Below are positions 1-47,737 of a stretch of 47,737 bases of DNA, one piece after another. The stretch lies in the IMG/VR virus record IMGVR_UViG_2541047873_000005; one strand, written 5' to 3'. Positions within the stretch are counted from its first letter, which is position 1. Each line of letters starts with the position of its first letter. The notes under the pieces are model-generated. The model had not been told where the DNA came from. It worked only from the letters and a program-made list of their open reading frames with translations, and searched no databases. Both the position numbers and the translations under genes were made by a program. This DNA is from a virus. Taxonomy: Duplodnaviria; Heunggongvirae; Uroviricota; Caudoviricetes.

Positions 1-1284
1 TTACAGACTTCTTGAAGGTTGCGCAGCTGTTACAACACGCGGTTGATCTTCCGCGGCATCTTCCAGTGCACTTAAATCACGGTCTCTCACTTCTGGCATT
101 TTCAGCGCAGAGATTAAACCAATCACTGAATATGCCATGATCATAATGGCGATCGGATACCAGGATTCCGTCATGGTGCAGAAAATACCCGCCAGGATAG
201 GACCAAAACCGGAAGCGATAAGACCACCAATTTCTTTAGAAATCGCCATCCGGGTAAAGCGGTTTTTACAGCCGAACATTTCTGCCATGGTAATGTTTTC
301 CAGAGCAAATAATCCCAGCACCGCACAGTTATGAATCACAATCAGTGCAACCATAATGGTGCTCGGGGCATAGCTTTTATCTACGATGATAGAAAGCATT
401 GGCCACGCCAGCACAATCGCAGAGGTATTCATAATAATATACGGGATCCGGCGACCTATTTTATCGGATAACCAACCAAGGAACGGAATGGTCATAAAGC
501 CGAGAATCGAACTGATCATCAATGCATCTGTTGGAATTGCTTTGTTAAACAATAACGTCTGCACTAAATAGCCTGCAAGGAAAGTCTGAATTAAACCGGA
601 GTTACCAGCCTGACCAAAACGCAGCCCTGTTGCCAGCCAGAAGGATTTGCTCTGGAACATGCTACCAGCAGGTGCAGGTTTTGCTGTCGGTTGGTTGCTG
701 TCGTTAACCTTCTCAAAGACCGGGCTTTCTTTCAGATTCATACGCAACCAGATAGCAAAGACCATCACGACAACGCTCGCCAGGAACGGTATACGCCATC
801 CCCACGCAAGCAGTTCCTCTTTACTGAGAATGAAGAACATAAAGGCCCAGATTGCCGTTGCGCTCAAGGTTCCGCAGTTAGTCCCCATAGCAACAAATGA
901 GGAGATAATTCCGCGCTTACCTTTTGGTGCATATTCCGCCAGCATCGTGCCGGCACCGGAAATTTCCGCGCCTGCCCCCAGCCCCTGAATAATACGCAGC
1001 GTCACCAGCAAAATTGGCGCAAACACACCAATTTGTGCATAGGTCGGCAGCACACCAATTAAGGTAGTACAGATCCCCATCATAGTGATGGTAATAAAGA
1101 GCACTTTTTTACGCCCGATTCTGTCGCCCATTTTGCCGAAAATAAATGCTCCGACAATACGCGCCACATAACCTGCACCGTAGGTTCCCATTGCCAGAAT
1201 TAACGCCATTGCCGTTGATGATTCAGGAAAAAATATTTCATGAAACACTAACGCTGCGCCGAGCGAATATAACTGGAAATCCAT
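1..1284 (-). CDS. ydfJ: MFS family metabolite/H+ symporter (YdfJ-like), apparently 5'-truncated at the prophage junction
   Basis: 427-aa ORF with MFS signature GxLxDRxGRKK and multiple hydrophobic helices; aligns to ShiA/KgtP-type transporters from about residue 30; in-frame stop two codons upstream of the ATG. Confidence 0.75.
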   Translation of the reverse strand: MDFQLYSLGAALVFHEIFFPESSTAMALILAMGTYGAGYVARIVGAFIFGKMGDRIGRKKVLFITITMMGICTTLIGVLPTYAQIGVFAPILLVTLRIIQGLGAGAEISGAGTMLAEYAPKGKRGIISSFVAMGTNCGTLSATAIWAFMFFILSKEELLAWGWRIPFLASVVVMVFAIWLRMNLKESPVFEKVNDSNQPTAKPAPAGSMFQSKSFWLATGLRFGQAGNSGLIQTFLAGYLVQTLLFNKAIPTDALMISSILGFMTIPFLGWLSDKIGRRIPYIIMNTSAIVLAWPMLSIIVDKSYAPSTIMVALIVIHNCAVLGLFALENITMAEMFGCKNRFTRMAISKEIGGLIASGFGPILAGIFCTMTESWYPIAIMIMAYSVIGLISALKMPEVRDRDLSALEDAAEDQPRVVTAAQPSRSL

Positions 1285-2069
1285 AATTCACAGGTGTTTT
1301 TTCCCATCCTGTGGTTTCCTTGGCGTTTTCTAGGTTTTTTCAGATAGTTGCATTTTTTAAAAAGCATCCTAAGTTCGATCTCAGTGTCTATCTGGGGCCT
1401 ATTTCTGTCCCATATATGCCCCAAAAAAACTCCCCAACAGATAAGTAGTTTTTTCATGGATTTATGCGTAAAATCAAGAACGGCTGGAAATCATTCAATA
1501 CTCACACTATCGAAAAATTTACCAGCCAACCGCAGCACGTTCTTGCATAAGGCGTGTCTGCGGTTTTTCAACTATTCAGATACATCACTCCCATCACATT
1601 CATTCCTCCGCATCAAAGGCATATAGGCTATATCACCTTGATATTTTTCTTCTTCAGATAAAAACTGTTATCTATGTATACTTTTAAACCCAATCCGTGT
1701 AGAGTCTCTGCATAAGATAGTTTGCAGTTGCCGCTTCAGCTTGCGCCATAAACCGCCTGATTTTTGCTGCCACCTGTTAGCATTCCTGTATACCTGAAAC
1801 GACAATGTTTATCTACGAACTTTAAGAACACCCAAGATAAAAATTGTCAACTATATCATATATAACACATTACTAATTCGAGGCTATATGAACAGCATAC
1901 TGATAATCACTTCTCTCCTTATCATATTCAGCATTTTTAGTCATGCCCTAATAAAATTAGGGATTGGCATATCCAATAACCCAGACAAAACCGATGTATA
2001 AGCCAACATATCCTGAATCAGACATACAATATCGCAATGAAAATCAATAATATTTTAAGGAATATCTTC

Positions 2070-2303
2070 ATGAAATCAAAAGACACCCTAAAGTGGTTCC
2101 CTGCGCAGCTTCCTGAAGTAAGAATTATCCTAGGGGATGCTGTAGTGGAAGTAGCAAAACAGGGAAGACCTATCAATACCAGAACATTGCTTGATTACAT
2201 TGAAGGAAACATAAAGAAAAAATCATGGCTGGATAACAAAGAATTATTACAAACAGCGATATCAGTTCTTAAAGACAACCAAAATTTAAATGGTAAAATG
2301 TAA
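2070..2303 (+). CDS. ydfK: Prophage protein YdfK (cold-shock-induced, DUF)
   Basis: 77-aa product MKSKDTLKWFPAQLPEVRIILGD... matches recalled K-12 YdfK; AAGGA RBS 10 nt upstream of internal ATG (ORF track start 2037). Confidence 0.7.
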   Translation: MKSKDTLKWFPAQLPEVRIILGDAVVEVAKQGRPINTRTLLDYIEGNIKKKSWLDNKELLQTAISVLKDNQNLNGKM

Positions 2304-2619
2304 TATAATAAACTTACTTTTTTATCATTTTTCCACTTTAACAACATTTTGCTCCACTTTTCCACGACCAAACAACTTGAAATCTGGTTAAAATAACACG
2401 CAACACTATTCTTCTTCCTTGAGTCCGCCCGGAACTCGAAAAACAAACCGAGTTAAAGCCATTTTTCACAAAATCGATTTTGGGTCTCACCAAAATTACG
2501 GGGTTGCATACGCATTCGTTTATTTTCGAACGTGTACATACAAATATGTACAAAAATAATCAAAATTATTTTCTGAGATGCATTATGATATGAACACCAA
2601 TTTCGTATAGAATCTCACT

Positions 2620-3210
2620 ATGTCTCGAATTTTTGCTTACTGTCGGATATCAACGCTGGATCAGACCACCGAAAATCAACGCCGGGAAATCGAAAGTGCA
2701 GGTTTTAAAATCAAACCTCAGCAAATAATCGAAGAACACATTAGCGGCTCAGCAGCAACCAGTGAGCGTCCTGGTTTTAACCGGTTGCTTGCTCGCCTGA
2801 AATGTGGTGATCAATTGATTGTGACAAAACTGGATCGCCTTGGTTGTAATGCAATGGATATCAGGAAAACAGTGGAACAACTGACCGAAACAGGTATCAG
2901 AGTGCATTGCTTAGCATTGGGGGGCATTGACCTGACCAGTCCAACAGGAAAAATGATGATGCAAGTAATTTCAGCAGTCGCTGAATTTGAACGAGACCTT
3001 TTACTTGAACGCACTCATTCCGGGATAGTAAGAGCCCGCGGCGCAGGGAAACGTTTTGGTCGACCACCTGTGTTAAATGAAGAACAGAAACAGGTGGTAT
3101 TCGAACGAATTAAGTCAGGTGTAAGTATAAGTGCCATTGCCCGGGAATTCAAAACCTCGCGGCAAACCATTTTAAGAGCCAAAGCAAAACTTCAGACACC
3201 TGACATATAA
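2620..3210 (+). CDS. pin: Serine recombinase, Pin/resolvase-invertase family
   Basis: 196 aa; N-terminal catalytic motif YCRISTLDQ (Ser nucleophile) and C-terminal HTH; lies next to tail fibre genes as pin does in e14/Qin. Confidence 0.8.
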
Positions 3211-3307
3211 AAAATAATCTCGGTGTGAGATGCTTTACGTCTTCCAAGCCCCCTTCCTTGCCGTAAATGGAAAGATACATCTAATTATAGAATTTATATG
3301 TTTTACC

Positions 3308-3883
3308 CTACGGCAGTGCTGGCCATTCAATATCCTGTGCAGTTGACGTATCAACACGGTTCAGCAATACCCGATACTTTTTCCATGCTTCCAGCAACGA
3401 GATTTCTTCCTCCGTTGCAATTTCCAGATCTGCAGCATCCTGAAGCGGCGCAATATGCTCACTGGCTACCTGCATCAGGTTGTTTTTTGTTTCTTCCGCC
3501 TCCCGGATCCGGAACAGTTTTTCTGCTTCCGTATCCTTCACCCAGGCTGTGCCGTTCCACTTCTGAAACTCCCCTTCCGGGGATAACCAGGTGACATTTT
3601 CCGGTAATGGGCCAAGTTCAGAAATAAATAACGCGTCGCCGGAAGCCACGTCATAGACGGTTTTACCCCGATGATCTTCAACGAGATGCCACGATGCCTC
3701 ATCACTGTTGAAAACAGCCACGAAGCCAGCCGGAATATCTGGCGGTGCAATATCGGTACTGTTTGCTGGCAGACCTGTATGAGGCGGAATATATGCGTCA
3801 CCTTCACCAATAAATTCATTAGTTCCTGCCAGCAGATTATAAATTTTTATGGTCCGTGGTTGTTCACTCATTCTGAATGCCAT
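3308..3883 (-). CDS. tfa: Tail fibre assembly protein Tfa
   Basis: N-terminus [20 protein letters not shown] matches lambda Tfa along its length; ATG overlaps the stf stop (TAATG). Confidence 0.85.
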
Positions 3884-6798
3884 TATGCAAGCCTCACAAT
3901 GTAGTTAAATGCGATGTTTTTGACAGTGTTTTCCGCGTTACCAGCAGCGTTAACGGTGATGGTGTGTCCATGTGAGCCAATCGCAACAGAGTGCGTATGA
4001 GCACCAATACCGACAGTATGTGCGTGAGCACCTGCAGATGCAGCTGTGCCGCTGACACTATGAGTGTGCGCTCCTGCAGCACTTGTATTCACACTGGCCG
4101 CAGACACTACCTTATGTACTGACCCATTTTGTGACCACTGGCTGACTGCTGATGCGCCTGTGACACTATGAGTATGGTTTCCGGCACTTGCGGCTGTACC
4201 GCTCACACTGTGCGTATGCGCCCCGGTGTTATTCGTGGATTTAGTGCCGTAATCAAACGACGATGTGGTTTTCGTCCCCAAATCCGTACTGGATGCACTG
4301 GCGCTGTGGGTGTGCGATTTAATGCCGTCCTGTTCCTGAGACAATACGGCCCGACCACTGGCAGGTTTGCCCTTAATCGTCCAGCCACGCATATCAGGGA
4401 TCACGCCTGACGGATAAGCGGTTGCAAGTTTCGGGTAAGCGGATTTGTCAAAAGTCTGCCCCTGCATCAGGGCATAACCAGACGGAACGGTATCTGATGG
4501 CCACGGGATTGGTGCGCCAGGCGGATAAAACTGCTCTGATGGCGTATAGAGTGAATAAACTGTACCGTCCGTTAACCCTTCCGGCTTATTAGCAGAATAT
4601 GCTGGTGACGTATGAATAGTCACGCTGGCATTACTGGTATAATCCCATTGAATATTTACACCAGTCGCATAATTTCCGATTGCAACGTAAATATCGTAAG
4701 TATCACCAGATGTATTGACCCAGGCAAAATTTGTAAACCCTGTCGATGTGCGCTGCCATAAAGCACCAGTAATCCCCTTCGGATTACCATTACCTGCACG
4801 CAAAACAAGTTCAGATATACCTGCCTGTTGAGGTGACCCCACGTTAAATCCCGCGCCACCAATCAACGTAATTGAAACAACAGAACTCGCCTGTGGCATG
4901 GTTACCGTTGCTAATTTGAACCAACCAGCACCACCGCTGAATGACATTGTTGTTGAGTTAAGCGTACCAATATCTTTCGGCGTCAGTGTTATATCCGCTG
5001 AAAGCGCCTTACCATTCACCTTACGGGCAGAAGGTACCCGACCATTCGCATTATCATTAGCTGCTTTCACTGCTTTCGGTGTCGCGGCAAGCGTTTCAGA
5101 TGCGCTGTTGGTTGCACTACTGAGCTGGACAATTCCTTTTTGTGCTGTCGTAGCGTCCTGAGCAGTATATTTCCCGTTAGCAAGGTCATAGGCTGCCTTT
5201 ACCGACTTTGGCGTTGCCGCCAGCATTTCAGATGTGCTGTTGGTCGCGCTGCTGAGCTGAACTATCCCTTTTTGTGCTGTCGTTGCATCCTGTGCGGTGT
5301 ATTTCCCGTTAGCCAGCTCATACGCGGCCTTAACGGCTTTTGGCGTTGCCGCCAGTGACTCGGAAGTGCTGTTAGTCGCACTGCTGAGCTGTACTATCCC
5401 CTTTTTCGTCGTGCTCGCATCCTCAAGCGCCACGGCGGATGCAATATCCTCTGCCCGTTTTGCCGCTGTCTCGGCGCGCGTTGCCGCGGATTCCGCCGTA
5501 CTTTTGCTCTGAGCTGCCGCCGTCGCACTGCCAGCTGCCTCTGTCGCCTTCGTGGATGCCGTCGTGGCGCTGCCCTTTGCTGCTGACGCCTGTCTGGTCG
5601 CCTCATCTTTTGAAGCAGACGCAGATGATGCCGATGACGCCGCCGAACTGGCGGACGATGCGGCAGCCGTTTTTGAGGATTCTGCGCTGGTTTCCGACGC
5701 TTTCGCGTTCGTCTCGGATGTCTTCGCTGCGGAAGCAGACCTCGCTGCTGCGCTGGCCTGTTCAGTGGCTTCGCCAGCCTTCGTTGTGGCTGTTGAAGCG
5801 GACGATGCGGCGCTTTCTGCCGATTTTCCGGCAGCGGTGGCACTGGCTGAGGCCTGCCCGGCACTTGTTGACGCGGCACTGGCAGACGACGCAGCCGCTG
5901 TTTTTGAGCCTGCCGCAGCTGAGGCGCTCTGTCCCGCTGCCGTCTCAGAAGACCTGGCGTTCGTCTCGGACGTTTTTGCCGCCTTCGCGGAATTTGCTGC
6001 CGCCGTTGCCGAGGAAGCTGCGCTACTGGCGCTCGAGGATGCGTTCGTTTCTGATGATTTTGCCGCCTCTTTTGAAGCCGACGCATCCCGGGCTGAGGTG
6101 GCAGCTTCTGACGCTTTCGTGGTCGCGGTGGATGCAGAAGTGGCGGCTGATTGTTGTGACGCTGCAGCATTCGTTTCTGACGTTTTCGCGGCAGCGGCAC
6201 TGGTAGCTGCCGCGCTTTTTGAGGACTCTGCAGCGGCAGCACTTTTTTCCGCTTCAGTGGCCTTTGTTGATGCCGTTCCTGCGCTGGAAGACGCTGACTG
6301 AGCCGACGAAGCGGCCTGTCCGGCTGACGTGCTGGCTGCACGTGCTGAATCTGCAGCATCAGTCGCATGGGTTGCCGCCTCACGGGCAGATGTGCCGGCA
6401 TCACTGGCTGACTTCTTCGCGGCTGCCGTGTTCTGTGCCACCACGGACGCGTTACGCGCCACCTCTTCCACCATCTGTTCAAAACGGCGCAGTGCCTCCG
6501 GACGGGCATCATCCTCCGTCATGGCACCGAGAAAATCATTCAGCGTACCGGGTTGAGAATCTTCATACACGGTGATGGTCCCGGCATGTGACGGCGGGAA
6601 TCCTTCCACCAACAGAATAACGCTGTACTGCCCGTACTCAACGTCCATGCTGTAACGCCCGGCTTCATCCGGATTTTCTGAGGCCAGCGTGTTCACCACC
6701 ACCGTGGTGCTGTTACGTTTTGCTTTCAGCTGGATTGTGCAGTTCTGTACCGGTTTTCCTGTGCCGTCTTTCAGTACACCTGAAATCTTTACTGCCAT
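3883..6798 (-). CDS. stf: Side tail fibre protein Stf
   Basis: [27 protein letters not shown]-terminus and [23 protein letters not shown]-terminus as in lambda Stf; Ala/Ser/Thr-rich middle, three 40-aa tandem repeats, His-rich GAHTHS C-terminal repeats; ATG at 6798 (track ORF begins at alternative start 6804). Confidence 0.85.
5040..5410 (-). repeat. Three tandem ~120-bp repeats inside stf encoding [28 protein letters not shown](E/D)[15 protein letters not shown]
   Basis: Near-identical DNA units seen directly at about 5100, 5220 and 5340; coordinates approximate. Confidence 0.7.
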
Positions 6799-6805
6799 AT
6801 TCACC

Positions 6806-6836
6806 CCACAAAAAAGCCCGCCTGAACCGGCGGGCT
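6806..6836 (-). terminator. Rho-independent terminator between lom and stf
   Basis: Hairpin GCCCGCC-tgaacc-GGCGGGC followed by U-run on the minus-strand transcript. Confidence 0.5.
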
Positions 6837-6862
6837 GTCATAACACTGTGTTACCTGGCTAA

Positions 6863-7462
6863 TCAGAACTTATAACCGACACCCACGATGAAACCGTCAG
6901 TGCGCCAGTCGCCACTGCCGGAGCCTTCATAAGCAATATCAATGGCCACGGATTCGGTCGGGTTAAACTGCACGCCAGCTCCCCACGCCAGAGACGTGTT
7001 GCTGTGGCGACCGTCATCACTTCCGGTCAGCACGTCGTGCGTTTTCCCCTTGTTGTCAGTTACGCGGAGATAATCCCCGGAGAAAGTCGACACACGGCTG
7101 TAAGCCATACCCGCCATCGCATACGCGCTGAACCATTCATTCACGCGCACAGACGGCCCCACCATCACGCTGAACCAGCGGTTACGCACGGAATCTTCAT
7201 GCCAGCGGGTATCGCTGTAACGGGTAAGCTGGCGATTCTTGTCTCCTGCATAGCTGAATGACGTCACCAGCCCCAGTGTGTCCGTAAACTCATAACGGTA
7301 TTTCACGTTAATCCCGTTCAGATCATCACTGCCGGGAACGTTCGTCCGGGCATGAAGATACCCCGCGCTCAGCGTGGACTGATGTTCAGACGCCCATGCA
7401 GGCGCACCGGATACGGCCAGACAAATGGCTGCGGACAAAATGGCGGCATAAAGTTTACGCAT
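6863..7462 (-). CDS. lom: Outer membrane protein Lom (Ail/Lom family moron)
   Basis: 199 aa with signal peptide; C-terminus [23 protein letters not shown] matches lambda Lom; RBS AGGTAATT-ATG. Confidence 0.85.
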
Positions 7463-7483
7463 AATTACCTCTCGCTTTTCTGC

Positions 7484-7511
7484 AATAAAAAAGGCGTCAT
7501 TTCTGACGCCC
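7484..7511 (-). terminator. Rho-independent terminator downstream of J, upstream of lom
   Basis: Hairpin GGCGTCA-gaaa-TGACGCC followed by U6 on the minus strand. Confidence 0.5.
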
Positions 7512-7528
7512 GTTCTGGGTTATAAAAT

Positions 7529-10930
<3,402 letters not shown>

Positions 10931-10987
10931 TCACGCTCCATAAACGATAAAACCGCCCGGAGGCGGTTTCACATAAAACATTTTGCA

Positions 10988-11635
10988 TCAGCGACCAATC
11001 ACCACAACCTGACCACCATCCCCTTCGTCTGCCGTGCTGATCTCCTGAGAAACCACACGTGACCCCACGCGCATTTCACCGTACAGAACAGGCAGAACAT
11101 TGCCCTGGGCAACCATGTTATCCAGTGAGGAGAAATAGGTGTTCTGTTTGCCGTTATCTGTACTGGCTGCCGTGGGCGTCCTGGCTTTCGGTGCCAGCAT
11201 CTGCGCCACTCCGCCCAGGATCATACTGGCCCCTGCCGCATACATGCCCGATACAGCCGCGGCCCCCAGCCAGCCCACAGGGTTCCACCATGCCACCGCA
11301 ATCAGCGCCGCCCCAAGCACCACCTGAAACACACCGCCACTTTTAGCTCCCGCCAGACGCGGCACGATGTGGATCACGGCACCATTTGCCAGCGGCTCAT
11401 TAAGACGGGCAGATAATTCATTTTCGCCTGCATCACGCCCGGCAATGCGCACCTGATACCAGCCCTCATTCAGTTTCTGACGAAACACCGGGAGCTGTGT
11501 GGCCAGTGCCCGGATGGCTTCAGCCCCCGTTTTCACACGAAGGTCGATACGGCGACCAAATCGTTGCAAATCCCCGTAAAGGCAGATGCGTGCCATGCCC
11601 GGTGACGCCAGAGGGAGTGTGTGCGTCGCTGCCAT
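10988..11635 (-). CDS. I: Tail tip assembly protein I
   Basis: MAATHTLPLASPGMARICLYGDLQRFGRRIDLRV matches lambda I. Confidence 0.85.
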   Translation of the reverse strand: MAATHTLPLASPGMARICLYGDLQRFGRRIDLRVKTGAEAIRALATQLPVFRQKLNEGWYQVRIAGRDAGENELSARLNEPLANGAVIHIVPRLAGAKSGGVFQVVLGAALIAVAWWNPVGWLGAAAVSGMYAAGASMILGGVAQMLAPKARTPTAASTDNGKQNTYFSSLDNMVAQGNVLPVLYGEMRVGSRVVSQEISTADEGDGGQVVVIGR

Positions 11636-12285
11636 TTGTCGGTGTACCTCTCTCGTTTACTCAGTTGTTCAGGAATATGGTGCAGCAGCTCGCCGTCGCC
11701 ACAGTAAATGGCGGCATGATTCGGCACCGATGAACCAAAACAGCACAGCAGCACATCGCCCGGCTGGGCCGCTGACAACGGCACCTGATACAACCCCGTT
11801 GCCTCCATATTATCCAGATAGAGATTCTGGCCGTGACGCCACCAGTCATCCCCGCGATGAAAATCCGGCATCTCAATTCCCGCCAGATGGTAAGCGTCCC
11901 GGAACAGCGTGTAACAGTCCGTCACCCCGTGCTCAAAGCGCCGCCCGGTGAGATGCGGCACACAGCGGAATTTATGAATCGCCCCCCGGCAGACCAGCCA
12001 CCACGGCAAATCACTCTGCACCTGCAGCCGCCGGTCGGCCTCACTCAGCCAGGGCAGACCACCGGGGTGGCTGTGGACCAGCGCCACAATCTCTCCCTGC
12101 ATTTCTGCACTCAGCCAGTCCTCCGGCGACATCCGGAAATACGCCTCCGGCTCACCAGAGATATTCACGCAGGGAAAATATCTTTCCCCCTCCGGTGTTC
12201 TCACCACGAAGCCGCACGACTCCGCTGGCGCACATCGCCGGGCGTGCGCCAGAATCGCTGATTCTGTCTCTGTCATGGGATTCAC
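11533..12285 (-). CDS. K: Tail tip assembly protein K (JAB/MPN plus NlpC/P60 domains)
   Basis: JAMM motif VHSHPGG; matches lambda K; ATGA overlap with L stop; 3' end overlaps I start. Confidence 0.85.
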   Translation of the reverse strand: MNPMTETESAILAHARRCAPAESCGFVVRTPEGERYFPCVNISGEPEAYFRMSPEDWLSAEMQGEIVALVHSHPGGLPWLSEADRRLQVQSDLPWWLVCRGAIHKFRCVPHLTGRRFEHGVTDCYTLFRDAYHLAGIEMPDFHRGDDWWRHGQNLYLDNMEATGLYQVPLSAAQPGDVLLCCFGSSVPNHAAIYCGDGELLHHIPEQLSKRERYTDKWQRRTHSLWRHRAWHASAFTGICNDLVAVSTFV

Positions 12286-12980
12286 TGCGAAAGTTTGTTA
12301 ATGGAAAGGAAGCCGCCAAAGTTGCCGACGTTATTGCGAAACTTACAGCCGCTCAGGCATTTGCTGCATTTATCCTTCGTGATATCGGACGTCGGCTGAT
12401 CATATTCATCCGCGACCGCCGGACCGTGATAACCGCACTCGTCACCGCGATAGGTCCAGGTGCAGGTGTTGGCCAGCATGATGCGCCCCGGAAAAACGGC
12501 ACCGTCCGTTTCCGTCGGCGTGGACAGTACAAAAGAGGCACTCACCGCGCTCAGTTCGCTGCACTGCTCGATGCGCCAGCGGCTGATCACCTCCTGCTCA
12601 GGATCGGCGTCACTGTTTCCGTTGACGAAGTTCACCGCATCCAGAAAACGGGCGTAAACCTTACGCCTGACCACCGTTCCGCCGACCAGACTCTGCAGAT
12701 CTTCCGCCATCCCGGTGACCATGCCGTGCAGGTTAGAAACCGTCAGTGTCGGACGGGCAGCACTGCCCTTGCCATTCAGTTCAAATCCCGTCCCCTGAAT
12801 GGGGTATGCCTGATACTGCCGCCCCTGCCAGGTAACCGGCTCACCTTTTTCGTTCTGCTCATTACAGAAAAAATAACGTTCACCACCGACCTCTGTCAGA
12901 TCGATTTCCCAGAGCACCACCTGGGCTGACTGAGTGAGGCGTGTCGTCTCATGATGTGTTTCCTGTGGAATATCCTGCAT
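12282..12980 (-). CDS. L: Tail tip protein L
   Basis: 232 aa near-identical to lambda L, including C-terminal CSKCLSGCKFRNNVGNFGGFLSINKLSQ. Confidence 0.9.
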   Translation of the reverse strand: MQDIPQETHHETTRLTQSAQVVLWEIDLTEVGGERYFFCNEQNEKGEPVTWQGRQYQAYPIQGTGFELNGKGSAARPTLTVSNLHGMVTGMAEDLQSLVGGTVVRRKVYARFLDAVNFVNGNSDADPEQEVISRWRIEQCSELSAVSASFVLSTPTETDGAVFPGRIMLANTCTWTYRGDECGYHGPAVADEYDQPTSDITKDKCSKCLSGCKFRNNVGNFGGFLSINKLSQ

Positions 12981-12989
12981 CAGAGCCTC

Positions 12990-13319
12990 CTATGCCACGA
13001 CCTGTTCAAAATCTGCCGTTATGGTTACCCACAACGCCCCCACGCTTGCCGACCATTTACGACAAACCACCCTGATCGGCTTCCAGTCATAAGGTGGCGT
13101 CCACTGAAATGCGCGGACGCCACCGTGCCGTTCCAGAAAGGCTTTTAAAGATGGGTGTTCACATTTACGAACACGTATCGTCACGCTGTAAGTCGACAAC
13201 TGGTTATTCAGTCCCGCCGCACGACGCTGTTCATAACCATCGCCAAGCTTCACTGTCACCACTTTCGGCTCTGATACCACATTCATATCCGGGCGCACTT
13301 TCCAGTGAAACGTCTCCAT
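12990..13319 (-). CDS. M: Tail tip protein M
   Basis: 109 aa, same size and position as lambda M between H and L. Confidence 0.8.
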   Translation of the reverse strand: METFHWKVRPDMNVVSEPKVVTVKLGDGYEQRRAAGLNNQLSTYSVTIRVRKCEHPSLKAFLERHGGVRAFQWTPPYDWKPIRVVCRKWSASVGALWVTITADFEQVVA

Positions 13320-16300
13320 TACCGATATGCTCCACTTAACCGACCACCATCACGGGCCTGCTGTTGCATAAAGTCCGCTGCCGCTTTTTTCCCGAGGTCA
13401 TAAACCGCCTTCAGGGCAGCCGGACCTATCTGCCCGTTCGTGCCATCGTTATTGATCTCGATGTTGTACTGCGGGGAAAACATCGCCATACCTGAACCCC
13501 CAATATCCGCCACAACCCCCAGCTTACCGTCAGCACCACGACGCAATGGCAGAATGGCTTCAGGTCCCGCTTCCCCCATCACACCCGCGCCTTTTGCAAA
13601 AGCAAAAAACGTCGGACGGTTAACCACCGTGCCACTGTAACGACTCAAATCAGCAGACTGATAAATCCCCCCATTGGCATTCAGGGAAAGGCTGCTGAGA
13701 TCAAATCCCAGCACACTGCCAATCCCTTTTATCGATTTCATCATGGTTGCCTGCGCCAGGATTTTCGCCATATCTGACAGCACAGAAGAGGTGAAGGATT
13801 TGAAATTGAGTTTGCCGGTAGTGACAAAAGTTGCCAGGCCATTTCCCATGTTGCTGAAGGCTGACGAGAACACCTGTTCTGCTGTTCCTGCCGTATTATC
13901 TGCATCCACGGTAAAATCCTGAAATGCACGCAGGACTCCGTTTTTCCAGTTACCCTGCACAACTTCAAGCTGTTGCCAGTAACGGCGATTCTCATTCAGT
14001 TGTCGGTTCAGGCTCTCCGTCAGCGCCTGCTCGGCCTTTCTGTAGTCATCCGTGTTATATGTTCCTTTCTGCTCACTATCCCGCCTCAACTGCTCCAGCT
14101 GTTGCTGGTATTTCTGGCGAAGACTCAGTTGTACCTGATATCGCTGCCGCTGCTGATCACCCATACCCACCGTGGCGATATCCAGGTCATGTTGCTGACG
14201 CTGAGCGCGCTCTTCTTCAGCCAGTTGACTGGTCAGCTGAATTGTTTTTTTCTTCAGCTCGTTGAGTGCCGTCTGTTTCTGAAGCTCCTGCTGTTTTACA
14301 TCCAGCAGCGTCAGTGCCTGAATCAGTTCATCTTTACGGGCCAGCACACTCTTTTCATCTGCCGTCAGTTTTTTCCCGTCCAGGTCGCTGATGCGCTGCT
14401 GCAGAGCCAGAAGCTGTTTATGCGCTTCTGTCATCCTTTCCGTGGCAATGCCTGCTGACTGTCTGGCAGCAGCAATCTGTCCTTCCACCTGTGCCTGTTG
14501 CTGACTGTACTGCAGCAATAACCGGGTGGCCTCATCATTACGGGGTTCGCGTGTTTTTTTCTTACCGGATGCCAGGGCTTTCTCGTAACGTTCATTTTCA
14601 CGTTGTATCGCTGCATCCCTGACAGCCTGATCGGCGTACTGCATGGAATTAATACGCGCAATTTCACGCTGATGTCGTGCTGCTTCCGTTTCATTCATCC
14701 GGTTCAGTGCAGCATTTTCAGCATTACGTCGTTTCTGTTGCTCCTGATAATTCCGCTCTGCCTGCTCTTTTGCATCCTGCAAATCCTTCTGGCGTTTTTT
14801 CTCCTGAAGATCGTTAAGACGCTGCTGATCGTATTCAACCTGAGAAGATGATGCCGTCCAGGGGAGTCTTTTCGCCCGCGACACTTTCTCCTGTAAAGCG
14901 GCAATCTGTTCATCCAGCGAGTCTTCACGACCAATATTCATGGCCGCATCCCAGAAACGACTCCACAAATCAGACAGATACTTCAGCGTACTGCCAAGCG
15001 CATTGAGGTTATTATCAATATCCGCAGTACGCCGACCGGTTTCCTCTGCCAGTGCAGACATGGCTATCCGTGCAGCATCACTGGACCGTCCCTGATCCCC
15101 AAGGACACGTATCTGCTCAAGCTGAGTGGCAGTAAGAAAATGCAGCTCATTGTCCAGAGCCTTCGCGGCATTTACAGGATCATCCTTCAGCCGCTTAAAC
15201 TGATTTATGGTATCGCTGACCGACTGGCCAACCGATCGCTCCATCTGTGCGGCAGCTCTCGCCACCATACCGATATCGTTTCCACGAAATGCACCACTCC
15301 CCACCACCTGAGCCAGCGCACCGGCTGCAGCATGTTGCGTGATACCATTCCCGGAAATAGCACGACTGAGCGTCCACAGCTGCCCGGCAGTGACTCCGGC
15401 ATAATGCCCCGTCAGCGACAACTGGCGGTTAAATTCTTCCCCCTCCTTCTGACCGTCATACCAGGCTTTACCCAGACCATAGACGGACGCGGCAATACCG
15501 CCAATAACCCCGCCAAGCATCATGCCTTTCGGTGACATCAGAGTGTCTATCCATCCGGCACGGTTAGCCAGCGTTATCCCGGATCCCCTCAGCGCCCCTA
15601 AATTGCCGCGGGCCAGTTCACCTATCAGAACGCCAATCTCCTGGCGGGCCGCTGCACTTTTCAGACCCAGCGAATGCGTGGCTTTTCCTGCCTGCTCCAT
15701 TTTGCGGATATACACTTCTGCAGCACTGCTTACCCCCAGCTGGGCAGCCTTAGCACGAAGCAACTCAGAAGAAGAAAGATTCTGGCGGGTTGCCTGCTCT
15801 TTAAGCTGACGGATAAACGCCACTTTCTGTCGGGTAGCCTCTTCCTCAGCCTGCGTAAGAACACGGGTTTTCGCCGTAACCTCAGAAATCAGCGCCAGAT
15901 AATCCTGCTGACCAATCCCGCCACTGTTTCTGGCCTGTCGGATCTGCTGCTGAATACGCTGTAATTCCTGCAGCCCCGCACTGGCCTGTTTCACACTGTC
16001 AATCTGACGATAAAACGCGGCAGCCGCTTTATCCTGAGCCTCCGCCAGAGCCATGGCCTGCGCCTGTTCCTCGCGCATTTTCTGGCTCAGTGCCTCCATA
16101 CGCTGGCGGGTTTGCTCCACCTCGCGGGCCATGCGTTCATGAGCCTGTGCGCTCTTCTCCACCGTCTGCGCATGGACGGATGCGGCTGTTGCAGCCGAAG
16201 AAGCCGCCTGCATTGTCTGCCGGGCGGCCTGAGTCTGACGCTCCATAAAACGCTGCATACGGGCAGAAGACCGTTCTGCATCGCTGGCTGCACCATTCAG

Positions 16301-16384
16301 AAGGTTTTTGATACGGGGAATTTCATTTTTAAACTCTGCCGCATCAATCCCCAAATCAATGACCAGGTTGGCTATCTGGTCCAT
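13319..16384 (-). CDS. H: Tail tape measure protein H
   Basis: About 1020 aa, coiled-coil-rich; C-terminus NNDGTNGQIGPAALKAVYD matches lambda H; GGAGGTG RBS before ATG at 16384 (track ORF extends to 16414). Confidence 0.85.
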   Translation of the reverse strand: MDQIANLVIDLGIDAAEFKNEIPRIKNLLNGAASDAERSSARMQRFMERQTQAARQTMQAASSAATAASVHAQTVEKSAQAHERMAREVEQTRQRMEALSQKMREEQAQAMALAEAQDKAAAAFYRQIDSVKQASAGLQELQRIQQQIRQARNSGGIGQQDYLALISEVTAKTRVLTQAEEEATRQKVAFIRQLKEQATRQNLSSSELLRAKAAQLGVSSAAEVYIRKMEQAGKATHSLGLKSAAARQEIGVLIGELARGNLGALRGSGITLANRAGWIDTLMSPKGMMLGGVIGGIAASVYGLGKAWYDGQKEGEEFNRQLSLTGHYAGVTAGQLWTLSRAISGNGITQHAAAGALAQVVGSGAFRGNDIGMVARAAAQMERSVGQSVSDTINQFKRLKDDPVNAAKALDNELHFLTATQLEQIRVLGDQGRSSDAARIAMSALAEETGRRTADIDNNLNALGSTLKYLSDLWSRFWDAAMNIGREDSLDEQIAALQEKVSRAKRLPWTASSSQVEYDQQRLNDLQEKKRQKDLQDAKEQAERNYQEQQKRRNAENAALNRMNETEAARHQREIARINSMQYADQAVRDAAIQRENERYEKALASGKKKTREPRNDEATRLLLQYSQQQAQVEGQIAAARQSAGIATERMTEAHKQLLALQQRISDLDGKKLTADEKSVLARKDELIQALTLLDVKQQELQKQTALNELKKKTIQLTSQLAEEERAQRQQHDLDIATVGMGDQQRQRYQVQLSLRQKYQQQLEQLRRDSEQKGTYNTDDYRKAEQALTESLNRQLNENRRYWQQLEVVQGNWKNGVLRAFQDFTVDADNTAGTAEQVFSSAFSNMGNGLATFVTTGKLNFKSFTSSVLSDMAKILAQATMMKSIKGIGSVLGFDLSSLSLNANGGIYQSADLSRYSGTVVNRPTFFAFAKGAGVMGEAGPEAILPLRRGADGKLGVVADIGGSGMAMFSPQYNIEINNDGTNGQIGPAALKAVYDLGKKAAADFMQQQARDGGRLSGAYR

Positions 16385-16685
16385 AACGCACACCTCCGGA
16401 AATACCTTCCCCAAGATGCATCAGTTCTTCGTCCGTTCGCTCCGGTATCCCGTTCTCTTCCGGTAAAAGGCTGAAATCAGCCACCGCAGCATCACTGCTA
16501 CCGGACACCATTCTCACGATCAATGCCTTCAGCGAGGCAAACTGCGCATCCATCCACACATCACTGAAGCTCTGCATCCGGAAATAATCGCCCCACTCAC
16601 CAAGCTCAGTGGCCGACATTTCCGACAGCATCCGCCGCCAGTCTGCCCGCCGGAACTCCCGGGCAAGCCGCATGACAAACTGCAT
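16356..16685 (-). CDS. T: Tail assembly chaperone T segment (expressed as G-T by -1 frameshift)
   Basis: ORF in -1 frame relative to G, overlapping the G 3' end; open -1 frame runs through GGAAAAG at the end of G. Confidence 0.65.
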   Translation of the reverse strand: MQFVMRLAREFRRADWRRMLSEMSATELGEWGDYFRMQSFSDVWMDAQFASLKALIVRMVSGSSDAAVADFSLLPEENGIPERTDEELMHLGEGISGGVRYGPDSQPGH

Positions 16686-16693
16686 TTCCCGCG

Positions 16694-17122
16694 TCAGGAC
16701 TTTTCCGGCGTCAGCACCTCATGCTCCAAATCCCCGGCATTCTCAATGACTCCCATACCGCTCAGCGACAGAACCATCTCCGCCCCCGCTCCCAGGGCAT
16801 CATACGACCATGTTGTAATAACGGATGCGCAAAGCGTCTCAACATCCTGAGACTGTTCCGCATTCCACAGTGAGCGGGAAACCAGCCAGGCATTGATATC
16901 CATCCCCATCCGCAGAAAAGCAATCTGTCGTTCAGCCTCCGGCAGTTCTCCCTCTTCGGCATCAAACTTTGCCGTTCGCTGCTGAACAAACGCCAGATAT
17001 TCAATTCTCTGCAGCCCGGACAGCTCACTGAGCACCACGGACTGCTTTTCATAATTAAACGTGCCCTGTTTCAGAAACATCATGTTCTCCACCTGCAAAA
17101 AAGCCCCGGATAACCGGGGCAA
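16694..17122 (-). CDS. G: Tail assembly chaperone G
   Basis: 142 aa between V and T, as lambda G. Confidence 0.8.
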   Translation of the reverse strand: MPRLSGAFLQVENMMFLKQGTFNYEKQSVVLSELSGLQRIEYLAFVQQRTAKFDAEEGELPEAERQIAFLRMGMDINAWLVSRSLWNAEQSQDVETLCASVITTWSYDALGAGAEMVLSLSGMGVIENAGDLEHEVLTPEKS

Positions 17123-17140
17123 ATGATGAGTATCGTCCTG

Positions 17141-17890
17141 TTAACCTGCGGCGCTGACAGCCACCGCAGCCACTGCCACAAAATCGCCGTCAGAAGTCAT
17201 GCCCACAATGCTGACACTGCCCTGCTTCACGCCTTTCACCGTGGCCACAAGCCCGTTCAGGGTCACCGTGGCAGTCTGTGGATCTGTCGAATGCACACTG
17301 ATCGCTTTGTCACTGGCTCCGTCAGGTTTTACTGTAAAGGTCAGCGTGGTGGTTGCTCCCACTTTTACACTGGCAGATGCCGGTGCCACCGTCAGCCCGG
17401 TAACGCTCACTGTTTCAGTGCCTTCCTCTGCCAGATACGGACGCCCCACACCGCTGATTTTCACTGTGCGGGTCATCACGTCTTTTGAGGCAATGGTTTT
17501 ACCCAGTGAGCTCAGCCAGCCACGGAAAACATCAACAGTGCCGTTGGGATATTTGATACGAAACGCGCAGACTTCACCGGAGTCGAACAACTGAACCAGT
17601 TTTTTCTGCCCGCTGTCACCCGGACGCCAGGCCAGCGTCGCCGAAGTATCACCGACGGATTTCTGCCCCTGGGTTGTCGTTTTCCAGTCTGCATCTTCAT
17701 CATCGAGATAAGTGTCATCTTCTGCATCAGCGGTCATTTCGCCAGGTTGCAGATCCTTCACCATCGCAAGACGCAGCCAGTCAGTGTCCGATAAAGGGTT
17801 CGCAAACGCATCGCCCTTGCCGGTGTACATCCAGAACGTCGTTCCCGCACCTTTCGTTTTTGCCAGTGGATTTGGTGTGGTCATTGCCAC
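17141..17890 (-). CDS. V: Major tail tube protein V
   Basis: 249 aa in the lambda V position (lambda V is 246 aa); C-terminal Ig-like segment. Confidence 0.85.
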   Translation of the reverse strand: MAMTTPNPLAKTKGAGTTFWMYTGKGDAFANPLSDTDWLRLAMVKDLQPGEMTADAEDDTYLDDEDADWKTTTQGQKSVGDTSATLAWRPGDSGQKKLVQLFDSGEVCAFRIKYPNGTVDVFRGWLSSLGKTIASKDVMTRTVKISGVGRPYLAEEGTETVSVTGLTVAPASASVKVGATTTLTFTVKPDGASDKAISVHSTDPQTATVTLNGLVATVKGVKQGSVSIVGMTSDGDFVAVAAVAVSAAG

Positions 17891-17895
17891 CTCCT

Positions 17896-18309
17896 TTAAT
17901 TCGTGTACGTGATCTGGTACGTGATTTCCGCCATCGCCCAGGTGGCCATCTCATTATCACGTTGATAGTTAAAACCGAGAGGGATCAGGGTGTCGATGAG
18001 TCCGGAAAGTGCCGGTATATCATTCAGGGCCGGGAAAATGGTGCTCTCCATCCACATATCCAGCTCTGAATCCGGTGCCTGTGCCCGGATGAAGACAGCA
18101 ATATGCAGAACAGCCTGCCAGTCATCTTCATCCGTCATTTTTCCGGTGTACTGAGCATCACTCAGCCACACCGCCACGGCAGGCAGTTCCTGCGCATCAA
18201 TAAATGCCGGAAGCCCGTCAAAAAACGTGGCGCTGTCTCCACACTGTTCCCGAAGGCGTGCCAGTACGGCCTGGCGGATTTGTGTATGTCGGTTCATCGG
18301 GTCAGCCAT
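17896..18309 (-). CDS. U: Tail terminator protein U
   Basis: 137 aa between Z and V. Confidence 0.8.
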   Translation of the reverse strand: MADPMNRHTQIRQAVLARLREQCGDSATFFDGLPAFIDAQELPAVAVWLSDAQYTGKMTDEDDWQAVLHIAVFIRAQAPDSELDMWMESTIFPALNDIPALSGLIDTLIPLGFNYQRDNEMATWAMAEITYQITYTN

Positions 18310-18872
18310 AACCTCAGTTGTTGTTTCAGTGCATACCCCAGCTGTTTCGGCATTTCCGCAGCAATAATGCGGTCGCGGGCATCTTCAAATGCCTGTGTCA
18401 GCGGTCCGGACAGCGGGACTTTCACCACATCAATGGGGTAACGATTTTTGCCATCAATACGCCGCATCACATGCCAGCGACCATTCGCCAGTTGCTGAAT
18501 AAACGCATCCCGGAAAAGATATTTACCCACCTTCAGCACACTGCCACGGTACTGCAGTTTTCCACCACGCCGGGCCAGTCTGACCCGGGCTGTCCCCAGC
18601 TTAATAGCGGGCAGATTGCCCCGGTTAACGCGGATCCTGGCCGTCATTTTTCCTGACGGACTGGCTTTAAACACCCGGACACGCTGACGTACCAGTTTCA
18701 GGGGGATCCCTTTCACCTGGTTATCTCCCGCAACGGTATTCCCGGCAACCTGCCGGGTGGCGACCGAGACCGCTTTCTGTGCCACACGGTTTATCGCCCA
18801 TGCGCTGGCCTGTGGCACCATACGGGTATCAAGGCTGTTCAGATTACGGATGGCATTCTCAAGCCCCTTCAT
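18294..18872 (-). CDS. Z: Tail completion protein Z
   Basis: 192 aa, same length and position as lambda Z. Confidence 0.8.
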   Translation of the reverse strand: MKGLENAIRNLNSLDTRMVPQASAWAINRVAQKAVSVATRQVAGNTVAGDNQVKGIPLKLVRQRVRVFKASPSGKMTARIRVNRGNLPAIKLGTARVRLARRGGKLQYRGSVLKVGKYLFRDAFIQQLANGRWHVMRRIDGKNRYPIDVVKVPLSGPLTQAFEDARDRIIAAEMPKQLGYALKQQLRLWLTR

Positions 18873-18883
18873 CCCACACCTCT

Positions 18884-19159
18884 TTACTCAATAAAGATCA
18901 TTGGCTTACCGTTAAAACGTTCATGCCGTGTGACCGTCCATTGTTGTCCGTCATAAACAACGCGATCCCCGCGCCGTGGGCGGTATCCCGAAGAAAACAC
19001 CACCAGAGAGACCGCAGGTCCGGACAGAGCATTCAGCTCTGCCAGTGTTTCTCCCGGGATCACAGTCATATCGACATCATTAATCGAGGCTGTCTTTCCC
19101 ATCTTTCTGACCGTGATAGCATCCATACGCGCTGCCAGCCGGGAAAAGGGATCAGACAT
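18884..19159 (-). CDS. Head-tail joining protein (FII-like)
   Basis: 91 aa, between head and tail modules; RRGDxV...W.V.R pattern reminiscent of lambda FII. Confidence 0.55.
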   Translation of the reverse strand: MSDPFSRLAARMDAITVRKMGKTASINDVDMTVIPGETLAELNALSGPAVSLVVFSSGYRPRRGDRVVYDGQQWTVTRHERFNGKPMIFIE

Positions 19160-19475
19160 TGAGTTTTACCGGCACTTCTTCTGCACTGGTTCCGGCATCT
19201 GCCCAGACAACCCCGACCAGCGGATCAGAGCCGCTGTTAGTCAGCTGAACTTTTCCGGACTTCAGATAAACCTTCTTACCCGTTTTCATGTCATCCGTTT
19301 TCAGCTTAGGCAGCATAAACACACCTTCGGTCATGCCGTCGCCTGTTTCACCCTGTGGAATATCGGTCAGCGCCACCGCAAAAACATCGCCCACCTGCAC
19401 CAGATCTCCGCTGCTGATGGCTGCACTGGCAACAATCGCCACCGTTTTTCCTTCTTCTACAAAATTCTTTGCCAT
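19152..19475 (-). CDS. Head accessory protein (decoration/stabilisation-like)
   Basis: 107 aa directly downstream of the capsid gene; GGAGACAG RBS before ATG at 19475. Confidence 0.5.
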   Translation of the reverse strand: MAKNFVEEGKTVAIVASAAISSGDLVQVGDVFAVALTDIPQGETGDGMTEGVFMLPKLKTDDMKTGKKVYLKSGKVQLTNSGSDPLVGVVWADAGTSAEEVPVKLNV

Positions 19476-19518
19476 AACTGTCTCCGCACAGCCCCGTTCA
19501 GGGGCTGATTTCAGGTAC

Positions 19519-19540
19519 AAAAAAAGCCCTTACGGGCCAT
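19519..19540 (-). terminator. Short hairpin plus U-run downstream of the capsid gene
   Basis: GCCC-gtaa-GGGC followed by U7 on the minus strand; a second GCCCC/GGGGC hairpin at about 19491..19505. Confidence 0.35.
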
Positions 19541-19561
19541 CAGAGTTGTTGTCTGCGACGT

Positions 19562-21520
19562 TTACGCCGTACATTTCACCAGACCGCGGTGATCAACTGG
19601 CGCGACACCGGCGTCAATACGCACTTTCGTTGTCACGCCATCCACACTGAAGCCCTCCATCTGATCAATATATGGCGTATCCACACCGTTGAGATAAGCC
19701 ACTTCAATCGTATCGGAGCCTTTTGACGCAGCCAGGTAGAAGGTGGTCTGGCTGTTATCATCAAGACGAGGCTCTGCAATAACGGTCGCAAAATCTTTCA
19801 CCGGGTTAATAATACCGGCGTTAATGTCAGCCCCCTTGACACTTGAGGAGCGAATGACCTGGTTAGCAACAGACTCCATCGCCGTCGGTACCAGTACGAA
19901 CGCAGGACGAATATTCAGATGACGCTCCCCCTCTTTCTGAACGCGCATCAACTGGCGGGCTTTATCCAGCGATGCCACGTCCATTGCAGCGCTCTCCAGT
20001 ACGTTTGCATGTTTCGCTTTATCGAACAGACTTACATTATCTGTGGAGATTTTCGGGTTAGACGTCAGAATGGCATAAACCAGATCGGCAATAGTGGATT
20101 TCGCCGCACGGCCCAGTTTCATCGGGACATCGGTCAGCATATTCAGATCATCATTGATAATGGCCTGACGGGTGATACTGAACAGCTCGCCATAGGTCGC
20201 CAGTGCAATAGTGGCCTGTTTATCTCCGGTGGTGACGTATTTATATTCCGCCCCTTCACGCACCTGACGTAGAGCACTGAAGCCCCCCATACCCACACGA
20301 TGGGCAATTTTAAAATCAGACAACTGACCTTTCCGCGTCCACTGTTCATAGGTTTCAGGGGCATCTTCCCAGCCCTGCAGAATGGCTTTGTTCGCAACAT
20401 CCAGCAGAATATTACCGAAGTCAGACGTACTGTGTGTGAACGCCGCACCGACCATCTGCATCGGGTTATAACCGGAAACCCCAATACCCCGTTCAGTTAG
20501 TGACATACGGGCATATTCACGCAGGGTCATCCCGTTGTAGACATTATCACGTTCGGTTTTTTCAAATCCGGCACGCGCCATCAGCGCCTGGCGAATCCCG
20601 TCCCCCACAAAATTACCGTTACCGGCATAAATATGAGCCGGGGTATTTTTATTGGATGGCGTGGACTCGCGCCCCATCTCGTTCAACAGCTTTTCACGGG
20701 CCTGCTCCAGCGAACATTCAGGATCGGCAAGACACTGGGCCTGCAGCGTCTGATAACGCCCGCCAAACATGGCAAACAGATCATTAATACCGTTTACACG
20801 CGCTTTTTGCTCTGCCAGTACCTGCGCACGGATACTGTTTTCATCCACCACGGGTGCTGCTGCCTGCACTGGCGTCCGGGAGGCTGCAGGTTCATCATCC
20901 TGTACGCGTGGAGCACTGTTGCGTGGCGGAGTAATCATGTTTCGAATGGATTCCGGCATCTTTTTAAATTCCTCTGTACGTTTTGACTGAATACATGCCA
21001 TTGCCTTAACGGCTGGTGTCACCTGATCAGCAAATCCCTGTGCCAGACATTCGGCACCGGACATCCAGGTCTCATCCGCCAGCATGGCAGCAATTTCATC
21101 GGTGGTTTTCCCGGTTTTCTGTGCATAAGCGGGTAACAGAACCGCCTCAACTTTATCGAGCAGGTCGGCATAGGTGCGCATGTCCTCCGCATCACCGCCC
21201 GTAAAGCCAAATGGTTTATGAATCATCATGAAGGAGTTTTCCGGCATAATGACCGGGTTTCCCACCATCGCAATGACCGACGCCATTGACGCCGCCACAC
21301 CGTCGACATAAACGGTAATGGACGCACCATGTGTTTTCAGTGCATTAAAAATGGCGATGCCTTCAAAGACATCGCCACCCGGTGAATTAATATGGAGATT
21401 AATGTGGGTGATATCGCCCAGTGCATTCAGATCACTGATAAACTGCTTCGCTGTAACACCCCAGAAACCAATCTCGTCATAAATATAAATATCCGCGTCA
21501 CTCTGGTGACCTGCCTGCAT
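19562..21520 (-). CDS. Prohead protease (ClpP/S49-like) fused to major capsid protein
   Basis: About 650 aa; N-terminal ClpP-like region (DIYIYDEIGFWGVTAKQF...INSPGGDVFEG), C-terminal capsid-like region; ATG at 21520 just after portal stop (track ORF extends to 21781 inside portal). Confidence 0.75.
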   Translation of the reverse strand: MQAGHQSDADIYIYDEIGFWGVTAKQFISDLNALGDITHINLHINSPGGDVFEGIAIFNALKTHGASITVYVDGVAASMASVIAMVGNPVIMPENSFMMIHKPFGFTGGDAEDMRTYADLLDKVEAVLLPAYAQKTGKTTDEIAAMLADETWMSGAECLAQGFADQVTPAVKAMACIQSKRTEEFKKMPESIRNMITPPRNSAPRVQDDEPAASRTPVQAAAPVVDENSIRAQVLAEQKARVNGINDLFAMFGGRYQTLQAQCLADPECSLEQAREKLLNEMGRESTPSNKNTPAHIYAGNGNFVGDGIRQALMARAGFEKTERDNVYNGMTLREYARMSLTERGIGVSGYNPMQMVGAAFTHSTSDFGNILLDVANKAILQGWEDAPETYEQWTRKGQLSDFKIAHRVGMGGFSALRQVREGAEYKYVTTGDKQATIALATYGELFSITRQAIINDDLNMLTDVPMKLGRAAKSTIADLVYAILTSNPKISTDNVSLFDKAKHANVLESAAMDVASLDKARQLMRVQKEGERHLNIRPAFVLVPTAMESVANQVIRSSSVKGADINAGIINPVKDFATVIAEPRLDDNSQTTFYLAASKGSDTIEVAYLNGVDTPYIDQMEGFSVDGVTTKVRIDAGVAPVDHRGLVKCTA

Positions 21521-21533
21521 CCTGAACCAGGAA

Positions 21534-23042
21534 TTATTCTTCGGACTGGTCGTCGGTGTGCTGCGGCTCCTGTCGTTTCGTTGCGGCACTGCTGCCTCCT
21601 TTATCACTGGCCGGATCGGTATCAAATACCAGATCCAGCTTGCGGTTTTCATCAATTTCGGCCTTGCGCCGACGTTTGACATCATCCGGATTACGACCAC
21701 CTGCACGTACCCAGTCTGATTCTGTCGCCGCTCCACCACGAATCTGAATTTTCCAGGCCTCAGCCTCCTTAACAGGGTCAATCCACGGCATCACCGGTCC
21801 GGAATACACCGCGGTATACAGTGAAGAACGATCAAGATCGCGGGGTAGCCTGATAACACCGGATGCCACAGCCTGTTTCAGCCAGGCACGATACATCGGG
21901 CGGGTGACGGCACCAATAAACCAGTCCTGCAGGATCAGGTAGCCATCAGTGGATTCAACCAGCTCCTGACGCTGGGCGCTGTAAGTGCCGTTATAGTTGC
22001 GTGCCGTACTGGAAAAACTCAGACGACTGCCCGCCGCCACGGCACGCAACTGACCATTACGAAAAGTTTCAAGGTTAGGATTGGGACGATCCGACTTCAC
22101 CATTCCGATTTCTTCGCCGGGTTTCAGATCGTCGTAAATAATGCCTGGCTGAATGGTAAGCTCGCGTTCATTCTCCTTGCTGCCATTACCATCCGGTTCA
22201 TAGCTCTGCCCGTCGCCTTTCCGGATGTACATCCCCAGAGCAGCGGCGATCCTTGCTGCAGTCAGCTCAGAATCTTCATACTCTTTCAGGGCACTGAGGC
22301 GGATCAGCACACCGGACAACAAAGACGTCCCGCGCATCTGGTGCAGACGGCGAACAAATTTAAGATGCAGCATTCGCTCTGCATCCACTTCTTTGGTTTC
22401 CATCTGCCGCCCGGATACGGGACGGCTTTTATACACCAGATATTTTTCGGGACGCCCCCAGTCATCAACAAACACGCCCTGATTCAGCCTGTTGCTCTCA
22501 TCACTGGTCATGGGAATAAAGTCCGGCTCGAGCGCCTCCAGCCAGAAATGAACACCGGCAGAAGGCGTCAGGCTGTTTATGCGCCCGGAAACCATCTGGG
22601 CAAACACCTCACCATCGCGCAGCCAGGTACGCAGCATCAGACGTTCCAGCATCGGACGGGTAAACTGCCCGGTGACTTCCGGACTGACAGACCATTCACT
22701 CCATCGGGTGCGTATCTCCGCTGCCAGATCACGGGCAATGGCCCCATTGCGTAATACCGGATGTGGCTCGACAATAATCCCGTTTTTCCCCACCACCCGT
22801 TCTTCCAGCTTGTCAAATACACCAATAACCAGATCGTGGTTGTTATCAAGGTAACGGGCCTGCTCACGTAACGACACGGCCCCGTACTGGCTTAACTGGT
22901 CGGCAGTTCGGTTTTCCCGCCGGGCTTTGTGTGTCCGTGTCGTTTTTACGGCCTCATAAGCCTGGATCACCGCACGGGAACGCAGCCTTGCCGCTTTCCA
23001 TCCTGGTGAAAAAACGCCAATCACATCATCAAGAATTGCCAT
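21534..23042 (-). CDS. Portal protein
   Basis: About 500 aa between W-like gene and protease-capsid gene; ATG at 23042 overlaps W stop. Confidence 0.8.
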   Translation of the reverse strand: MAILDDVIGVFSPGWKAARLRSRAVIQAYEAVKTTRTHKARRENRTADQLSQYGAVSLREQARYLDNNHDLVIGVFDKLEERVVGKNGIIVEPHPVLRNGAIARDLAAEIRTRWSEWSVSPEVTGQFTRPMLERLMLRTWLRDGEVFAQMVSGRINSLTPSAGVHFWLEALEPDFIPMTSDESNRLNQGVFVDDWGRPEKYLVYKSRPVSGRQMETKEVDAERMLHLKFVRRLHQMRGTSLLSGVLIRLSALKEYEDSELTAARIAAALGMYIRKGDGQSYEPDGNGSKENERELTIQPGIIYDDLKPGEEIGMVKSDRPNPNLETFRNGQLRAVAAGSRLSFSSTARNYNGTYSAQRQELVESTDGYLILQDWFIGAVTRPMYRAWLKQAVASGVIRLPRDLDRSSLYTAVYSGPVMPWIDPVKEAEAWKIQIRGGAATESDWVRAGGRNPDDVKRRRKAEIDENRKLDLVFDTDPASDKGGSSAATKRQEPQHTDDQSEE

Positions 23043-23260
23043 CAGAACCTCGCCAGCCGGTACCCGGGATGCCCCCGTCGTCGTGTAATCAGAGCCGCAA
23101 GGCGGCGCTCCCACTCCTGCCGTCCCTGCCGGATCTCAGATAAGTTTTCCATGGTCATCTGCTGACCATTAAAGGTGACGGATTTTCCGTCCAGCACCGC
23201 CATTTCAGCTTCCGTATAACGCTGAATCATGGCTTCGATATCATTCTGGTTCATAACCAT
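23042..23260 (-). CDS. Head-tail connector protein (gpW-like)
   Basis: 72 aa; C-terminus RRRGHPGYRLARF resembles lambda W (RRRGPAGFYV); between terminase and portal. Confidence 0.6.
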   Translation of the reverse strand: MVMNQNDIEAMIQRYTEAEMAVLDGKSVTFNGQQMTMENLSEIRQGRQEWERRLAALITRRRGHPGYRLARF

Positions 23261-25353
23261 CCTCCGGAAGTCAGCCAGGGGTTAACATCGTCAGTTACTG
23301 TTTTCTTCCGTTTTTGTTTTTTAACAGGCGTGGATACCGGTTCCGGTGTGGGTGACGGTTCGGTACTGTCCGGGACACACTCCAGCCAGGTTTCCCGGCT
23401 CGCCCACTCCGGTGCATCCGGCCAGCGGATCTTTTCGTATCCATGCAGAATGACCAGAGCCTCGGCATACACCATCAGGTCAAAAGCTTCGTTGGCACCG
23501 CGACCCGGCTTACTCCATTTCCCGTCACTGCTCCGCTCTTCATACGTCAGTTCGTCGTAAAACCAGCTCCCCAGCCAGTCAGGGAAATGCACATAGCCGG
23601 GACCTGGCGAGTCACGCCATAACGCGTTATTCACCCGGTCTTTCAGGGCATCCGTCTGAAGAAGCCAGAGCGGCACATCACCTGCGGCCTGCGCCCGGCG
23701 GCCCGTTCGTCCGGTGTTATCAGGGAATGTACGGCTGATCAGTTTTGCGCGCCGGATGCTGTCACCCTTAAACAGGTAAATACGTTTACCAAGGCCATCA
23801 CGACGGCAACGACGCCAGAATTTATAGGCATTATCAGTGACCCCGTCTTCACCGCCGGAGTCCACCGCCATTGCCATCAGTCGCATTTGTTGAGAAGGAT
23901 CGGAGGCCAGCGGCCAGCTTTTATGAAAAACATCCGTCAGCAGGACATCCCAGTCTTCCGGATAGCTGGCCGGATCAATTCGCTGGCTCTCCCCGTCGCT
24001 GTCACCGCGCAATGACTGCGTGATGTTGTAACGATCAATAATCCAGCGTTCGCCACGGCTGCCATAGCCCGTTACCTGAACCACAAAACGGCGATGACGT
24101 CCCGCCTGCACATCCACTGTCGCCACAAGGAAATTAACGCCATCCGGCACACTGCGGGAAGGAACTGGCTCTGCCCGCTGCTCAAGCAATTCACTTTTTC
24201 GTTGCTCCATGCTGGCGCGGGGAAGATAAGGTAATCCCCAGTCGGTATTGATAACCGTCTTGAGTGTCTCTTCACTTCCGGTTGTCTCGTATTCCTGTTC
24301 TGCAGTAAGCAGTTTGTAAACGAGTTGCGAGAGTGTCTGATAAGCAGCTGCCGGACCCTCCATCCAGAATGACGCAATACGTGAACGCCGGGGATCACCA
24401 TAACGACTGCCATCTGCATTGATGGATTCACCATCCCGTAACCAGACCCCACGTCCGTTCAGCTCGCGTTTTTGTTCAGGCAAAATCCGTCCTGAACAGG
24501 AAGGACACTGAATATAAGCCGCCTCACTTGCCAGCACAGGATCGGCAATATCACGGAAACCAGCAACCACATCGCCGCAGGGCTGAAAATACTCACCACA
24601 GTGTGGACAGGGCCAGTACCAGCGACGGCGATCGCCACGGTTATAGAGCGACAGGATCCCCGTGGTTGGTGGAGCCTCATGCGGTGAAGTCCGTCGCCAT
24701 TTCACATCCTTCACATCCCTGCCGGGGGAACTCTCCACCAGCGTCATACCACTGGACATAAATGTGGTGGTACGTTTTGAGGCAAGAGAGAAGGCATCCC
24801 CCTCACCATCAATATCTTCCGGAAAACGGTCATAATCCGTCAGCGCCACGCATTTATAATCTGATGAAGACATGATATTGACTGACGGCCAGCCGATTTT
24901 CAGGTAGTTGCCAGCAAGGAATGTTCTGTCATAAACGTTGTTGTCATTTTTGTTCGGACTCAGGCGACTGACCACTTCCGGGCTGACGCGAAACGTTCTG
25001 GCGAGTCGTTTTTTGGAGTGTTCGCGGGCTTTTTCCTCCGTCATCTGAATGATCAGCATATCAGCAGGATCGCAAATCACGTTGTAAATCACCCAGCCGT
25101 CAATCAGGCCGATAGTCTTGCCGGTTCGTGCCGGGCCAACAAATATCACTGCGTCGTATTCACGCGAGGCCAGGCAGTTCATAGGCTCAATAACATACGG
25201 TGCCACCAGCGGATCCCACGGGACTGAGTTCCCTGCCCCCATAGGCACCCGCATATACTGAGCAACGGCATCAGCAACCCGCATTCGTCTCGGTGCGCGA
25301 AGGATATAACCTGAATCGGTTCGTGCTGCCTTTGCGGTTTCCTGATTCAGCAT
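23251..25353 (-). CDS. Terminase large subunit
   Basis: 700 aa; Walker A-like GPARTGKT; lambda gpA-like position upstream of W and portal. Confidence 0.9.
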   Translation of the reverse strand: MLNQETAKAARTDSGYILRAPRRMRVADAVAQYMRVPMGAGNSVPWDPLVAPYVIEPMNCLASREYDAVIFVGPARTGKTIGLIDGWVIYNVICDPADMLIIQMTEEKAREHSKKRLARTFRVSPEVVSRLSPNKNDNNVYDRTFLAGNYLKIGWPSVNIMSSSDYKCVALTDYDRFPEDIDGEGDAFSLASKRTTTFMSSGMTLVESSPGRDVKDVKWRRTSPHEAPPTTGILSLYNRGDRRRWYWPCPHCGEYFQPCGDVVAGFRDIADPVLASEAAYIQCPSCSGRILPEQKRELNGRGVWLRDGESINADGSRYGDPRRSRIASFWMEGPAAAYQTLSQLVYKLLTAEQEYETTGSEETLKTVINTDWGLPYLPRASMEQRKSELLEQRAEPVPSRSVPDGVNFLVATVDVQAGRHRRFVVQVTGYGSRGERWIIDRYNITQSLRGDSDGESQRIDPASYPEDWDVLLTDVFHKSWPLASDPSQQMRLMAMAVDSGGEDGVTDNAYKFWRRCRRDGLGKRIYLFKGDSIRRAKLISRTFPDNTGRTGRRAQAAGDVPLWLLQTDALKDRVNNALWRDSPGPGYVHFPDWLGSWFYDELTYEERSSDGKWSKPGRGANEAFDLMVYAEALVILHGYEKIRWPDAPEWASRETWLECVPDSTEPSPTPEPVSTPVKKQKRKKTVTDDVNPWLTSGGWL

Positions 25354-25847
25354 TACTCCTCCTGCTGTAATTCCTCCTCATCATCCGCACCTGCTTCAGT
25401 CACCCGCAGGGCTATCTGATCGCGCAGATCATCAATAATGGACTGAACACGGCTCACAGCGGCAGGCTGCAGACCGCAGTCACGTTCAAGAATATCCGGT
25501 AATGTCTCCAGCACCTGCACGACCGCTTTTGCCCAGATGGCAAACTCCCGTCTGACATCACTGGCCGGAATGAGTTGTGCCGTTTCCTGTTCGAACTTAA
25601 GACGCTCACGTTCAGACTGATACCAGGCTTTGCGCTCATGCGCGTCCATTTCGCCTTCTGCAACCGGCGGTGGTAATGCCAGAAATGCCGACACAATATC
25701 AACCACCCGATAAAGCTTGAGGTTGCTTTCATGCCCCCCTGCAACGGGTAGATTTTGCAGCCTTGCCGCAGCAGTCTGGCGATGTACACCTGACAATGCC
25801 GCCAGTTGACTGATATTCAGCGTCAGATTTTTTAACTCTCGATCCAT
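25353..25847 (-). CDS. Terminase small subunit
   Basis: 164 aa with N-terminal HTH (LNISQLAALSGVHRQTAAARL) and acidic C-terminus; ATG overlaps the TerL start region. Confidence 0.7.
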   Translation of the reverse strand: MDRELKNLTLNISQLAALSGVHRQTAAARLQNLPVAGGHESNLKLYRVVDIVSAFLALPPPVAEGEMDAHERKAWYQSERERLKFEQETAQLIPASDVRREFAIWAKAVVQVLETLPDILERDCGLQPAAVSRVQSIIDDLRDQIALRVTEAGADDEEELQQEE

Positions 25848-26409
25848 ACCCGCTCCAGAATGTTTTAAACATGCATCTTGCGAACAACTTTAGGCAAACG
25901 GTGTTAGTGATGAACAAAAAACAATCAGAATCGACACCATAAAAATAAATCCACTGTAATATCAATCAATTACAGTAGTGGTGATGACGAATAAAATTTC
26001 AAAAACTAGCCTTTTTCCGCGACGCTCCCGCCCCGTGGCAGGGGCCCCCACCGGGAGGACCCGACAGCCTGACAGCCTGACAGCCGTGACGAGCATCTGA
26101 TACAGCGCTTTACATAATGGCATAGGAATAATTCAGAAGGACATCACAGCATGCCCACACAAATTAGTGTGAGTGTCCTGTTTCTTCCTACGCACAGGAC
26201 TGACGAGCATGAGGGGAAAATATGCGAACCATAAATGCCTCATCTTCAGCAATGCAGCCGGCATCCGAACAGGACGATATTGTAAATTCACCTAATTACG
26301 AGGACATTGCAGTAGTTGAATTGCAGCTCTGTATTAGCCTGACAGTGACAGAATGCGATATTGACTCTGTCACAGGTGAAATAGTTTGAATGATTAGCAG
26401 TTATGGTGC

Positions 26410-26616
26410 TCAGTCAACCACCAGGGAATAATCCTTCGAATTCTTATCGTGCTTCACCAACGCTGCCTCAATTGCCCTGAATGCTTCCAGAGACACCTGA
26501 TGTTCTATACATGCAATTACAACATCCGGGTAACTCATAGAAATGGTGCTATTAAGCATATTTTTTACACGAATCAGATCCAACGAGAGTTCATCAGCAG
26601 ATTGTTCTTTATTCAT
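26410..26616 (-). CDS. Hypothetical small protein (YnfO-position)
   Basis: 68-aa ORF with GGAG RBS 8 nt upstream; no recognised domain. Confidence 0.4.
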
Positions 26617-26916
26617 TTTGTCGCTCCATGCGTTTGCTCGTCATCTAGCGGTTAAAATATTACTTCAAATCTTACTGCATAAAAGAGGAAAAGTATGAAA
26701 GTTTGAGTACATCGACCTTACATACATCTGTCGGTTGCATATCCCTCCTGGATGCCAGCAAGGCTCAATTTTGTTACGCAATCAACACTATTCATTAAAA
26801 ACAGGCTTAATATTTGACATAAATCATCAACAAAACACAAAGAGGTCAGACCAGATTAAAACAATAAACACGATAATGCAAACTACGCGCCATCGTATCA
26901 CATGGAAGGTTTACCA

Positions 26917-27327
26917 ATGGCTCAGGCTGCCATTTTTAAAGAAATATTCGATCAAGTGCGTAAAGATTTAAACTGTGAATTATTTTATTCTGAGCTAAAA
27001 CGTCACAATATCTCACTTTATATTTACTATTTAGCCACAGATAATATTCACATTGTGTTAGAAAACGACAACATAGTGTTAGTAAAAGGACTCAAAAAGG
27101 TTGTAAATGTTAAATTCTCCAGAAACAAACATCTTATAGAGACCTCCTATAATAAGTTGAAATCAAAAGAAATCACATTTCAACAATACAGGGAAAATCT
27201 TGCTAAAGCAGGAGTTTTCCGATGGGTTACAAATATCCAGGAACACCAAAGATATTACTATGCCTTTGATAACTCATTACTATTTACTGAAAGCATCCAG
27301 AAAACTACACAGATCTTACCACGCTAA
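26917..27327 (+). CDS. ydfO: DUF1398 protein YdfO-like
   Basis: [31 protein letters not shown]... matches recalled K-12 YdfO/YnfO family. Confidence 0.7.
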
Positions 27328-27478
27328 ACCATAACGTCCGGCTTCTCTCACTCCTGAGCCGGACTGCATTGGTTTAATAAAAACCATCAACAATTGTGAT
27401 TTAGATATTCGGAACCATTCAAATATAACAAAACCCCGTAAAAACGAGGTTTATGGATAAATTTTATTATTGAATACA

Positions 27479-27652
27479 TCAGATTAAATTAATCTTGACA
27501 TCATAGCTTTCAAGACCCGTCATTTTTTCCCGTGCGGTAAACTGAATACTGGTAACTTCTTTCCCGGTCTTTTTCTTAAGTTCAATAATTTTTTTTGTTA
27601 TATATTCAGAAATATCTGCTTCTGCTTTTGTTTTTAAGTTTTCAATATTCAT
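27479..27652 (-). CDS. gnsB: GnsB-like small protein (GnsA/GnsB family)
   Basis: 57-aa ORF, absent from ORF track: MNIENLKTKAEADISEYITKKIIELKKKTGKEVTSIQFTAREKMTGLESYDVKINLI, same pattern as K-12 GnsB. Confidence 0.65.
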   Translation of the reverse strand: MNIENLKTKAEADISEYITKKIIELKKKTGKEVTSIQFTAREKMTGLESYDVKINLI

Positions 27653-27823
27653 CATTTCCTCTTTTAGTCTGTTATGACTTTCCAGTTACACAGTAAGTCG
27701 ATTATATGGTGCAAACGTGTAAAAGATAAGATGAAACATCGCAATAATCAACATACGATAGTCTAAATTTTACACAAACAGACAAAGAGAATTTTCCTGA
27801 ATTATCAATACAATAGCATCAAA

Positions 27824-28054
27824 TCAACTCAAGAGCCTTATTGCTGCTTCCAGAATTTCTTCTGAAGTAACATGTCGATCCGCGGCTACATAAATGACTT
27901 TATGATCTCCGGTCAGAGATGGAAACCCTGCGGCCATTACAGTAAGGTGTGTTTTTTCGCCATTTGGATATTCACGCATGATGGTGTTAACTCCAGTCAT
28001 CGCTGGCACTACCACTGCTGGTTCAGAGTTAAAAAAAACTATGATTTTTTTCAT
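27824..28054 (-). CDS. ynfN: YnfN-like cold-shock-associated prophage protein
   Basis: 76 aa from internal ATG (MKKIIVFFNSEPAVVVPAMTG...); same gnsB-ynfN-cspI order as Qin. Confidence 0.6.
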   Translation of the reverse strand: MKKIIVFFNSEPAVVVPAMTGVNTIMREYPNGEKTHLTVMAAGFPSLTGDHKVIYVAADRHVTSEEILEAAIRLLS

Positions 28055-28325
28055 GATGTTACCGTAGTATGTGAGTATCCATCGAATAGATACCAAGCAA
28101 AAAAGCTCCCGAAGGAGCCTTCATTTTCACTTTTTTAAATCCAACGACAGACGGCTGGCATTTAAGTATTGTGAAATATTATCAAATGTAATCATCATTG
28201 ATTTACAAAAGATACATTTTGCCCCGAAAGGATTCATGTCAGAAACATCAAAAGATGATGTTCTATACTGGGAACCATGACAACACGGGCATCTAAAGTG
28301 AATATGGTTTGTAATATTGTCTACC

Positions 28326-28538
28326 TCAAAGCGCCACTACATGAACAGCGGCAGGACCTTTAGGTCCGTTCTCAATACCAAATTCAACTTCCTGATTCTC
28401 AGTTAATGTTTTGAAATCGTTGCTCTGAATTGCTGAGAAATGGACAAACACATCTTTGCTGCCATCTTTCGGCGTGATGAAACCAAAACCTTTTTCAGGG
28501 TTAAACCATTTCACTAAACCAGTCATTTTGTTAGACAT
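28326..28538 (-). CDS. cspI: Cold shock protein CspI
   Basis: 70 aa [70 protein letters not shown]; RNP1/RNP2 cold-shock domain motifs. Confidence 0.9.
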
Positions 28539-28901
28539 AATTATTACCTTTTGAAGAAATTAGCCCTTGGGCAGAATGGTCCGAAAAAAAATATCAGAGA
28601 GAAAAACCAACAAGGAAATCTCAAGAGGTACAAATAATAAAATTATAACAATGACTGCTTCAGATAAATTTGTAACAAACCAGAACACCATTAACGCATG
28701 ATTAACCACCCATAGCAAGGATTACTTTTGTAAAGAAAAACACAGCAATGAAAGAATAGCTTTATTTATTAATAATAACGTGTCATTCTGATTAAGACCT
28801 TTTATCTTACCCTTAAGATTTCAGGAATTTTGGCTCATGGAAGAGTCCTTTTTATTTAAATTTTACATTCCGCGATGTAAATGTTCCGATTTAATATTAC
28901 C

Positions 28902-29925
<1,024 letters not shown>

Positions 29926-29929
<4 letters not shown>

Positions 29930-30213
29930 ATATATTTATGATGAGGACGCTCGTGCTTATTGGCAGGATTTTCAATCTTAAAGGAGTACTGATGCTGCAG
30001 ATAAGACTCAACTTTTTCTGACAATTTTTCTGCTACTTCCAGGAAGACTTGCCGGACGCTCCTTCTGGCTGCTGCCTCATAAAACTCCAGCGCAGCTCCT
30101 TCAACACGGTCCATGGCGACATCCAGGTCAAAAATTTCACCGTCAAAGCGTTCTTTGTCCTGTAAGGCTACAGTTACCGTAACTTTATTCTCAAAATTAC
30201 GGACTCCTTTCAC
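29926..30213 (-). CDS. ydfR: YdfR-like protein (DUF1327)
   Basis: 95-aa ORF between holin and endolysin, as ydfR in Qin. Confidence 0.6.
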
Positions 30214-30241
30214 AACCAGTTCATAGTCTTGAGTCGTTGGA

Positions 30242-30457
30242 TTACTCTCCTCTCGCAGCCTTACGCCTGTCTTCTTTAATCTTGAAATAAAGATTTGTCA
30301 GATACGTCAGCAGGCCAAAAACCAGGCTACCCAGCACACCGATTGCAGCCCACTGTGACGGAGTTACTTTATCGAGTAACTGCAATGCCCAGAAACCAGC
30401 ATTACCCGCCGATGTGCCATAGGCAACACCTGTTGTTAACTTATCCATTGATTTCAT
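30242..30457 (-). CDS. essQ: Class II holin (phage 21 S-type pinholin), dual-start
   Basis: 71 aa [71 protein letters not shown]; two TM helices; Met1/Met4 dual start. Confidence 0.8.
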
Positions 30458-30676
30458 ATCCTCACCCCGATGTACACGGATGGTGCAATATGTTTGAAAA
30501 GATCGGAGTCTACGGGGTAGTTTTGACAGCACACGTTGTTCTCAACGGCGCTAAAAAAACATACACATTAAAAATGTGGGTAATTATTTTGAAAGAAAGT
30601 CATATATAAAATAATAATACGAGAAATGTTTTCATATTTAGTGTACTGTATACGGCCATTTATACAGGAAAAGCCT

Positions 30677-30847
30677 ATGTCAGAACGTAAAAACTCAAAA
30701 TCACGCCGTAATTATCTCGTTAAATGTTCCTGCCCAAACTGCACCCAAGAGTCAGAACACAGTTTTTCAAGAGTACAAAAAGGTGCCCTTTTGATCTGCC
30801 CTCATTGCAACAAAGTATTCCAGACAAATCTTAAAGCTGTAGCCTGA
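30677..30847 (+). CDS. Small zinc-ribbon protein (CxxC...CxxC)
   Basis: 56 aa MSERKNSKSRRNYLVKCSCPNCTQESEHSFSRVQKGALLICPHCNKVFQTNLKAVA; two CxxC pairs. Confidence 0.45.
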   Translation: MSERKNSKSRRNYLVKCSCPNCTQESEHSFSRVQKGALLICPHCNKVFQTNLKAVA

Positions 30848-30905
30848 TTGATTTTATTAGTAACAAGTATTTTTTATATTTTAATAATATATTTAAAGCA
30901 GATAA

Positions 30906-30929
30906 TAAAAAACCCGCCTGAGCGGGTTT
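30906..30929 (-). terminator. Rho-independent terminator downstream of cspB
   Basis: Hairpin AACCCGC-tcag-GCGGGTT followed by U-run on the minus strand. Confidence 0.5.
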
Positions 30930-31210
30930 GAGATTGTGGTGCTTTTTGTGGGAGTCATCCACTTACGCACTTTGTTTTGCCATGCCAGCAGTTAGCTTCT
31001 GCTGTAAAACTATTCATGCAGCAAACCTGCACTTCACCACAATGGTTAGCATACTTTTCCTGATTAAGATTTTGCCAAATATGCTAGCCATTGTTTCATG
31101 TATTGGACCTCCTTACTTTTTATTAAAGAGATCCAATATTCACTACTCTGTCCGTATCTCTACTCAGGCATCAGCCTTCTTCGTTATCGTATACAGACGA
31201 GCGATGAATT

Positions 31211-31426
31211 TTAATCAGTAATGATGACATTTGCTGCTGCAGGACCTTTAGCACCACTCTCTATAGAGAAGGTAACCTTTTGACCTTCAAATAAGGTTCG
31301 ATAATTATCATTCTGAATCGCAGAAAAATGCACAAACACATCTTTACTACCATCAACAGGAGAAATAAAGCCGAAACCTTTATCAGCGTTAAACCATTTT
31401 ACTAAACCAGTCATTTTATTTGACAT
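31211..31426 (-). CDS. cspB: Cold shock protein CspB
   Basis: 71 aa [71 protein letters not shown]. Confidence 0.9.
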
Positions 31427-31726
31427 TCTACATTCCTTAACTTGAGCCTTTCGGCATAAATGGTTTGCATAACAGAAACGACTTCGTACTTAATTGGAGA
31501 GACTCAAAGAAGGAATAAGTGAATAACACCTGAAATGAGAACTGCTTTAGTAAACTACTTCGTATATCGTCTGTTCTTCAAACCGACGCAATCATTAACG
31601 CATAGTTGAACATATGAAGCAATGTTTATTTTAGACATCCAGCCATCTTCAACCCCATCAAAAAACTATAGCTTTCTTCAGGAACGTGTGTATAGTGCGC
31701 CAAGTTATCAGTATTAAGGAATTTTT

Positions 31727-31939
31727 TTGTCCCGTAAAATGACAGGAATTGTCAAAACCTTTGACGGCAAAAGCGGCAAGGGTCTTATCACCCCATCCGA
31801 TGGTCGTATCGATGTCCAGCTTCATGTTTCAGCGCTCAATCTCCGCGATGCAGAAGAAATTACCACCGGATTACGCGTGGAATTTTGCCGGATAAATGGT
31901 CTGCGTGGCCCTTCAGCTGCCAATGTTTACCTTTCATGA
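31727..31939 (+). CDS. cspF: Cold shock protein CspF
   Basis: 70 aa cold-shock-domain protein divergent from cspB; non-ATG start per ORF track. Confidence 0.8.
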
Positions 31940-32232
31940 GCTATATTAAAGCTTTAATTTCAGGCCCCATCGGATCACACATGGAGAGTTTTTATGAATA
32001 ACCCCGTCTGTCTTGATGACTGGTTGATTGGCTTTAAAAGCTTATGCTGTACTTTGGCCGTAATAGCTCTGCTAATAATATAATAAGCAGACTCATTGTG
32101 TTTAGGGACATTGTACTGGAAGAAAATATTTTAAACATCAGGCAAATAACCAAGTCACCAGCTAAATAATAAGTTAACAGACATGAGTCCCGGGATGAGA
32201 TTCAACATTACCATTGCCCCATTTAAAGCACA

Positions 32233-32262
32233 AAACCCGCTCATCAGCGGGTTTTCTACTTT
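32233..32262. terminator. Intrinsic terminator hairpin downstream of Q (candidate tR')
   Basis: AAACCCGC-tcatca-GCGGGTTT with T-rich flanks on both strands. Confidence 0.45.
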
Positions 32263-32294
32263 TTCTTAACGTCGGGTATACAAAGCCCATCGTT

Positions 32295-32330
32295 GAAAAA
32301 ATTTTATCCATATTTTTTGAAAAATGCAAA
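32295..32330 (-). promoter_or_regulatory. Candidate late promoter pR' (TTGCAT-17bp-TAAAAT) just downstream of Q
   Basis: Sigma70-like -35/-10 on the minus strand, about 40-60 nt upstream of the hairpin at 32233..32254. Confidence 0.3.
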
Positions 32331-32360
32331 CATCATGTCGCCATCTTCAGCAAAAATCAT

Positions 32361-33113
32361 TTATCTCGTCACCTTCCTCAATTGCGCTTCCGCGTATGCT
32401 TCTTCCTGCCAGCACTTTGTTACCAGTTTATCAATGACGTCCGCATACCCCTTATACCACTGATAATCGGTCAGGTCTGGTACCAGCTTCTGGACATGAC
32501 GTCGTGCCAGCGTGGTCGGTAAACGACTAAATCGGTTTCCATTACAACGCCCACAAATCTTATATACCGGTACGCCATGAAACCGGGTTCTTTTTTCATC
32601 CAGAACAATCCCTTTACCCTTACACCCTCTGCACGCTGTGCTGACTTCGCCCTTACCATGGCAATGCTGACATAGTTCCTTCACCCATTCTTCCTTGATT
32701 ACAGATTCCCCGCGTCTGTAGTGTTTCACCACTTCGCGCAATACATTATAAAATCCCGTACCTGAACAATGCTCACAGCGAGCCTTACTTGCCGCAGACC
32801 TGGAGTAATCAGCAAAGGCAAAATTCACAAGGTAAGGAATAATCTGTAACCGGATTTCTTCACTCAATTTGTTCAATGTCGGGTTATCCAGTGCCATCGC
32901 GTAATTTAGCAGGCCTTCAATCGCAAACTGAGGGTCCTGAACACCAACTTTTGCCAGAAATAAGGCCAACCCAAGTGGTGCTTTCGACTGCACCATCCCC
33001 TGCGCTGCCATTACATCCGTAATTGTTAAACAACCGGTGCCTGTCGCTGGAGCGTCATCGCTCAATTTTGGAGATTTTGGGGAGTAATATTTTGGTAAGG
33101 CTTCAAGGTTCAT
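32361..33113 (-). CDS. quuQ: Late gene antiterminator Q
   Basis: 250 aa with Cys-rich zinc-binding region (CEHCSGTG, CQHCHGKG, CRGCKGKG, CGRCNG); upstream of lysis genes. Confidence 0.8.
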   Translation of the reverse strand: MNLEALPKYYSPKSPKLSDDAPATGTGCLTITDVMAAQGMVQSKAPLGLALFLAKVGVQDPQFAIEGLLNYAMALDNPTLNKLSEEIRLQIIPYLVNFAFADYSRSAASKARCEHCSGTGFYNVLREVVKHYRRGESVIKEEWVKELCQHCHGKGEVSTACRGCKGKGIVLDEKRTRFHGVPVYKICGRCNGNRFSRLPTTLARRHVQKLVPDLTDYQWYKGYADVIDKLVTKCWQEEAYAEAQLRKVTR

Positions 33114-33126
33114 GCTCGTTCTCCAC

Positions 33127-34215
33127 TTACGCCAGTACGCCAGTTGCCAGCGCGCGATCGATAAAACGAAATATCAGCTCCAGTTGGGAGCCATACTTCT
33201 CTTCAAATGCCACTGTATCCGTATGCAGCTCGTTGTGATGCTTTCTGCACAAAGGCAACACAAAGAGATCATGTGCTTTTGTTCCCATTCCGCCCTGCCC
33301 GTGACCAATCAGATGATGCGGATCGTCGGCTGGCATACCGCAGCAAGCACACGGCTGTGTCTTAACCCAACGAGTGTATTTCTCCTTAACCCAGCGGCGA
33401 CGTTTAGGCAGCTTCATGAAAGATTCCGGAGACTCTGGATCAACGGTGATGCTTACCACCGTCTTTTCCTGTGGTGGTTTTTGTTGCTGGTGGGCGTAAG
33501 GCAACGGTGCAAGATTTTCTGTGCGTTGTTTCAATATGCTGGTGGCGGTCTGCTCTCCCTGTACGATGTCGCTTTCGCGGTACACCGAGCAGATTTTTTC
33601 CGCTGGTAATCCCAGCGAACGACGCGATACAGCCTCAGGTAGTGCATCCACCACCTGATTGCAGACCGCCCACCAGGATAATTCAGCCAAAGATAATTCC
33701 CGCTCCTGCGTACCGCTTATTGCGTGACGGATGACGTCAATCACCCATGCTGTCAGATTTTGTTGAGCAAGCAGCTCCAGTGATTCCGATGTCTGGTCAC
33801 GCAGTTGGTTGTCGCAGTGCCAGCACAACACCATTGCGCCGGTACCATAACGGTGAATGACTGTTTCAGTGTGATGGTAATCGCCATTAGGCCACTGGCA
33901 GGATGTAACATGACGTAATAGCCAGTCAGACAATGCGCCAACGCCGCCAGTAGCACGAATCACCCGTTCGTTACTAAAAAACGGCAGCAATGTTTTGTCT
34001 TCTGCCAGCGGCTGGCGAACGGCAGGAACGACTCCGGATGGCAGATTTCGCATGCTTTTTGGTTCCGGTTCCACCAGCACTCGAGGATTATGAAATATCT
34101 GTATGGATTCACGGCCCGGCTTAAGGACCACCAGCCCAAGCTCAGGCACCAGAACAGGTCTAAGTAATACCCGCACGTTACCTCCAGATCCGTTGCTGGA
34201 AAGTGCGGGACGCAC
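33127..34215 (-). CDS. ydfU: DUF968 protein YdfU-like (HNH-like Cys/His motif)
   Basis: 362-aa ORF with CACCGMPADDPHHLIGHGQGGMGTKAHDLFVLPLCRKHHNELH; Qin ydfU position. Confidence 0.7.
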   Translation of the reverse strand: MRPALSSNGSGGNVRVLLRPVLVPELGLVVLKPGRESIQIFHNPRVLVEPEPKSMRNLPSGVVPAVRQPLAEDKTLLPFFSNERVIRATGGVGALSDWLLRHVTSCQWPNGDYHHTETVIHRYGTGAMVLCWHCDNQLRDQTSESLELLAQQNLTAWVIDVIRHAISGTQERELSLAELSWWAVCNQVVDALPEAVSRRSLGLPAEKICSVYRESDIVQGEQTATSILKQRTENLAPLPYAHQQQKPPQEKTVVSITVDPESPESFMKLPKRRRWVKEKYTRWVKTQPCACCGMPADDPHHLIGHGQGGMGTKAHDLFVLPLCRKHHNELHTDTVAFEEKYGSQLELIFRFIDRALATGVLA

Positions 34216-34456
34216 GTGGTGGGCGTTCGGAATAAGGCAGCCTGACAGAGATTATCCAGTGCCGATAGTCGAGACTGAGAGCTTTCTTAACCTCGAACCC
34301 GCGCCTGCGGTAAGAATGAATCAGCCATTCGGCCTGTTCTGCAGTGCATGGAGGGTGCTGGAACCATTCAGACTTGAATGCGTGAGAATACCGCCCGTGC
34401 GTGCAGGCAAGAACGGGCGAATTATCAGAATTGTAATATTTTACGTTGCGTGCCAT
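34178..34456 (-). CDS. rem: Rem-like protein
   Basis: Small ORF between ydfU and hok region, as rem in Qin; start uncertain. Confidence 0.55.
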   Translation of the reverse strand: MARNVKYYNSDNSPVLACTHGRYSHAFKSEWFQHPPCTAEQAEWLIHSYRRRGFEVKKALSLDYRHWIISVRLPYSERPPRASRTFQQRIWR

Positions 34457-34522
34457 CGGTTTTCTCCGGTGGCACGGTGTTACTCAGCGGGAGTTCAGCC
34501 CCGCGCAAGATTGTAGATGAGT

Positions 34523-34774
34523 TTATTCTTCTGCAAAAGCAGAAAAGCCAGCTTTTATTCCGATCTCTTTCAATGCCTGTAATGAAGTGACAAACTCACC
34601 TTCGCGCAAGATAAATCCGTCCGTGACCCGAGCATCCACAAAATTAATTAACGCAGCCCCATTCTTTCGCAAACACATAATGCGGTAATGACTAACAAGA
34701 TTTCCATTTTCAACGCACACAGCATAGAGGCCATCTTCACAAAAAATTTTACGCAGTTCTTCGATGTTCATCAT
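34523..34774 (-). CDS. Hypothetical protein (83 aa), unknown function
   Basis: ORF with AAGGA RBS 6 nt upstream of ATG; sits between rem and hok; no recognisable family. Confidence 0.5.
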   Translation of the reverse strand: MMNIEELRKIFCEDGLYAVCVENGNLVSHYRIMCLRKNGAALINFVDARVTDGFILREGEFVTSLQALKEIGIKAGFSAFAEE

Positions 34775-34892
34775 CAGAATCCTTCCGGATAATTAGCTCT
34801 CCCCTTTAAGGGACCATCCCTCTTATCCCTGCGCGCTACTTAAGTATTTTTGATTCTATTCCGGCACCGTCCAGATCTTCAAACGCGTTGAA

Positions 34893-34923
34893 AATAAAAA
34901 CAAAAACCCGCCGAAGCGGGTTA
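34893..34923 (-). terminator. Rho-independent terminator at 3' end of hok mRNA
   Basis: Hairpin AACCCGC-ttcg-GCGGGTT followed by long U-run on the minus strand. Confidence 0.55.
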
Positions 34924-34990
34924 AGTGCGGGTGCGTTGAGGATGCCTGCCACATCAGAGGTGGCGAGGGATTTCTCCCTCGCCGGGTCTC

Positions 34991-35146
34991 TTACTCCTCA
35001 GGTTCGTAAGCTGTGAAGACAGCGACCTCCGTCTGGCCGGTTCGGATTCGTACCTCGCAGAGGTCTTTCCTCGTTACCAGTGCCGTCACTATGACGGTTA
35101 AACAGATGACGATCAGGGCGATTAACATCGCCTTTTGCTGCTTCAT
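34991..35146 (-). CDS. hokD: Hok-family membrane toxin HokD (RelF)
   Basis: 51 aa MKQQKAMLIALIVICLTVIVTALVTRKDLCEVRIRTGQTEVAVFTAYEPEE matches HokD; track ORF 34991..35203 carries an in-frame upstream extension. Confidence 0.9.
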   Translation of the reverse strand: MKQQKAMLIALIVICLTVIVTALVTRKDLCEVRIRTGQTEVAVFTAYEPEE

Positions 35147-35935
35147 AGCCTGCTTCTCCTTGCCTTTCGGCTCGTAAGAGGCTAACCTACATGTGTCTAG
35201 CATGAAATTGGCCTCAGATTAATGTTAAGCGTCTTGCAGGACGCGTAATGTTAACTGGGGCTTTTCTCTATCTGCCTTTGGTGTTCATGCCCGAGGCAGA
35301 TAGCCTCAAGCACCCGCAGCCATTCTACTTAACTACCGTTACCTCGCCAATATGAAATCAGTCAGAAAGGCGATCCATAAGAACAATAGCAAGACAATAA
35401 ATCGCCATTACAGCCGTAATAGCCAGCGCACATTTGAGAACCAGCACCACAACCTCCTGTATTGGACGTAGACCAGTCCTGATGAATATGAGGCTGTCTC
35501 GTCAGTGATTCAATACAACTATTGGGTATAGTTTCTCTGATTTTTTCTGTGGAAATGGGGCACAACCACTAGTCACCACCAGCACTTCTTTTAATACGCA
35601 AAGTCCGACACAAGCTAACCTTCTAGTCCGCTTTGAGCGAAAAACAGCCATAATTTAGTGCCACGTATATAATGATAGAGCTATTCAAGCTAGCAATTCA
35701 CATGTAAAAATTCAGAGGGTAGAAGCACATAGTTATAAATGTTGGCTCCATCGACAAATTGCGGTCTCAAGTACATTTATTAATGTTGCCCCCGCATTAA
35801 CAAATCATCAAGGTGACGACATGGACGATATTAATATCAGCCTCGACGAACTTAACACTATTGATTTATCCCCCTTAATCCTGAACCGCCCCGGGAATCC
35901 TGGAGACTAAACTTCCTGAGAAAGAGGTAAACAGG

Positions 35936-36262
35936 ATGACTAAAAATACTCGTTTTTCCCCCGAAGTCCGTCAACGGGCAGTCCGTATGGTTCTGGAAAG
36001 TCAGAGCGAATATGACTCACAATGGGCGACAATTTGTTCCATTGCTCCAAAGATTGGCTGTACGCCGGAGACTCTGCGTGTCTGGGTTCGCCAGCATGAG
36101 CGGGATACCGGGGGCGGTGATGGAGGGCTCACCACCGCTGAACGTCAGCGTCTGAAAGAGCTGGAACGTGAAAATCGTGAACTGCGCCGCAGTAACGATA
36201 TCCTTCGCCAGGCTTCCGCTTATTTTGCGAAGGCGGAGTTCGACCGCCTCTGGAAAAAATGA
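35936..36262 (+). CDS. IS629 transposase OrfA (HTH)
   Basis: 108 aa [37 protein letters not shown]...; ends next to an A6 run usable for -1 frameshift into orfB. Confidence 0.9.
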
Positions 36263-37149
36263 TGCCACTGCTGGATAAGCTGCGTGAGCAGTACGGGGTC
36301 GGACCGCTATGCAGCGAACTGCATATTGCCCCGTCAACGTATTACCACTGTCAGCAACAGCGACATCATCCGGATAAACGCAGTGCCCGTGCGCAGCGCG
36401 ATGACTGGCTGAAGAAAGAGATACAGCGCGTATACGATGAAAATCACAAGGTATACGGTGTGCGTAAAGTCTGGCGTCAGTTGTTACGGGAAGGTATCAG
36501 AGTGGCCAGATGCACTGTGGCACGTCTCATGGCGGTTATGGGACTTGCCGGTGTTCTCCGGGGTAAAAAGGTCCGTACGACCATCAGCCGGAAAGCCGTT
36601 GCCGCAGGCGACCGCGTAAACCGTCAGTTCGTGGCAGAACGACCTGACCAGCTGTGGGTGGCTGATTTTACTTACGTCAGCACATGGCGGGGCTTCGTCT
36701 ATGTGGCGTTCATCATTGATGTGTTTGCCGGATACATCGTGGGGTGGCGGGTCTCATCGTCCATGGAAACGACATTCGTGCTGGATGCACTGGAGCAGGC
36801 GTTATGGGCCCGTCGACCGTCCGGCACGGTCCATCACAGTGATAAAGGTTCTCAGTATGTATCGCTGGCCTACACACAGCGGCTTAAGGAAGCCGGATTA
36901 CTGGCATCAACAGGAAGTACAGGCGACTCGTATGACAACGCGATGGCGGAGAGCATCAATGGTCTTTACAAAGCGGAGGTAATACACCGTAAGAGCTGGA
37001 AAAACCGTGCAGAAGTGGAACTGGCCACACTCACGTGGGTGGACTGGTATAACAATCGACGATTGCTGGAAAGGCTGGGCCATACTCCTCCGGCAGAAGC
37101 AGAAAAAGCTTATTATGCTTCCATCGGAAACGATGATCTGGCAGCCTGA
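36259..37149 (+). CDS. IS629 transposase OrfB (DDE integrase core)
   Basis: 296 aa, -1 frame overlap with orfA; DDE motifs (WVADFTY..., HSDKGSQY..., DNAMAES). Confidence 0.9.
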
Positions 37150-37385
37150 GTTCACAGATAAAACACTCTCCAGGAAACCCGGGGCGGTTCATCCAGAGTA
37201 AGCTGCCAGTTACCTGCTTTGATATCACAAAGTATCTTTCTAGCCTAGGTGATGGAAGAGCGGAGATAAGACTGCTAACCCATATTTGCGGTTTTCACTT
37301 TCGTCCCGAAAATCCACAGGTACCATTTGGTCCGTGCTTTCAAAGCAGCCAAGGTAGATCTGCAATTCCGGATGACATTAACGGG

Positions 37386-38921
37386 TTGTCGCTGGAGGTA
37401 CTTTCTCAATTTTGCCCGACGATAGAGCTACCCGAACTTCAAGCTCGTATTGCTGATACACTTTGGGTTCGTAAAATTGGTGGAATCCGTTTTCCTTTGC
37501 TGGCAGTCCGTGCTTATTATGCGTCCAGTATAGCTATTATGACATCGCAAGGGACGTGGGTTAGTGCTTTAGAACGCCTAGAGCGTGCGCTTAGGCTGTG
37601 TTGTTTTTTTCGAAAGAATACTGATTTCAGGGATGAATTTGATCAGCTTTCGGCACATCTACTAGCAGAGTATGAACGTACCAGAGAACAAGGCGATTCA
37701 CCTTATCCGCTGCGACTCCTGCAACTCGATATCGACTGTAAAGTGAGTGAGCCATCTTTTATTGCCCAGGAACTCCTGTTTCTGACAAAAAACTATCTGG
37801 CTCAAAAATTATTTTCATTTGCCGTCGATGCCTGTAAAACCGCAATCACGATTGCGAATAGGTGCTGTGACAGAGATACACAGTTTGAATTCTGGCGGCT
37901 TCTTGCCGATACACATCTGGAAGAGTCAAAATTCCAAGATGGCGGTATGATTTCGGCAGCCTGCATGCAGAATGCTATTGAAGCACTGGCTAATATTCCA
38001 GGAACCCGAATAGAACGTCTTGCGCTGTATGAAGAAATGCGTGATTACCAAATCGAATCCCGTCACCAGATGTCTATCCTTCAGTCTCCCCCTCAAGATA
38101 TTAGTGAGATTGTCCATCAAGCCAAGAGTCGGGTAGTCGGAAGAGATATGTTTGATATGGTTTTCAGACTTGCGATGCTGGTCTGTCGGCCAACCAGCAT
38201 TGAGAGACTTAAGGCTCAAGCAATAGAACAAAAGGCCAACAGCATAGCTTGGATGTTTGGATCAACACATATTGATCATGAGGGAATGACACTTGCTCGC
38301 ATACCCGCAGGATTGGGGATTGATGATGCAAATGGGGCAGTTATTTGGCCCATAATGATGACGAGAATGCGTATCGACCATGAGTTGGCAGTAGCTGGGC
38401 AAATTATTCCTGCTACAGATGAGATCACAATGAAATATCCAATCTCGGAGGCGTTTTTTCGCGATATGTTCATCAATCATCCCTTCATCCCGTTTGGGCA
38501 TGAAGAGTTTTTCATCAAGGGTATGGTTTGCGGTTTCAATGGAGATTTTATGACGGCATGCCACGTGTTGATTCCCCAGATCGAAAATAGTCTGAGATAT
38601 GTGGCTAAAATTAAAGGTGAGGAACCATCGCAGCTTCACGGGGACGGTTCGCAAGAGCGAAATGGACTCAAGGGATTACTAGATAATCCACTGATTATTG
38701 AAGCTTTCGGCGTAGACATAATTGGCAATCTTCAGGCCTTACTGGTAGATAAAATCTATGGTGATTTACGAAATCAACTAGCTCACGGATATGTGCCTGC
38801 CGGTTACTACAATCAACCTCCCTGCATTTTTGCATGGTGGCTTGTATTGCACATTCTAATGAACCCTACGGCGAGATACTGGCAAGCCACTTATGGCCAA
38901 GAGAGTGAGGCTCAGACTTAA
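37386..38921 (+). CDS. 3' fragment (511 codons) of the IS629-disrupted gene
   Basis: Track ORF from TTG at 37386; contains DLRNQLAHGY near the C-terminus (about 38768..38785). Confidence 0.5.
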   Translation: MSLEVLSQFCPTIELPELQARIADTLWVRKIGGIRFPLLAVRAYYASSIAIMTSQGTWVSALERLERALRLCCFFRKNTDFRDEFDQLSAHLLAEYERTREQGDSPYPLRLLQLDIDCKVSEPSFIAQELLFLTKNYLAQKLFSFAVDACKTAITIANRCCDRDTQFEFWRLLADTHLEESKFQDGGMISAACMQNAIEALANIPGTRIERLALYEEMRDYQIESRHQMSILQSPPQDISEIVHQAKSRVVGRDMFDMVFRLAMLVCRPTSIERLKAQAIEQKANSIAWMFGSTHIDHEGMTLARIPAGLGIDDANGAVIWPIMMTRMRIDHELAVAGQIIPATDEITMKYPISEAFFRDMFINHPFIPFGHEEFFIKGMVCGFNGDFMTACHVLIPQIENSLRYVAKIKGEEPSQLHGDGSQERNGLKGLLDNPLIIEAFGVDIIGNLQALLVDKIYGDLRNQLAHGYVPAGYYNQPPCIFAWWLVLHILMNPTARYWQATYGQESEAQT

Positions 38922-39139
38922 AGTGAATAAGTTTACGAAGTTGGCACTTCCGGATGCATGTCCATATGAGTTGAGGCGATTTGGTTAATAAGGTTGAGTG
39001 CTGCTGAAATTATTCGATGTCCGCTTTTGGCACAAAGCGGACAACCACGCCAGATCTACCCTGTGCCATGAAAAATGAGAATGTCAATTCACTCCTGAAC
39101 TAATGCTTTTTAATCTAGTAACGTCTAAAATACCTAACA

Positions 39140-39541
39140 TTATCCCTGATAAAATGCCAGTATGCGCTGCATAACTTCACTCATCCGGCACTCGCGACAG
39201 ATTATGTTTAGGCGACTGTCGTAGCGACGTATTTCTCCATCAGGTAACGACCAGATAAGGTCCGGATCAACCACAGCTGTTTTCTTCACCTTTGCCCTCG
39301 AGAGTTTTTTGCGGGCGTTTTGCCAGTCCTTACGCGCCTGTTCAGACGGGAATAACCCGTAGCCGGAGTTGTATACATCGCCACTGGCTACCAGCTCTCT
39401 GGCAAGAACGCTCATCAGATATCTAGTCGCACCTGTTTTAGCTTCCAGTTGCCGTAACGTCTCACGACCGCTCTGGCGCACGAGTTCCACCACCTGCCCT
39501 TTAATTTTTTCCCGCTCTTCTTGTGTAAAAACTTTTGCCAC
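39140..39541 (-). CDS. Hypothetical protein (133 aa) downstream of replication initiator
   Basis: ORF in the position normally held by a P/DnaC-like loader but far too small; no recognised motif. Confidence 0.45.
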   Translation of the reverse strand: MAKVFTQEEREKIKGQVVELVRQSGRETLRQLEAKTGATRYLMSVLARELVASGDVYNSGYGLFPSEQARKDWQNARKKLSRAKVKKTAVVDPDLIWSLPDGEIRRYDSRLNIICRECRMSEVMQRILAFYQG

Positions 39542-39581
39542 AAGTCCCCCTTAAAATTACCTCATGACCTGAAATCAAAAC

Positions 39582-40601
39582 TTATCCTCTGAAACCAGGC
39601 GGAATTTCTGTATCCGGTTCAGAAATATGATTAACACAACGCTGTACAGGTGAACGCCCCAGGCGGATGACCAGTTCGTCCCATTTTTCGCGGAGCTTTG
39701 ACGGGCTCATGATGTTTTTTACCCAGAATGGATCCCGCTGTACCCGACCAAACATTTCACAAATTTGTCTGTGGCTTCTGCCATCCAGCATCCGCATTGT
39801 GCGCACATCATTGGCCCAGACAGTCCAGTTAGGCTCTTTTGGTCGCATGATCTCGCCATCATCACTGGCGGCCTGTTCGTAGAGACCCACGATCCGCCCC
39901 CATATCCACTGCGCACACGCCAGATCCTCCTGGCTACCCCACTGGCGTTTTTTCGCACTAAACACAACTGCGCCAGGGTGCCGGATTAAAAAATCCTGTT
40001 CAGCCGTCTGCGGGTCCGGTTGCGAAGCTTCCGGACGAAAAGTGTTTTTATTCTCTGTAGTAATCTCTGTTGTATTCTCTGTAGGATCATCGGGCCATTT
40101 TGACCCGATGACATTGGGTCGTTTTGAACCAATGGAGCGTTTCATTTTGACCTCTTCCATCGTGTCATTTTGACCTGATGGAGCGGCGCATTTTGAACCG
40201 ATGGATTCGCTCAATTTGCCATCATCTAAAAGCTCGCTTCCATAGTTAATCGTGTAGAAATTGGTCATATCGCGCTTTGATTTATTGAGCTTTTCACAAC
40301 GCAAAAGCCCCAGCGTTTTCAGACTTGCAAACGCGCGCTTTAACGTTGACTCTGACCAGAATGGGAACTGTTCCAGCCATTGTTCCGTTGTGTTGTAAAT
40401 CCAGCGAACACCATCACATTCCATGCCGGAATTGGTATCTCTCAACCAGTAATGCAACTGCTGCAACACAATGGCTTCATTTAAGCCAATCTTCATCGCA
40501 AGCTGTGTGTTTATAACCAGTGGGCGTTCAGCAAAAAGAAGGCTCATAATTCCATCCAGCTTTTTGTTGGTATTGCTGTCGATACGCAAGTTTGAAAGCA
40601 A
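39582..40601 (-). CDS. Replication initiator protein (lambda O-like) containing ori iterons
   Basis: 339 aa with N-terminal HTH-like domain; repeated IGSK protein motif encoded by DNA iterons; next to cro/cI-like genes. Confidence 0.7.
   Translation of the reverse strand: MLSNLRIDSNTNKKLDGIMSLLFAERPLVINTQLAMKIGLNEAIVLQQLHYWLRDTNSGMECDGVRWIYNTTEQWLEQFPFWSESTLKRAFASLKTLGLLRCEKLNKSKRDMTNFYTINYGSELLDDGKLSESIGSKCAAPSGQNDTMEEVKMKRSIGSKRPNVIGSKWPDDPTENTTEITTENKNTFRPEASQPDPQTAEQDFLIRHPGAVVFSAKKRQWGSQEDLACAQWIWGRIVGLYEQAASDDGEIMRPKEPNWTVWANDVRTMRMLDGRSHRQICEMFGRVQRDPFWVKNIMSPSKLREKWDELVIRLGRSPVQRCVNHISEPDTEIPPGFRG
40045..40210. repeat. Candidate origin of replication: five ~16-bp iterons (cATTTTGAcCyGATGG) at ~23-bp spacing plus adjacent TTCTCTGT direct repeats
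   Basis: Copies at about 40096, 40120, 40143, 40166 and 40189; three TTCTCTGTAG-like repeats at 40049..40084; all inside the O-like gene as in lambda. Confidence 0.6.
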
Positions 40602-41049
40602 TTGCTTTTTCTATAAGTTCGTCAGTTTCACGATCCACTACGGCAGGATCAGCAAAAAGCAGTCCGGACTCCACCACATCGCCATATTCTTTGTTTAACC
40701 CGGCGATCATGTACGTGATGCTTTTTCCGTCACTAATTTCACGATACAACCTGAAATCATTAATCCGGATAGCCTCCATAATTGCAGGCACTAGCGCCGT
40801 GAACTTTTCACGCTTATCCCTGGTGTCGATAGCCTTCCAGCGTTCGAATATCTTCACTCGATTAACGCCAAGCGCTCGCTGATCAACCGCGCCACCTTCA
40901 TCTGTGACACGCTGAACATCGATGTTCGGGCGCTCTTTCAAAGCCCAGAATGCTTCAGTGATTAATATCGTCGCCTGCTCCTGTGTCATTCCTGGTCGAC
41001 ATATCCAGGCATCCAGAGCCTCACGAGCCTGTTCAGGAGTGATTTTCAT
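40528..41049 (-). CDS. Hypothetical protein (173 aa) in the cII/YdaT position
   Basis: ORF between cro-like gene and replication initiator; weak resemblance to Rac YdaT around KREKFTALVPAI. Confidence 0.45.
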   Translation of the reverse strand: MKITPEQAREALDAWICRPGMTQEQATILITEAFWALKERPNIDVQRVTDEGGAVDQRALGVNRVKIFERWKAIDTRDKREKFTALVPAIMEAIRINDFRLYREISDGKSITYMIAGLNKEYGDVVESGLLFADPAVVDRETDELIEKAIAFKLAYRQQYQQKAGWNYEPSFC

Positions 41050-41260
41050 TGTTCAACCGCCCCGCCCGCTTCGTCTTACGATATTCGTCATAAACCTTGG
41101 GATCATACAGAAGCTCGCCGCCAGATGCCTCCTGTAGACGCATCGCGCGACCTTCAGGAACCAGCTCTTGCCATTGAGAAACAGCAGATGGGTCAACGCC
41201 AGCAGCTTTCGCTACTTTGGCTTTCGTACCGTAAAAATTAATTACGTCTGATTTAAACAT
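41033..41260 (-). CDS. dicC: Cro-like repressor DicC
   Basis: 75 aa; C-terminal half LVPEGRAMRLQEASGGELLYDPKVYDEYRKTKRAGRLNNENHS matches recalled K-12 DicC; divergent from dicA. Confidence 0.75.
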   Translation of the reverse strand: MFKSDVINFYGTKAKVAKAAGVDPSAVSQWQELVPEGRAMRLQEASGGELLYDPKVYDEYRKTKRAGRLNNENHS

Positions 41261-41337
41261 CGCACCTCCAGTATTGAGTTTTCTCAATGCTAATCACTCA
41301 AGGAATCTCAAGTCAAGGGTTATTAAGATATCTAAAT
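41261..41337. promoter_or_regulatory. dicC-dicA divergent promoter/operator region
   Basis: 77-bp gap between divergent repressor genes; palindrome TTGAG-tttt-CTCAA at 41274..41287 and tandem CTCAAG repeats. Confidence 0.4.
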
Positions 41338-41745
41338 ATGAACGAGAAAACTTTAGGTCAACGCATTAGAGAAAGACGTAAGCAGGTAGGTTTAAGTCAA
41401 AACGGTTTAAGCAAAGCTGCTGGCGTATCTGGCTCATCAATTTCATTATGGGAAAGTGACCATACAGCCCCGCGCGGGCAAAATTTGCATCGCCTCGCCG
41501 AGGTATTGCAATGTTCACCAACCTGGATACTGTTTGGCGACGAGGACAAAACACCAGCTCCCCCTGTTTCACTCGATAGTGCCTTAGACTTATCGGAAGA
41601 TGAGTTAGAGATGCTGCGTTTGTATCGCGCACTTCCTAAATCAGAGCAACAAGCACAACTCAGCGAACTCCGCGCCCGCGTTGAGAATTTTAATCGCCTG
41701 TTCACCGAGCTATTAGAGGCTCGCAAACGCAACAAGCATCAATAA
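41338..41745 (+). CDS. dicA: cI-like repressor DicA (HTH XRE family)
   Basis: 135 aa from MNEKTLGQRIRERRKQ...; shares VLQCSPTWILFGDEDK and C-terminal pattern with K-12 DicA. Confidence 0.8.
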   Translation: MNEKTLGQRIRERRKQVGLSQNGLSKAAGVSGSSISLWESDHTAPRGQNLHRLAEVLQCSPTWILFGDEDKTPAPPVSLDSALDLSEDELEMLRLYRALPKSEQQAQLSELRARVENFNRLFTELLEARKRNKHQ

Positions 41746-41937
41746 TCATCCCTTCACAAAATTTTAAAGCCTTACATTTCAATGTATTGGCTTTATCTTG
41801 CGCCAATACTTGAGTTTTCTCATCAAAAAGCCTTGACGAAAAATAATGAGAAAACTAAATTACCTCCATCAACACACCGCACGGTGTTCTCAGCAAACAG
41901 TTCCGCTACCCCGGCGTTAAGGGGAAATGAGGTCAGC

Positions 41938-42093
41938 ATGGATACTATCGATCTTGGCAACAACGAATCTCTGGTGTACGGCGTGTTTCCAAACCAGGAC
42001 GGCACGTTCACCGCAATGACGTATACCAAAAGCAAAACGTTTAAAACCGAAAATGGTGCCCGTCGCTGGCTGGAAAGAAACTCAGGTGAGTGA
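41938..42093 (+). CDS. ydfA: YdfA (DUF1391)
   Basis: 51 aa MDTIDLGNNESLVYGVFPNQDGTFTAMTYTKSKTFKTENGARRWLERNSGE; RBS GAGG before ATG. Confidence 0.7.
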   Translation: MDTIDLGNNESLVYGVFPNQDGTFTAMTYTKSKTFKTENGARRWLERNSGE

Positions 42094-42094
42094 T

Positions 42095-42670
42095 ATGGAT
42101 TTCGACACAATCATGGAAAAGGCTTACGAAGAATACTTCGAAGGCCTTGCCGAAGGCGAAGAAGCTCTCAGCTTCAGTGAGTTTAAACAGGCACTCAGAA
42201 TAAGAATGCGCTCTCACAATGACGCGGAGCACAAATATGAGAAGCAAAATCAGACCGCAGAAAATTTTGTTCTGGAACCCGGAGAAACGCTTTTCAAAAT
42301 TCCCGTTACGTGCCCCATTTGCGGTTTTACATCAGAAGAACTTGACGACTCCTGTAACAATCAGGAAACAACCAAGTATGTCGAAGATGATACCGAGTGC
42401 GCACGAAGAACGATTATATCCACGAGTCCAAACTCCAGGACCAATAAATCTCACTTTGAGAGGGTGATTAATCCACTCCCCCAAACCAATAAAAAAGATG
42501 CCGGAGGACAAAAAAACCAATGGAACAACGGGATATCTGTCAAAAAAAGACGTTCCATTAAAGACAAACAACGCAGCGCCAACAACTGTAAGCGCTTTAT
42601 ACCAGTAATCAATTTTCATGTTCTTAAGCGGATTTATTGGTGGTTGCGACATTGCTTAATGAATCCTTAA
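42095..42670 (+). CDS. YdfB/YdfC-like protein (single ORF here)
   Basis: Starts MDFDTIMEKAYEEYFEGLAEGEEALSFSEFKQAL (YdfB-like) and continues to a basic C-terminus; start taken just after ydfA. Confidence 0.5.
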   Translation: MDFDTIMEKAYEEYFEGLAEGEEALSFSEFKQALRIRMRSHNDAEHKYEKQNQTAENFVLEPGETLFKIPVTCPICGFTSEELDDSCNNQETTKYVEDDTECARRTIISTSPNSRTNKSHFERVINPLPQTNKKDAGGQKNQWNNGISVKKRRSIKDKQRSANNCKRFIPVINFHVLKRIYWWLRHCLMNP

Positions 42671-42928
42671 AACTGTGGTGATTTTAAGGATACCACCTCG
42701 CCTGACGTGGTTAAAAGCAGGCACACAACACGAAAGCGCACGGCGAAGTTCGTCTCACTGTACGGTGTCGTCAAATTTAATTCGACCGTGCGCTTCCGGT
42801 TGTGGCAACCCGCGAAATGGCGCGGCGGTAAGTATGGCGGGGTTATTCCTTCCCCGTTGAGGACACCGAGTTGTCAGGTTGACCATACGCTTAAGCGACA
42901 ACCCCGCTGCAACGCCCTCTGTTATCAA

Positions 42929-42987
42929 TTTTCTGGTGACGTTTGGCGGTATCAGTTTTACTCCGTGACTGCTCTGCCGCCGTTTTT
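42929..42987 (+). ncRNA. dicF: DicF small RNA (ftsZ-targeting, Hfq-dependent) with intrinsic terminator
   Basis: TTTCTGGTGACGTTTGGCGGTATCAGTTTTACTCCGTGACTGCTCTGCCGCC followed by T5 matches the recalled DicF sequence; located between ydfC and dicB. Confidence 0.85.
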
Positions 42988-43156
42988 AAAGTGAATTTTG
43001 TGATGCGGTGAATGCGGCTAAGCGCACGCGGAACAGTTAAAACCAAAAACAGTGTTATGGGTGGATTCTCTGTATCCGGCGTTAATTGTTAACTGGTTAA
43101 CGTCACCTGGAGGCACCAGGCACTGCATCACAAAATTCATTGTTGAGGACGCGATA

Positions 43157-43345
43157 ATGAAAACGTTATTACCAAACGTTAATACGTCTGAAGGTTGTTT
43201 TGAAATTGGTGTCACTATCAGTAACCCTGTATTTACTGAAGATGCCATTAACAAGAGAAAACAAGAACGGGAGCTATTAAATAAAATATGCATTGTTTCA
43301 ATGCTGGCTCGTTTACGTCTGATGCCAAAAGGATGTGCACAATGA
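43157..43345 (+). CDS. dicB: Cell division inhibitor DicB (MinC activator)
   Basis: 62 aa MKTLLPNVNTSEGCFEIGVTISNPVFTEDAINKRKQERELLNKICIVSMLARLRLMPKGCAQ. Confidence 0.9.
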   Translation: MKTLLPNVNTSEGCFEIGVTISNPVFTEDAINKRKQERELLNKICIVSMLARLRLMPKGCAQ

Positions 43346-43533
43346 ATTCAGCATTTGCGCTTGTTCTGACAGTTTTTCTTGTTTCCGGAGAGCCAGTTGA
43401 TATTGCAGTCAGTGTTCACAGGACAATGCAGGAGTGTATGACTGCAGCAACCGAACAGAAAATTCCCGGTAACTGTTACCCGGTCGATAAAGTTATTCAC
43501 CAGTATAATATCGAAATCCCGGCAGGTCTTTAA
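43342..43533 (+). CDS. ydfD: YdfD small membrane lysis protein
   Basis: 63 aa MNSAFALVLTVFLVSGEPVDIAVSVHRTMQECMTAATEQKIPGNCYPVDKVIHQYNIEIPAGL; ATGA overlap with dicB stop. Confidence 0.8.
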   Translation: MNSAFALVLTVFLVSGEPVDIAVSVHRTMQECMTAATEQKIPGNCYPVDKVIHQYNIEIPAGL

Positions 43534-43626
43534 AACAGTTCCGTAATAAATATCCGGTTTCATTCTTATATGCCAGCAATGGCAGGGATTTGTTCATCCT
43601 TAAATCTGTCATGAGGTTAAAACAAA

Positions 43627-46098
43627 ATGAGTAAAGTCTTTATTTGCGCCGCTATTCCTGACGAACTGGCAACAAGGGAAGAAGGCGCTGTGGCTGTAGC
43701 CACAGCCATTGAAGCTGGCGACGAACGCCGTGCTCGAGCAAAATTTCACTGGCAATTCCTGGAACATTATCCGGCTGCTCAGGACTGCGCTTATAAATTT
43801 ATTGTCTGCGAGGATAAACCTGGCATACCCCGCCCTGCCCTCGATTCATGGGATGCTGAATATATGCAGGAAAACCGCTGGGATGAGGAGTCTGCTTCTT
43901 TTGTCCCGGTTGAGACTGAATCCGATCCGATGAACGTCACTTTTGACAAGCTGGCCCCTGAAGTACAGAACGCTGTCATGGTTAAGTTCGACACATGTGA
44001 AAACATCACCGTTGATATGGTTATTAGCGCACAGGAATTGTTGCAGGAAGACATGGCAACATTCGACGGACATATCGTTGAAGCGTTGATGAAAATGCCA
44101 GAAGTTAACGCCATGTATCCGGAGCTTAAGTTGCACGCCATTGGGTGGGTTAAGCATAAATGTATTCCTGGTGCTAAATGGCCCGAAATTCAGGCAGAGA
44201 TGCGCATCTGGAAAAAACGTCGCGAAGGTGAACGCAAGGAAACCGGAAAATACACGTCTGTTGTTGATCTCGCCCGCGCCAGAGCCAATCAACAGTACAC
44301 TGAAAATTCAACAGGAAAAATCAGCCCGGTCATTGCTGCCATTCATCGCGAATACAAGCAGACATGGAAAACACTGGATGACGAACTGGCCTACGCTCTC
44401 TGGCCTGGTGATGTGGATGCCGGAAACATTGACGGCAGCATCCATCGCTGGGCAAAAAATGAAGTTATCGATAACGACCGCGAAGACTGGAAGCGTATCT
44501 CGGCATCAATGCGCAAACAGCCTGATGCCCTTCGCTACGACCGCCAAACTATTTTTGGCCTTGTCCGTGAACGTCCGATCGACATTCACAAAGATCCCGT
44601 AGCACTGAACAAATATATCTGCGAATACCTGACGACAAAGGGCGTGTTTGAGAATGAAGAAACAGACCTGGGCACTGTTGATGTTCTCCAGTCATCAGAA
44701 ACACAAACTGATGCAGTGGAAACTGAGGTATCTGATATCCCAAAAAATGAAACCGCGCCGGAAGCTGAACCATCTGTAGAGCGTGAGGGGCCGTTCTATT
44801 TCCTCTTCGCAGATAAGGACGGAGAAAAATACGGTCGCGCAAACAAACTTTCTGGTCTGGATAAGGCACTGGCTGCTGGCGCCACTGAAATCACAAAAGA
44901 AGAATATTTTGCCCGAAAAAATGGCACATACACGGGCTTACCGCAAAATGTAGATACCGCTGAAGATTCAGAACAACCAGAGCCGATAAAAGTTACCGCT
45001 GACGAAGTAAACAAAATTATGCAGGCAGCCAATATCATCCAGCCTGACGCCGATAAGTTGCTTGCTGCATCACGTGGTGAATTTGTTGAAGGGATTAGTG
45101 ACCCGAATGATCCGAAATGGGTTAAGGGGATCCAGACCCGCGATTCTGTGAACCAGAACCAGCATGAATCGGAACGGAACTACCAAAAAGCGGAACAAAA
45201 CAGCCCAAATGCGTTACAAAACGAGCCAGAAACGAAACAGCCTGAATCAGTGGCGCAACAGGAAGTGGAAAAAGTCTGCACCGCCTGCGGTCAGACCGGC
45301 GGCGGCAACTGCCCTGATTGTGGCGCGGTAATGGGCGACGCAACATACCAGGAAACATTCGATGAAGAGTATCAGGTTGAAGTTCAGGAAGATGATCCGG
45401 AGAAAATGGAAGGCGCTGAACATCCACACAAGGAGAACACTGGCGGCAATCAGCATCACGATAGCGATAATGAAACTGGCGAGACGGCAGATCACTCAAT
45501 TAAGGTGAACGGTCATCACGAAATCACATCCACCAGCAGGACGTGTGACCATCTAATGATCGACCTTGAAACCATGGGAAAAAATCCTGATGCCCCGATC
45601 ATCTCAATAGGTGCAATATTTTTCGATCCGCAAACCGGAGATATGGGACCGGAATTTATTAAGACTATCGATCTGGAAACTGCTGGCGGAGTCATTGATC
45701 GGGACACCATTAAATGGTGGTTTAAGCAATCACGCGAAGCGCAATCTGCCATTATGACCGATGAAATCCCGTTAGATGATGCACTGTTACAATTGCGGGA
45801 ATTTATCGACGAAAACTCCGGTGAATTTTTTGTTCAGGTCTGGGGAAATGGAGCCAACTTCGACAACACGATTTTGCGCCGTTCATACGAACGGCAGGGG
45901 ATCCCCTGCCCGTGGCGTTACTACAACGATCGCGATGTACGCACAATCGTTGAGCTGGGGAAAGCCATAGACTTCGATGCCAGAACGGCTATTCAATTCG
46001 AAGGTGAGCGCCATAATGCACTTGATGACGCCCGTTACCAGGCAAAATACGTTTCAGTTATCTGGCAAAAACTGATCCCGAGTCAGGCTGATTCTTAA
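43627..46098 (+). CDS. ydfE: YdfE-like N-terminal domain fused via zinc-ribbon and acidic linker to a DEDDh 3'-5' exonuclease domain
   Basis: 823 aa; N-terminal ~300 aa match recalled K-12 YdfE; CTACGQTGGGNCPDCG zinc ribbon; C-terminal Exo I (MIDLETMG), Exo II-like (WGNGANFDNTIL) and Exo III (HNALDDARY) motifs. Confidence 0.7.
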   Translation: MSKVFICAAIPDELATREEGAVAVATAIEAGDERRARAKFHWQFLEHYPAAQDCAYKFIVCEDKPGIPRPALDSWDAEYMQENRWDEESASFVPVETESDPMNVTFDKLAPEVQNAVMVKFDTCENITVDMVISAQELLQEDMATFDGHIVEALMKMPEVNAMYPELKLHAIGWVKHKCIPGAKWPEIQAEMRIWKKRREGERKETGKYTSVVDLARARANQQYTENSTGKISPVIAAIHREYKQTWKTLDDELAYALWPGDVDAGNIDGSIHRWAKNEVIDNDREDWKRISASMRKQPDALRYDRQTIFGLVRERPIDIHKDPVALNKYICEYLTTKGVFENEETDLGTVDVLQSSETQTDAVETEVSDIPKNETAPEAEPSVEREGPFYFLFADKDGEKYGRANKLSGLDKALAAGATEITKEEYFARKNGTYTGLPQNVDTAEDSEQPEPIKVTADEVNKIMQAANIIQPDADKLLAASRGEFVEGISDPNDPKWVKGIQTRDSVNQNQHESERNYQKAEQNSPNALQNEPETKQPESVAQQEVEKVCTACGQTGGGNCPDCGAVMGDATYQETFDEEYQVEVQEDDPEKMEGAEHPHKENTGGNQHHDSDNETGETADHSIKVNGHHEITSTSRTCDHLMIDLETMGKNPDAPIISIGAIFFDPQTGDMGPEFIKTIDLETAGGVIDRDTIKWWFKQSREAQSAIMTDEIPLDDALLQLREFIDENSGEFFVQVWGNGANFDNTILRRSYERQGIPCPWRYYNDRDVRTIVELGKAIDFDARTAIQFEGERHNALDDARYQAKYVSVIWQKLIPSQADS

Positions 46099-46170
46099 TG
46101 TTCAACTGTCGCCGGTTGTGACTGGTATTCTGCAACCGGCGCTCGTCTAATATAAGAGATAAAGAAATCG

Positions 46171-46422
46171 ATGAGCGAAGTAATCATGATTGTCTCTCCC
46201 GGCAAATGGGTATCCGAAGAGCAGTTAATTGCGCTGAAAGGAATAAAAAAAGGTACGTTAAAAAAGGCCCGGGAAAAATCGTTTATGGAAGGAAGGGAAT
46301 ATAAGCATGTCGCTCATGACGGTATGCCATGGGATAACAGTCCATGCTTTTACAACCTGGAAGAAATTGATCGCTGGATTGAGCGCCAGGCATCAGCAAG
46401 ACCAAGACGTCATCTTACTTGA
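46171..46422 (+). CDS. xis: Excisionase-like protein
   Basis: 83-aa ORF immediately upstream of the integrase; position-based, weak sequence support. Confidence 0.45.
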   Translation: MSEVIMIVSPGKWVSEEQLIALKGIKKGTLKKAREKSFMEGREYKHVAHDGMPWDNSPCFYNLEEIDRWIERQASARPRRHLT

Positions 46423-46441
46423 CTAAAAGCCACACTAACTA

Positions 46442-47737
46442 ATGAGAGAAGTTGAAATGAAATATCCGACAGGCGTGGAAAACCATGGAGGGAAATTACG
46501 TATCTGGTTTGTTTATAAAGGCGTAAGAGTCAGGGAAAACCTGGGGGTTCCTGACACAGCAAAAAACAGGCGCGTTGCAGGTGAGCTACGCGCCTCTGTT
46601 TGTTACGCAATAAAAACTGGTGTTTTCGACTATGCAAAACAGTTTCCCTCCTCACGCAATCTGGAAAAATTTGGTGAGGCCCGACAAGATTTAACCATAA
46701 AAGAACTGGCTGAAAAATTTCTGGCACTGAAAGAAACTGAAGTCGCAAAAACATCACTCAACACATACCGTGCCGTCATCAAAAATATCCTGAGCATAAT
46801 CGGTGAAAAAAATCTTGCCTCATCGATTAATAAAGAAAAATTACTGGAGGTTCGTAAAGAGCTACTGACTGGATACCAGATCCCCAAAAGTAACTATATT
46901 GTTACACAACCAGGGAGATCGGCTGTAACTGTAAATAATTACATGACAAATCTTAACGCCGTGTTCCAGTTTGGTGTTGATAACGGTTACCTGGTAGATA
47001 ACCCGTTTAAGGGGATCTCGCCATTAAAGGAATCAAGAACCATTCCGGATCCTCTTTCGCGGGAGGAATTCATCCGTCTTATCGATGCGTGCAGAAATCA
47101 GCAAGCCAAAAATTTATGGTGTGTTTCTGTTTATACTGGCGTTCGCCCTGGTGAGCTGTGTGCACTTGGATGGGAGGACATAGATCTGAAAAATGGAACA
47201 ATGATGATCAGGAGAAATTTAGCAAAAGACCGTTTCACGGTACCAAAAACACAGGCGGGAACCAATCGGGTCATTCATCTTATTAAGCCAGCAATCGACG
47301 CTCTCCGGAGTCAGATGACATTAACGAGACTGAGCAAAGAGCATATCATTGATGTTCACCTCAGAGAGTATGGCAGAACAGAAAAACAAAAATGCACCTT
47401 TGTTTTTCAACCTGAAGTGTCAGCGAGAGTAAAAAATTATGGTGACCATTTTACCGTTGACTCAATAAGGCAGATGTGGGACGCAGCGATAAAACGTGCC
47501 GGACTCCGCCATCGAAAATCATATCAGTCGAGACATACTTATGCCTGCTGGTCGCTGACAGCTGGTGCTAACCCGGCATTTATAGCAAACCAGATGGGCC
47601 ATGCAGATGCGCAAATGGTATTTCAGGTATACGGAAAATGGATGTCTGAAAACAATAATGCACAGGTAGCTTTGTTAAATACACAGTTAAGCGAGTTTGC
47701 CCCAACCATGCCCCATAACGAAGCAATGAAAAATTAA
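46442..47737 (+). CDS. int: Tyrosine integrase (phage integrase family)
   Basis: 431 aa; catalytic-domain motifs near C-terminus (SRHTYACWSL, GHADAQMVFQVYGKWM with catalytic Tyr); at prophage right end. Confidence 0.85.
   Translation: MREVEMKYPTGVENHGGKLRIWFVYKGVRVRENLGVPDTAKNRRVAGELRASVCYAIKTGVFDYAKQFPSSRNLEKFGEARQDLTIKELAEKFLALKETEVAKTSLNTYRAVIKNILSIIGEKNLASSINKEKLLEVRKELLTGYQIPKSNYIVTQPGRSAVTVNNYMTNLNAVFQFGVDNGYLVDNPFKGISPLKESRTIPDPLSREEFIRLIDACRNQQAKNLWCVSVYTGVRPGELCALGWEDIDLKNGTMMIRRNLAKDRFTVPKTQAGTNRVIHLIKPAIDALRSQMTLTRLSKEHIIDVHLREYGRTEKQKCTFVFQPEVSARVKNYGDHFTVDSIRQMWDAAIKRAGLRHRKSYQSRHTYACWSLTAGANPAFIANQMGHADAQMVFQVYGKWMSENNNAQVALLNTQLSEFAPTMPHNEAMKN

Follow-up and report, generated by a model that had tools for sequence, protein, structure and literature searches.

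What is the open reading frame at the left edge of this prophage-bearing DNA: a complete bacterial gene that happens to border a prophage, or the remains of a longer gene that a phage has cut in two? The DNA that we analysed, hereafter the window, is the entire 47 737 nt of IMG/VR record IMGVR_UViG_2541047873_000005. Its first bases are the stop codon of ydfJ, and the ORF that they close, on the minus strand at 1..1284, encodes a 427 aa protein with the N-terminus MDFQLYSLG. According to the original prediction, made from the letters of the window, this YdfJ-like protein is N-terminally deficient and its gene was truncated by a prophage junction, with phage sequence starting directly upstream of it. 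We therefore begin with the state of the locus in Escherichia coli strains in which no prophage interrupts it.

The first 2400 nt of the window were matched in all 5426 complete E. coli genomes of our collection, and a large class of them ceased to match at window position 1290. Two strains, ST131 strain 751 and WP8-S18-ESBL-07, provide the empty site (attB). Both have the gene order dcp-ydfG-rspR-ydfZ-ydfI-ydfJ-rspB-rspA, in which rspA, rspB, ydfJ and ydfI share a strand and follow one another head to tail, and in both ydfJ is 1368 nt long and encodes 455 aa. The window agrees perfectly with the two empty sites until ...GGAAATCCATAA and is unrelated to them after the TTCA, beyond which phage genes follow, as predicted. 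The Met with which the window ORF opens is thus an internal residue of the empty-site protein, where it is preceded by 28 extra residues (MTIEKHERSTKDLVKAAVSGWLGTALEF) encoded by 84 in-frame nt; the full-length gene starts 28 codons further upstream, rather than at the same Met. The window ORF, designated ydfJ' here, accordingly comprises the last 427 codons of a gene that has 455 when intact. Over its 1284 nt, ydfJ' is 100 % identical to ydfJ of the prophage-free strain WP8-S18-ESBL-07 (4001..5284 of its locus), compared with approximately 35 differing sites in the K-12 and O157 alleles. This identity to an empty-site allele suggests that this lineage gained its prophage recently.

The missing 5′ portion of the gene, together with a direct repeat, was predicted to lie beyond the integrase gene, outside the window. 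Although the window does not reach past the int stop codon, its segment 45000..47737, which contains the 3′ part of an exonuclease gene, xis and int, is 100 % identical in many genomes, among them GN05505 and 118UI. In both of these genomes, rspB is found 188 nt after the int stop codon (equivalent to window position 47737) and is followed by rspA. The sequence past int in GN05505 consists of 37 nt of phage DNA, then GAAATCCATAAATTCA, then the 5′ part of ydfJ, which agrees with the empty site throughout as far as its ATG, a 57 nt spacer and rspB. A second copy of the att core is therefore located 38–53 nt beyond the position of the window end, ahead of a 28-codon ydfJ 5′ fragment. The core copy and the fragment, at 38–130 nt past the int stop, were read in both GN05505 and K-12; the annotation of 118UI places rspB as far beyond int as it is in GN05505. 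On the minus strand, GN05505 carries a 36-codon ORF (MTIEKHERSTKDLVKAAVSGWLGTALEFMDFKSHEC) that matches ynfP of MG1655 in position and length.

Within the window itself, no second copy of the core was found, either as a 16-mer with up to three mismatches or as an exact 11-mer, and the 11-mer GAAATCCATAA occurs once where 0.03 copies are expected. With a single core copy in the window, the reciprocal site (attR in chromosome coordinates) is not inside it, in line with the original prediction, and the sister genomes indicate that in the window element, too, this site probably lies just past int.

To fix the position of the junction independently of chance, we relied on a four-way comparison between the window junction, attB (ST131 strain 751), the right junction (GN05505) and attP (PhiR42_1, HannyBb and mEp460_ev081). 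The sequences read cttGAAATCCATAA-TTCAcagg in attP, ctgGAAATCCATAAATTCAagcg in attB, ctgGAAATCCATAA-TTCAcagg at the window junction and cttGAAATCCATAAATTCAagcg at the right junction. An 11 bp identity, GAAATCCATAA, at window positions 1276..1286, constitutes the common core shared by attP and attB, and strand exchange must fall inside it. The comparison with attP assigns the adjoining TTCA, at 1287..1290, to the phage. The attP of all three phages reads GAAATCCATAATTCAcagg, whereas attB and the right junction read GAAATCCATAAATTCAagcg; the phage TTCA resembles the ATTCA of attB minus one A, and the imperfect direct repeat extends to 15 of 16 nt. An att site had been placed at about 1285..1300 by the original prediction. 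That range takes in the boundary between bacterial and phage DNA (1286–1291), but the core proper is further to the left, at 1276..1286 if exact identity is required or at 1276..1290 if a 1 nt gap is allowed, and is mostly contained in the first three codons of the ydfJ' ORF.

Free phages provide the unintegrated counterpart of the two junctions. When the two phage-side flanks were joined to form a synthetic attP of 852 nt, this sequence was contiguous over all 852 nt in PhiR42_1, HannyBb, mEp460_ev081 and Tritos, at 98.8–99.9 % identity, and the core was as predicted in three of the four. In Tritos, the attP (approximately 1938..1952) has a C-to-G change in the 11 bp core (GAAATGCATAA), which would create heterology with attB in the region of strand exchange. 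Part of the synthetic attP is also present in Stx2a-converting phages, at approximately 90–93 % identity: the int 3′ end, the core and the arm to position 711. All four free phages have the integrase of the window element, followed in them by a contiguous attP; they differ from it in being unintegrated genomes, with early and immunity regions that are mosaic and only partly shared.

The two sides of the core differ in the extent of their att arms. The long arm, distal to int and equivalent to the P arm (1291..1440, plus strand), is contiguous with the core in the free phages and is conserved for approximately 150 nt among otherwise different prophages. One block of this arm, TGTCCCATATATGCCCC (1406..1422), does not vary even in the divergent O157:H7 arm, where similarity fades after approximately 1440. 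The short, int-proximal arm, equivalent to the P′ arm, starts at 47698..47718 on the plus strand (repeat family D1) and, in the GN05505 sequence, continues for 37 nt beyond the window end before the second core copy is reached. Candidate arm-type Int sites are predicted on the plus strand at 1406..1414 (TGTCCCATA) and 1417..1425 (TGCCCCAAA) in the long arm, and at 47709..47717 (TGCCCCATA) within the int 3′ end. The pattern TGYCCCAWA, which was derived from these same three sites, occurs in the window at 1406, 1417 and 47709 only, a count of three that is not above chance (1.9 expected). All three copies are within approximately 150 nt of the att core, and by this clustering and by their conservation they are plausible arm-type Int-binding sites. 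Because the long arm points away from int and the short arm lies beside it, as in lambda, the window junction, situated at the far end from int with the tail genes and the long arm beside it, is an attR-type (P-O-B′) site in lambda nomenclature; the name attL that the original prediction gave it is valid in window or chromosome coordinates only.

The element bounded by these junctions spans approximately 46.5 kb, from window position 1276 to 37 nt past the window end, when counted in the manner of the MG1655 annotation, in which the left core is included in full and the right core not at all. We identify it as an mEp460-like lambdoid prophage of full length that uses the integrase and att module of Qin, and not as the Qin remnant of K-12. 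From the junction inward, the phage genes are ynfT, ydfK, a pin invertase, a tail-fibre assembly gene and a tail-fibre gene, and the element contains a complete lambda-like structural module. At its other end, an 83 aa excisionase is encoded at 46171..46422 (plus strand), an open frame annotated as ‘excisionase family protein’ in the segment-identical genomes. The tyrosine integrase gene that follows (46457..47737, plus strand) encodes 426 aa as annotated, although its ORF is open from 46442, and its stop is the last codon of the window; the protein has the Pfam domains Arm-DNA-bind_2 (PF12167, 5.7e-24) and Phage_integrase (PF00589, 4.1e-18). The left half of the window is covered by mEp460_ev081 to 95 % at 97.7 % identity, compared with 61 % coverage at 95.2 % identity for the other, early half. 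That early half is mosaic, with 61–73 % coverage by the best-matching phages HannyBb, PhiR42_1, Tritos and mEp460_ev081.

The Pin-type serine invertase gene (Resolvase and HTH_7 domains; 2620..3210, plus strand) adjoins the tail-fibre assembly gene and the 973 aa tail-fibre gene at 3308..6804 (minus strand), an arrangement that is that of pinQ and tfaQ in K-12. PinQ-mediated inversion has been linked to phage defence in a 2025 paper (PMC12529663).

An IS3-family element resembling IS629/IS1203 occupies 35882..37191 of the window; it is 1310 bp long, with 25 nt terminal inverted repeats, and encodes orfA (35936..36262) and orfB (36259..37149). Sister prophages are 1313 bp shorter and have, at the position of the insertion, an intact gene for a 595 aa DUF4209 protein, which the IS splits in the window, so that a remnant ORF is left at 37386..38921. 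Among the complete E. coli genomes of the collection, none carried an IS at this position of the prophage. Most sister copies measure 46 424 bp between the ydfJ stop and the int stop. The figure is 47 623 bp in 2017C-4173W12, an excess of 1199 bp that is the size expected of an IS5 with its target duplication and probably represents one; in GN05505 it is 48 400 bp, an excess made up of the same 1199 bp and of 777 bp for an IS1B annotated near ydfK. This span arithmetic suggests that CP030768 and CP095526 have undergone independent IS insertions in otherwise identical prophage copies.

The left edge of the window is thus, in our judgement almost beyond doubt, one of the two junctions produced by integration of a phage into ydfJ, and the sequence of events reads as follows. 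A lambda-type temperate phage, a full-length mEp460-like relative of Qin, integrated into ydfJ by site-specific recombination inside the 11 bp core, between attP and codons 28–31 of the gene. The exchange parted the last 427 codons, and ydfI downstream of them, from the first 28 codons and from the upstream, same-strand rspA-rspB; the integration puts 46.5 kb between rspB and ydfJ'. The phage-derived TTCA after the core sets a TGA in frame one codon 5′ of what had been the internal Met29. The leftover ORF has come to resemble a free-standing gene, albeit one deprived of its N-terminal tail, probably of about half of its first transmembrane helix (TM1), and of a Shine–Dalgarno sequence.

How much of the protein is lost can be estimated from profile alignments. 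YdfJ' scores 453.5 bits against TIGR00883, above the curated cut-off of 443.45, which makes it a member of the MHS (metabolite:H+ symporter) subfamily of MFS transporters (NCBIfam), but its alignment starts at profile position 7, whereas the 455 aa protein scores 462.9 bits and aligns from position 1. The other models tell the same story: residue 2 of YdfJ' aligns at position 37 of 438 in the ShiA model and position 40 of 500 in the ProP model (NCBIfam), compared with starts at positions 12 and 22, respectively, for the 455 aa form, and the Pfam MFS_1 alignment begins at profile position 33 rather than 2. By the profile starts in these four models, the 427 aa YdfJ' does not possess a complete N-terminus that includes the whole of TM1. 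From the profile alignments and a reading of the ShiA and ProP N-termini, the truncation probably takes the cytoplasmic N-tail and roughly the first 13 residues of TM1, that is, about half the helix. The original prediction that the first transmembrane helix is missing therefore stands for its N-terminal part only. A Kyte–Doolittle scan of YdfJ did not resolve TM1 (the peak reached only approximately 1.1), and a PDB sequence search with full-length YdfJ for TM1 boundaries returned no match at E≤1e-5.

A protein shortened in this way is probably non-functional, or its gene not expressed. The best-surviving alternative, which we nevertheless consider unlikely, is that ydfJ' is still expressed from phage-side transcription and yields a transporter that functions despite its shortened N-terminus, so that integration would have altered the gene without inactivating it. 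Every lysogen examined has kept the ORF intact, with its ATG, the product is still over the TIGR00883 cut-off, and the RNA of K-12 ydfJ changes upon DicC induction, so that some transcript exists. Among six alleles, dN/dS was 0.00–0.06 between lysogens, taken as no higher than between two empty-site strains (0.03), but low values such as these are uninformative on function, because the insertion is recent and an empty-site allele with exactly the sequence of the window copy exists. Against continued expression, there is no Shine–Dalgarno-like sequence 5–12 nt upstream of the ydfJ' ATG (ccugugaauuAUG), and a promoter and terminator scan of 1150..2700 found no minus-strand promoter-like site between 1285 and 2050, its yield as a whole not exceeding shuffled expectation; the ydfJ promoter has been reported as lost (PMC6379469), and the apparent removal of half of TM1, as judged from the ShiA and ProP alignment, also speaks against a working transporter.

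The in-frame stop bears on the question of whether integration accounts for everything at the junction. On the minus strand, ydfJ' is preceded by TGA (1290..1288) and ATT before the ATG (1284..1282), the stop two codons upstream of the start to which the original prediction had drawn attention. The host reads ...GAA TTT ATG (E F M) here; the phage att has one A fewer, and the frame is shifted to TGA ATT ATG for that reason. It could instead be supposed that the missing A and the TGA arose by mutation after integration, as pseudogene decay, since the two copies of the repeat differ by a 1 nt indel (15 nt in the window versus 16 nt at the other junction). This is extremely improbable, and is refuted by the AA form already present in the attP of free phages, alongside the AAA of attB. 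Moreover, all lysogens examined have AA at this junction, including K-12, O157:H7 and a chicken isolate that harbour different prophages, as would be expected if the crossover lay to the left of the A run. On the sequence evidence, the stop codon arose directly from recombination, through the sequence of the phage att, and not through decay. Because the crossover lies left of the A run, precise excision would be expected to rebuild the AAA allele and, with it, an intact, in-frame ydfJ of 455 codons.

We give practically no credence to the reading in which the 427 aa ORF represents native ydfJ in its entirety and the prophage lies harmlessly in the ydfJ–rspB intergenic region, as the ordinary CDS annotation in many RefSeq records and the SE11 genome paper (a 46.8 kb lambda-like prophage at this locus, with its site given as ‘between ydfJ and rspB’ and no duplication; PMC2608844) would have it, since it is refuted by the longer in-frame gene of the empty-site strains, while the extra 28 residues lengthen the ShiA, ProP and MFS_1 matches, the ydfJ 5′ fragment is found at the other junction, and PGAP labels several ydfJ copies ‘missing N-terminus’.

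Integration into ydfJ, the reading that we favour, also agrees with what has been described for cryptic prophage Qin. Qin is recorded at ydfJ in strains W, K-12, B and Crooks (PMC3032704), and Qin is inserted at the 5′ end of ydfJ with the loss of 28 codons and the promoter (PMC6379469). In the MG1655 annotation, Qin occupies 1632277..1652745, and its first base corresponds to window position 1276; ydfJ (b1543) is a 427 aa CDS ending at 1632285, and ynfP (b4534) a 36 aa CDS beside rspB. The K-12 copies of the core are at 1632277..1632291 (left) and 1652746..1652761 (right). These coordinates coincide with the window junction, and bear out the statement in the original prediction that Qin splits an ancestral ynfP/ydfJ gene. 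From at least 45 nt left of the core to at least 45 nt right of it, K-12 and the window have the same junction sequence at every base, window positions 1..2400 are matched at 98.1 % identity, and K-12 Qin shares with the window element the core, the 427 aa ORF, the ynfT, ydfK, pin and tfa genes, and rspB as the right neighbour. The two elements are nevertheless unlike in completeness: K-12 Qin is a 20.5 kb remnant in which int is disrupted beside an IS2 (the intQ pseudogene), whereas the window element, at approximately 46.5 kb, has intact int and xis and a full structural gene set. What we describe is an ordinary Qin-site junction, a phenomenon that is already known, described and annotated.

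The organization of the integration module is also that of phage lambda, in which a tyrosine recombinase with an N-terminal arm-binding domain is encoded next to xis, int is transcribed towards att, the common core is short, and the longer arm extends away from int. The lambda common core is 15 bp long; in the window element the core identity is 11 bp, the int stop is 37 nt from the core, and the arm-type sites are candidates. Another difference lies in the target, which is intergenic, between gal and bio, for lambda and inside a coding sequence for the window element. Site-specific integration of lambdoid prophages into the end of a host gene is shared with e14 and Rac: e14 in icd leaves a duplicated pseudo-icd′, and Rac in ttcA alters the N-terminus of TtcA (PMC6379469). 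Unlike these two, the window element brings no phage replacement for what it displaces, and ydfJ loses its N-terminus while the phage contributes an in-frame stop.

To gauge how frequently the site is occupied, we probed the complete E. coli genomes with a 334 nt sequence spanning the uninterrupted site. An uninterrupted ydfJ site was present in 2009 of the 5426 genomes, leaving approximately 62 % without it, and in the remaining genomes that were sampled the probe match nearly always ended at the last base of the core. The ydfJ site is a major integration hotspot. In other E. coli the same ydfJ core has been taken by other lambdoid prophages; that of the O157:H7 strain FWSEC0004, for example, carries a DinI-like gene and NleG and DUF1076 effector genes beside the junction (locus 3785..6746).

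The genes that the prophage separates reportedly form a cluster, rspAB/ydfJI, that catabolises L-gulonate; a literature search on this pathway returned no usable report. One could imagine that an intact prophage at this position acts as a reversible switch (‘active lysogeny’) on the sugar-acid catabolic cluster rspA-rspB-ydfJ-ydfI, an idea that we regard as a long shot. Precise excision would be expected to rebuild an in-frame, 455-codon ydfJ rejoined to rspAB and, were the idea true, the frequent occupation of the site and the lack of decay in ydfJ' could reflect selection for restorability, or a residual function of the shortened protein. The value of our analysis lies mainly in correct annotation. 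The 427 aa ydfJ is best treated as an N-terminally truncated gene, and fixing the prophage boundary to the base should aid the delimitation of prophages at a site that is commonly occupied in E. coli.

Follow-up and report, generated by a model that had tools for sequence, protein, structure and literature searches.

The closest described counterparts of the prophage-encoded recombinase PinQ are the resolvases of Tn3-family transposons and the DNA invertases of the Din family. In Tn3 and gamma-delta, a resolvase with a catalytic domain and an HTH_7 domain is encoded by tnpR, and upstream of this gene lies a res site of three subsites, of which the crossover site is the most distal. The promoter is located inside res, the transposase gene tnpA is divergent, and the elements are bounded by 38-bp repeats of the form GGGG...TAAG and by a 5-bp target duplication, the size made by Tn3-family elements. 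The Din-family invertases (Gin, Cin, PinE and Hin), whose mutual sequence identity is about 60-70%, are, like PinQ, small serine recombinases of similar size, and they share with PinQ a phage tail-fibre neighbourhood.

A phenotype for PinQ has recently been described. Kirigo et al. (2025, NAR, PMC12529663) reported that PinQ, when overproduced, causes the 1,797-bp P segment of another prophage, e14, to invert; in the same study, PinQ has no invertible segment next to it and a BLAST search revealed no inversion in either Qin or rac. The gene pinQ, its orphan status and its trans-acting phenotype are already known. In a literature search of incomplete coverage, we found no paper that links pinQ or pinR to Tn3, and both the transposon ancestry of PinQ and an Arg-to-Cys change in its catalytic domain, as described below, appear to be unreported. 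Here, we analyse the pinQ locus in a 47,737-nucleotide stretch of DNA (IMG/VR virus record IMGVR_UViG_2541047873_000005), hereafter termed the window. Our preferred reading, which we consider likely, is that the region is the pinQ gene of a Qin-type prophage and represents a decayed Tn3-family res and tnpR module at which no local inversion takes place.

The pinQ locus of a Qin-type prophage

By genome comparison, the DNA at positions 1285-3400 is 100% identical to many complete Escherichia coli genomes, in which RefSeq labels ynfT, ydfK, pinQ and tfaQ beside an N-terminally truncated ydfJ. The region was matched in 5,381 of 5,426 E. coli genomes, and the RefSeq annotation pinQ is present in thousands of genomes of this species. 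The recombinase is encoded by the known gene pinQ, which belongs to a lambdoid prophage of the Qin type inserted in ydfJ. The window as a whole is a full-length prophage of this type, with DicF, sok, two cspA-type leaders and an integrase at the far end. In K-12, the same gene occupies the same context in Qin (ydfJ'-ynfT-ydfK-pinQ-tfaQ), and R3Q and V159A are the only two differences between its product and the window protein; however, the K-12 prophage is truncated, whereas that of the window is full length, with complete stf, lom, J and other genes. The ydfK/ynaE-pin-tfa context and the near-identical sequence place the protein in the PinQ/PinR group.

The pinQ open reading frame (2620-3210, + strand, ATG at 2620) encodes a 196-aa serine recombinase composed of a catalytic domain (Pfam Resolvase PF00239, 2.5e-36) and a C-terminal HTH_7 domain (PF02796, 3.8e-11), the domain composition of a resolvase module; PADLOC and NCBIfam searches assigned no specific family. 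Convergent with it on the minus strand are tfa (tfaQ, 3308-3883), which carries the Caudo_TAP domain, and stf (3883-6804), which encodes a 973-aa tail fibre; across 3308-6804, phage_tail_N, Phage_fiber_2 and Collar domains accompany Caudo_TAP. The original prediction of a serine recombinase beside the tail fibre genes is borne out in this respect. The orientation of tfaQ and stf with respect to pinQ is identical among the compared loci, all 89 of which are collinear, and the two genes are neighbours that lie outside any recombination module.

A Tn3-family transposon relic around pinQ

pinQ sits inside the remains of a Tn3-family transposon, 834 bp in length (2420-3253) and built, in order, of a terminal repeat, res, tnpR and a second terminal repeat. 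The 38-bp repeat of an E. coli plasmid transposon, GGGGTCCGCTTGGAAAACGGAAAATATCCCACGCTAAG, served as the reference with which both strands of the whole window were scanned. The best ungapped match, 25 of 38 positions, lies at 3219-3256 on the minus strand and the second, 24 of 38, at 2420-2457 on the plus strand; the next scores were 23, 21 and 21. These two top matches lie on either side of pinQ, and their outer ends point away from it. The left relic (2420-2457) starts with TGAG where an intact repeat has GGGG, while the right relic (3219-3253) carries a 3-nt deletion, terminates in an outer CCCC at 3250-3253 and, with a gap allowed, matches the reference at 27 of 35 positions (a hand count from the alignments). 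The left relic is weak when taken alone, its 24/38 match having a chance of about 1e-4 within 200 positions; the joint chance of both matches is about 1e-9.

Directly outside the left relic lies the pentanucleotide TTCCT (2415-2419), and an identical copy (3254-3258) stands directly outside the outer end at 3253. The locus thus has 38-bp terminal repeats of the Tn3 family (GGGG...ACGCTAAG), albeit as relics, together with a 5-bp target-site duplication on both sides, and K-12 has the same repeat relics and the same duplication. Because transposon repeats and a 5-bp duplication bracket the gene, we read the place of pinQ beside tfa as an insertion site and not as an invertase module. On this reading, a Tn3-family transposon entered an ancestral phage at a point between ydfK and tfa, where TTCCT was duplicated; the present element has no transposase gene, and its terminal repeats and res site have decayed. 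An empty site, in which the flanks are joined across a single TTCCT, was found neither in the 5,426 E. coli genomes nor in the phage collection, IMG/VR or metagenomes, and we therefore infer the insertion solely from the element ends.

The 834-bp element is non-autonomous. No DDE Tn3-type transposase is encoded inside it, and tblastn searches of the window with two TnpA proteins for a tnpA remnant returned nothing below E = 0.68. In the lack of a transposase and the possession of Tn3-family terminal repeats, the element resembles non-autonomous Tn3 derivatives such as TIMEs (PMC4133298, PMC13367494), but differs from them in that it retains res and tnpR. With repeats that appear too decayed, its mobilisation is not likely.

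Relatives of PinQ in intact transposons

The closest counterpart of the relic is a Tn3-family transposon carried on E. coli plasmids, an unnamed element of 3,815 bp (e.g. CP012500.1; locus L112), whose TnpR shares 84% protein identity with PinQ. At the DNA level, positions 2540-3249 of the window align continuously with this 3.8-kb element at 83% identity over 712 nt (BLASTN). The alignment spans res sites II and III, the gene and the spacer after the stop codon, which is 8 nt long in both, and extends into the right terminal repeat. The terminal repeats of the plasmid transposon belong to the same sequence family as the window relics. The plasmid transposon differs from the window element in encoding a Tn3 transposase of 994 aa, in the perfection of its 38-bp repeats, in its six good res half-sites and in having an Arg at the catalytic position discussed below; the window element shows none of these features. 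One prophage allele (L118) contains a tract, from mid-res to codon 168, that is 100% identical to the plasmid transposon, and the prophage and transposon copies therefore still exchange sequence.

More broadly, proteins 57-84% identical to PinQ occur paired with a divergently encoded Tn3 transposase. In Shewanella (L011), the neighbouring gene encodes a divergent 1,033-aa Tn3 transposase (DDE_Tnp_Tn3, 1.4e-148) and the element is bounded by 38-bp repeats, GGGGTCCGCTTGGAAAACGGAAAATATCCTACGCTAAG; a Citrobacter plasmid carries the same transposase/recombinase pair, and other relatives adjoin plasmid partition genes. In their association with transposases and plasmid partition genes, the closest relatives of PinQ are unlike the Din invertases, from which the recognition helix also differs. 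On these comparisons, PinQ is by descent a Tn3-family resolvase module.

A decayed res site upstream of pinQ

The region upstream of pinQ was aligned ungapped to the res sites of ten relatives, and half-sites were scored with a position weight matrix (PWM). In the ten relatives, six half-sites of the form TGT[AC]CGAAA occupy fixed positions in the 120 bp upstream of the gene. Site I is a 26-bp inverted pair at -115 and -98 from the ATG, site II a 32-bp inverted pair at -75 and -52, and site III consists of two half-sites in direct orientation at -34 and -21; a -10 box, TATAAT, is located at about -40. This layout is the Tn3-type res arrangement, in which the crossover site is the subsite most distal from the gene and the promoter falls within res, and the PinQ clade shows the same res and resolvase features as Tn3 and gamma-delta. 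The clade departs from these systems in that site I measures 26 bp instead of 28 and in the direct orientation of the site III half-sites. The inner AAACC motif of its 26-bp site I recalls the gix, hix and pix sites of the Din family.

In the window, all three subsites can be placed on the plus strand, each in decayed form. Site I (2507-2532) corresponds to the 26-bp crossover site of intact relatives, which reads TGACCGAAA-N8-TTTCGTACA in the ten relatives and to which the window position aligns without gaps; its left half-site, CATACGCAT (2507-2515), scores 0.8 and its right half-site, TTTCGAACG (2524-2532), 8.1. Site II (2547-2578), which is covered by the BLAST alignment (83% identity) with the res of the plasmid transposon, pairs a good left half-site, TGTACAAAA (2547-2555, PWM 10.7), with a poor right one, TTTTCTGAG (2570-2578, 2.9). 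Site III (2588-2609), placed by its homologous position in the res alignment, comprises ATATGAACA (2588-2596, 1.3) and TTTCGTATA (2601-2609, 11.5). The -10 box, TATGAT at 2584-2589 (+), is conserved as TATGAT or TATAAT in 11 of the 12 aligned sequences. Three of the six positions thus hold good half-sites, one per subsite, and no second half-site cluster was found in the whole window. The three-subsite region is, by these scores, best described as a relic and not a working res.

The left half-site of site I is better preserved in another allele (L009), where it reads CATCCGAAT. An alternative placement of site I at 2484-2509, obtained from a gapped pairwise alignment, was dropped; L009 has CATCCGAAT...TTTCGAACG at the ungapped position.

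Catalysis and DNA binding by PinQ

HMMER alignments place Cys76 of PinQ opposite the Arg of the KLDRLGR motif in Gin and in the gamma-delta and Tn3 resolvases, which corresponds to R71 of Tn3 resolvase. The altered motif, DRLGC, occurs in all 71 translated viral loci; among the 120 nearest protein clusters, 112 have DRLGR, and DRLGC is confined to the prophage PinQ/PinR clusters. Of the catalytic set (Y6, R8, S10, D36, R68 and R71 in Tn3 numbering), which is incomplete in PinQ by this substitution, the other five positions align, with D36 represented by Glu throughout the PinQ clade. In Tn3 resolvase, the substitutions R71A and R71K abolished recombination and lowered single-strand cleavage about 1000-fold (PMC2794168); in a paper on Hin, we found no mention of the equivalent residue, R69. 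By analogy with Tn3 resolvase, Cys76 probably much reduces the strand-exchange activity of PinQ. The PinQ module lacks three features of a working one, namely a transposase, an intact res and a full set of catalytic residues.

Binding is likely retained, since the recognition helix is nearly unchanged from that of the plasmid TnpR (TTRQTILRVR), and the half-sites that survive around the -10 box and promoter of pinQ are probably still targets of the protein. Tn3 resolvase autoregulates, and on this analogy pinQ is probably autoregulated through half-site binding. The open reading frame is intact in 71 of 71 translated viral loci, and dN/dS, at 0.37 for a pair of Cys76 alleles and 0.15 in comparison with the transposon gene, indicates constraint that is relaxed but not absent. 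PinQ seems to be maintained and is a poor fit to a pure relic. According to the preferred reading of pinQ as a decayed res and tnpR module, PinQ could act only in trans.

Reported action of PinQ in trans

The original prediction allowed that the recombinase may be an orphan or may act in trans, which agrees with the published inversion of the e14 P segment in trans by K-12 PinQ (PMC12529663). A stronger form of this proposal is that PinQ is a fully active invertase that cuts and rejoins the e14 pix sites, with the resulting switch of StfE/StfP chimeras serving against phage T2 (Kirigo et al. 2025). We regard this reading as a serious but tentative contender, with the balance of evidence somewhat against it. 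With K-12 PinQ overproduced, P-segment inversion rose from 30% to 88%, the inversion was present in survivors of T2, the effect required e14, stfP and stfE, and pinQ/pinR were induced 14-fold by T2 (PMC12529663); the window protein is just two residues from K-12 PinQ. Furthermore, the 26-bp site I of the PinQ clade has an AAACC motif like that of pix and hix, and about 8 of 12 positions match pix half-sites. This match, however, requires a 1-bp shift relative to the crossover centre, and in register only about 5.5 of 13 positions agree. Table S4 of the same study gives P-segment inversion of 1.5% in a delta-pinE strain and 22% in a delta-pinQ strain compared with 30% in the wild type (PMC12529663), and PinE therefore does nearly all of the native inversion. 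No strain that overproduces PinQ in the delta-pinE background is listed for this table (PMC12529663). Cys76, which replaces a residue essential for recombination in Tn3 resolvase (PMC2794168), and a recognition helix unlike that of PinE also speak against direct catalysis. Overall, the published trans action on e14 is plausible, while the evidence for direct catalysis by PinQ is incomplete.

The 88% inversion upon overproduction (PMC12529663) forms a counterpoint to an impaired PinQ, unless the effect runs via PinE. Along these lines, it is conceivable, though in our judgement unlikely, that PinQ and PinR are catalytically impaired, domesticated relics of TnpR that have been selected as DNA-binding proteins and not as recombinases. 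Such proteins might bias or assist the PinE-catalysed inversion of the e14 P segment, so that the published phenotype of DNA inversion by PinQ would be indirect; alternatively, they might occupy the res sites of incoming Tn3-family transposons or plasmids that share the half-site.

The palindrome between ydfK and pinQ

A perfect palindrome with 8-nt arms and a 4-nt loop, TGTACATAcaaaTATGTACA (TGTACATA-caaa-TATGTACA), is present at 2533-2552, as originally noted, and ends 67 bases short of the ATG at 2620. It is single-copy: a search of the whole window for a partner with up to 3 mismatches matched only the palindrome itself. Perfect 8-bp-arm palindromes with loops of 0-8 nt number 14 in the window compared with 5.5 +/- 2.3 in shuffled sequences, and the presence of one is by itself unremarkable. 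A second perfect palindrome, AAAATAATcaaaATTATTTT (2553-2572), directly abuts the first and lies at the centre of the decayed res site II. The perfection of the first is peculiar to the window allele: none of the 66 IMG/VR loci with enough upstream sequence has a perfect form, 44 of them carrying TGTACATACAAATATGCACA (the commonest form, and that of K-12 too), 11 carrying TATACATACAAATATGTACA and 11 other imperfect forms, and K-12 reads TATGCACA.

The placement of the palindrome with respect to res suggests how it arises. Its left arm falls inside the 14-bp spacer between res sites I and II, and its right arm overlaps half-site II-L. Because the half-site core TGTACA is self-complementary, two copies of it 8 bp apart read as an 8-4-8 palindrome. 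From its position in the alignment, the palindrome consists of the site I/II spacer joined to half-site II-L of the decayed res region; it does not represent a crossover site or a terminator.

An explanation unrelated to recombination, according to which the palindrome is a functional operator of some regulator or the terminator of ydfK, is improbable. The perfect 8-bp arms, the location between ydfK and pinQ and the proximity to the conserved -10 box immediately downstream would suit such a role, but a palindrome of this kind is expected by chance, it is imperfect in all 66 other loci and in K-12, and its two arms vary independently. Moreover, none of the other short segments compared around pinQ is as variable as the one composed of the left repeat and res, whose median identity is 98.6% versus 99.7% for pinQ. 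The hairpin, as RNA, has a free energy of -7.1 kcal/mol and is not followed by a T-run, no terminator was called at the palindrome, and an Rfam search gave no match at this position. Of the two functions raised in the original prediction as fallbacks, the terminator is thus set aside and the operator proves the nearer guess, for the right arm overlaps a resolvase half-site and a partial operator role for PinQ itself is plausible.

Recombination at the pinQ locus

Several searches for a local inversion system were negative. Among inverted 26-mers between 2300-3400 and 3301-7000, the best pair agreed at 19 of 26 positions, a value equalled in 13 of 30 shuffles, and a systematic inverted-repeat search over 1285-7600 likewise remained at chance level. 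No pix-, gix- or hix-type site was found in the whole window; the Din crossover consensus TTCTCNNAAACCNNGGTTTNNGAGAA (TTCTCNNAAACC NN GGTTTNNGAGAA) had no match in the window with up to 3 mismatches, and the e14 pix arm gave a single match there, at 42474 and at chance level. No alternative fibre cassette is present, the window containing one stf and one tfa. The observations in the original prediction that no matching second site and no alternative fibre C-terminal cassette are apparent are thereby confirmed by systematic search. Given that res is single and decayed, that no partner site was found and that the 89 loci are collinear, there is no inversion or recombination at the pinQ locus.

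What does not survive is the classification of the locus with the fibre-switching invertases of the Gin/Cin/Pin type. PinQ is 38% identical to PinE, well below the mutual identity of the Din family, compared with 84% identity to a Tn3-family TnpR; two inverted 26-bp crossover sites next to the gene are lacking, as is an invertible segment with alternative fibre C-termini and an opposed tfa. By the tests applied, which concern sequence and gene order, PinQ is not a member of the Din family. One might still suppose that pinQ belongs to a Gin/Cin/Pin-type fibre switch whose second site or segment is too diverged to be recognised or was recently lost. The recombinase does adjoin tfa and stf, the palindrome about 70 bp upstream recalls the position of pixR, 55 bp upstream of pinE, and Gin is the best match of PinQ in a PDB search (105 bits versus 82 bits for gamma-delta resolvase). 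Nonetheless, this supposition is already contradicted, and we give it almost no credence, in view of the lack of any pix- or gix-like site, the chance-level inverted repeats, the single stf-tfa pair in a uniformly collinear locus, the low identity to PinE, and the transposon ends and target duplication that bracket the gene. Equally far-fetched, despite the resolvase descent and the res-like region upstream of the gene, is the idea that PinQ is a working resolvase acting on its own upstream res, for example in the resolution of phage or prophage multimers, given one good half-site per subsite, the loss of the left arm of site I, Cys76, and a single res relic per prophage with no second half-site cluster in the window.

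Implications

Most E. coli genomes contain pinQ and pinR, which bear the name of invertases and have lately been described as the first phage defence to be activated by a recombinase. Should they indeed be resolvase relics devoid of the catalytic Arg, a fibre switch should not be sought at the pinQ locus, and the database label "DNA invertase from lambdoid prophage" would be misleading. The published mechanism of PinQ would in that case need a control, namely PinQ in a pinE-null background together with a Ser11 mutant. More generally, pinQ would be an example of a transposon module that has turned into a fixed passenger gene of lambdoid phages, at their tail-fibre end.

Probable exchange, and palindromes, at the pinQ locus

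In one E. coli genome (GCA_910593615.1; L118, 4790-5700), the prophage allele of the serine recombinase gene pinQ is 100% identical to the Tn3-family transposon carried on E. coli plasmids over a tract that covers part of res, from its middle on, and the initial 504 nt of the coding sequence. The transposon-identical tract brings back Arg76 together with res sites II-R and III, and its flanks are of the prophage type. The allele looks like a product of gene conversion between a plasmid transposon and a prophage.

At the decayed res site II of the window, a second perfect 8-4-8 palindrome (AAAATAATcaaaATTATTTT, 2553-2572) lies contiguous with the palindrome at 2533-2552 that was described in the original prediction, and its centre is the exact dyad of the site. 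The arms of this second palindrome are retained in most E. coli alleles while its loop is variable; the palindrome is absent from the allele type represented by locus L009.

PinQ-like genes in other genera

Erwinia oleae carries a divergent pair of PinQ-like recombinase genes (L015, 1268-2652), between which lie nine copies of the TGT[AC]CGAAA half-site, apparently forming two res-like arrays arranged back to back. In Budvicia aquatica (L020, about 5880-5940), a PinQ-like gene with a truncated 5' end is preceded, at a distance of about 80 bp, by a copy of the Tn3-family terminal repeat (GGGGTCCGCTTGGAAAGCGGAAAATATCCTACGCTAAG). This arrangement suggests that one end of a transposon landed at, or close to, a res/resolvase locus.

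Other features of the prophage

The MFS transporter gene ydfJ (1..1284, minus strand) lacks its N-terminus, a truncation that marks where prophage and chromosome join, at about 1285. Two cspA-type thermoregulator leaders (28299-28684 and 31195-31587) and the sok antitoxin RNA (35141-35315), all on the minus strand, together with DicF on the plus strand (42931-42982), constitute the usual Qin complement, present here in a full-length prophage. In the tail-fibre region, Rfam family IS009 yields a full-length match (3342-3540, minus strand; 220.9 bits vs a gathering score of 117) that lies on the coding strand of tfaQ, in the 3' half of that gene. The prophage of E. coli 118UI is otherwise near-identical to the window but carries an IS200C transposase between stf and lom (L001, 14635-15093), an insertion that the window lacks.

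A plus-strand gene at 37386-38921 encodes a 511-aa protein with DUF7380 and DUF4209 domains. The protein matches PDC-S39, a candidate defence family in PADLOC (5.9e-95), from profile position 91 onward. Immediately upstream is an IS3-type insertion (35936-37149) with an rve integrase ORF (36259-37149) and an ALIL frameshift pseudoknot (36217-36333), and this adjoining insertion may have truncated the 511-aa protein.

Follow-up and report, generated by a model that had tools for sequence, protein, structure and literature searches.

The window analysed here, a 47,737-nucleotide stretch of viral DNA (IMG/VR record IMGVR_UViG_2541047873_000005), carries an 83-codon open reading frame on its minus strand at 34523..34774, near hok. 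As a preliminary description of the locus had stated, the frame begins with ATG (34774..34772) and is preceded by an AAGGA ribosome-binding site; this Shine-Dalgarno sequence, read from the DNA, lies at 34784..34780 on the minus strand, 5 nt ahead of the start codon. A second in-frame ATG (34771..34769) follows directly. Because the first codon is TTG in the leader variants of the 70%-identity clade, this second ATG may be the conserved start.

The frame is a real and already known gene, rem itself. Its product and K-12 Rem (b1561; presumably UniProt P07010) have the same length and are identical at 81 of 83 residues (98%, E = 2e-60), with the two differing residues at the C terminus, which reads AFAEE in the window and AFSGE in K-12. 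At the DNA level, the window and K-12 Qin match nearly base for base from ydfU through rem into the hokD coding sequence, and the homology stops about 14 nt upstream of the hokD ATG. Homologues are common: a megablast search with 34400..34900 found a match in 3012 of 5426 complete E. coli genomes, and the RefSeq feature beneath this segment is "rem: protein Rem" in all matches listed. The preliminary description could assign the frame to no family. It matches PHROG 340 at 1.2e-21, and the precomputed Pfam assignment of all 138 Rem homologues is PF27490; a local Pfam-A scan of the rem frame gave no match in a copy of the database from which the PF27490 model is missing.

The frame had also been placed between rem and hokD, at a position where Qin was said to carry nothing comparable. 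In fact, K-12 MG1655 Qin holds rem at the same place, in the order ydfT - ydfU - rem (b1561) - hokD - relE - relB, and the order hokD - rem - ydfU recurs in mEp460_ev081 and PPompW. A Rac-like phage keeps hok and rem together and has irsA after rem in place of ydfU. The frame that had been taken for rem is probably a 92-aa frame between rem and ydfU (34178..34456, minus strand), which matches PHROG 1212. This second frame is annotated in strain 118UI, where the gene order is hokD - rem - hypothetical (279 bp) - ydfU - ydfT, and in PPompW phages; the K-12 MG1655 copy is intact and unannotated and differs by one amino acid. In one locus with a distant Rem relative (L098), a homologue of the 92-aa frame (10768..10968) lies about 600 nt downstream of that relative, with one frame between them.

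The comparative set comprised 174 IMG/VR loci with Rem relatives and three phage records, and Rem clades were drawn by identity to the window protein (at least 95%, 65-80%, and 50-65%). Across 171 loci there are 51 distinct rem coding sequences encoding 38 distinct proteins. Pairwise Nei-Gojobori estimates give dN/dS ratios of 0.12 at dS 1.0-1.5 and 0.26 at dS 0.5-1.0, a clear indication at the sequence level of purifying selection on rem. Because there are 38 protein variants and dN/dS lies between 0.12 and 0.26, we regard 34523..34774 as a genuine gene rather than a reading frame that arose by chance.

Upstream of rem on the same strand lies hok/mok (34991..35203, minus strand), in which the hok coding sequence (34991..35146; 51 aa, identical to HokD) sits inside a 70-aa mok frame that matches Pfam HOK_GEF (3e-23) and also PHROG 251, "MokW-like". 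The hok mRNA leader and sok antitoxin region lie at 35141..35315 on the minus strand (Rfam RF01794 sok, 116 bits); in K-12, relBE stands in its place. The preliminary description was correct that relBE is absent beside the window's hok, and this is the usual state; of 161 related loci, only 3 have RelE flanking hok. In loci L007 (6129..9628), L011 and L013, relBE lies beside hokD, and about 3.3 kb separate the hok coding sequence from a mok/sok leader upstream of it. Because that leader persists there, the relBE segment was apparently inserted into an ancestral hok/sok locus and divided it. For K-12 (L002), a search of 8.5 kb upstream of hok found no mok/sok leader.

The gap between hok and rem in the window is about 216-220 nt. 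On the minus strand it contains, at 34905..34922, a predicted intrinsic terminator hairpin, AACCCGCTTCGGCGGGTT, with a T run, which would end the hok transcript and part hok from rem; the hairpin is kept even in loci with another gene upstream. Next comes a candidate promoter for rem that resembles the sigma-70 type, TTGAAG - 18 nt - TAGAAT (34853..34882, minus strand), suggested by a consensus scan and by alignments, and then a conserved leader (34775..34852, minus strand), whose core, TAGCGCGCAGGGAnAAGAGGGATGG, is near invariant in the alignments of all Rem clades. The -10 element TAGAAT is retained in all Rem-clade leaders, and this element and the next ~75 nt are conserved in all clades, even where the sequences ahead of the -10 have no relation to one another. 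A comparison of clades A and B gives 88% identity for the leader and 59% for rem third codon positions. Several GGA motifs occur in the leader, together with a CCCY/RGGG hairpin in which the stem pairing is kept and the loop is variable. RNAalifold gives three leader helices with one compensatory exchange of A-U for U-A, for which covariation statistics are weak, and the fold showed no extra stability over shuffled sequence (z = 0.04). The leader matched no Rfam family, and a search for its core elsewhere in the window, the dicA/dicC operators included, found no repeat.

Over most of its length the window is 95-98% identical to lambdoid prophages of the mEp460_ev081/HannyBb/PhiR42_1 kind. It spans integrase to tail fibres and looks like an intact, complete mEp460-type prophage. 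Several further elements were observed in it. An IS3-family insertion (35885..37190; OrfA, 108 aa; OrfB, 296 aa), absent from strain 118UI, has its ALIL frameshift pseudoknot at 36217..36333 and breaks a 595-aa DUF7380/DUF4209 gene about 60 nt past its start; in PADLOC, the interrupted gene has a match to PDC-S39, a candidate defence protein (E = 6e-95). Two cspA-type thermoregulator leaders (28299..28684 and 31195..31587, minus strand) belong to cspB/cspF-like cold-shock genes of Qin, and a match to the IS009 RNA family lies near the tail-fibre end (3342..3540, minus strand).

This prophage includes a short DicA-family repressor gene of the HTH_3 type (41338..41745, plus strand), located 6.6 kb from rem. 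Its 135-aa product is 57% identical to K-12 DicA. The functional temperate phage mEp460_ev081, whose Rem is 99% identical to that of the window, has the identical repressor. Beside the repressor gene of the window lies a Cro-like DicC homologue (41033..41260, minus strand; 70% identical to K-12 DicC). The DicF small RNA (42931..42982, plus strand; Rfam RF00039, 72.5 bits) and dicB (43157..43345, plus strand) follow, the latter encoding 62 aa that are 100% identical to K-12 DicB by tblastn and translation; a YdfA-like DUF1391 protein is also encoded in the window. The window thus holds a DicA-like repressor, DicC, DicF, dicB and rem, and therefore every part of the published switch described below is present, with dicB as its output.

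The frame had been called uncharacterised, and yet the function of rem has been published. Ragunathan et al. (J Bacteriol 2023, PMC10448788), taking the Gifsy antirepressors of Salmonella as their starting point, set out to find the antirepressor that counters DicA, a short and non-cleavable protein that acts as the Qin repressor. When rem was expressed ectopically in K-12, an in-locus dicBp-lacZ fusion rose 165-fold in activity, and three other antirepressor candidates had no effect on the fusion. Expression of rem thus has a strong effect: in wild-type K-12 it led to filamentation and growth arrest, both of which were absent in a qin deletion and in a dicB dicF double mutant (PMC10448788). 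DicF is encoded in the operon that Rem derepresses in K-12 (PMC10448788). Deletion of rem in K-12 left DicF accumulation, spontaneous switching and induction by urea all unchanged, mitomycin C did not induce dicBp, and the functional phage mEp460_ev081 was noted to have dicA, dicC, dicBF and rem (PMC10448788). Since the frame is rem, is borne by K-12 Qin at the same spot and encodes a published DicA antirepressor, the finding is an ordinary one. Its main value is as a correction: a frame supposed to be uncharacterised and absent from Qin is a K-12 gene that already has a name and a known, published function.

In lambdoid prophages of the Qin type (mEp460-like), rem is the gene of a small antirepressor and is situated in the nin-like segment that separates the replication genes from the Q antiterminator. 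Taken together, these observations suggest that it acts via the DicA-family repressor of its own prophage. Once made, Rem would inactivate the short, non-cleavable repressor encoded at 41338..41745, its presumed target, and it would do so by direct protein-protein binding if the analogy with Gifsy GfoA and GftA holds. Loss of the repressor would derepress both the leftward ydfA-dicF-dicB operon and the side of the cro-like gene dicC, leading to arrest of cell division and, in an intact prophage, to lytic development. Within the locus, rem would form its own transcription unit beyond the hok terminator, read from the candidate -35/-10 elements through the conserved leader of ~75 nt, and the neighbouring hok/mok/sok genes would be a separate, self-contained type I toxin-antitoxin locus. 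We put the probability of this explanation as a whole at roughly 85%. The preliminary description had offered the frame as a candidate regulatory or toxin-antitoxin-related protein; the regulatory half of that proposal holds, and the toxin-antitoxin half does not, the demonstrated role being that of a DicA antirepressor (PMC10448788) and not of a toxin-antitoxin component or a hok regulator. None of the outcomes that it had named as refuting (rare homologues not conserved with hok, no purifying selection, no effect of expression) was observed.

The step in this explanation from K-12 to the window concerns the partner of Rem. We infer that Rem acts on the window's repressor, which is 57% identical to DicA, whereas Rem is 98% identical to K-12 Rem, and this difference in divergence is what lends some weight to another reading, namely that Rem is a working antirepressor that does not serve against its own prophage's repressor and either acts only in trans, on K-12-like DicA repressors of other resident prophages, or is an idle passenger. 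The pattern of association between Rem and repressors is compatible with such a reading. A DicA-family repressor lies within 10 kb of rem in 99 of the 107 loci that have at least 8 kb of upstream flank, and these repressors sort into four types, with 52-63% identity between types in those comparisons that were made. Clade A of Rem is paired with repressor types 0, 1 and 2 (33, 9 and 15 loci, respectively), clade B with all four, and one Rem allele (at least 98% identical) is found with three heteroimmune types; clades and types assort without correlation. In Salmonella, moreover, Gifsy antirepressors work in trans on other prophages, and the Gifsy-2 repressor is insensitive to GfoA and GfhA (PMC3121763). 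Set against this, the Rem and repressor type of the window form the commonest pairing (33 of 57 clade-A loci), the same pairing is present in the functional phage mEp460_ev081, and selection on rem is purifying in all backgrounds. The repressor types also have long stretches in common that could serve as a docking site: all carry LxCSPTW(I/L)xFGDEDK and a C-terminal SE(L/M)RARVxNFNxLF helix. We therefore consider it improbable that Rem bypasses the repressor of its own prophage.

If Rem does act on that repressor, the shuffling of Rem alleles and repressor types would fit an antirepressor that recognises a surface conserved in the repressor family, as is the case for GfoA and GfhA, which act on the heteroimmune repressors GfoR and GfhR (PMC3121763). 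The free assortment of the four repressor types with the three Rem clades was seen across the window (41338..41745) and loci L007-L180. Such assortment predicts antirepressor cross-talk between co-resident Qin-type prophages, as in the Gifsy phages of Salmonella.

The adjacency to hok, from which the earlier suggestion of a toxin-antitoxin role arose, is real. Co-occurrence with hok across prophages was found, hok lying upstream of rem on the same strand in 165 of the 167 loci with at least 450 nt of upstream sequence, mostly at a distance of 219-221 nt (124 loci), and the adjacency persists in Rem clades that are 59-70% identical. Together with the toxicity of Rem overproduction in wild-type K-12 (PMC10448788), this joint travel could be taken to mean that Rem is tied functionally to Hok, as a regulator, a second antitoxin or a co-toxin. 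The toxicity itself argues otherwise, as neither the qin deletion nor the dicB dicF double mutant shows it, and the double mutant, unharmed by Rem overproduction, still carries hokD (PMC10448788). In the window, hok has its own mok/sok control region, and rem neither overlaps it nor appears to be cotranscribed with it, the 216-nt gap being predicted from sequence to hold the terminator hairpin, the T run and the separate promoter-like site. In about 22 loci the distance between hok and rem grows to 1.1 or 2.06 kb through inserted DNA, and distant Rem relatives have a LexA box and lack hok. The block from hok to the leader is nearly identical between clades in which rem has diverged to dS ~1.1, so that linkage within a mosaic module is enough to account for the synteny. 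Searches of Rem against PADLOC and toxin-antitoxin families gave no match, and none of the PDB sequences was related below E = 0.5. An identity with SocB_toxin was considered and set aside as noise, the NCBIfam score being 15 bits against a cut-off of 210. A functional tie to hok is thus largely refuted for K-12, and we consider it very improbable.

The reading of rem as the antirepressor gene of its own prophage leaves the question of what switches rem on. A LexA box (CTGTN8ACAG, at most one mismatch) was sought in the ~370 nt upstream of rem and was found neither in the window nor in any of 168 Rem-clade loci. Because no LexA box lies upstream of rem, the signal that induces it appears not to be SOS. 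The missing box agrees with the lack of induction by mitomycin C that was reported for K-12 (PMC10448788).

The rem leader is the sole part of the locus lacking a prior explanation. Several GGA motifs, such as it contains, recall leaders of the CsrA type, and the rem leader could be an element of translational control for CsrA or for a small RNA. A literature search for a link between CsrA and rem, and for b1561, returned nothing relevant. On a speculative reading, the LexA box and dinI by which related antirepressors are controlled may have given way, in the Rem clade of E. coli, to the hok/sok terminator, a fixed -10 element and the ~75-nt leader, and the leader may sense the non-SOS signal that triggers Rem and hence the induction of Qin/mEp460-type prophages; we offer this as a tentative idea that is rather less likely to be right than wrong. 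What is new here is the synteny with hok and the intervening terminator, the selection on rem, the assortment of Rem alleles and repressors, and a clade devoid of LexA boxes with a conserved leader. These comparative data sharpen the question carried over from the 2023 paper (PMC10448788) as to what turns rem on.

The family to which Rem belongs is narrow. A profile search of 1.84 billion representative sequences gave 55 matches, most of them fragments of the Rem family from Escherichia and Shigella and the remainder a handful of short enterobacterial proteins (56-99 aa), for example from Cronobacter. An invariant core, GF.L(R).(D/E)EFVTS....AG, is common to Rem and these short relatives. An AlphaFold2 model of Rem of only moderate confidence, built from a 28-sequence alignment (pLDDT 62.9), predicts a helix at residues 4-10 and a four-stranded sheet at residues 16-56 (pLDDT 70-80); the C-terminal third, which is the most conserved part, has pLDDT below 50. 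Such a model is compatible with a C-terminal third that folds on its partner, and is no proof of it. A Foldseek search of the model against PDB and BFVD returned no match with E at or below 0.001.

Among known systems, the closest is Rem of K-12 Qin. The likeness covers the neighbours (ydfU and the 92-aa frame downstream, hokD upstream), the leader and the promoter region. The window differs from Qin in that its hok keeps the mok/sok leader, whereas K-12 has relBE instead; in that its repressor, at 57% identity to DicA, is of a different immunity type; and in that its prophage looks complete, whereas Qin is cryptic. The hok/sok type I loci, by comparison, are linked to rem by adjacency only. 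Rem differs from them in lacking a Hok/Gef domain, a membrane segment and any role as an RNA antitoxin, and its toxicity is indirect, via dicBF.

Short homologues with LexA boxes occur in prophages of other Enterobacteriaceae (for example the Cronobacter P0166 cluster and the loci L098 and L099). They have the core GF.LRE.EFVTS...AG and a position in the nin region in common with Rem; the distant homologues of 72-74 aa stand after replication genes or before nin genes, as at L098 and L099. Unlike Rem, they are 56-74 aa long, lack the N-terminal helix and beta part and are not accompanied by hok. Canonical LexA boxes lie about 100-150 nt upstream of their start codons, and those of L098 and L099 are perfect (TACTGTATTTATGTACAGT and TACTGTATGCGTATACAGT). 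As judged from sequence, the layout in these two loci is the arrangement of Gifsy-type antirepressors.

The Gifsy antirepressors GfoA, GfhA and GftA, and FsoA of Fels-1 (PMC3121763), resemble Rem in size (~70-85 aa), in lying outside the immunity region in a nin-like segment after a terminator, and in countering short, non-cleavable repressors of the DicA/GfoR type. They can act on heteroimmune repressors, with which the assortment of Rem and repressors is compatible, and in one Rac-like prophage rem stands just before irsA, as gftA does. The modules differ in what comes first: a LexA box and dinI precede the Gifsy genes (in Gifsy-2, terminator - promoter - LexA box - dinI - gftA - irsA), whereas rem follows hok/sok. 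They differ also in the evidence for mechanism, as direct repressor binding is established for the Gifsy proteins, GfoA and GftA binding their repressors and releasing them from DNA (Lemire et al. 2011, PMC3121763), whereas for Rem it is suggested by analogy. At the protein level, the link between Rem and GfoA/FsoA in PMC10448788 was an intermediate PSI-BLAST match with 33% identity, and in our comparison of the Rem profile with Gifsy-2 GftA, hhalign gave a probability of 0.4%, with no detectable similarity. Because GftA was not matched, homology between Rem and the Gifsy proteins is not established here, and the analogy is functional and positional only. The Gifsy-2 terminator hairpin before the LexA box, dinI and gftA (CCCGCTGCGGCGGG; L181, 10980..11000) nearly matches the one that precedes the rem promoter in the window (CCCGCTTCGGCGGG; 34905..34922). 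Despite the lack of detectable protein similarity, this resemblance in sequence hints that the rem and Gifsy-2 antirepressor modules may be of common ancestry.

Follow-up and report, generated by a model that had tools for sequence, protein, structure and literature searches.

Organization of the hok locus

The window analyzed in this study, a DNA stretch of 47,737 nucleotides, contains a hok toxin gene on its minus strand. The encoded Hok was identical to HokD of E. coli K-12 and matched Pfam HOK_GEF (PF01848; 3e-23, 81.6 bits, cut-off 22). The toxin gene is intact, as an earlier sequence-only reading had stated. The nucleotide sequence of hok was that of the CDS annotated as HokD (WP_000813254.1) in the K-12-like and CFSAN061770 records, and the mok reading frame matched PHROG 251, "MokW-like host killing", at 7.6e-33. 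The following features were identified on the hok-sense strand, from the promoter to the terminator.

35322..35350, minus strand: predicted hok/mok mRNA promoter from a consensus scan, with TTGGCG (35350..35345), a 17-nt spacer and TAGAAT (35327..35322); predicted start at G 35315
34896..35315, minus strand: predicted full-length hok mRNA of about 420 nt, from the predicted start to the terminator
35304..35315, minus strand: tac (translational activator), GGGUGCUUGAGG, the 5' end of the mRNA, nearly invariant in relatives and aligned with GGCGCUUGAGG of plasmid R1
35268..35303, minus strand: conserved 5' hairpin adjoining tac, a 10-bp inverted repeat with the arms CTATCTGCCT (35303..35294) and AGGCAGATAG (35277..35268)
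35257..35265, minus strand: ucb (upstream complementary box, anti-SD), AAAAGCCCC
35210..35217, minus strand: mok Shine-Dalgarno (SD) region, CUGAGGCC, of which GAGG (35215..35212) is invariant in relatives
34991..35203, minus strand: mok reading frame of 70 codons, an in-frame N-terminal extension of hok, with its ATG at 35203 after GAGG
35178..35182, minus strand: dcb (downstream complementary box), GCCUC within GCCUCUUAC
35161..35153, minus strand: hok SD, AAGGAGAAG
34991..35146, minus strand: hok toxin gene, 51 amino acid residues, MKQQKAMLIALIVICLTVIVTALVTRKDLCEVRIRTGQTEVAVFTAYEPEE
34962..34983, minus strand: 3' UTR hairpin, GGCGAGGGAGAAAUCCCUCGCC, a probable road-block to 3' trimming
34929..34941, minus strand: fbi (fold-back inhibitory) element, CCUCAACGCACCC, complementary to tac (inverted repeats I3 and I6)
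34896..34922, minus strand: intrinsic hok mRNA terminator, a 7-bp stem (34922..34905) with 5 GC pairs and the loop TTCG, followed by TTTGTTTTTA; common to K-12 hokD

The terminator is the strong hairpin with a U tail that had been noticed at 34893..34923. For comparison, 87 distinct loci with identities of 70–100% were aligned, and the structures tested on them were those derived from the sequence of this locus. In essentially all of these relatives, a TAnnAT box was fixed 6 nt before GGGTGC, despite unrelated sequence further upstream. In the divergent relatives, similarity ran from the -10 box and transcription start to fbi and no further. Moreover, Rfam RF01794 matched at full length on the hok-sense strand (35315..35141; 116 bits against a gathering score of 59).

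The Hok protein was unchanged in 69 of the 87 loci, most of which were on viral contigs. The mok ATG was present in 86 of them, while the frame and length of mok differed: mok was in frame with hok in 67 loci, terminated on the hok ATG after 19 codons in 12 and was in another frame in the rest. That the ATG is kept while frame and length vary points to a role of mok in coupling and not as a conserved protein. Two ORFs of 30 and 49 amino acid residues upstream had no match in Pfam, PHROGs or NCBIfam.

Predicted alternative folds of the hok mRNA

The predicted full-length hok mRNA folded with a minimum free energy (MFE) of -175.1 kcal/mol (z = -8.1 against shuffles). In this fold, fbi was paired with nucleotides 1–12 of the mRNA, that is with tac, and ucb sequestered the mok SD. 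When the mRNA was trimmed from its 3' end to 34955 or 34950, the predicted pairing changed to tac/ucb and mok SD/dcb. No switch was predicted for an mRNA trimmed to 34960, so that the predicted rearrangement depends on where trimming ends. The structure prediction thus reproduced the switch of the R1 type, in which the same rearrangement from tac/fbi to tac/ucb was described for hok (PMC9841398, PMC1635323).

Both folds were maintained among the relatives. Across the 87 sequences, 99.0% of the cells were paired for tac/fbi, 98.3% for ucb/SD, 99.3% for tac/ucb and 100% for SD/dcb, whereas only 33–57% were paired when the partners were slid by 1–3 columns. RNAalifold on the 87 loci independently recovered the tac/fbi helix and the 5' hairpin, both with compensatory changes. 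One pair of fbi/tac showed GC to AU double changes in 4 sequences, and in the 5' hairpin compensatory double changes were found at two pairs, e.g., AU to GC or UA in alignment columns 23/55. Because their columns hardly varied, the tac/ucb and SD/dcb helices gave little covariation; their high pairing is consistent with the switch model.

The 5' hairpin is the 10-bp inverted repeat that the sequence-only reading had placed at about 35265..35304 and called consistent with the fold-back structures of hok mRNAs. This repeat is more than chance. It was paired in 96% of the cells and was also found in the leaders of R1, hokC, hokB and hokE. It is indeed part of the regulatory folds of hok mRNAs; however, it is the 5' hairpin adjoining tac, and the actual fold-back structure is the long-range pairing of 35315..35304 with fbi at 34941..34929, which had been missed.

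The 3' UTR hairpin was also a helix in the RNAalifold consensus, with compensatory GC to AU changes in 15 sequences. By analogy with R1, it is probably the point where slow 3' trimming stops (PMC1635323). The fbi element, whose 3' end is at 34929, lies 21–34 nt beyond the end of this hairpin at 34962, a spacing that would be compatible with the 39-nt 3' trimming reported for R1 (PMC1635323).

Predicted Sok antisense RNA and its promoter

The sequence-only reading had proposed to look for an antisense promoter on the plus strand at about 35150..35320. The following features were identified there.

35160..35188, plus strand: putative sok promoter, read from the sequence, with TTGCCT (35160..35165), a 17-nt spacer and TAACCT (35183..35188)
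35195..35271, plus strand: predicted Sok antisense RNA of about 77 nt, in which a 5' tail of about 11 nt, single-stranded, precedes a long hairpin and the 3' end is rich in U
35195..35215, both strands: hypervariable patch, the Sok 5' tail on one strand and the mok start with the Sok-target loop on the other

The exact hexamers and spacing of the sok promoter recurred in most of the 87 relatives, and its layout matched the sequence upstream of the annotated sokC, sokB and sokE of K-12. Its consensus matches are modest, 4 of 6 at -35 and 3 of 6 at -10. In a simple consensus scan that found the hok promoter, the sok promoter fell below the threshold because TAACCT matches the consensus at only three positions. 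The miss is not read as absence, since an identical TAACCT box was experimentally validated in sokW, where antitoxin activity was lost once this box was altered in the "pro-less" mutation (PMC8621323, primers YO-421/422). From this promoter, a Sok antisense RNA should be transcribed opposite the mok translation start region. Both of its predicted ends were placed by homology to annotated sokC. The predicted RNA folded at -30.7 kcal/mol (z = -4.4) with its 5' tail unpaired in the centroid, and 70 of its 77 nucleotides were identical to the homologous region of sokW.

The Rfam "sok" match was rejected as direct evidence for the antisense RNA, because the match is to the hok-sense strand and extends no further than the hok AUG; it supports the leader and not the antisense RNA as such. 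On the plus strand, the "sok" match was insignificant (18 bits, below the gathering score). Matches to Rfam isrK (25.7 bits), rsmX and ceN48 did not reach the respective gathering scores either and were regarded as chance matches.

The sequence-only reading had left open how this hok copy is silenced, either by a Sok-like antisense RNA or not at all. Given that a conserved antisense promoter and complementary elements were found, the Sok-like antisense RNA is supported at the level of sequence. That silencing should be an open matter is not supported, as all canonical silencing elements are present and conserved.

Comparison with K-12 hokD and surroundings of the locus

The surroundings of hok differ from those of hokD in the Qin prophage of K-12, where hokD (relF) is part of relB-relE-hokD. 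Two features mark the differences.

35160..35161, no strand assigned: breakpoint of K-12-type hokD; sequence up to 35160 is common to relE-hokD, and sequence above it is absent from K-12
about 35882..37187, plus strand: IS3-family insertion (IS629/IS3411-like) in a DUF4209 gene, with orfA, orfB and an ALIL frameshift pseudoknot, outside the hok/sok unit

Matches of the K-12 type began at query position 741, which corresponds to 35160 of the window. From there to the terminator, a region that covers the hok SD, CDS, road-block hairpin, fbi and terminator, the K-12-like NZ_LT615377 differed from this locus at two positions. The downstream neighbors, rem, ydfU and ydfT, are also alike. However, K-12 hokD lacks the hok promoter, tac, 5' hairpin, ucb, mok start, Sok target and sok with its promoter, and relE stands in their place. 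The full leader was found in 4281 of 5426 complete E. coli genomes and the relE-hokD junction in 1166. K-12 relB-relE-hokD is thus a truncated minority form, and the earlier view of it as the normal context of hokD had the relation backwards. Being a 5'-truncated derivative, it is unsuitable as the reference form of hokD. With a truncated minority form on one side and a fully equipped copy on the other, the silencing of the copy studied here is no open question.

That relBE is missing, as previously noted, was confirmed. tblastn with RelB and RelE of K-12 against the whole window gave only noise (E > 1), and blastn of the K-12 DNA from flxA to relE against the whole window gave no match. At this locus, therefore, relB-relE is not directly upstream of hok in one transcription unit as it is in K-12. 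Nor does the IS-disrupted gene take the position of relBE in a functional sense, as had been suggested: it is a divergent DUF4209 gene on the plus strand whose start, at 35821, is some 500 bp away from the hok promoter on its upstream side. The insertion had been named IS629. It is an IS3-family element within that gene; its closest named annotation is "IS3-like element IS3411 family", and IS3411 is an isoform of IS629. When 5426 complete genomes were searched for the exact junction of the IS with the DUF4209 gene, a single partial match in two pieces was obtained.

These comparisons bear on two other explanations of the locus. According to the first, hok has no antisense RNA to control it and is expressed just by co-transcription with genes upstream, as is hokD with relBE. 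K-12 hokD has no sok and lies within the relBE transcription unit, and at this locus a short hydrophobic ORF lies just upstream of hok on the same strand. However, the conserved hok promoter stands at a fixed distance from a conserved 5' end and similarity to distant relatives starts there; the locus also retains, in conserved form, the antisense promoter, the Sok hairpin with its U tail, mok, tac, ucb, dcb and fbi; and the next upstream gene is divergent and interrupted by an IS whose genes point away from hok. Simple co-transcription is thus very improbable. According to the second, the nearby insertion deregulates hok/sok by read-through or by separation from a regulator, as was proposed for hokA, hokC and hokE of K-12, in which IS150 and IS186 lie directly beside or inside the loci. 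Here the insertion is 567 bp upstream of the predicted start of the hok mRNA and outside the unit, the transposase genes, on the plus strand, point away from hok, and the region 35881..34685 was 100% identical to that of the IS-free CFSAN061770 locus. The IS elements of K-12 cut regulatory elements themselves, e.g., fbi of hokC, which is not so here. As the hok/sok unit is untouched, an effect of the IS on hok is rejected and has, in our view, only the slightest chance of being right.

In place of both explanations, the locus is, judged from its sequence, very probably a canonical type I toxin-antitoxin module of the hok/mok/sok family with no part missing. It would represent the hokD allele at full length, as a moron of a Qin-like lambdoid prophage.

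Comparison with other hok/sok systems

The closest known system is hokW-sokW of Sakai prophage 5 (Sp5) of O157 and 933W-type Stx2 phages (Takada et al., 2021; PMC8621323). From the mRNA start to fbi, 363 of 387 nucleotides (94%) were identical between hokW-sokW and this locus. The two were identical in tac, 5' hairpin, ucb, extended Sok hairpin, dcb, hok SD and fbi as well as in the -35 and -10 hexamers of sok, including the TAACCT box. Similar to this locus, hokW-sokW is in a prophage, although the prophage here is Qin-like while that of hokW-sokW is an Stx phage. Both Hok proteins have 51 amino acid residues and are identical to residue 44, after which HokW ends in ...FVDYESEK and Hok of this locus in ...FTAYEPEE. 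Six of the seven differences between sokW and Sok fell in the recognition tail, which comprises the first 16 nt; one Sok RNA could therefore probably not stand in for the other. The two loci also differ in the -35 region of the promoter and at the 3' end, where this locus has a clear intrinsic terminator and the aligned hokW sequence diverges. A search for the HokW C-terminus pattern among the first-collected loci gave no match, and Stx2 phage I was then used; locus L142 holds all six tested primers of PMC8621323.

For hokW-sokW, the toxin, the antitoxin RNA (by northern blot), the dependence on the TAACCT box and the involvement of RNase III and Hfq were shown, and the system aids lysis and phage release on induction (PMC8621323). 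Expression and instability of Sok RNA, repression of Hok and cleavage of the duplex by RNase III were shown both for hokW-sokW (PMC8621323) and for R1 (PMC1635323).

The element order and both alternative mRNA folds of this locus are also those of hok/mok/sok (parB) of plasmid R1 (PMC9841398, PMC1635323). In both, the region directly preceding hok overlaps with the antisense promoter, and Sok consists of a 5' tail followed by a hairpin. Different from R1, however, mok of this locus is in frame with hok, the Sok hairpin has an extra stem of about 20 nt, which makes Sok about 77 nt long instead of 64 nt, and the copy is chromosomal, in a prophage, and not on a plasmid. R1 Hok is only distantly similar; HokW, which is nearly identical to Hok of this locus, is 44% identical to it (PMC8621323).

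Similar to this locus, E. coli hokC/mokC/sokC (gef) has an in-frame mok, a like promoter layout and a very similar 5' end, GGGTGCTTGAGGCT, and annotated sokC ends on GGGGCTTTTCTCTAT, as does the predicted Sok. The nucleotide identity between the two loci was about 75%, and sokC lacks the extension of the Sok hairpin. Moreover, IS186 removes fbi in K-12, 22 nt after hokC, whereas fbi is intact here.

Proposed function

Every element of the module is present, ordered and conserved, two alternative folds are predicted, and the locus is nearly identical to an experimentally tested system. For the source strain, we infer the transcript ends, processing, Sok expression and toxicity. The hok mRNA would be transcribed from its own promoter, starting at about 35315, and would be inert at full length, with its 5' tac paired with the 3' fbi and the mok SD hidden by ucb. 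Slow 3' trimming back to the road-block hairpin would remove fbi, upon which tac would pair with ucb and the mok SD would enter the dcb stem, making the mRNA translatable, with translation of hok coupled to that of mok. The trimmed mRNA would also expose the loop recognized by the 5' tail of Sok. Transcribed from the plus strand by TTGCCT-17-TAACCT, the Sok RNA of about 77 nt would bind this loop, block mok/hok translation and mark the duplex for RNase III. Once the supply of Sok drops, Hok would be made and the inner membrane damaged. The biological role may be to aid lysis and phage release as in hokW-sokW; prophage retention and phage exclusion are alternatives.

Some chromosomal loci, hokA, hokB and hokC, were reported to be unable to mediate post-segregational killing (bioRxiv 10.1101/2025.08.07.668861), so an intact sequence is no guarantee of activity. 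Like several such loci, the module could be complete in sequence but a functionally silent relic in the source strain, passively carried by a defective prophage; its sok promoter is weak by consensus, and the surrounding window is a Qin-like prophage in which an IS has inserted close by. However, no element of the unit was damaged. Identical copies of the unit were found in about 150 complete genomes, and it was 99.2–99.4% identical to that of mEp460 and HannyBb, which are viable temperate phages. The 94% identity to the active hokW-sokW also argues against a relic, and the unchanged Hok in 69 of 87 loci together with the maintained alternative helices suggests continued selection. A silent relic is thus unlikely, though less so than the two explanations rejected above.

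Variation of the Sok tail and implications

Among the 69 loci with identical Hok, the column entropy peaked in the patch that holds the Sok 5' tail (0.44–0.83 bits) and was near 0 in the hok CDS. In these loci the patch was the main variable stretch, and the adjoining sok promoter was fixed. The 87 loci had 27 distinct Sok tails. In 7 of the 8 genomes in which it could be checked, co-resident full-length copies bore different tails.

A tentative reading, which we hold at somewhat less than even chance and which follows general antisense-RNA principles, is that diversifying selection acts on the patch 35195..35215 as a specificity cassette. If true, the patch would work like plasmid incompatibility groups, and the prophage-borne hok/sok copies of one cell, of which there are up to ten in genomes such as O157:H7, would be controlled independently. 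Loss or induction of one prophage could then not be covered by the Sok of another. This idea was not found stated for prophage hok/sok in the searchable literature and may already be described elsewhere.

The finding is of little weight alone. The module is a routine member of one of the best-studied families of RNA-controlled toxin-antitoxin systems, and about four-fifths of the complete E. coli genomes have it. At such loci, annotation covers the hokD CDS alone, and RefSeq-style records show neither the Sok antitoxin RNA nor the mok frame; in the leader search of the complete genomes, the annotated features there were "none". Annotation without the antitoxin RNA and mok invites a false puzzle over how hok is silenced. 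Finally, the variable Sok tail offers a modest starting point for studies on the coexistence of several copies of one RNA antitoxin system in a cell.

Intact hok Gene and Complete mRNA Leader

The hok gene encodes an intact protein of 51 aa with a match to Pfam HOK_GEF (3e-23), and its nucleotide sequence was identical to that of the HokD CDS (WP_000813254.1) of two genomes, one K-12-like and the other that of CFSAN061770, a strain with an IS-free copy of this locus. The sequence-only reading had described an intact Hok, a strong 3' terminator and a 10-bp inverted repeat in the leader. All three were found, and the inverted repeat is the conserved 5' hairpin of the mRNA. Comparison with other hok loci, which that reading had proposed, was carried out by reading and aligning the leader with an R1-type parB locus and K-12 hokC, hokB and hokE. 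All canonical hok mRNA elements were present in the canonical order, including the translational activator (tac), the upstream and downstream complementary boxes (ucb and dcb) and the fold-back inhibitory element (fbi). After dcb follow the hok Shine-Dalgarno (SD) sequence and CDS, a GC-rich hairpin, fbi and the terminator.

Features of the hok locus and its upstream neighbor
35350..35322, minus: hok promoter, TTGGCG-17-TAGAAT
35315..35304, minus: tac, the mRNA 5' end, GGGUGCUUGAGG
35303..35294 and 35277..35268, minus: 5' hairpin, 10 bp, CTATCTGCCT / AGGCAGATAG
35265..35257, minus: ucb, AAAAGCCCC
35203, minus: ATG of the mok frame, 70 codons, in frame with hok, GAGG SD
35182..35178, minus: dcb, GCCUC
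35146..34991, minus: hok CDS
34983..34962, minus: GC-rich hairpin 3' of hok
34941..34929, minus: fbi, CCUCAACGCACCC
34922..34896, minus: terminator, 3' hairpin and T-run
35160..35165, plus: sok promoter -35, TTGCCT
35183..35188, plus: sok promoter -10, TAACCT, after a 17-nt spacer
35195..35271, plus: predicted Sok RNA, ~77 nt, from G 35195
35821, plus: start of the DUF4209 gene, next upstream of hok and divergent
~35882..37187: IS3-family element (IS629/IS3411-like) interrupting the DUF4209 gene; orfA, orfB and ALIL frameshift pseudoknot (36217..36333)

The leader also gave a full-length hit to Rfam model RF01794, spanning 35315..35141 on the hok strand with 116 bits (gathering score, 59). Because this hit stops at the hok AUG, what the model captures is the leader of hok mRNA, despite its label of sok antitoxin. 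No annotated feature covers this leader in RefSeq records; thus, Sok and mok are unannotated at such loci.

Fold-back and Its Conservation

Structure prediction, also suggested by the sequence-only reading, gave a fold of -175.1 kcal/mol (z = -8.1) for the full-length mRNA (35315..34896), in which the first 12 nucleotides are base-paired to fbi and ucb sequesters the mok SD. With the 3' end cut to 34955 or 34950, which removes fbi, the predicted pairing changed to tac/ucb and mok SD/dcb, and with the 3' end at 34960 no switch was predicted, so the predicted switch is sensitive to where trimming ends. The same rearrangement has been described for R1 hok mRNA (PMC9841398, PMC1635323). The loop atop the mok SD/dcb stem, CUAGACA (mRNA nucleotides 116-122), has complementarity to the 5'-terminal nucleotides of the predicted Sok.

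A total of 133 loci encoding relatives of this Hok were gathered from viral and genome collections, of which 87 distinct full-length units (70-100% identity) were aligned. Without guidance, RNAalifold retrieved both the long-range helix between tac and fbi and the 5' hairpin, and its consensus contained 16 pairs with compensatory double changes. The paired cells were 99.0% for tac/fbi, 98.3% for ucb/mok SD, 99.3% for tac/ucb and 100% for mok SD/dcb, but only 33-57% when the partners were offset by 1-3 columns. Variation was almost absent from the tac, ucb, SD and dcb columns, which limits the covariation evidence and is expected of bases held in two alternative pairings. Moreover, the spacing between the hok -10 box and tac is constant even in relatives with unrelated sequence farther upstream, and similarity to distant relatives runs from the -10 box to fbi and ends there. 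Thus, what is conserved as a unit is the mRNA together with a promoter of its own.

The mok ATG was kept among the relatives, while mok length and phase varied. In 12 relatives (e.g., loci L009, L019, and L028), a 3-nt deletion and a 1-nt insertion reduce the mok ORF to 19 codons and make its stop codon overlap the ATG of hok (AUGA), and in 7 further relatives mok is in another frame. The conserved part of mok is only its start, consistent with mok acting in translational coupling.

In addition, UACGAA around the Hok Tyr47 codon (UAC at 35008..35006; 35001..35011, minus strand) was invariant in 87 of 87 relatives. It is located in a predicted hairpin loop and matches the reported context of TadA A-to-I editing of hok mRNAs, which recodes Tyr to Cys and is mentioned for hokC, hokD, and hokE (bioRxiv 10.1101/2025.08.07.668861).

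Predicted Sok Antisense RNA

How this hok is silenced had been regarded as open, and the plus strand at about 35150..35320 had been named as the place to look for an antisense promoter. TTGCCT-17-TAACCT was found there at 35160..35188. The predicted Sok starts with ~11 unpaired nucleotides, followed by a long hairpin and GGGGCUUUUCUCUAU as its 3' end at 35271. The regions upstream of annotated K-12 sokC, sokB, and sokE have the same layout as this promoter, and the last 15 nt of annotated sokC are the same as those of the predicted Sok. Absence of a conserved antisense promoter or complementary elements would have spoken against such regulation; the hexamers and their spacing were mostly unchanged across the 87 relatives, and the complementary helices were paired in 98.3-100% of cells. 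With a complete leader, the fold-back and a predicted Sok gene, silencing is no longer an open question. The locus is very probably a complete, ordinary hok/mok/sok module, with textbook silencing by mRNA end-pairing and Sok antisense RNA predicted. The structural observations of the sequence-only reading were right, but the anomaly that it inferred is not real.

The predicted Sok is longer than R1 Sok, sokC, sokB, and sokE (~57-64 nt). An extra ~20-nt stem-loop, GCGUC-UUGCAG-GACGC plus flanks, is at the tip of its hairpin (35227..35246) and mirrored in the mRNA. This stem-loop is common to the hokD/hokW group and some Kluyvera loci and is missing from an O157-type subgroup (e.g., L025) and the hokC group.

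Among characterized systems, the closest is hokW-sokW, from Sakai prophage 5 (PMC8621323). Six primers from that study were tested, and each was found exactly in the Stx2 phage I locus (L142), which therefore carries hokW-sokW. From mRNA start to fbi, 363 of 387 positions were identical between the window and L142, as were 70 of 77 positions of the predicted Sok and the sokW region; six of the seven Sok differences lie within the first 16 nt. HokW is toxic, and sokW RNA, seen on northern blots, counteracts it, with contributions of RNase III and Hfq (PMC8621323). In the same study, the "pro-less" mutagenesis primers convert TAACCT on the sok strand into GAGCCG; the hexamer targeted is the same as the -10 box at 35183..35188.

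In the 69 loci that share an identical Hok protein, sequence variation was concentrated at 35190..35215, corresponding to the Sok 5' tail and to the mok start on the opposite strand. Column entropy reached 0.83 bits in this patch (alignment columns ~111-140), and 27 tail variants were found among the 87 loci, while the adjoining sok promoter was fixed. Co-resident full-length hok/sok copies carried distinct tails in 7 of the 8 genomes examined, a small sample. This pattern of Sok tail and mok plausibly resembles diversification of antisense specificity between copies, which would fit known principles.

Comparison with K-12 hok Loci

As the sequence-only reading stated, neither relB nor relE was found in the whole window by protein or DNA searches. 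Its use of relB-relE-hokD as the reference arrangement, however, did not hold. The K-12-type relE-hokD aligns only from 35160 downwards (AGGAGAAGCAGGCTATG...), and relE replaces everything above. K-12 hokD thus retains the hok SD, CDS, 3' hairpin, fbi, and terminator and has lost the promoter, tac, ucb, mok start, Sok target, and sok; one base is left of the sok -35. Of 5426 complete E. coli genomes, 4281 contained the full leader (a match to at least 80% of 35165..35340), with a median of 2 copies and a maximum of 10, whereas 1166 contained the relE-hokD junction. Thus, relE-hokD is the derived and rarer arrangement. The work of Pedersen and Gerdes in 1999 on chromosomal hok genes reportedly agrees with this.

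Some chromosomal hok loci were reported to be inactive (bioRxiv 10.1101/2025.08.07.668861). In K-12 hokC (L004), IS186 starts 20 nt after the stop (19 nt between), removing fbi; in hokA (L006), IS150 cuts the mokA/sokA region; and in hokE (L007), IS186 is 19 nt after the gene. Different from these insertions directly at the hok units, the IS element of this locus is outside the unit, ~60 bp into the DUF4209 gene. Its closest named annotation is "IS3411 family," its genes read away from hok, and 35881..34685 is 100% identical to CFSAN061770, whose DUF4209 gene is intact. We see no way in which this insertion could affect hok/sok. The exact IS/DUF4209 junction was not found in the 5426 genomes; only strain PK5 gave a match, which was partial and in two pieces.

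Prophage Context and Role

A Qin-like lambdoid prophage makes up the window, with rem, ydfU, ydfT, cspB/cspF-type leaders, and DicF as neighboring features. Further Rfam matches above the gathering score were DicF antisense RNA (42931..42982, plus), two cspA-type thermoregulator leaders (31195..31587 and 28299..28684, minus), and IS009 RNA (3342..3540, minus); DicF and the two leaders fit such a prophage. Directly upstream of the hok promoter lies a 30-codon ORF (35358..35450, minus), preceded by AGGAGG, whose peptide product, MVLVLKCALAITAVMAIYCLAIVLMDRLSD, is strongly hydrophobic. The ORF is kept in phage mEp460 and CFSAN061770, had no match in Pfam, PHROGs, or NCBIfam, and may either encode a small membrane protein or have arisen by chance.

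After treatment with mitomycin C, sokW RNA disappears and HokW is then found in the inner membrane, and deletion of hokW-sokW halves phage release (PMC8621323). By analogy with hokW, the best precedent, the hok/sok of this prophage may help with lysis on induction.

Follow-up and report, generated by a model that had tools for sequence, protein, structure and literature searches.

An IS3-family insertion splits a prophage gene for a DUF7380-HEPN protein of a known defence-candidate family

A cargo gene of a Qin-like prophage is split by an insertion sequence

The window, by which we mean the whole stretch of 47,737 nucleotides analyzed here (IMG/VR record IMGVR_UViG_2541047873_000005, Caudoviricetes), contains a Qin-like lambdoid prophage in which a plus-strand gene, split by an insertion sequence, is the sole cargo between hokD and a DUF977 family gene. 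Beyond DUF977 lie the replication, YdaT and Cro genes, all on the minus strand. The locus is made up as follows.

34991..35146, minus strand: hokD-type toxin gene, left backbone neighbor (ORF list, RefSeq comparison)
35646..39018, no strand: the hotspot's variable cargo cassette, 2060 bp once the insertion sequence is subtracted (blastn against six related prophage loci)
35668..35673, plus strand: perfect TATAAT hexamer about 150 bp upstream of the ATG, putatively the gene's own promoter (read from the sequence)
35811..35816, plus strand: AGGTGA, Shine-Dalgarno-like, 4 nt ahead of the ATG (read from the sequence)
35821..35881, plus strand: 5' gene fragment, codons 1-20 and the first base of codon 21 (read from the sequence)
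35879..35881, no strand: left copy of the TCC target-site duplication (sequence)
35882..37191, plus strand: IS3-family insertion sequence (IS629-type), 1310 bp, in the same orientation as the split gene (sequence; RefSeq annotation of identical copies)
35936-36262, plus strand: transposase orfA (ORF list)
36259-37149, plus strand: transposase orfB, overlapping orfA (ORF list)
37192..37194, no strand: right copy of the TCC target-site duplication (sequence)
37195..38921, plus strand: 3' gene fragment, from the remainder of codon 21 to codon 595 and the stop (in-silico joining)
39140..39541, minus strand: DUF977 family gene, right backbone neighbor (ORF list, RefSeq comparison)

The inserted element is bounded by terminal inverted repeats (TGAACCGCCCCGGG...), and identical copies in RefSeq are annotated as 'IS3 family transposase' with a frameshift pseudoknot. 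It combines the traits of IS629 and the IS3 family, namely a length of ~1.3 kb, terminal inverted repeats, a 3-bp duplication and orfA/orfB with a frameshift. By its length and ends it is probably IS629; the 1310 bp, the 3-bp duplication and the two overlapping transposase ORFs are the shared features. The first-pass annotation had read the site as a recent insertion with an intact target duplication; the gene is indeed split by one recent insertion, with TCC on both sides of the element.

Joining 35821-35881 to 37195-38921, which excises the element and one TCC, yields 1788 nt in a single frame, encoding 595 aa and a stop. This bears out the earlier proposal of a plus-strand gene whose frame resumes in phase after the TCC, as does the AGGTGA found where a ribosome-binding site for the ATG at 35821 had been placed. 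The restored ORF matches intact alleles: the 3' fragment is 100% identical to them, and over 3488 bp the restored region 34900-39700 agrees at 100% identity with E. coli 118UI, whose intact locus carries a RefSeq CDS of 595 aa (WP_000340970.1). The prophage backbone of the window likewise shows 100% identity to strains such as 118UI. A search for the uninterrupted allele in other E. coli prophages, suggested by the first-pass annotation, found the junction in 149 of 5426 complete E. coli genomes (~3%), the carrier being a prophage in every case. The exact junction of element and gene seen in the window occurred in none of the same 5426 genomes and nowhere in IMG/VR. Full-length homologues are spread over several bacterial phyla; because of this conservation, and with an identical intact CDS already annotated, we rejected the idea of a chance or spurious ORF.

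As it stands, the reading frame of the 5' fragment enters the insertion sequence and stops at 35909-35911. Codons 1-20, the ribosome-binding site and the promoter region are cut off from the other 575 codons, and therefore the window copy is almost certainly non-functional: a dead allele, which adds nothing beyond the content of public databases. That the gene was once functional, and possibly toxic, is plausible, the support for this being that the restored sequence matches intact alleles perfectly.

The restored protein has three parts and ends in a HEPN domain

The 595-aa protein consists of an N-terminal DUF7380, a TPR-like middle and a C-terminal HEPN domain, which map onto the window as follows.

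35830-35881, plus strand: aa 4-20 of DUF7380, left of the insertion sequence (Pfam PF24098)
37195..37631, plus strand: most of the N-terminal DUF7380 domain, which spans aa 4-166 (Pfam PF24098, E 2.1e-34)
37491..38243, plus strand: TPR-like helical-repeat middle, about aa 120-370
38502..38915, plus strand: C-terminal HEPN domain, about aa 457-594, with the Pfam DUF4209 match at aa 484-573
38577..38597, plus strand: first-helix motif Q482-I-E484-N-S486-L-R488 (42-homologue alignment)
38769..38786, plus strand: R546-N-Q-L-A-H551, the R-x4-H HEPN signature (42-homologue alignment)

DUF7380 (PF24098) scored 119.3 bits against a gathering cut-off of 27, and DUF4209 (PF13910) 34 bits against 22.3 (E 3e-8). 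The HEPN-like Rx4H motif noticed at first pass, DLRNQLAHGY, is present, with R546 at 38769-38771 and H551 at 38784-38786, and turned out to belong to a C-terminal HEPN domain classed by Pfam as DUF4209. Across 42 homologues of 24-100% identity, Q482, E484, S486, R488, R546, H551 and G552 are invariant. When 25 C-terminal fragments were scanned against Pfam, all 25 matched DUF4209 and none matched another Pfam family at E<=1. The domain has the all-alpha, up-down helical bundle of the HEPN superfamily, and its closest structural matches are the HepT toxins of HEPN/MNT pairs (PDB 7ae2, 5yep, 8xdj); profile and structure searches, which might have shown the fold to be absent, thus returned a HEPN match instead.

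Other libraries gave little more. Run against PDB sequences, the family profile produced weak TPR matches only (best E 0.019), the BFVD viral structure library had no match at E<=0.001, and NCBIfam had no match to the protein. Matches in PHROGs were confined to families of unknown function, of which 5183 and 31613 are phage-encoded relatives.

The gene occupies a prophage hotspot and has distant homologues near restriction-modification genes

In blastn comparisons of the restored region with six prophage loci holding other cargos, backbone homology stops at ~35645 and restarts at ~39019. On the strand of the gene the cassette 35646-39018 contains no further ORF of >=70 aa, and its flanks are prophage backbone. 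Predicted promoter and terminator sites were no commoner than in shuffled sequence, and no consensus promoter was found upstream on the strand of the gene. In other strains the slot between hokD and DUF977 holds AbiH, a SIR2/ThsA-like cassette, a RelA/SpoT protein (PDC-S33) or another HEPN protein. Elsewhere it holds WP_014639476.1 together with a near-identical partner of the second protein of DS-33, an experimentally validated system (PMC13092281 Table S6). The proposed moron or defence position, antisense between hok and the replication genes, is thereby confirmed as a cargo hotspot where defence-type genes abound.

Outside E. coli prophages, Klebsiella IncF conjugative plasmids carry a 97%-identical copy, and a P2-like phage has a distant paralogue between its gpA and gpQ, presumably at the tin/old hotspot. 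A nucleotide search of 50,697 phage records gave no match, and the protein search of phage records only two distant, partial ones (22.5% and 23.9% identity). At 43 distant loci the neighbors include type I restriction-modification (R-M) specificity subunits, methylases, HsdR, Mrr and integrases, as well as PD-T4-6-like kinases, DUF4238 and PIN; counted within three ORFs, a type I specificity subunit is present at 5 of the 43 loci and a methylase at 3-4. For many distant homologues, e.g. those of V. cholerae and P. trivialis, the setting is a small islet surrounded by ordinary genes, where no defence neighbor is recognizable, and the E. coli copy is prophage cargo without an R-M neighbor. The gene has also been disrupted repeatedly and independently, and N-terminally replaced versions, P0127 and P0133, are annotated. 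Taken as a whole, the genomic context supports a role in defence.

The family is already listed as a defence candidate

The split gene is real and well placed, but it is already known as a defence candidate. The protein matches the PADLOC family PDC-S39 (PDLC05012, E 8.4e-103; PDLC05011, E 2.6e-102), with aa 43-581 of 595 aligned to positions 54-602 of the 615-position profile. Payne et al. 2024 (bioRxiv 10.1101/2024.01.29.577857) named PDC-S39 as a single-gene 'phage defence candidate', the discovery criterion being a location inside BREX, DISARM or type I R-M systems. By sequence the two are the same family, and some distant homologues of our protein are likewise found beside or inside type I R-M gene sets; the E. 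coli copy, in contrast to an R-M-embedded gene, is prophage cargo, here broken by an insertion sequence. Furthermore, DefensePredictor (Science 2026; Tables S5/S10, log-odds 4.3 and 5.7) lists the allele cluster as a 'predicted novel defense gene', and HHblits connects it there only weakly to the AbiJ C-terminal domain (62-73% probability). The first-pass annotation had called the gene undescribed; this does not hold because of the PDC-S39 match, the DefensePredictor listing and the Pfam assignments to DUF7380 and DUF4209. The table of cloned units in PMC13092281 contains no DUF4209 protein. In the searchable literature we found no toxicity, abortive-infection or phage-resistance experiment on the protein, and no papers on DUF7380 or on ERMARD together with HEPN.

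Three groups of known proteins resemble it. First, DUF4209 corresponds to the C6orf70 HEPN family, which Anantharaman et al. 2013 (PMC3710099) call 'fused to TPR' and of which they state that it 'occurs in R-M related operons'. The protein shares with C6orf70/ERMARD-DUF4209 the DUF4209 domain, the conserved R-x4-H, the TPR-like fusion and the R-M association of the bacterial members, whereas the eukaryotic proteins have been described as ER proteins with a membrane anchor and the bacterial protein has the N-terminal DUF7380. Second, HepT (PDB 7ae2, 5yep, 8xdj) shows only 6-10% sequence identity to the HEPN domain. It is a protein of ~130-140 aa neutralized by an adjacent MNT nucleotidyltransferase, while the HEPN domain here ends a 595-aa protein that has no partner gene. 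A HEPN/MNT toxin-antitoxin pair of type II or VII was rejected because the cassette contains no gene for such a nucleotidyltransferase. Third, AbiD/F, AbiJ, AbiV, ApeA, PD-T7-4, HEC-08, DS-11 and DS-38 also join a HEPN nuclease to a non-catalytic sensing or regulatory part. Single-protein HEPN defence proteins of this kind are carried by mobile elements, and mutation of the R-x4-6-H histidine abolishes defence (HEC-08, DS-11); their partner domains are zinc ribbons, CBS or AbiJ-NTD, in contrast to the DUF7380 and TPR-like repeats found here. No Pfam or PADLOC match at E<=1 was obtained to any model of these eight families, nor to Abi_C or other named HEPN Abi families (AbiD/F being Abi_2 in Pfam).

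A sensor-coupled HEPN RNase is the favored function

HEPN RNases are metal-independent endoribonucleases, usually dimeric. The most likely function of the protein, and one we consider probable, is that of a HEPN RNase which is coupled to a sensor and works through abortive infection; in the window the insertion sequence has inactivated it. Points against this reading are that some HEPN families, e.g. MtlR, are non-catalytic regulators, that many distant homologues have no recognizable defence neighbor, and that no consensus promoter was found upstream. In a lysogen the gene would be transcribed from its own promoter, opposite to the silent early operon, and the N-terminal and TPR-like part would keep the HEPN domain inactive while sensing a phage-derived protein or an infection-induced change. 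Upon sensing, the HEPN domains may pair, build the kind of composite R-x4-H active site known from other HEPN RNases, and cleave cellular and/or phage RNA (mRNA, tRNA or rRNA). Translation would then stop and the infection be aborted, which would protect clonal lysogens and the prophage. The RNase activity, dimerization, trigger and abortive-infection phenotype in this scheme are all inferred by analogy. A more specific proposal is that the intact gene is a working single-protein abortive-infection system whose N-terminal module recognizes a phage protein and frees the HEPN RNase, making it a prokaryotic immune counterpart of ERMARD/C6orf70; we advance this tentatively, judging it slightly more apt to fail than to hold. 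If it is true, the repeated IS disruptions, that of the window included, would reflect an autoimmune cost. Proof of defence would validate one more of the 145 PADLOC candidates, add the TPR-sensor/HEPN design to the single-protein abortive-infection systems, and open functional access for the first time to a HEPN family with a conserved, poorly understood eukaryotic branch (ERMARD).

Among the alternatives, the one that survives best is a selfish addiction toxin, that is, a fused or solitary HEPN RNase that stabilizes its prophage or plasmid by post-segregational killing and is not directed against phages. The adjoining hokD is a type I toxin, the near-identical Klebsiella copy travels on conjugative plasmids, the nearest structural matches are HepT of HEPN/MNT pairs, and repeated independent disruptions fit a costly toxin. 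We nevertheless regard this explanation as unlikely: neither an antitoxin-sized ORF nor an MNT gene is found in the cassette, the large N-terminal and TPR-like part resembles a sensor more than an antitoxin, and its links to R-M operons and to defence hotspots of prophages suggest conflict with phages. Addiction and defence roles of the gene could coexist.

Compared with the addiction toxin, a HEPN protein without any part in defence, either a non-catalytic regulator of the MtlR type or a housekeeping factor of RNA decay as proposed for C6orf70/ERMARD, appears less probable still. The Pfam family does include a conserved eukaryotic member predicted to act in RNA degradation, and several bacterial homologues lie among ordinary metabolic genes. 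However, the gene is strictly accessory in its distribution (carried by a prophage in about 3% of complete E. coli genomes, and elsewhere by plasmids and islets), R-M genes are enriched in the neighborhoods, and, unlike in non-catalytic HEPN families, there is no variation in the catalytic-type R-x4-H or in the polar residues of the first helix.

It is very unlikely that the gene serves the lytic cycle or counter-defence, e.g. by degrading host RNA or defence transcripts after induction, even though it is phage-borne, lies inside the early region and has phage-encoded relatives in PHROG 5183 and 31613 and a P2-like phage paralogue. It runs opposite to the early operon and has an upstream region of its own, as lysogen-expressed cargo usually does, and the slot it occupies is one that AbiH, SIR2 and the validated DS-33 fill elsewhere. 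Homologues also occur inside chromosomal R-M operons with no phage nearby, and the phage records point the same way, with no nucleotide match among 50,697 and only two distant, partial protein matches.

Least probable of all is residual activity of the split gene through read-through from the co-oriented insertion sequence and an internal start (TTG 37386 or Met134) giving an N-terminally truncated HEPN protein: an in-frame 511-codon ORF persists (37386-38921) and the N-terminally replaced P0127 and P0133 are annotated in databases, yet the internal start has no evident ribosome-binding site or promoter, half or more of the conserved DUF7380 would be lost, and a product freed from an autoinhibitory N-terminus, if it is one, would be toxic and unlikely to persist.

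Apart from the fate of this allele, the hokD/DUF977 junction of Qin-like prophages is a compact and easily recognized slot with one validated system (DS-33) and several candidates, and it could be mined systematically.

An insertion element in a DUF4209 gene with intact alleles

The first-pass annotation had described an interrupted gene that resumes in phase behind a TCC duplication, and the sequence reads as it stated. The features are as follows:

35821-35881 and 37195-38921 (+), 5' and 3' parts of the DUF4209 gene
35879-35881 and 37192-37194, TCC direct repeat flanking the element
35882-37191, IS3-family element of 1310 bp with inverted ends (TGAACCGCCCCGGG...)
35936-36262 and 36259-37149, two overlapping transposase ORFs inside the element

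The IS3-family transposase annotation is carried by identical copies at other places in E. coli, and the length, ends and 3-bp duplication of the element suggest that it is IS629. Joined in silico, the two gene parts give 1788 nt in frame (595 codons and a stop).

Uninterrupted alleles were sought in other E. coli prophages, as had been proposed, and are present: the 3' fragment has matches of ≥99% identity in 150 of 5426 complete E. coli genomes, and a restored-junction probe finds an uninterrupted match in 149 genomes of this set. In E. coli 118UI, the locus is a single 595-aa CDS (WP_000340970.1, annotated 'DUF4209 domain-containing protein') flanked by hokD and the DUF977 gene in a Qin-like prophage. 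With the IS removed, window positions 34900-39700 are 100% identical to this locus over 3488 bp; therefore, the insertion is the sole difference between them. The exact IS/gene junction was found in none of the 5426 complete E. coli genomes and in no IMG/VR contig, and the prophage backbone of the window is 100% identical to that of several sequenced strains. Judged from these comparisons, the gene is real and the insertion recent, in agreement with the earlier reading.

The same gene is also damaged elsewhere, independently of the insertion in the window (comparison loci L002:5940-9040 and L095:3501-4599; comparison proteins P0122, P0127 and P0133). One copy has an IS3-family element inserted close to aa 427, and another has an IS1-associated deletion that follows ~aa 29; foreign N-termini are joined to the protein at aa 112 in E. 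coli DEC9A and at aa 135 in Klebsiella, and a further version is truncated at aa 518. Since 147 of the 150 copies in complete E. coli genomes are full length, the data do not demonstrate that the gene is selected against, and neutral movement of IS elements in a strain rich in them accounts for the disrupted copy just as well.

The window is almost entirely a single lambdoid, Qin-like prophage, ordered from tail-fibre, tail and head genes through lysis, Q and a nin-like region to the following:

41033-41745, immunity region
43627-46098, exonuclease
46442-47737, ORF at the position of the 118UI integrase gene, running off the window end

The restored protein belongs to a catalogued HEPN family

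Profile searches with the joined ORF identified the Pfam domains DUF7380 (aa 4-166, E 2e-34) and DUF4209 (aa 484-573, 34 bits against a cut-off of 22.3), and the PADLOC models of PDC-S39, a 'phage defence candidate' class, matched nearly end to end (E 8e-103). NCBIfam held no model matching the 595-aa protein, and PHROGs returned only families of unknown function. Homologues of ~600 aa with the same two Pfam domains occur in Vibrio, Aeromonas, Pseudomonas, cyanobacteria, Chloroflexota, Bacillota and one methanogen, and a strict peptide pattern, which gives a lower bound, places them in at least 322 of 185,579 species genomes. Across 42 aligned homologues (24-100% identity), the invariant, catalytic-type positions include Q482, E484, S486 and R488 (PQIENSLR) as well as R546, H551 and G552 (LRNxxAHG). 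The full-length AlphaFold model is confident (pLDDT 89.8), and its structural matches include Csm6, the AbiA HEPN domain and sacsin, with RnlA, LsoA, Las1 and AbiV further down the list; no close relative with a solved structure was found. The HEPN fold, first called from a six-residue motif, is thus correct on three independent grounds.

The gene cannot be called undescribed, as it had been: the family, its HEPN nature, TPR fusion, R-M association and defence candidacy are already published or in public databases. In Anantharaman et al. 2013 (PMC3710099), DUF4209 is the C6orf70 family of the HEPN superfamily and is predicted to have catalytic activity; the family is noted there as 'fused to TPR' and as found 'in R-M related operons'. 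Payne et al. 2024 introduced the PDC systems, 145 candidates that entered PADLOC untested and were drawn from genes lying within BREX, DISARM and type I R-M systems; the authors of DefensePredictor, a defence-gene prediction study (PMC13092281), likewise regard them as unvalidated. DefensePredictor labels both WP_021514655.1 (595 aa, log-odds 4.3) and WP_001429192.1 (5.7) 'predicted novel defense gene', the latter sharing one 90% cluster with the protein of the window, and its table of cloned units contains no DUF4209 protein. In the window, this catalogued defence candidate is present as a dead allele.

The hokD|DUF977 junction is a defence-cargo hotspot

The most useful new point concerns the position of the gene. 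Homology to the backbone of related prophages ends at ~35645 and restarts at ~39019, so that the gene, together with 175 bp upstream of it, forms a discrete cassette without a second gene. Comparison of window positions 35646-39018 plus flanks with loci L088-L095 revealed different cargo between hokD and DUF977 in other strains:

310-aa protein annotated HEPN, distinct from that of the window
RelA/SpoT protein matching PDC-S33, another PADLOC candidate class
AbiH, truncated
SIR2/ThsA-like gene, NTP pyrophosphatase and adenosine deaminase (three-gene cassette)
HAD and NUDIX pair
WP_014639476.1 and partner (UTI89)

WP_014639476.1 is one of the two proteins listed for DS-33, which is experimentally defensive according to DefensePredictor Table S6 (PMC13092281), and the accessions of its UTI89 neighbour and the second DS-33 protein are one digit apart. 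On account of this cargo, DS-33 included, the hokD|DUF977 junction of Qin-like E. coli prophages is a sharply bounded defence-cargo hotspot, which bears out the moron/defence position suggested earlier and is the strongest local evidence for function.

At 34991-35203 (-) lies a type I toxin gene of the hokD type, and the conserved backbone between it and the slot (35204-35645, ~440 bp) is non-coding. In the Qin prophage of E. coli K-12, relBE precedes hokD, and this toxin-antitoxin pair may fill the equivalent slot there. A hairpin with a perfect 9-bp stem, a 6-nt loop and no T-run (39020-39043; GTCCGCTTT-TGGCAC-AAAGCGGAC) coincides exactly with the right edge of the cassette, where the DUF4209 and DUF977 genes converge; it may act as a terminator in both directions or be a recombination landmark.

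Proposed mechanism and alternatives

HEC-08 and DS-11 are HEPN defence proteins whose defence needs the histidine of R-x4-6-H. By analogy, the N-terminal DUF7380/TPR-like part would sense infection and lift inhibition, and the HEPN domains would next dimerise and cut RNA; translation would halt and infection abort. We consider this sensor-coupled RNase, taken as a whole, the probable mechanism. A selfish addiction toxin is unlikely. An RNA-processing or regulatory role outside defence has a low probability, and a function serving the cycle of the phage itself seems very improbable. Residual activity of the split gene deserves scarcely any weight: the IS severs the promoter region, ribosome-binding site and 20 codons from the remaining gene, and the 5' stump reads 9 further codons within the IS before a stop.

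Homologues on other elements and in distant genomes

Conjugative IncF plasmids of Klebsiella carry a 97%-identical copy of the gene, which indicates that the cassette moves between prophages and plasmids. On a K. pneumoniae IncFIB/IncFII plasmid (L097:6001-7788), this copy adjoins a group II intron, an IS110-family element and an antirestriction gene. Within three ORFs on either side of the homologue, 5 of 43 distant loci have type I specificity subunits, and methylases, HsdR, Mrr, integrases, PD-T4-6-like kinases, DUF4238 and PIN domains also occur in this set; other homologue loci are small islets amid ordinary genes.

A distant 643-aa DUF4209 paralogue, ~23% identical across the TPR-like and HEPN part, is present in Escherichia phage vB_EcoM-569R9 (L096:3041-4972) and P2-EC46 (AM157366.1). 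In these P2-like phages it is flanked by the replication gene gpA and the portal gene gpQ, a position that corresponds to the P2 tin/old hotspot. Anti-phage system hotspots in P2-like phages and P4-like satellites were described by Rousset et al. 2022 (PMC9122126).

In cyanobacterial homologues, a ~140-aa gene overlaps the stop codon of the DUF4209 gene:

L067:11767-12198
L074:11746-12177
L075:11677-12102
L084:11683-12099
L087:11647-12066

The E. coli cassette is without this partner. All four of the genes scanned with Pfam (L067, L074, L075 and L087) encode a PIN domain, which suggests a lineage-specific two-nuclease version.

Follow-up and report, generated by a model that had tools for sequence, protein, structure and literature searches.

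The window analysed here, a stretch of 47,737 nt, is over its whole length (1-47737) a lambdoid prophage of the Qin locus, with a truncated ydfJ at one end and the integrase by rspB at the other. Between hokD and the replication genes it carries a mobile element that splits a reading frame, and this locus raises a set of connected questions: which element it is, whether it arrived by transposition, what became of the gene that it entered, and whether it tells anything about the strain that carries it. The first-pass annotation had regarded the element as a complete IS629 copy flanked by a TCC duplication, and as a strain marker. Our preferred explanation, to which we give a probability of about 0.96, is that an intact IS629 (IS3 family, of the Shigella/ExPEC type) entered an accessory gene of the prophage at codon 21 by transposition, with duplication of TCC. 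It is an ordinary IS629 insertion that follows known biology, and its practical value is small.

The element, its name and the empty site

A complete IS3-family element of 1310 bp lies at 35882-37191 on the plus strand, starting with TGAACCGCCCCGGG and finishing with CCCGGGGCGGTTCA, and it is the only copy within the window. Its left end reads TGAACCGCCCCGGGAATCCTGGAGA and its right end TCTCCAGGAAACCCGGGGCGGTTCA. The ends are of the TG...CA type usual in the IS3 family (TGAACCG...CGGTTCA), with imperfect terminal inverted repeats of 25 nt each that are complementary at 23 of 25 positions (92%), so that the length of exactly 1310 bp between inverted repeats, as claimed before, is confirmed. TCC stands on both flanks, as a short direct duplication within the 3-4 bp of IS629. 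The features of the element and its borders are as follows.

35882-37191, plus strand: IS629, complete, 1310 bp, 100% identical to many E. coli copies
35882-35906, plus strand: left terminal inverted repeat (IRL), complementary to 37167-37191 at 23 of 25 positions
37167-37191, plus strand: right terminal inverted repeat (IRR), paired with IRL
35879-35881, no strand: left target-site duplication TCC (one TCC in the empty-site allele)
37192-37194, no strand: right target-site duplication TCC (one TCC in the empty-site allele)

The name IS629 was judged by curated and NCBI-labelled copies, which serve as proxies for the type sequence X51586. The differences of the window copy from each of them are listed below.

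Many E. coli chromosomal and plasmid copies: 0 differences, 100%
Curated 'insertion sequence: IS3 family IS629' of the Stx2 phage LC567824: 6 of 1310, 99.54%
Shigella boydii plasmid copy: 5 of 1310, 99.62%
Truncated copy of O145:H28, NCBI label 'IS629 family': 3 of 795, 99.62%
pO157 copy of O157:H7 EDL933, NCBI label 'IS1203 family': 51 of 1310, 96.11%

Judged by these proxies, the window copy shows at least 95% identity to IS629 and is closer to it than to IS1203, the other named element in the comparison. The identity of 99.5-99.6% to curated or Shigella IS629 copies supports the name proposed in the first-pass annotation.

The locus was searched with a 7-kb query (7001 bp) around the element against complete E. 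coli genomes, 127 of which match 80% or more of the query at one place. The best-matching genomes cover 81% of it at 100% identity; the match spans 5688 bp, that is, 7001 minus 1313. In about 120 complete E. coli genomes the prophage locus is 1313 bp shorter and has a single TCC. The uninterrupted allele of E. coli CFSAN061770 (NZ_CP023142.1) reads CCCTTAATCC followed directly by AGAGTAAG, with one TCC, and a longer reading of the same empty site is CCCCCTTAATCC followed by AGAGTAAGCTG, again with a single TCC. The whole window is collinear with the prophage of this strain at about 99.99% identity, with some six substitutions apart from the IS; from 21000 to the end of the window, the 99.99% identity falls into two blocks that abut at the element. 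Since the sole difference at the site is the element plus one TCC, we conclude that it was transposed with a 3-bp target duplication, and since the relatives have a single TCC at the shorter locus, it was the insertion that created the duplication. The comparison of related strains for presence or absence of the element, suggested with the first-pass annotation, thus returned relatives that are shorter by exactly the element and its duplication, and the claim of identical TCC flanks held.

Two other accounts of the element deserve weighing here. One is that the TCC flanks are coincidental and that the element arrived by recombination between IS copies: a 3-bp match occurs by chance in 1 of 64 cases, and some copies, such as that on pO157 of EDL933, have no flanking repeat. 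However, the empty allele has exactly one TCC, the difference in size is exactly 1313 bp, and on either side the sequence is otherwise collinear at about 99.99% identity, which makes this account barely credible. The other concerns the name, for which a different isoform, IS1203 (the O157:H7 / O111 type) or IS3411, might be better. IS629, IS1203 and IS3411 are all 1310 bp long with the same layout and are treated as isoforms (PMC3271280), and NCBI labels identical copies merely 'IS3 family transposase'. Yet there are 51 differences (96.1% identity) from the IS1203-family copy versus 3-6 from IS629-labelled or Shigella plasmid copies, and a fusion product modelled on the exact window DNA (see below) bears the IS629 family name, so that renaming appears very improbable, if somewhat less so than the recombination. 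We therefore retain the transposition of an IS629 copy as our reading.

One ambiguity of reading is formal. An A precedes the left TCC (35878) and an A ends the element (37191), and the event can equally be read as an element of 1309 bp with a 4-bp duplication ATCC (35878-35881 and 37191-37194). Because all the compared copies have the canonical TGAACC...GGTTCA ends, 1310 bp with TCC is favoured. Curated IS629 copies carry duplications of either 3 bp (TAA) or 4 bp (CCAG). The S. boydii plasmid copy (L005) has the same kind of ambiguity (ATTC/TTC).

The G+C content around the insertion site is 41.7%. Rfam finds further structured RNAs elsewhere in the window, some of them landmarks of the prophage.

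35141-35315, minus strand: sok, antitoxin RNA for hokD; the insertion lies about 570 bp downstream
42931-42982, plus strand: DicF sRNA
28299-28684 and 31195-31587, minus strand: cspA-type thermoregulator leaders (cspB/cspI region)
3342-3540, minus strand: IS009 sRNA

Transposase genes and the predicted frameshift signal

The element contains two overlapping genes and a candidate signal for -1 frameshifting, as follows.

35936-36262, plus strand: orfA, 108 aa, HTH_Tnp_1 DNA-binding protein (PF01527, E 7e-13)
36259-37149, plus strand: orfB, 296 aa, DDE integrase core (rve PF00665, E 8e-28; transpos_IS3, E 1e-93)
36217-36333, plus strand: ALIL (apical loop-internal loop) pseudoknot (Rfam RF01497, 120.2 bits)
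36223-36226, plus strand: putative -1 slip site U_UUU (UUU codon 36224-36226 preceded by U 36223)
36254-36259, plus strand: A6 run, alternative slip site, at the orfA stop and orfB start

The two genes share ATGA; orfB lies in the -1 phase, and its frame is already open from 36196. This is the arrangement of the IS3 family, namely overlapping reading frames in phases 0 and -1 with the HTH protein first and the DDE protein second. OrfB matches HTH_21 besides rve, and it matches transpos_IS3, the NCBIfam model of IS3-family transposases. Its catalytic triad is placed at D136 (36664), D195 (36841) and E231 (36949); 35 residues separate D195 from E231, as in DD(35)E transposases, and K238 follows at E+7. 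The orfA/orfB layout with a -1 frameshift, which had been assigned to the IS3 family beforehand, is therefore supported by the frames, the domains and the presence of the ALIL pseudoknot, though the frameshift itself is a prediction from the sequence.

The match to RF01497 is full length (1-117) and far above the gathering score of 50. Stem 1 of the pseudoknot (36232) follows the U_UUU motif at a distance of 5 nt, a spacing that falls within the 4-10 nt between slip site and structure in IS3-family frameshift signals (PMC4066793). A slippery motif and a downstream structure, as modelled, are both present, and U_UUU is most likely the slip site, with the A6 run as the alternative. The ALIL structure has been linked with -1 frameshifting in at least 27 IS elements besides IS3411 (PMC5009743), and the signal of IS3411 was described by Mazauric et al. 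2008 (as cited in PMC5009743 and PMC4066793). The protein records depend on the site: the OrfAB fusion at U_UUU is the NCBI 'IS3 family transposase' of 379 contigs, and the fusion at A6 is WP_085959878.1, 'IS3-like element IS629 family transposase', of 1 contig. The name that NCBI gives to OrfAB from identical DNA thus depends on the frameshift site that is modelled.

By analogy with the IS3 family and with IS629/IS1203v, OrfA would come from ordinary translation, and a programmed -1 frameshift, likeliest on U_UUU and stimulated by the ALIL structure, would give the OrfAB transposase. The element would then move by copy-out-paste-in via a circular intermediate with abutted ends, as described for the IS3 family (Chandler et al., preprint 10.1101/2023.06.07.543989; see also PMC4066793). 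The uninterrupted reading frames and the 100% identity to many dispersed copies are indirect signs that the window copy may be competent for transposition.

The interrupted gene and other insertions in it

The gene on both sides of the element is annotated as 'DUF4209 domain-containing protein' (WP_000340970.1, 595 aa), and the element entered it after the first base of codon 21. Its two pieces in the window are these.

35821-35881, plus strand: 5' stub of the disrupted gene, codons 1-20 and the first base of codon 21 (MDDINISLDELNTIDLSPLI)
37194-38921, plus strand: 3' remainder, DUF7380/DUF4209 (HEPN; PDC-S39-like), codon 21 to the stop

When the element and one TCC are removed in silico, 595 uninterrupted codons result that encode exactly WP_000340970.1, a protein found on more than 1000 contigs. 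It has an N-terminal DUF7380 and a C-terminal DUF4209 domain, and the HMM of the PADLOC candidate system PDC-S39 matches it with an E-value of 8e-103 over residues 43-581. Anantharaman et al. 2013 (PMC3710099) placed DUF4209 within the HEPN RNase superfamily, and the Rx4-6H motif of HEPN proteins is present as RNQLAH at residues 546-551 (38769-38786). A literature search for 'EMARD', the Pfam label of PF13910, returned only unrelated papers on human disease. The split of codon 21 and the restoration of WP_000340970.1 by excision bear out, at the level of the sequence, the earlier proposal that the insertion explains the pseudogenisation of the neighbouring gene, and the annotation of two gene pieces can give way to a single pseudogene, that of a candidate defence protein, interrupted by an IS.

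Because the first 20 codons and the promoter are cut off from the remaining gene, the insertion is most likely a null allele. A less simple outcome would be that transcription reads out of the element, translation restarts at TTG 37386, and an N-terminally truncated HEPN protein of 511 aa is made, with altered and possibly deregulated activity. The IS and the target gene have the same orientation, the target frame downstream of the IS is open from 37137, a 511-aa reading frame would retain the DUF4209/HEPN part with the Rx4H motif, and annotations of other assemblies include this 511-aa product. On the other hand, no ATG, GTG or TTG lies in frame from 37137 until TTG 37386, which is the first possible restart, no convincing Shine-Dalgarno sequence precedes it, and the 511-aa product would miss about half of DUF7380 (its profile of 177 positions is matched only from position 96). 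The promoter scan of 35600-37500 predicted no sigma-70-like site anywhere in that region, which is also why it is uninformative on transcription of the element or of the gene downstream, though it lends the restart no help. We regard such a residual product as unlikely and keep to the null allele. In two other records (L008 and L009, around 3800-4000) the site is empty and the gene is nevertheless called as the 511-aa product; L009 has a separate 40-aa reading frame upstream, which suggests that the 5' end of the gene has a point mutation or frameshift.

Look-ups of truncated products in public assemblies revealed about nine further independent IS insertions in the same gene, a set that is biased by the manner of the search towards the 5' end of the gene, the intact gene being far commoner. 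The ends of IS1 and IS2 were checked against K-12. The insertions are listed with their places in window coordinates or codons.

About 35830: IS5 (L010)
35835/36: IS629, same orientation (L012)
About 37201: IS2 (L014)
37205/06: IS1 (L015)
37207/08: junction next to a resolvase gene (L011)
37290/91: IS629, inverted (L016, seven samples)
37383/84: IS629, inverted (L013, L017)
Near codon 440: IS4 (NZ_CP070048.1)
Near codon 520: IS66-family element (22 contigs)

IS629 has hit the gene at four sites, the window copy included. A confinement of the hits to the 5' end was considered and rejected, as 3' insertions (IS4 and the IS66 family) exist too. With about ten IS hits, one may speculate that the gene is costly or toxic to its own cell and selected for inactivation, or that it is reversibly switched off, IS629 being precisely excisable where the IEE protein is present. 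We hold this idea to be unlikely; an alternative to selection is that the AT-rich stretch is a hot spot for insertion. Recurrent IS hits in a PDC-S39-like gene could all the same interest work on the cost of defence systems.

Related prophages show further IS elements near this gene. In the bovine strain B1_2 (L020, NZ_CP074764.1), two IS66-family elements and an IS629-like copy lie at 5300-13150, a cluster in the replication region of the prophage next to an intact DUF4209 gene. In SCU-482 (L019), GN05505 (H29), L013 and L017, IS5 separates the DUF4209 gene from the DUF977 gene. The early region of this prophage type gathers IS elements in general.

Value as a marker and likeness to known elements

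The value of the insertion as a strain marker has to be divided between the occupied site and the element as such. With regard to the site, a query of 200 nt across the left junction was found in none of 5426 complete E. coli genomes, and a junction string of 32 nt had no exact match among 185,579 species-representative genomes. The junction is also absent from the contigs that encode the 511-aa product, which have other insertions or the empty site. A match in a poultry strain (H1), with an ABC-three-component gene under the match, was rejected as the same locus, as it has another insertion site. The sole complete genome that covers 100% of the 7-kb query (H26) was likewise rejected as a carrier of the occupied site, as its target gene is intact; its IS629-like copy lies 8 kb off, in the replication region. 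The insertion at this site is private to the strain or clone. Its flanks are about 99.99% identical to prophages without the insertion and its junction is in no complete genome, and so the insertion is recent or private. The occupied site is therefore a clean presence/absence marker, as used in IS-printing, for the strain or clone, and to this extent the marker value stands.

The presence of the element, by contrast, is no such marker, being widespread. A place covering at least 80% of it is found in 3043 of the 5426 complete E. coli genomes (56%), and in 1299 records the best match is at least 99% identical. Copies with 100% identity occur on chromosomes and plasmids of poultry and human extraintestinal E. 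coli, on a plasmid of Salmonella enterica, and in a GenBank record of 1997 from the ECOR strain EC38; the uropathogenic strain CFT073 encodes the identical OrfB several times. The prophages most closely related to the flanking one were in isolates from healthy humans, wastewater, poultry and cheese. The element is thus neither restricted to nor diagnostic of EHEC/Shigella, and the statement that IS629 is characteristic of these lineages has to be abandoned. Since identical copies are widespread and 51 nt separate the window copy from the EDL933 copy, the presence of the element is uninformative on pathotype.

The name itself covers more than one sequence type. The first description of IS629 came from Shigella sonnei (Matsutani & Ohtsubo 1990, cited in PMC3271280), and 'IS629' comprises sub-types that are 4-5% apart (Rump et al. 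2011, PMC3271280). Sub-type I is IS1203-like and dominant in O157:H7, sub-type II resembles the IS629 of Shigella, and sub-type III resembles that of O26:H11 (Rump et al. 2011, PMC3271280). The window copy is near the Shigella plasmid copy and far from the IS1203-like type of O157, which points to the Shigella-like sub-type II in a comparison that covered the first two types. By its sequence it is of the Shigella/ExPEC-like type and not of the O157 type. The name 'IS629' spans types about 4% apart, and the type in the window is no sign of an EHEC or Shigella background.

Among known systems, the PADLOC PDC-S39/DUF4209 HEPN proteins resemble the interrupted gene in the matching profile, the C-terminal DUF4209 and the Rx4H motif; they differ in that the window copy of the gene is broken, and PDC-S39 is itself a candidate defence system only. 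The likeness to IS3411 lies in the full-length and high-scoring match to RF01497, and frameshifting in the window copy is a prediction. IS1203/IS1203v, the 'IS629' of O157:H7 (sub-type I), has the same length, organisation and mechanism. Under the usual 95% rule it is an isoform of the same element. The copy on pO157 of EDL933 is 51 nt apart from the window copy and differs in 4 of 108 residues of OrfA and 8 of 296 of OrfB, and the IRL differs at two positions (GGGTTTCC versus GGGAATCC). Closest of all is IS629 (IS3 family, IS51 group), which has the same 1310 bp, terminal repeats, orfA/orfB layout and duplication of 3-4 bp, and the compared IS629 copies of Stx phages and the S. boydii plasmid are separated from the window copy by 5-6 point differences, none of them structural.

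Follow-up and report, generated by a model that had tools for sequence, protein, structure and literature searches.

In phage lambda, the replication initiator O and the helicase loader P are encoded in the early right region after cro and cII, the origin (four iterons of 18 bp and an A+T-rich stretch) lies inside the O gene, and a Ren-family gene follows the module. Lambda Ren protects from Rex-type exclusion and is dispensable for lambda replication. In a second kind of module, carried by Gifsy-1/2, SPN3UB, POCJ13/Stx phages and the Rac prophage (ydaU-ydaV), the initiator is accompanied by a DnaC-type loader, and in the host the fork-restart adaptor gene dnaT is likewise followed by dnaC. 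The recruitment of DnaB/DnaC by the PriA-PriB-DnaT preprimosome is still called unknown in papers from 2018, 2024 and 2026 (PMC5778457, PMC11087952, PMC13377028), and according to the first two of these no DnaT-DnaC interaction has been documented (PMC5778457, PMC11087952). The 2026 cryo-EM study proposes DnaT's N-terminal domain, not its tail, as the DnaB/DnaC recruiter (PMC13377028). A domesticated lambda O/P-like pair, DopC-DopE, has also been described; its O-like member DopC, in which a motif from the DnaT C-terminus is reported, is paired with the P-like DopE (Brezellec et al. 2017, PMC5509034).

The window analyzed here is a stretch of 47,737 nucleotides of virus DNA (IMG/VR record IMGVR_UViG_2541047873_000005), and its segment 39140-41049 is the early-right replication region of an intact Qin-type lambdoid prophage. 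The minus strand carries, in order, a pR-like promoter candidate, dicC (cro), a YdaT-family CII analogue, the initiator and a Ren-like DUF977 gene. The candidate sigma-70 promoter (41287..41316, minus strand) lies 5′ of dicC/cro, would read into the cro-ydaT-initiator-DUF977 operon and matched the consensus at 9 of 12 positions, a score that is weak on its own but is favored by placement between the divergent dicA and dicC. The Cro-type regulator gene dicC occupies 41033..41260 in the PGAP coordinates (minus strand; NCBIfam DicC, 4e-49; Pfam P22_Cro, 4.4e-16). It is followed on the same strand by the 173-aa ORF (40528..41049), the initiator gene (39582..40547 or 39582-40601) and the 133-aa ORF (39140..39541), and these three ORFs sit where the preliminary description had placed them. 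The two coordinates for the initiator reflect alternative starts, an ATG at 40547 (321 aa) that PGAP takes in a 99.98%-identical genome and a TTG at 40601 that gives 339 aa. The locus thus has the same early-right place as lambda O-P, after cro and a CII analogue, with an initiator gene that contains iterons and an A+T-rich stretch, homologous C-terminal initiator domains and a Ren-family gene after the module, but lacks the P gene that lambda has downstream.

The initiator belongs to phrog_391, 'replication initiation O-like' (3.5e-92, PHROG search), and comprises a predicted N-terminal winged-helix domain, a disordered linker that encodes the iterons, a lambda-O-type C-terminal domain and a DnaT-like tail. 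BLASTP aligned the C-terminal domain with the C-terminal, P-interacting half of lambda O at 34% identity over 148 aa (E 3e-27), an alignment that indicates homology of the two domains, and the domain family is common to 2739 representative clusters. In AF2, the C-terminal domain was modeled with a pLDDT of 88 and the linker as disordered, while the full-length model was poor (pLDDT 56). Phage_rep_O (PF04492), the N-terminal domain of lambda O, had no match in the initiator at E values up to 0.1, and no Pfam domain matched its N-terminal region, whereas the same type of scan was positive for lambda O (6e-36) and Gifsy O (1.5e-30). The low-confidence model of the N-domain is suggestive of the RepA_N wHTH (4pql, 5kbj), with weak Foldseek E values of about 0.05-0.08. 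At present, PGAP labels the initiator of the loader-less module a 'hypothetical protein'.

Five iterons of about 23 bp, partly palindromic, spaced at 23-24 bp and of the CATCGGGTCAAAATGGCCCGATG type, lie in the initiator gene at 40088..40226 (repeat families D1/D2). Their core, GKTCAAAAYG, occurs five times within 40096-40198 and six times in the whole window, for which 0.65 copies are expected, so that the repeats are well beyond chance expectation. The adjoining A+T-rich stretch (40040..40087; direct repeats D5/D8) carries a repeated TACAGAGAATA unit and, by analogy with the layout of the lambda ori, is a candidate unwinding element. Both fall in the part of the gene that codes for the disordered linker, and the N-terminal winged-helix domain would bind the iterons.

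At its extreme C-terminus, the window's initiator ends in IPPGFRG, in contrast to the …TNTDWIYGVDL of lambda O. Its last 20 residues (…VNHISEPDTEIPPGFRG) are nearly the same as those of host DnaT, with 70% identity over 20 aa to the E. coli DnaT C-terminus, and the likeness was also found with the NCBIfam DnaT model and the PDB DnaT chains 2ru8, 6aep and 9zbt, only the tail stretch being covered. This tail corresponds to the last 21 initiator codons (VQRCVNHISEPDTEIPPGFRG; 39585..39647, minus strand). Phage initiators and DnaT share the consensus …SEPDxxIPxGFRG-COOH, in which IPxGFRG is constant while the linker before it differs in length and sequence, and this fixed motif on a variable linker predicted to be disordered indicates that the tail acts like a short linear motif. 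Beyond the tail, the initiator does not resemble DnaT. The three-helix ssDNA-binding domain of DnaT (PF17948) had no Pfam match in the initiator, a profile made from the C-terminal domain family matched no PDB sequence, and Foldseek with the C-terminal domain model returned a best match at E 1.9 with no DnaT chain among the matches listed; these searches rule out the C-terminal domain as a DnaT-domain homologue. The two proteins also differ at the N-terminus, where the initiator has its predicted winged helix and no DnaT-type domain was seen, and presumably in role, the initiator being a likely sequence-specific origin binder and DnaT acting with PriA/PriB at abandoned forks. In the open-access literature, nothing relevant was found on the PPGFRG/IPPGF motif, DUF977 or lone initiators, and an earlier description in Weigel & Seitz 2006 or Chen et al. 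2019 is possible.

The same tail occurs on at least four unrelated C-terminal bodies, the lambda-O-type domain among them. It is also found on unrelated bodies encoded 5′ of DnaC-family genes, in the host DnaT-DnaC pair, Rac YdaU-YdaV, Gifsy-1/2, SPN3UB, POCJ13 and a Klebsiella phage. These initiator bodies differ from that of the window, Gifsy having a Phage_rep_O N-domain and YdaU an unrelated body with no Pfam match, as do others, whereas the close siblings of the window's initiator themselves belong to the kind with an O-type initiator and a DnaC-type loader. In the siblings, as in the host, the tail-bearing gene is followed a few bases later by a DnaC paralogue; this phage protein shares 48% identity with E. 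coli DnaC (E 1e-87), and at the junction the order tail-stop-MKN… is like that of the host. POCJ13 and Rac have DUF1627 and DUF977 downstream, whereas the window has DUF977 without the DnaC-like gene and DUF1627. The preliminary description had passed over both the DnaT-like tail and the optional DnaC-like gene of close siblings.

Tail type was compared with loader type at 166 surveyed loci that encode a member of the C-terminal domain family; a first IMG/VR scan gave nothing but close relatives (identity of at least 91%), and the diversity came from species-representative genomes. Among the 97 loci with an IPxGFRG tail, 37 had an IstB/DnaC-like gene next (PF01695, 1.3e-18), 56 had neither loader, 4 had too little sequence and none had lambda P. 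Tails rich in Trp were always followed by lambda P (36/36; NTDW 14/14 and WNSxEAW 22/22). When all tail-bearing proteins were pooled (n = 181), a DnaC-family loader came next in 118, no loader in 59 and lambda P in none, with 4 unscorable, an association of gene neighborhood among related, non-independent sequences. In a tree built from 112 unique domain bodies, the tail state changes at least five times and the presence of the DnaC-like gene at least nine times, and P is absent from all tail-bearing branches. In the reverse direction, 78 genes directly 5′ of DnaC-like loaders of the Gifsy type were compared, and 75 of them have the tail at their end. A natural swap is seen in one initiator about 75% identical to that of the window (P0034), which has a Trp-rich tail and, next to it, Phage_lambda_P with DUF977 after that. 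Among the species-representative genomes, those with tail-bearing initiators were all from Enterobacteriaceae and Erwiniaceae, and P-type modules extend to Aeromonas, Shewanella and Burkholderiales. The tail, common to host DnaT and many phage initiators, thus goes with DnaC-type loading or with no loader, and never with lambda P. Since almost every module of this kind has its initiator gene next to its loader gene, the co-inheritance of tail and dnaC could also reflect recombination breakpoints rather than protein contact.

Loader-less cases are present in every body class. The Uetakevirus SPN1S and BUCT711 each have, like the window, a single initiator ending in …PDxEIPPGFRG with no loader or helicase in the module (checked over the whole 38.7-kb genome of SPN1S and a 6-kb neighborhood in BUCT711). 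The SPN1S initiator contains a true DnaT DNA-binding domain (PF17948, 3.9e-18) and that of BUCT711 clusters with the Gifsy/YdaU-type body, and unlike the window both lack a lambda-O-type domain and a DUF977 or YdaT neighbor. DopC is chromosomal, lacks iterons and has a P-like partner, whereas the window's initiator is prophage-borne, has iterons and lacks P, and the pairing of DopC with DopE counts against the link between tail and DnaC to the extent that the reported motif is the IPxGFRG tail.

From these comparisons, the initiator probably borrows the host DnaB-DnaC loading machinery. In this account, the lambda-O-type C-terminal domain would end in a tail of about 20 residues that mimics the end of host DnaT, and this tail would bring host DnaB6·DnaC6 to the opened origin by direct contact with either DnaC or DnaB. 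Loading would then be done by host DnaC, a step that the optional phage DnaC paralogue may take over in close siblings. If the tail does recruit DnaB·DnaC, a phage loader would be optional. The account as a whole (a loader-less origin, an iteron-binding N-domain, docking of DnaB6·DnaC6 by the tail, loading by host DnaC and flanking genes that are not loaders) we consider moderately probable. The preliminary description had suggested an unusual use of host factors, and host-factor use is also our best reading. If it is true, tail-based recruitment would explain the lone-initiator prophages that about one in three complete E. coli genomes carry, and the tail pattern points to a specific motif of 7-20 residues for how DnaT recruits DnaB/DnaC. 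A more tentative extension, to which we give slightly less than an even chance, is that the IPxGFRG tail is the long-sought handle that brings DnaB·DnaC to the primosome via DnaT. The same handle would have been captured repeatedly by unrelated phage initiators, which would then pair only with DnaC-type loaders and could dispense with a loader gene; by symmetry, the Trp-rich C-terminus of lambda O would be a P-docking element, and a phage module of tail-bearing initiator plus DnaC may be the ancestor of the host dnaT-dnaC operon.

It is also conceivable, though unlikely, that the tail works on the DNA side, stabilizing the unwound origin by cooperative ssDNA binding or oligomerization while DnaB·DnaC is drawn by another surface or by the ssDNA. 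Work on DnaT lends this some weight, as loss of residues 154-179 weakens both cooperativity and binding to dT30 (Kd of 27 uM for DnaT84-153 and 9.9 uM for DnaT84-179), a modest role for the tail region in binding and cooperativity (PMC4132743). The tail contains Arg and Phe residues, and the dependence of DnaC-type loading on exposed ssDNA could account for pairing with DnaC-type and not P-type modules. However, the ssDNA-binding effect is less than three-fold, and a portable protein-docking motif fits better with a tail that sits on at least four unrelated bodies, the lambda-O-type body having no detectable DnaT ssDNA-binding fold. Nor would a DNA-side role predict that none of the 181 tail-bearing proteins is paired with lambda P, as P-type origins need ssDNA too.

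Docking of the tail on PriA or PriB, by which the opened origin would be fed to the host PriA-PriB-DnaT restart primosome for loading of DnaB, appears improbable. DnaT, which shares the tail, does act in a complex with PriA and PriB, and SPN1S-type initiators have the whole DnaT DNA-binding domain as well as the tail. In the 2026 structures, however, a hydrophobic face on the C-terminal domain of DnaT contacts PriA and the acidic linker contacts PriB, with no such role found for the tail in the text searched (PMC13377028). Such docking would also leave unexplained the 118 tail-bearing genes that lie directly 5′ of DnaC paralogues.

The lack of a P- or DnaC-type loader, as claimed in the preliminary description, was borne out by all searches. 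HMMs built from 38 phage DnaC-like and 51 lambda-P-like proteins had no match in the window, Pfam, PHROG and NCBIfam scans of the module ORFs and the PGAP annotation of the near-identical 118UI prophage revealed no loader or helicase, and no homologue of P, DnaC or DnaB was found anywhere in the prophage. The suggestion that arrival of the antisense moron and IS629 had displaced a loader did not hold. IS629 (35882-37187) lies 2 kb from the initiator inside the plus-strand DUF7380/DUF4209 gene, a defense candidate, and comparison with strain 118UI shows it to be a clean insertion with contiguous flanks, while phage HannyBb, without the moron, has the same initiator-to-DUF977 junction; these comparisons rule out either element as the reason for loader loss. 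The comparison with related prophages that had been proposed was informative, as the initiator is followed either directly by DUF977 or, in siblings with near-identical tails and C-terminal domains at least 91% identical, by a DnaC-like gene, DUF1627 and DUF977. The loader-less junction, with 40 nt between the initiator stop and DUF977, is identical in HannyBb, dozens of IMG/VR contigs and 1921 of 5426 complete E. coli genomes, and is also present in the phage genomes mEp460_ev081 and Tritos. HannyBb, from bird faeces, has no loader over its whole genome. Its 259-aa ORF and the ORFs 3′ of divergent tail-bearing initiators were considered as hidden loaders and rejected, being QueH, ParB-HTH, MT-A70, DUF1627, PerC and DUF968.

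Decay of the module, by deletion of the DnaC-like gene and DUF1627, to a remnant that cannot start replication or needs a helper is very improbable. The gene order of the siblings would allow it, three loci (L062, L067 and L068) lack DnaC and retain DUF1627 in what resembles a deletion series, and the prophage carries an IS629. Against decay, the same junction recurs in the three phage genomes, it is no rarer in E. coli than the DnaC-bearing version (1921 and 1244 genomes), modules with the tail but no loader are also seen in unrelated phages such as SPN1S and BUCT711, and the presence of the DnaC-like gene switches repeatedly on the tree. The parental phage mEp460 is reported to complete both the lytic and the lysogenic cycle (PMC9836094). 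The loader-less layout is thus a normal variant of working phages, not damage, and one of the commonest E. coli prophage replication modules. Seen as an anomaly in the preliminary description, it is ordinary: the 133-aa protein shares the PHROG of lambda Ren and the ren position, and intact phages are equally loader-less.

The two flanking proteins, previously described as unknown, both come from described families, and the profile searches proposed for them identified the 173-aa protein as YdaT_toxin/CII-like and the 133-aa protein as DUF977/Ren-like, with neither falling in a loader family. The 173-aa protein matched YdaT_toxin (PF06254) at 1.2e-5 and 26.1 bits, above the cut-off of 21, belongs to phrog_163, 'CII-like' (2.3e-40), has weak sequence matches to the YdaT structures 3c4r and 8bt1 and has its gene after the cro-like one and before that of the initiator, which upholds its earlier placement in the cII/YdaT position. 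YdaT proteins are functional analogues of CII in switches of the Rac/CP-933P type (PMC9986795, PMC8630535), and the 173-aa protein is a lysis-lysogeny regulator and not a loader. The CP-933P YdaT operator TTGATT-N6-AATCAA (PMC9986795) had only chance-level matches in the window, none of them near the switch region, and the divergent YdaT of this prophage likely recognizes a different operator.

The 133-aa protein matched DUF977 (PF06163, 6e-27) and phrog_142, 'Ren-like' (1.9e-44), which also holds lambda Ren (1.6e-41), and its C-terminal 20 aa are 50% identical to lambda Ren. It is 87% identical to LygF of Rac, which comes after ydaU-ydaV-ydaW, and is a Ren-family accessory protein in the ren position and not a loader. 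That it might instead be a small novel helicase loader in place of P or DnaC is hardly credible, for it does lie directly 3′ of the initiator (40-nt gap), where P would be, but DUF977 genes are also seen 3′ of complete P-type (L007) and DnaC-type (Rac, POCJ13, L085) modules as well as loader-less ones, are missing from the loader-less tail-bearing modules of SPN1S, BUCT711 and L088-L094, and share a PHROG with the dispensable lambda Ren. In PADLOC, neither the 133-aa nor the 173-aa protein had a match.

Downstream of the DUF977 gene, a perfect 10-bp inverted repeat (39018..39043; repeat I11) lies between this gene and the convergent plus-strand moron, a position from which it is likely a bidirectional terminator. 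The antisense moron is outside the replication module but borders it. Its 3′ part (37386..38921, plus strand; Pfam DUF7380 and DUF4209, PADLOC candidate PDC-S39) remains in the window with the 5′ end cut by IS629, and the intact protein in 118UI is 595 aa long and matches PDC-S39 in PADLOC at 8e-103.

The O-like initiator of the window is encoded on the minus strand at 39582-40601 (339 aa counted from TTG), and its neighbours on the same strand are a 133-aa ORF (39140-39541) and a 173-aa ORF (40528-41049), exactly the positions given in the preliminary description. E. coli 118UI has, at its ydfJ site, an intact prophage related to the remnant Qin of K-12 and 99.95-99.98% identical to the window over the window's length; in its PGAP annotation the initiator begins with the ATG at 40547 (321 aa) and has no name beyond 'hypothetical protein'. 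Beside the three ORFs lie genes for DicA (NCBIfam, 1.2e-71) and DicC/Cro (4e-49), with a candidate pR-like promoter at 41316-41287. The window itself (1-47737, compared with NZ_CP032515.1) represents an intact prophage of the Qin type, situated at ydfJ and carrying integrase, excisionase, an 823-aa exonuclease, dicB, lysis genes, and head and tail genes. The K-12 match to the query is confined to its dicC-ydfX end, so ydfX looks like a stump of the window's ydaT gene.

Both neighbours, previously regarded as unknowns that could be regulatory or toxin-like, were placed by profile searches in described families, the YdaT and DUF977/Ren families, respectively; for the 173-aa protein this favours the regulatory reading over the toxin reading. 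Judged by its sequence, this protein is a YdaT-family member, matching PF06254 with a score over the cut-off, the 'CII-like' phrog_163 (2.3e-40) and, weakly, the YdaT structures 3c4r and 8bt1. Published work describes YdaT as a functional counterpart of lambda CII in switches of the Rac/CP-933P type rather than as a toxin (PMC9986795, PMC8630535, PMC5917428). The window lacks the operator reported for CP-933P YdaT, and therefore the divergent 173-aa member probably recognises a different one. The 133-aa protein matches DUF977 (6e-27) and shares phrog_142 (1.9e-44) with lambda Ren (1.6e-41), indicating a common family. LygF of a Rac-type phage, with which it shares 87% identity, follows ydaU, ydaV (DnaC-like) and ydaW, placing the 133-aa gene in the position of ren rather than that of P. 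A DUF977 gene is found 3′ of P-type, DnaC-type and loader-less modules alike.

The absence of a helicase loader (lambda P or an IstB/DnaC-like protein) after the initiator held as an observation but not as an anomaly, as this layout is a common, normal variant of the lambdoid replication module. Displacement of a loader by the antisense DUF7380/DUF4209 moron and IS629 had been suggested, and IS629 (35882-37187) does sit within the moron, a plus-strand gene; however, the element lies 2 kb away from the initiator, comparison with 118UI shows that it inserted cleanly between contiguous flanks, and the same gene order recurs in phage HannyBb, which has no such moron. The junction of IPPGFRG-stop, 40 nt and DUF977 start is identical in mEp460_ev081, whose parental phage, mEp460, reportedly completes both life cycles (PMC9836094), and the order was also found in Tritos, HannyBb and dozens of IMG/VR contigs. 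Neither loader nor helicase was found in the whole HannyBb genome; a 259-aa ORF considered as a loader candidate proved to be QueH. Of 5426 complete E. coli genomes, 1921 matched a 261-bp probe spanning the junction (coverage at least 80%); the corresponding DnaC-bearing junction of sibling modules occurs in 1244 genomes. The clean and distant IS629, the recurring junction, its frequency and the loader-free HannyBb genome indicate that the missing loader is not accidental. Since close siblings have the order initiator, DnaC-like gene, DUF1627, DUF977, and the C-terminal domain tree shows at least nine changes in whether a DnaC-like gene is present, the phage loader is optional in this module. 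Intermediate layouts were also seen, with initiator, DUF1627 and DUF977 but no DnaC-like gene at three surveyed loci (L062, L067, L068), and one ORF matching both DUF1627 and DUF977 models at a fourth (L081).

The initiator carries the PHROG label 'replication initiation O-like' (3.5e-92), and a Pfam scan gave no domain. AF2 predicts an N-terminal winged helix weakly resembling plasmid RepA_N structures, a disordered linker, a helical C-terminal domain (pLDDT 88 when modelled by itself) and a disordered end. Five iterons, partly palindromic and spaced 23-24 bp apart, lie within the linker-coding DNA (40088-40226), adjoined by an A+T-rich repeat stretch, much as ori lies inside lambda O; the core motif has 5 matches at the iterons against 0.65 expected over the whole window, a strong enrichment. 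The C-terminal domain shares homology with the P-contacting C-terminal half of lambda O (34% identity, E 3e-27).

The last 20 residues of the initiator (…VNHISEPDTEIPPGFRG) match the C-terminal end of DnaT from E. coli. Matches to the NCBIfam DnaT model and to PDB DnaT chains are confined to this tail (70% identity over 20 aa); the rest of the C-terminal domain gave no PF17948, PDB profile or fold match to DnaT. Among homologues the IPxGFRG motif is kept while the linker before it is free in length and sequence, and one homologue, P0171, carries the motif twice in tandem (…DYSIPKGFRGHDENEGY…ETEIPHGFRG); the tail thus behaves like a short, portable linear motif.

Representatives of the C-terminal domain family at 50% identity ended in IPxGFRG, lambda-like NTDWxxG, WNSxEAW or other tails, and the gene following them was surveyed at 166 loci (80 from IMG/VR, 80 from species-representative genomes, plus references). 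Lambda P followed all 14 NTDW and all 22 WNSxEAW tails, leaving no locus with an IstB/DnaC-like gene, with neither or with too little sequence; the 97 IPxGFRG tails were followed by lambda P in none, an IstB/DnaC-like gene in 37 and neither in 56, with too little sequence in 4. P0034 is ~75% identical to the window's initiator, yet ends …DWNSADGWEDVL and has Phage_lambda_P, then DUF977, after it. Trp-rich and DnaT-like tails appear to swap on domains otherwise 60-75% identical; the tree shows at least five switches of tail state, and P occurs on no tail-bearing branch. Unique representatives comprised 0 with tail and P, 45 with tail without P, 49 with P without tail, and 18 with neither (Fisher 6e-17, a significance overstated by the relatedness of the sequences). 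In lambda O itself, the P-docking element may be the extreme C-terminus. Among the loci within L005, L007 and L095-L164, Trp-rich tails (…NTDWxxG… or …WNSxEAWExx) had P next in 36/36. Another tail class on the same domain (…WNSIWKQA…, …KIWAECSQR…; L107-L119 and L151, from Proteus, Morganella, Edwardsiella, Sodalis and Providencia) has neither lambda P nor a DnaC-like gene after it. ORFs 3′ of divergent loader-less initiators were rejected as loaders, being ParB-HTH, MT-A70, DUF1627 and PerC.

The same tail occurs on other protein bodies. A tblastn search of the phage collection with the DnaT tail gave 49 records; a DnaC-like loader follows it in Gifsy-1, Gifsy-2, SPN3UB, POCJ13 and a Klebsiella phage, the first three being of the Phage_rep_O N-domain class (confirmed for Gifsy-1). 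Rac YdaU terminates in …VNTVSLPDSAIPPGFRG and YdaV comes next. SPN1S (whole genome examined), BUCT711 and Tritos have the tail without a loader, and the SPN1S initiator contains a true DnaT domain. Conversely, the tail ends 75 of 78 genes directly 5′ of Gifsy-type DnaC-like loaders. When pooled, 181 tail-bearing proteins spanned at least four C-terminal and at least eight N-terminal body classes, each including loader-less cases; the next gene was DnaC-family in 118, no loader in 59 and lambda P in 0, while 4 had too little downstream sequence to be scored.

This clean association of a DnaT-like tail with DnaC-type or absent phage loaders is of interest as it yields a concrete, testable hypothesis. 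The tail would dock DnaB·DnaC by contacting either DnaC or DnaB, so that host DnaC could serve and the phage copy would be dispensable. E. coli DnaC is 48% identical to the phage DnaC-like protein, and the host dnaT-dnaC junction has the same form as the phage one (tail, stop, a few bases, MKN…). In species-representative genomes, tail-bearing initiators occurred only in Enterobacteriaceae and Erwiniaceae, consistent with such docking, whereas P-type modules reach hosts far outside. Alternatively, adjacency by itself could couple tail and dnaC. In DnaT, the tail region makes a modest contribution to ssDNA binding (PMC4132743), and the most recent structural paper favours the N-terminal domain for the recruiting role (PMC13377028). 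Reviews and primary papers describe any DnaT-DnaC interaction as undocumented and DnaB/DnaC recruitment as unexplained (PMC5778457, PMC11087952, PMC13377028). According to Brezellec et al. (PMC5509034), the O-like protein DopC has a DnaT C-terminal motif and a P-like partner. Annotation pipelines had already seen the resemblance, RAST labelling these proteins 'Primosomal protein I'; in the open-access literature we found no paper tying the tail to loader type or loader-less modules.

IS629, which contains an ALIL frameshift pseudoknot (36217-36333), lies near the 5′ end of the DUF7380/DUF4209 gene, the rest of which lies within 37188-38921. The intact 595-aa protein of 118UI matches the PADLOC candidate defence system PDC-S39 (8e-103), and the insertion has therefore knocked out a candidate prophage-borne anti-phage gene in the window. 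An IS200C between the tail-fibre and lom-like genes of 118UI is absent from the window. Rfam matches above the gathering score were the DicF sRNA upstream of dicB (42931-42982, plus strand) and, on the minus strand, the sok antitoxin RNA of a hok/sok pair (35141-35315), two cspA-type thermoregulator leaders (28299-28684 and 31195-31587) and IS009 (3342-3540).

Follow-up and report, generated by a model that had tools for sequence, protein, structure and literature searches.

The question raised by this locus is whether the short repeats that lie inside the putative replication initiator gene of a lambdoid prophage are its origin of replication, or whether they are a feature of the encoded protein or a set of sites with another function. 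The DNA studied, called the window below, was the whole 47,737-nucleotide stretch of the IMG/VR record IMGVR_UViG_2541047873_000005. The element in it was found to be a Qin-type lambdoid prophage of E. coli adjoining rspB, and an identical annotated copy carries ydfT, ydfU, rem, hokD, ydfA, dicB and ydfD. It is very probable, judging from the comparisons of sequence described here, that positions 40040-40226, in the part of the gene that encodes the linker of the initiator, are the vegetative origin of this prophage. In the literature searched, there was no report of this sequence firing as an origin or of the initiator binding to it. The coordinates of the features considered are collected in Table 1.

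Table 1. Features of the initiator gene, the repeats within it and the neighbouring genes (positions in the window).
Feature	Positions	Strand	Remarks
DUF977/Ren-like gene	39140-39541	-	Directly downstream of the initiator gene; Pfam DUF977, E 6e-27; phrog_142 Ren-like exclusion, E 1.9e-44
Replication initiator gene	39582-40547	-	321 aa; ATG at 40547, as in annotated relatives
C-terminal 21-residue tail VQRCVNHISEPDTEIPPGFRG	39585-39647	-	Resembles the flexible tail of host DnaT
C-terminal domain	39660-40001	-	aa 183-296; homology to lambda O; helical in the AF2 model, pLDDT 60-77
AT-rich tract with 12-mers	40040-40087	.	Composition profile; compared with the lambda AT-rich region (L007, 1120-1165)
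Three 12-bp direct repeats	40049-40084	-	Repeat search, TRF; proposed DNA-unwinding or loading element
Iteron array	40088-40226	-	Six 23-bp units; repeat search, TRF, autocorrelation
Iteron unit, best dyad	40088-40110	-	Gene strand: CATCGGGTCAAAATGGCCCGATG
Iteron unit	40112-40134	-	
Iteron unit, core only	40135-40157	-	
Iteron unit	40158-40180	-	
Iteron unit, half-site	40181-40203	-	
Iteron unit, degenerate	40204-40226	-	Sixth unit
N-terminal winged-helix domain, presumed iteron-binding	40224-40520	-	aa 10-108; AF2 pLDDT 70-85
cII-like/YdaT-family gene	40528-41049	-	Upstream of the initiator gene; Pfam YdaT_toxin; phrog_163 CII-like activator, E 2.3e-40
cro-like gene	41033-41287	-	First gene of the operon that crosses the origin; Pfam P22_Cro, E 4.4e-16
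Predicted sigma-70 promoter TTGACT-18-TAGCAT, candidate pR	41287-41316	-	Consensus scan, weak
Divergent cI-like repressor gene	41287-41745	+	Pfam HTH_3, E 2.2e-15

The gene that carries the repeats was characterised from its sequence and a structural model. Its longest open reading frame extends to a TTG at 40601 (39582-40601, 339 aa), and the gene shares 20 nt with the cII-like gene that lies upstream of it. The product was assigned to phrog_391, "replication initiation O-like" (E 3.5e-92), with residues 35-339 of the 339-aa frame aligned to positions 11-298 of the 298-position profile. No family for the initiator was found in Pfam and NCBIfam, where the only match was a weak one to the tail of DnaT (Pfam E <= 0.01). 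The identical gene is a "hypothetical protein" in PGAP/RefSeq (WP_000054487), and in the annotation of phage HannyBb it is named "replication initiation O-like protein". The AF2 model was shallow (18 close sequences, mean pLDDT 57). It gave the N-domain the topology H-H-b-b-H-H-b-b and left the linker, aa 109-178, at pLDDT below 30, so that this part is predicted to be disordered. The proposed origin corresponds to aa 108-168 (iterons, aa 108-154; 12-mers, aa 155-168) and is thus located inside the linker of low pLDDT. The promoter and terminator scan yielded one weak promoter-like site upstream and nothing above the shuffle expectation, with fewer sites than in the shuffled sequences. An RNA-element reading was also considered and was dropped because no RNA family was matched in Rfam at E <= 1 in 39000-41400.

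Repeat search and TRF revealed that the array consists of six tandem head-to-tail units of 23 bp, whose starts are spaced by 24, 23, 23, 23 and 23 bp; the core CATTTTGAMC is present in five of the six. The preliminary description of this DNA had listed five copies of the motif at a spacing of ~23 bp, and all five were recovered, without mismatches at 40096, 40166 and 40189, with two mismatches at 40120 and with three at 40143. The array had been placed correctly, but the end assigned to it, 40210, was too short, because the degenerate sixth unit reaches 40226. All of the repeats lie inside the initiator gene, as had been stated; its frame, 39582-40547, is on the minus strand. On the gene strand the units are palindromes around an A-tract, as in CATCGGGTCAAAATGGCCCGATG, and in three of the six the palindrome is clear. 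Exact TTTTGAMC sites occur 10 times in the whole window when both strands are counted, and five of these are found in the array, on one strand and within 101 bp. When autocorrelation was calculated for periods of 9-40 at all positions of the 47.7-kb window, no periodicity was stronger than that of the 23-bp array, which had a match fraction of 0.63; the maxima of 200 simulated sequences had a mean of 0.481 (sd 0.016, largest value 0.538). Motif scans detected no second array of the iteron motif in the window.

The three shorter repeats beside the array read TATTCTCTGTAG / TAATCTCTGTTG / TATTCTCTGTAG on the window strand, where TTCTCTGT is found in two exact copies and in one copy with one mismatch. 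In the orientation of the gene their sequences are CTACAGAGAATA / CAACAGAGATTA / CTACAGAGAATA, which corresponds to three copies of ACAGAGAWTA(C), and TRF reported a period-12 array at 40052-40084. They had been described as preceding the iterons. The three repeats are indeed present, but since the gene is encoded on the minus strand, they follow the iterons, and a transcript of the gene therefore passes through N-domain, iterons, 12-mers and C-domain in turn, which is the order found in lambda. Within the gene, GC content is lowest at the 12-mers, where it falls to 30% (40040-40079). The tract is A-rich on the gene strand and is located directly 3' of the last iteron in the orientation of the gene, that is, on the promoter-distal side. 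The AT-richness of the tract is only moderate, at 30% GC over 40 bp. A candidate DnaA box near 39905 (ATATCCACT), primase trinucleotides within the 12-mers and IHF sites were looked for by eye, and all of these were unconvincing.

Because both kinds of repeat are located in a coding region, it was considered at which level, DNA or peptide, they are maintained. The motif of the iterons is translated in three frames, giving IGSK in three units, SGQN in one and EVKM in one. The preliminary description, according to which the motif encodes a repeated IGSK, therefore held for only three copies out of five, and the remaining two are read in other frames. Because a period of 23 bp cannot be divided evenly by 3, one motif in the DNA gives different peptides, and IGSK is a by-product of it. 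The comparison was extended to 80 relatives of the N-domain from bacterial genomes and to several phages, and the counts obtained from this sample are not phylogenetically independent. In most of the ~80 relatives, down to 50% identity of the N-domain, the best of the tested periods just after the N-domain was 22-24 bp. The units of the relatives remain palindromic, with both half-sites changed together, as in GGTCAAAATGACC, GGGCAAATTGCCC (the Pantoea-type iteron), GGACAATTTGTCC, GTGCAAATTGCAC and GGATCAAAATGATCC. A total of 185 distinct iterons were compared, and in 112 of them the base beside the core was complementary to its partner, against 62 expected from composition; the complementary pairs included 56 T-A, 33 G-C and 16 A-T. 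As read from these comparisons, such covariation of half-sites is the signature of a site recognised by a symmetric protein dimer.

The 12-mers required the same consideration, because they are read in frame as TENTTEITTEN and an explanation at the level of the peptide had to be excluded. The 9-mer CAGAGAHTA was found 148 times in 36 kb of the linkers of the relatives and eight times in 822 kb elsewhere, both strands being counted, which is a 421-fold enrichment. The relatives contain 109 copies of ACAGAGAHTAC and none of the synonymous ACAGAAAHTAC, whereas elsewhere in the same open reading frames GAA and GAG are used in a ratio of 938:834. In some of the loci the 12-mers are 11 nt apart, which places them in another frame. 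The distance from the last iteron core to the beginning of the first 12-mer was measurable in 53 loci, and in 46 of these it is 18-21 nt. The enrichment, the exclusive codon, the changes of frame and the fixed distance indicate that the 12-mers are a DNA element whose geometry with respect to the iterons is fixed. On the evidence of the sequences compared, the repeats are DNA signals that are constrained as DNA and not peptide repeats, which supports reading the locus as an origin of the lambda type. The region is also a clear natural case of a DNA signal that has moulded the coding sequence it overlaps, with three frames used for one motif and one exclusive Glu codon.

The partner of the iterons was sought by comparing phages in which the parts of the initiator are combined differently. 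The N-domain is conserved from Enterobacterales to Firmicutes. Phages of Klebsiella, Pantoea, Providencia and Staphylococcus have the same N-domain joined to other C-domains and flanked by other neighbours, and in these phages the iteron type and the 12-mers are kept. In Shigella phage SfIV, the same C-domain and tail are combined with an unrelated N-domain, and there the iterons are of 15 bp (CCGTCAAAATCTGAC) and 12-mers are absent. These reciprocal mosaics indicate that the iteron type travels with the N-domain and not with the C-domain, as far as the sequences allow this to be read, and the N-domain of the cognate initiator is presumed to be the iteron binder. In a Foldseek search of the PDB, the top matches of the N-domain were 4pql, 4pt7 and 5kbj (the last with DNA), and they were weak (E 0.02-0.08, TM 0.43-0.51). 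Generic MarR-like winged-helix proteins scored against the model of this domain in the same way as the N-domains of RepA_N proteins. Because the fold matches are weak, membership in RepA_N is not claimed.

The lambda O protein works through P. A phmmer search of the window found no lambda P, no phage helicase loader and no DnaB-like helicase, and the only open reading frame of at least 150 aa with a Walker-A motif was the terminase. A loader is likewise absent beside the initiator in HannyBb, mEp460_4F5, mEp460_ev081, Klebsiella ST147-VIM1phi7.2 and SfIV. The initiator ends in a tail of 21 residues, VQRCVNHISEPDTEIPPGFRG, 16 of which are the same as in the tail that closes the DnaT protein of E. 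coli (phmmer; PDB 2ru8, 6aep and 9zbt). The corresponding NCBIfam match was weak and covered DnaT residues 160-179 of 179 (16 bits, against a cutoff of 201). Nothing beyond the last 21 residues aligned to DnaT, and the protein as a whole is not a DnaT homolog. Since only the tail aligns, the "Primosomal protein I" names used in databases rest mainly on it. The C-terminal tail of DnaT has been described as a highly flexible tail of 20 residues (PMC5778457); the 2026 cryo-EM paper on the preprimosome and the reviews call it flexible and name no partner for it.

The tail and the loader were then compared across the relatives. None of the 20 non-redundant relatives with the tail had a downstream open reading frame that was Walker-A-containing, lambda-P-like or DnaB-like within ~1.9 kb, whereas such a frame was present in 28 of the 56 relatives without the tail (Fisher p = 2e-5, uncorrected for phylogeny). 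Two loci (L016 and L018) have the same N-domain without the tail, followed by a lambda P homolog. Given that no P, DnaC-like or DnaB-like gene is present, the tail may be the link to the loading of host DnaB; we conjecture that it substitutes for a phage loader by engaging the primosome or helicase-loading proteins of the host. If this is true, the DnaT-like tail would explain how lambdoid phages without P load the host helicase.

By analogy with lambda ori, the following sequence of events may be proposed. Dimers of the N-domain would bind the iterons and wrap them into a complex resembling the O-some, and the strain of wrapping would open the adjacent 12-mer tract. The C-terminal part would bring the host helicase, and the DnaT-like tail, rather than a phage loader, could connect the complex to the DnaB-loading machinery of the host. 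The opening may be aided, as it is in lambda, by transcription that starts at the cro promoter and crosses the origin. A more specific proposal, which is offered tentatively and seems to us possible rather than probable, is that the 12-mer is a conserved sequence-specific element for opening or helicase loading, common to winged-helix phage initiators irrespective of the iterons that they recognise and of their C-terminal domains, and, at the same time, that the phages without a loader captured the DnaT tail for the loading of DnaB. In that case, the 12-mer would be the phage counterpart of the oriC 13-mers or the DnaA-trios, perhaps bound by the initiator as ssDNA, and a partner-binding function could be assigned to the tail of DnaT.

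Other explanations of the array were weighed against an origin. That the region is a tandem peptide repeat or a low-complexity linker without any function as DNA seems extremely improbable. The repeats do lie within a coding region, IGSK is encoded three times, TENTTEITTEN is in frame, and the PHROG profiles run through the motif. Nevertheless, the 23-bp period is not divisible by 3, and in two copies out of five the encoded peptide is an unrelated one; moreover, the units are palindromes in the DNA that covary symmetrically. The absence of the synonymous GAA from all 109 12-mers and the 11-nt spacing that changes the frame in some loci also speak against a constraint on the peptide, and the region is predicted to be disordered.

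A role of the iterons in control, as sites bound by the initiator or by another regulator of the phage, through autorepression, copy-number handcuffing or exclusion of related phages, with the true origin located elsewhere, is unlikely, although it is the least improbable of these explanations. Iterons of plasmids have such roles. Ectopic copies of lambda ori inhibit lambdoid phages, according to two reports (PMC4488673, PMC3349717), and the unwinding step proposed here is drawn by analogy. However, in most relatives the array is found at a fixed 18-21 nt from a conserved AT-rich repeat, which is the anatomy of an opening site; the window holds no second array of the motif, and its parts follow one another as they do in lambda, whose origin is proven. 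It is somewhat less likely still that this copy, although it has the architecture of an origin, is inactive, a relic in a prophage that is defective and unable to replicate for want of a helicase loader. This explanation is favoured by the finding that the window encodes no homolog of lambda P, of DnaB or of a loader and has the terminase as its only Walker-A frame, by an IS3-family element 2.4 kb away and by the Qin prophage at the same locus of K-12, which is defective. On the other hand, the initiator frame is intact and shares 96.6-97.5% DNA identity with that of phage genomes that also have no loader, and among the loci with the tail the lack of a downstream ATPase or P gene is the rule (0 of 20 have one). 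In addition, the window's complement of lambda-like frames for structural proteins and lysis is complete. A centromere or partition site was rejected, since the array is tied to the N-domain of the initiator and to the AT-rich element, and the neighbourhood contains no par genes.

The distribution of the proposed origin was studied at two levels, that of the module and that of the 12-mer. Among 5426 complete genomes of E. coli, 615 (~1 in 9) have most of the 2.7-kb module around the proposed origin. The same module, with DNA identity of 96.6-97.5%, occurs in the phage genomes HannyBb, mEp460_ev081 and PhiR42_1, and it was also found in circular extrachromosomal records of ~40 kb. The array itself varies within E. 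coli: in a group of variants (P0018-P0023, 290 aa) exactly 31 residues are missing, corresponding to 93 nt or four iteron units and leaving two iterons, which is consistent with recombination between two IGSK units that are in frame. Two other variants (P0100 and P0119) have one extra 12-mer.

When IMG/VR was scanned for exact matches to two tandem 12-mers, at least 120 stretches were obtained, and 80 loci were examined. Among the matches listed, an N-domain of the type present in the window was encoded 120-170 nt upstream on the same strand in 48 of the 80 loci, and 29 further loci had other N-terminal domains and other iterons. Seven representatives all matched related PHROG families of "replication initiation" (270, 391, 9773, 678, 428 and 6493). 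The motif ACAGAGAWTAC is thus, as its occurrence in these loci indicates, common to phage initiators of the winged-helix type that form a superfamily ranging from Proteobacteria to Firmicutes, with hosts both Gram-negative and Gram-positive, while the iterons vary. In the full-text literature searched, which includes little of the older subscription literature, the strings of the iteron and the 12-mer and the peptides TEITTE and TENTTE were found only in unrelated papers, and what was found there on "initiator-solo" phages and on iterons in phage initiator genes contained nothing specific to this family. Recognition of the gene together with its embedded origin improves the annotation of prophages and provides a defined origin for this group of phages. 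If the role proposed for it is correct, the invariant 12-mer would be a broadly conserved element by which phage origins could be found from sequence.

The locus represents a known type of system; what goes beyond the textbook would be an N-domain that is not that of lambda, a 12-mer shared across phyla and a DnaT-like tail in modules without a loader. Several known origins offer points of comparison. The 12-mers resemble the 13-mers of oriC and of RK2 oriV and the DnaA-trios in being short AT-rich direct repeats at a fixed distance from the last initiator box; their sequences are unrelated, and the likeness is an analogy. The RK2 oriV 13-mers are bound as ssDNA by TrfA. The iterons of RepA_N plasmid origins lie in the central part of the rep gene, between the winged-helix N-domain and the host-specific C-domain. 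RepA_N initiators (RepA of pSK41 and pTZ2162) gave the best structural matches to the N-domain studied here, but they share only 16-19% identity with it, do not match it as a family at the level of sequence and are proteins of plasmids, not phages.

The closest comparison is with lambda. The preliminary description had likened the organisation to that of lambda ori within O, and this is borne out by the dyad-symmetric iterons, the location in the linker, the side on which the AT-rich tract lies and the homologous C-domain. In BLASTP, aa 147-294 of the initiator aligned to residues 135-270 of lambda O (34% identity over 148 columns, E 3e-27), and this was the only part that aligned; the N-terminus of lambda O gave no BLASTP alignment, and Pfam Phage_rep_O was not matched at E <= 0.01. 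In the annotated lambda record, the iterons are four in number and occupy 39034-39118, midway along the gene; their spacings are 20, 24 and 23, and an A-rich tract comes after them. In the literature, the lambda origin is likewise described as iterons followed by an AT-rich tract in mid-gene, and six-iteron origins are reported for the Stx phages 933W and P27 (PMC7466680), the same number of units as in the present array. According to that article, which cites Dodson 1986 and Wickner and McKenney 1987, the minimal substrate for unwinding in lambda is two iterons along with the tract rich in AT (PMC7466680).

Both origins thus lie midway along the initiator gene, within the linker between domains, and have dyad-symmetric iterons spaced by 20-24 bp with an A-tract core and an AT-rich tract, biased in A on one strand, on the promoter-distal side. 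The A-tract core is TCAAAACG or TCAAATTG in lambda and TCAAAATG, TCAAAACG or GCAAATTG in this element. The lambda iterons (ATCCCTCAAAACGAGGGA) and those studied here have the central TCAAA(A/T)(C/T)G in common and differ in their arms. Unlike in lambda, the AT-rich tract of this element is built of three conserved 12-mers, the N-domain is not that of lambda O, and the protein ends in the DnaT-like tail. There is also no P gene here, and the DUF977/Ren-like gene is found in the position where lambda has P and then ren. The O-like "primosomal protein" initiators of the Shigella phages SfII and SfIV and their relatives share with this one the lambda-O-like C-domain, a tail ending in IPAGFRG, the lack of a downstream loader gene and the location of the iterons in the linker, but they have another N-domain and 15-bp CCGTCAAAATCTGAC iterons that are not followed by ACAGAGAWTAC 12-mers. 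Considering these likenesses and differences, the initiator is, by the alignments, a hybrid in which a different DNA-binding domain is joined to a C-domain like that of lambda O.

Of the final 21 residues of the initiator (VQRCVNHISEPDTEIPPGFRG), 16 matched those of the flexible tail at the C-terminus of host DnaT. The presence of this tail was compared with the gene content within about 1.9 kb downstream in non-redundant relatives. A helicase or loader gene was located there in none of the 20 relatives with a DnaT-like tail versus 28 of the 56 without it. A homolog of lambda P, DnaB or a loader was not found in the window.

Several circular 40-44-kb deposits labelled as plasmids were complete lambdoid phage genomes with this initiator type (loci L091, NZ_CP081704.1, and L092, NZ_CP074176.1; search matches H114 and H115), and the stretches of roughly 6.5 kb read from these records contained no recognisable helicase or loader gene. 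Therefore, these records probably represent excised or replicating phage DNA. Additionally, contigs L008, L009 and L056, assigned to MAGs of Firmicutes and Actinobacteria (labels Veillonella, Bacillota and Collinsella), encoded an N-domain with 100% identity to its E. coli counterpart; mis-binning of E. coli prophage contigs is the most likely explanation.

The repeat copy number varied naturally among relatives of the initiator (proteins P0018-P0023, P0100 and P0119). The 290-aa forms were shorter by exactly 31 aa, that is, by 93 nt or four iteron units, and forms in other relatives had one additional 12-mer (TTEN). A single 448-aa fusion protein (P0002-P0004) was annotated in some genomes in place of separate cII-like/YdaT and initiator genes; in the window, these two genes overlapped by 20 nt.

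Features located in the window
Feature	Position	Strand	Details
132-bp tandem repeat	5090-5406		2.4 copies, 83% match; within 973-aa tail-fibre-like ORF 3883-6804
IS3-family element	35936-37149	+	two overlapping ORFs, HTH_Tnp_1 and rve domains
DUF7380/DUF4209 gene	37386-38921	+	511 aa from a TTG codon
DnaT-like tail	39585-39647	-	end of initiator
Tandem 12-mers	40049-40084		ACAGAGAWTAC
Gene overlap	40528-40547		cII-like/YdaT gene and initiator
Period-21 repeat stretch	about 45125-45250	+	inside ORF 43627-46098 (823-aa exonuclease gene); GAAC/AAAC-rich

The period-21 stretch ranked second among the periodic signals of the window, with a match fraction of 0.61. Because 21 is a multiple of 3, this stretch probably encodes a low-complexity peptide linker. 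The DUF7380/DUF4209 gene lay directly downstream of the IS3-family element. Considering that this gene encoded 511 aa from a TTG codon in the window versus 595 aa in strain 118UI (L001 5035-6822), the insertion probably truncates it.

The tandem 12-mer also adjoined initiators with another N-domain and other iterons in IMG/VR contigs, namely at 29 of the 80 loci read (L093-L172), among the matches listed, from a scan for two tandem copies that matched at least 120 stretches. Thus, it appears to be an origin element common to the initiator superfamily and not to this family alone. A different O-like initiator, gp41 of Shigella phage SfIV (L089 2383-3324), had a linker with at least five 15-bp iterons (CCGTCAAAATCTGAC), which encoded DPSKSDASKSDPSKFDASKS; it is of the same design as the window initiator but of another specificity.
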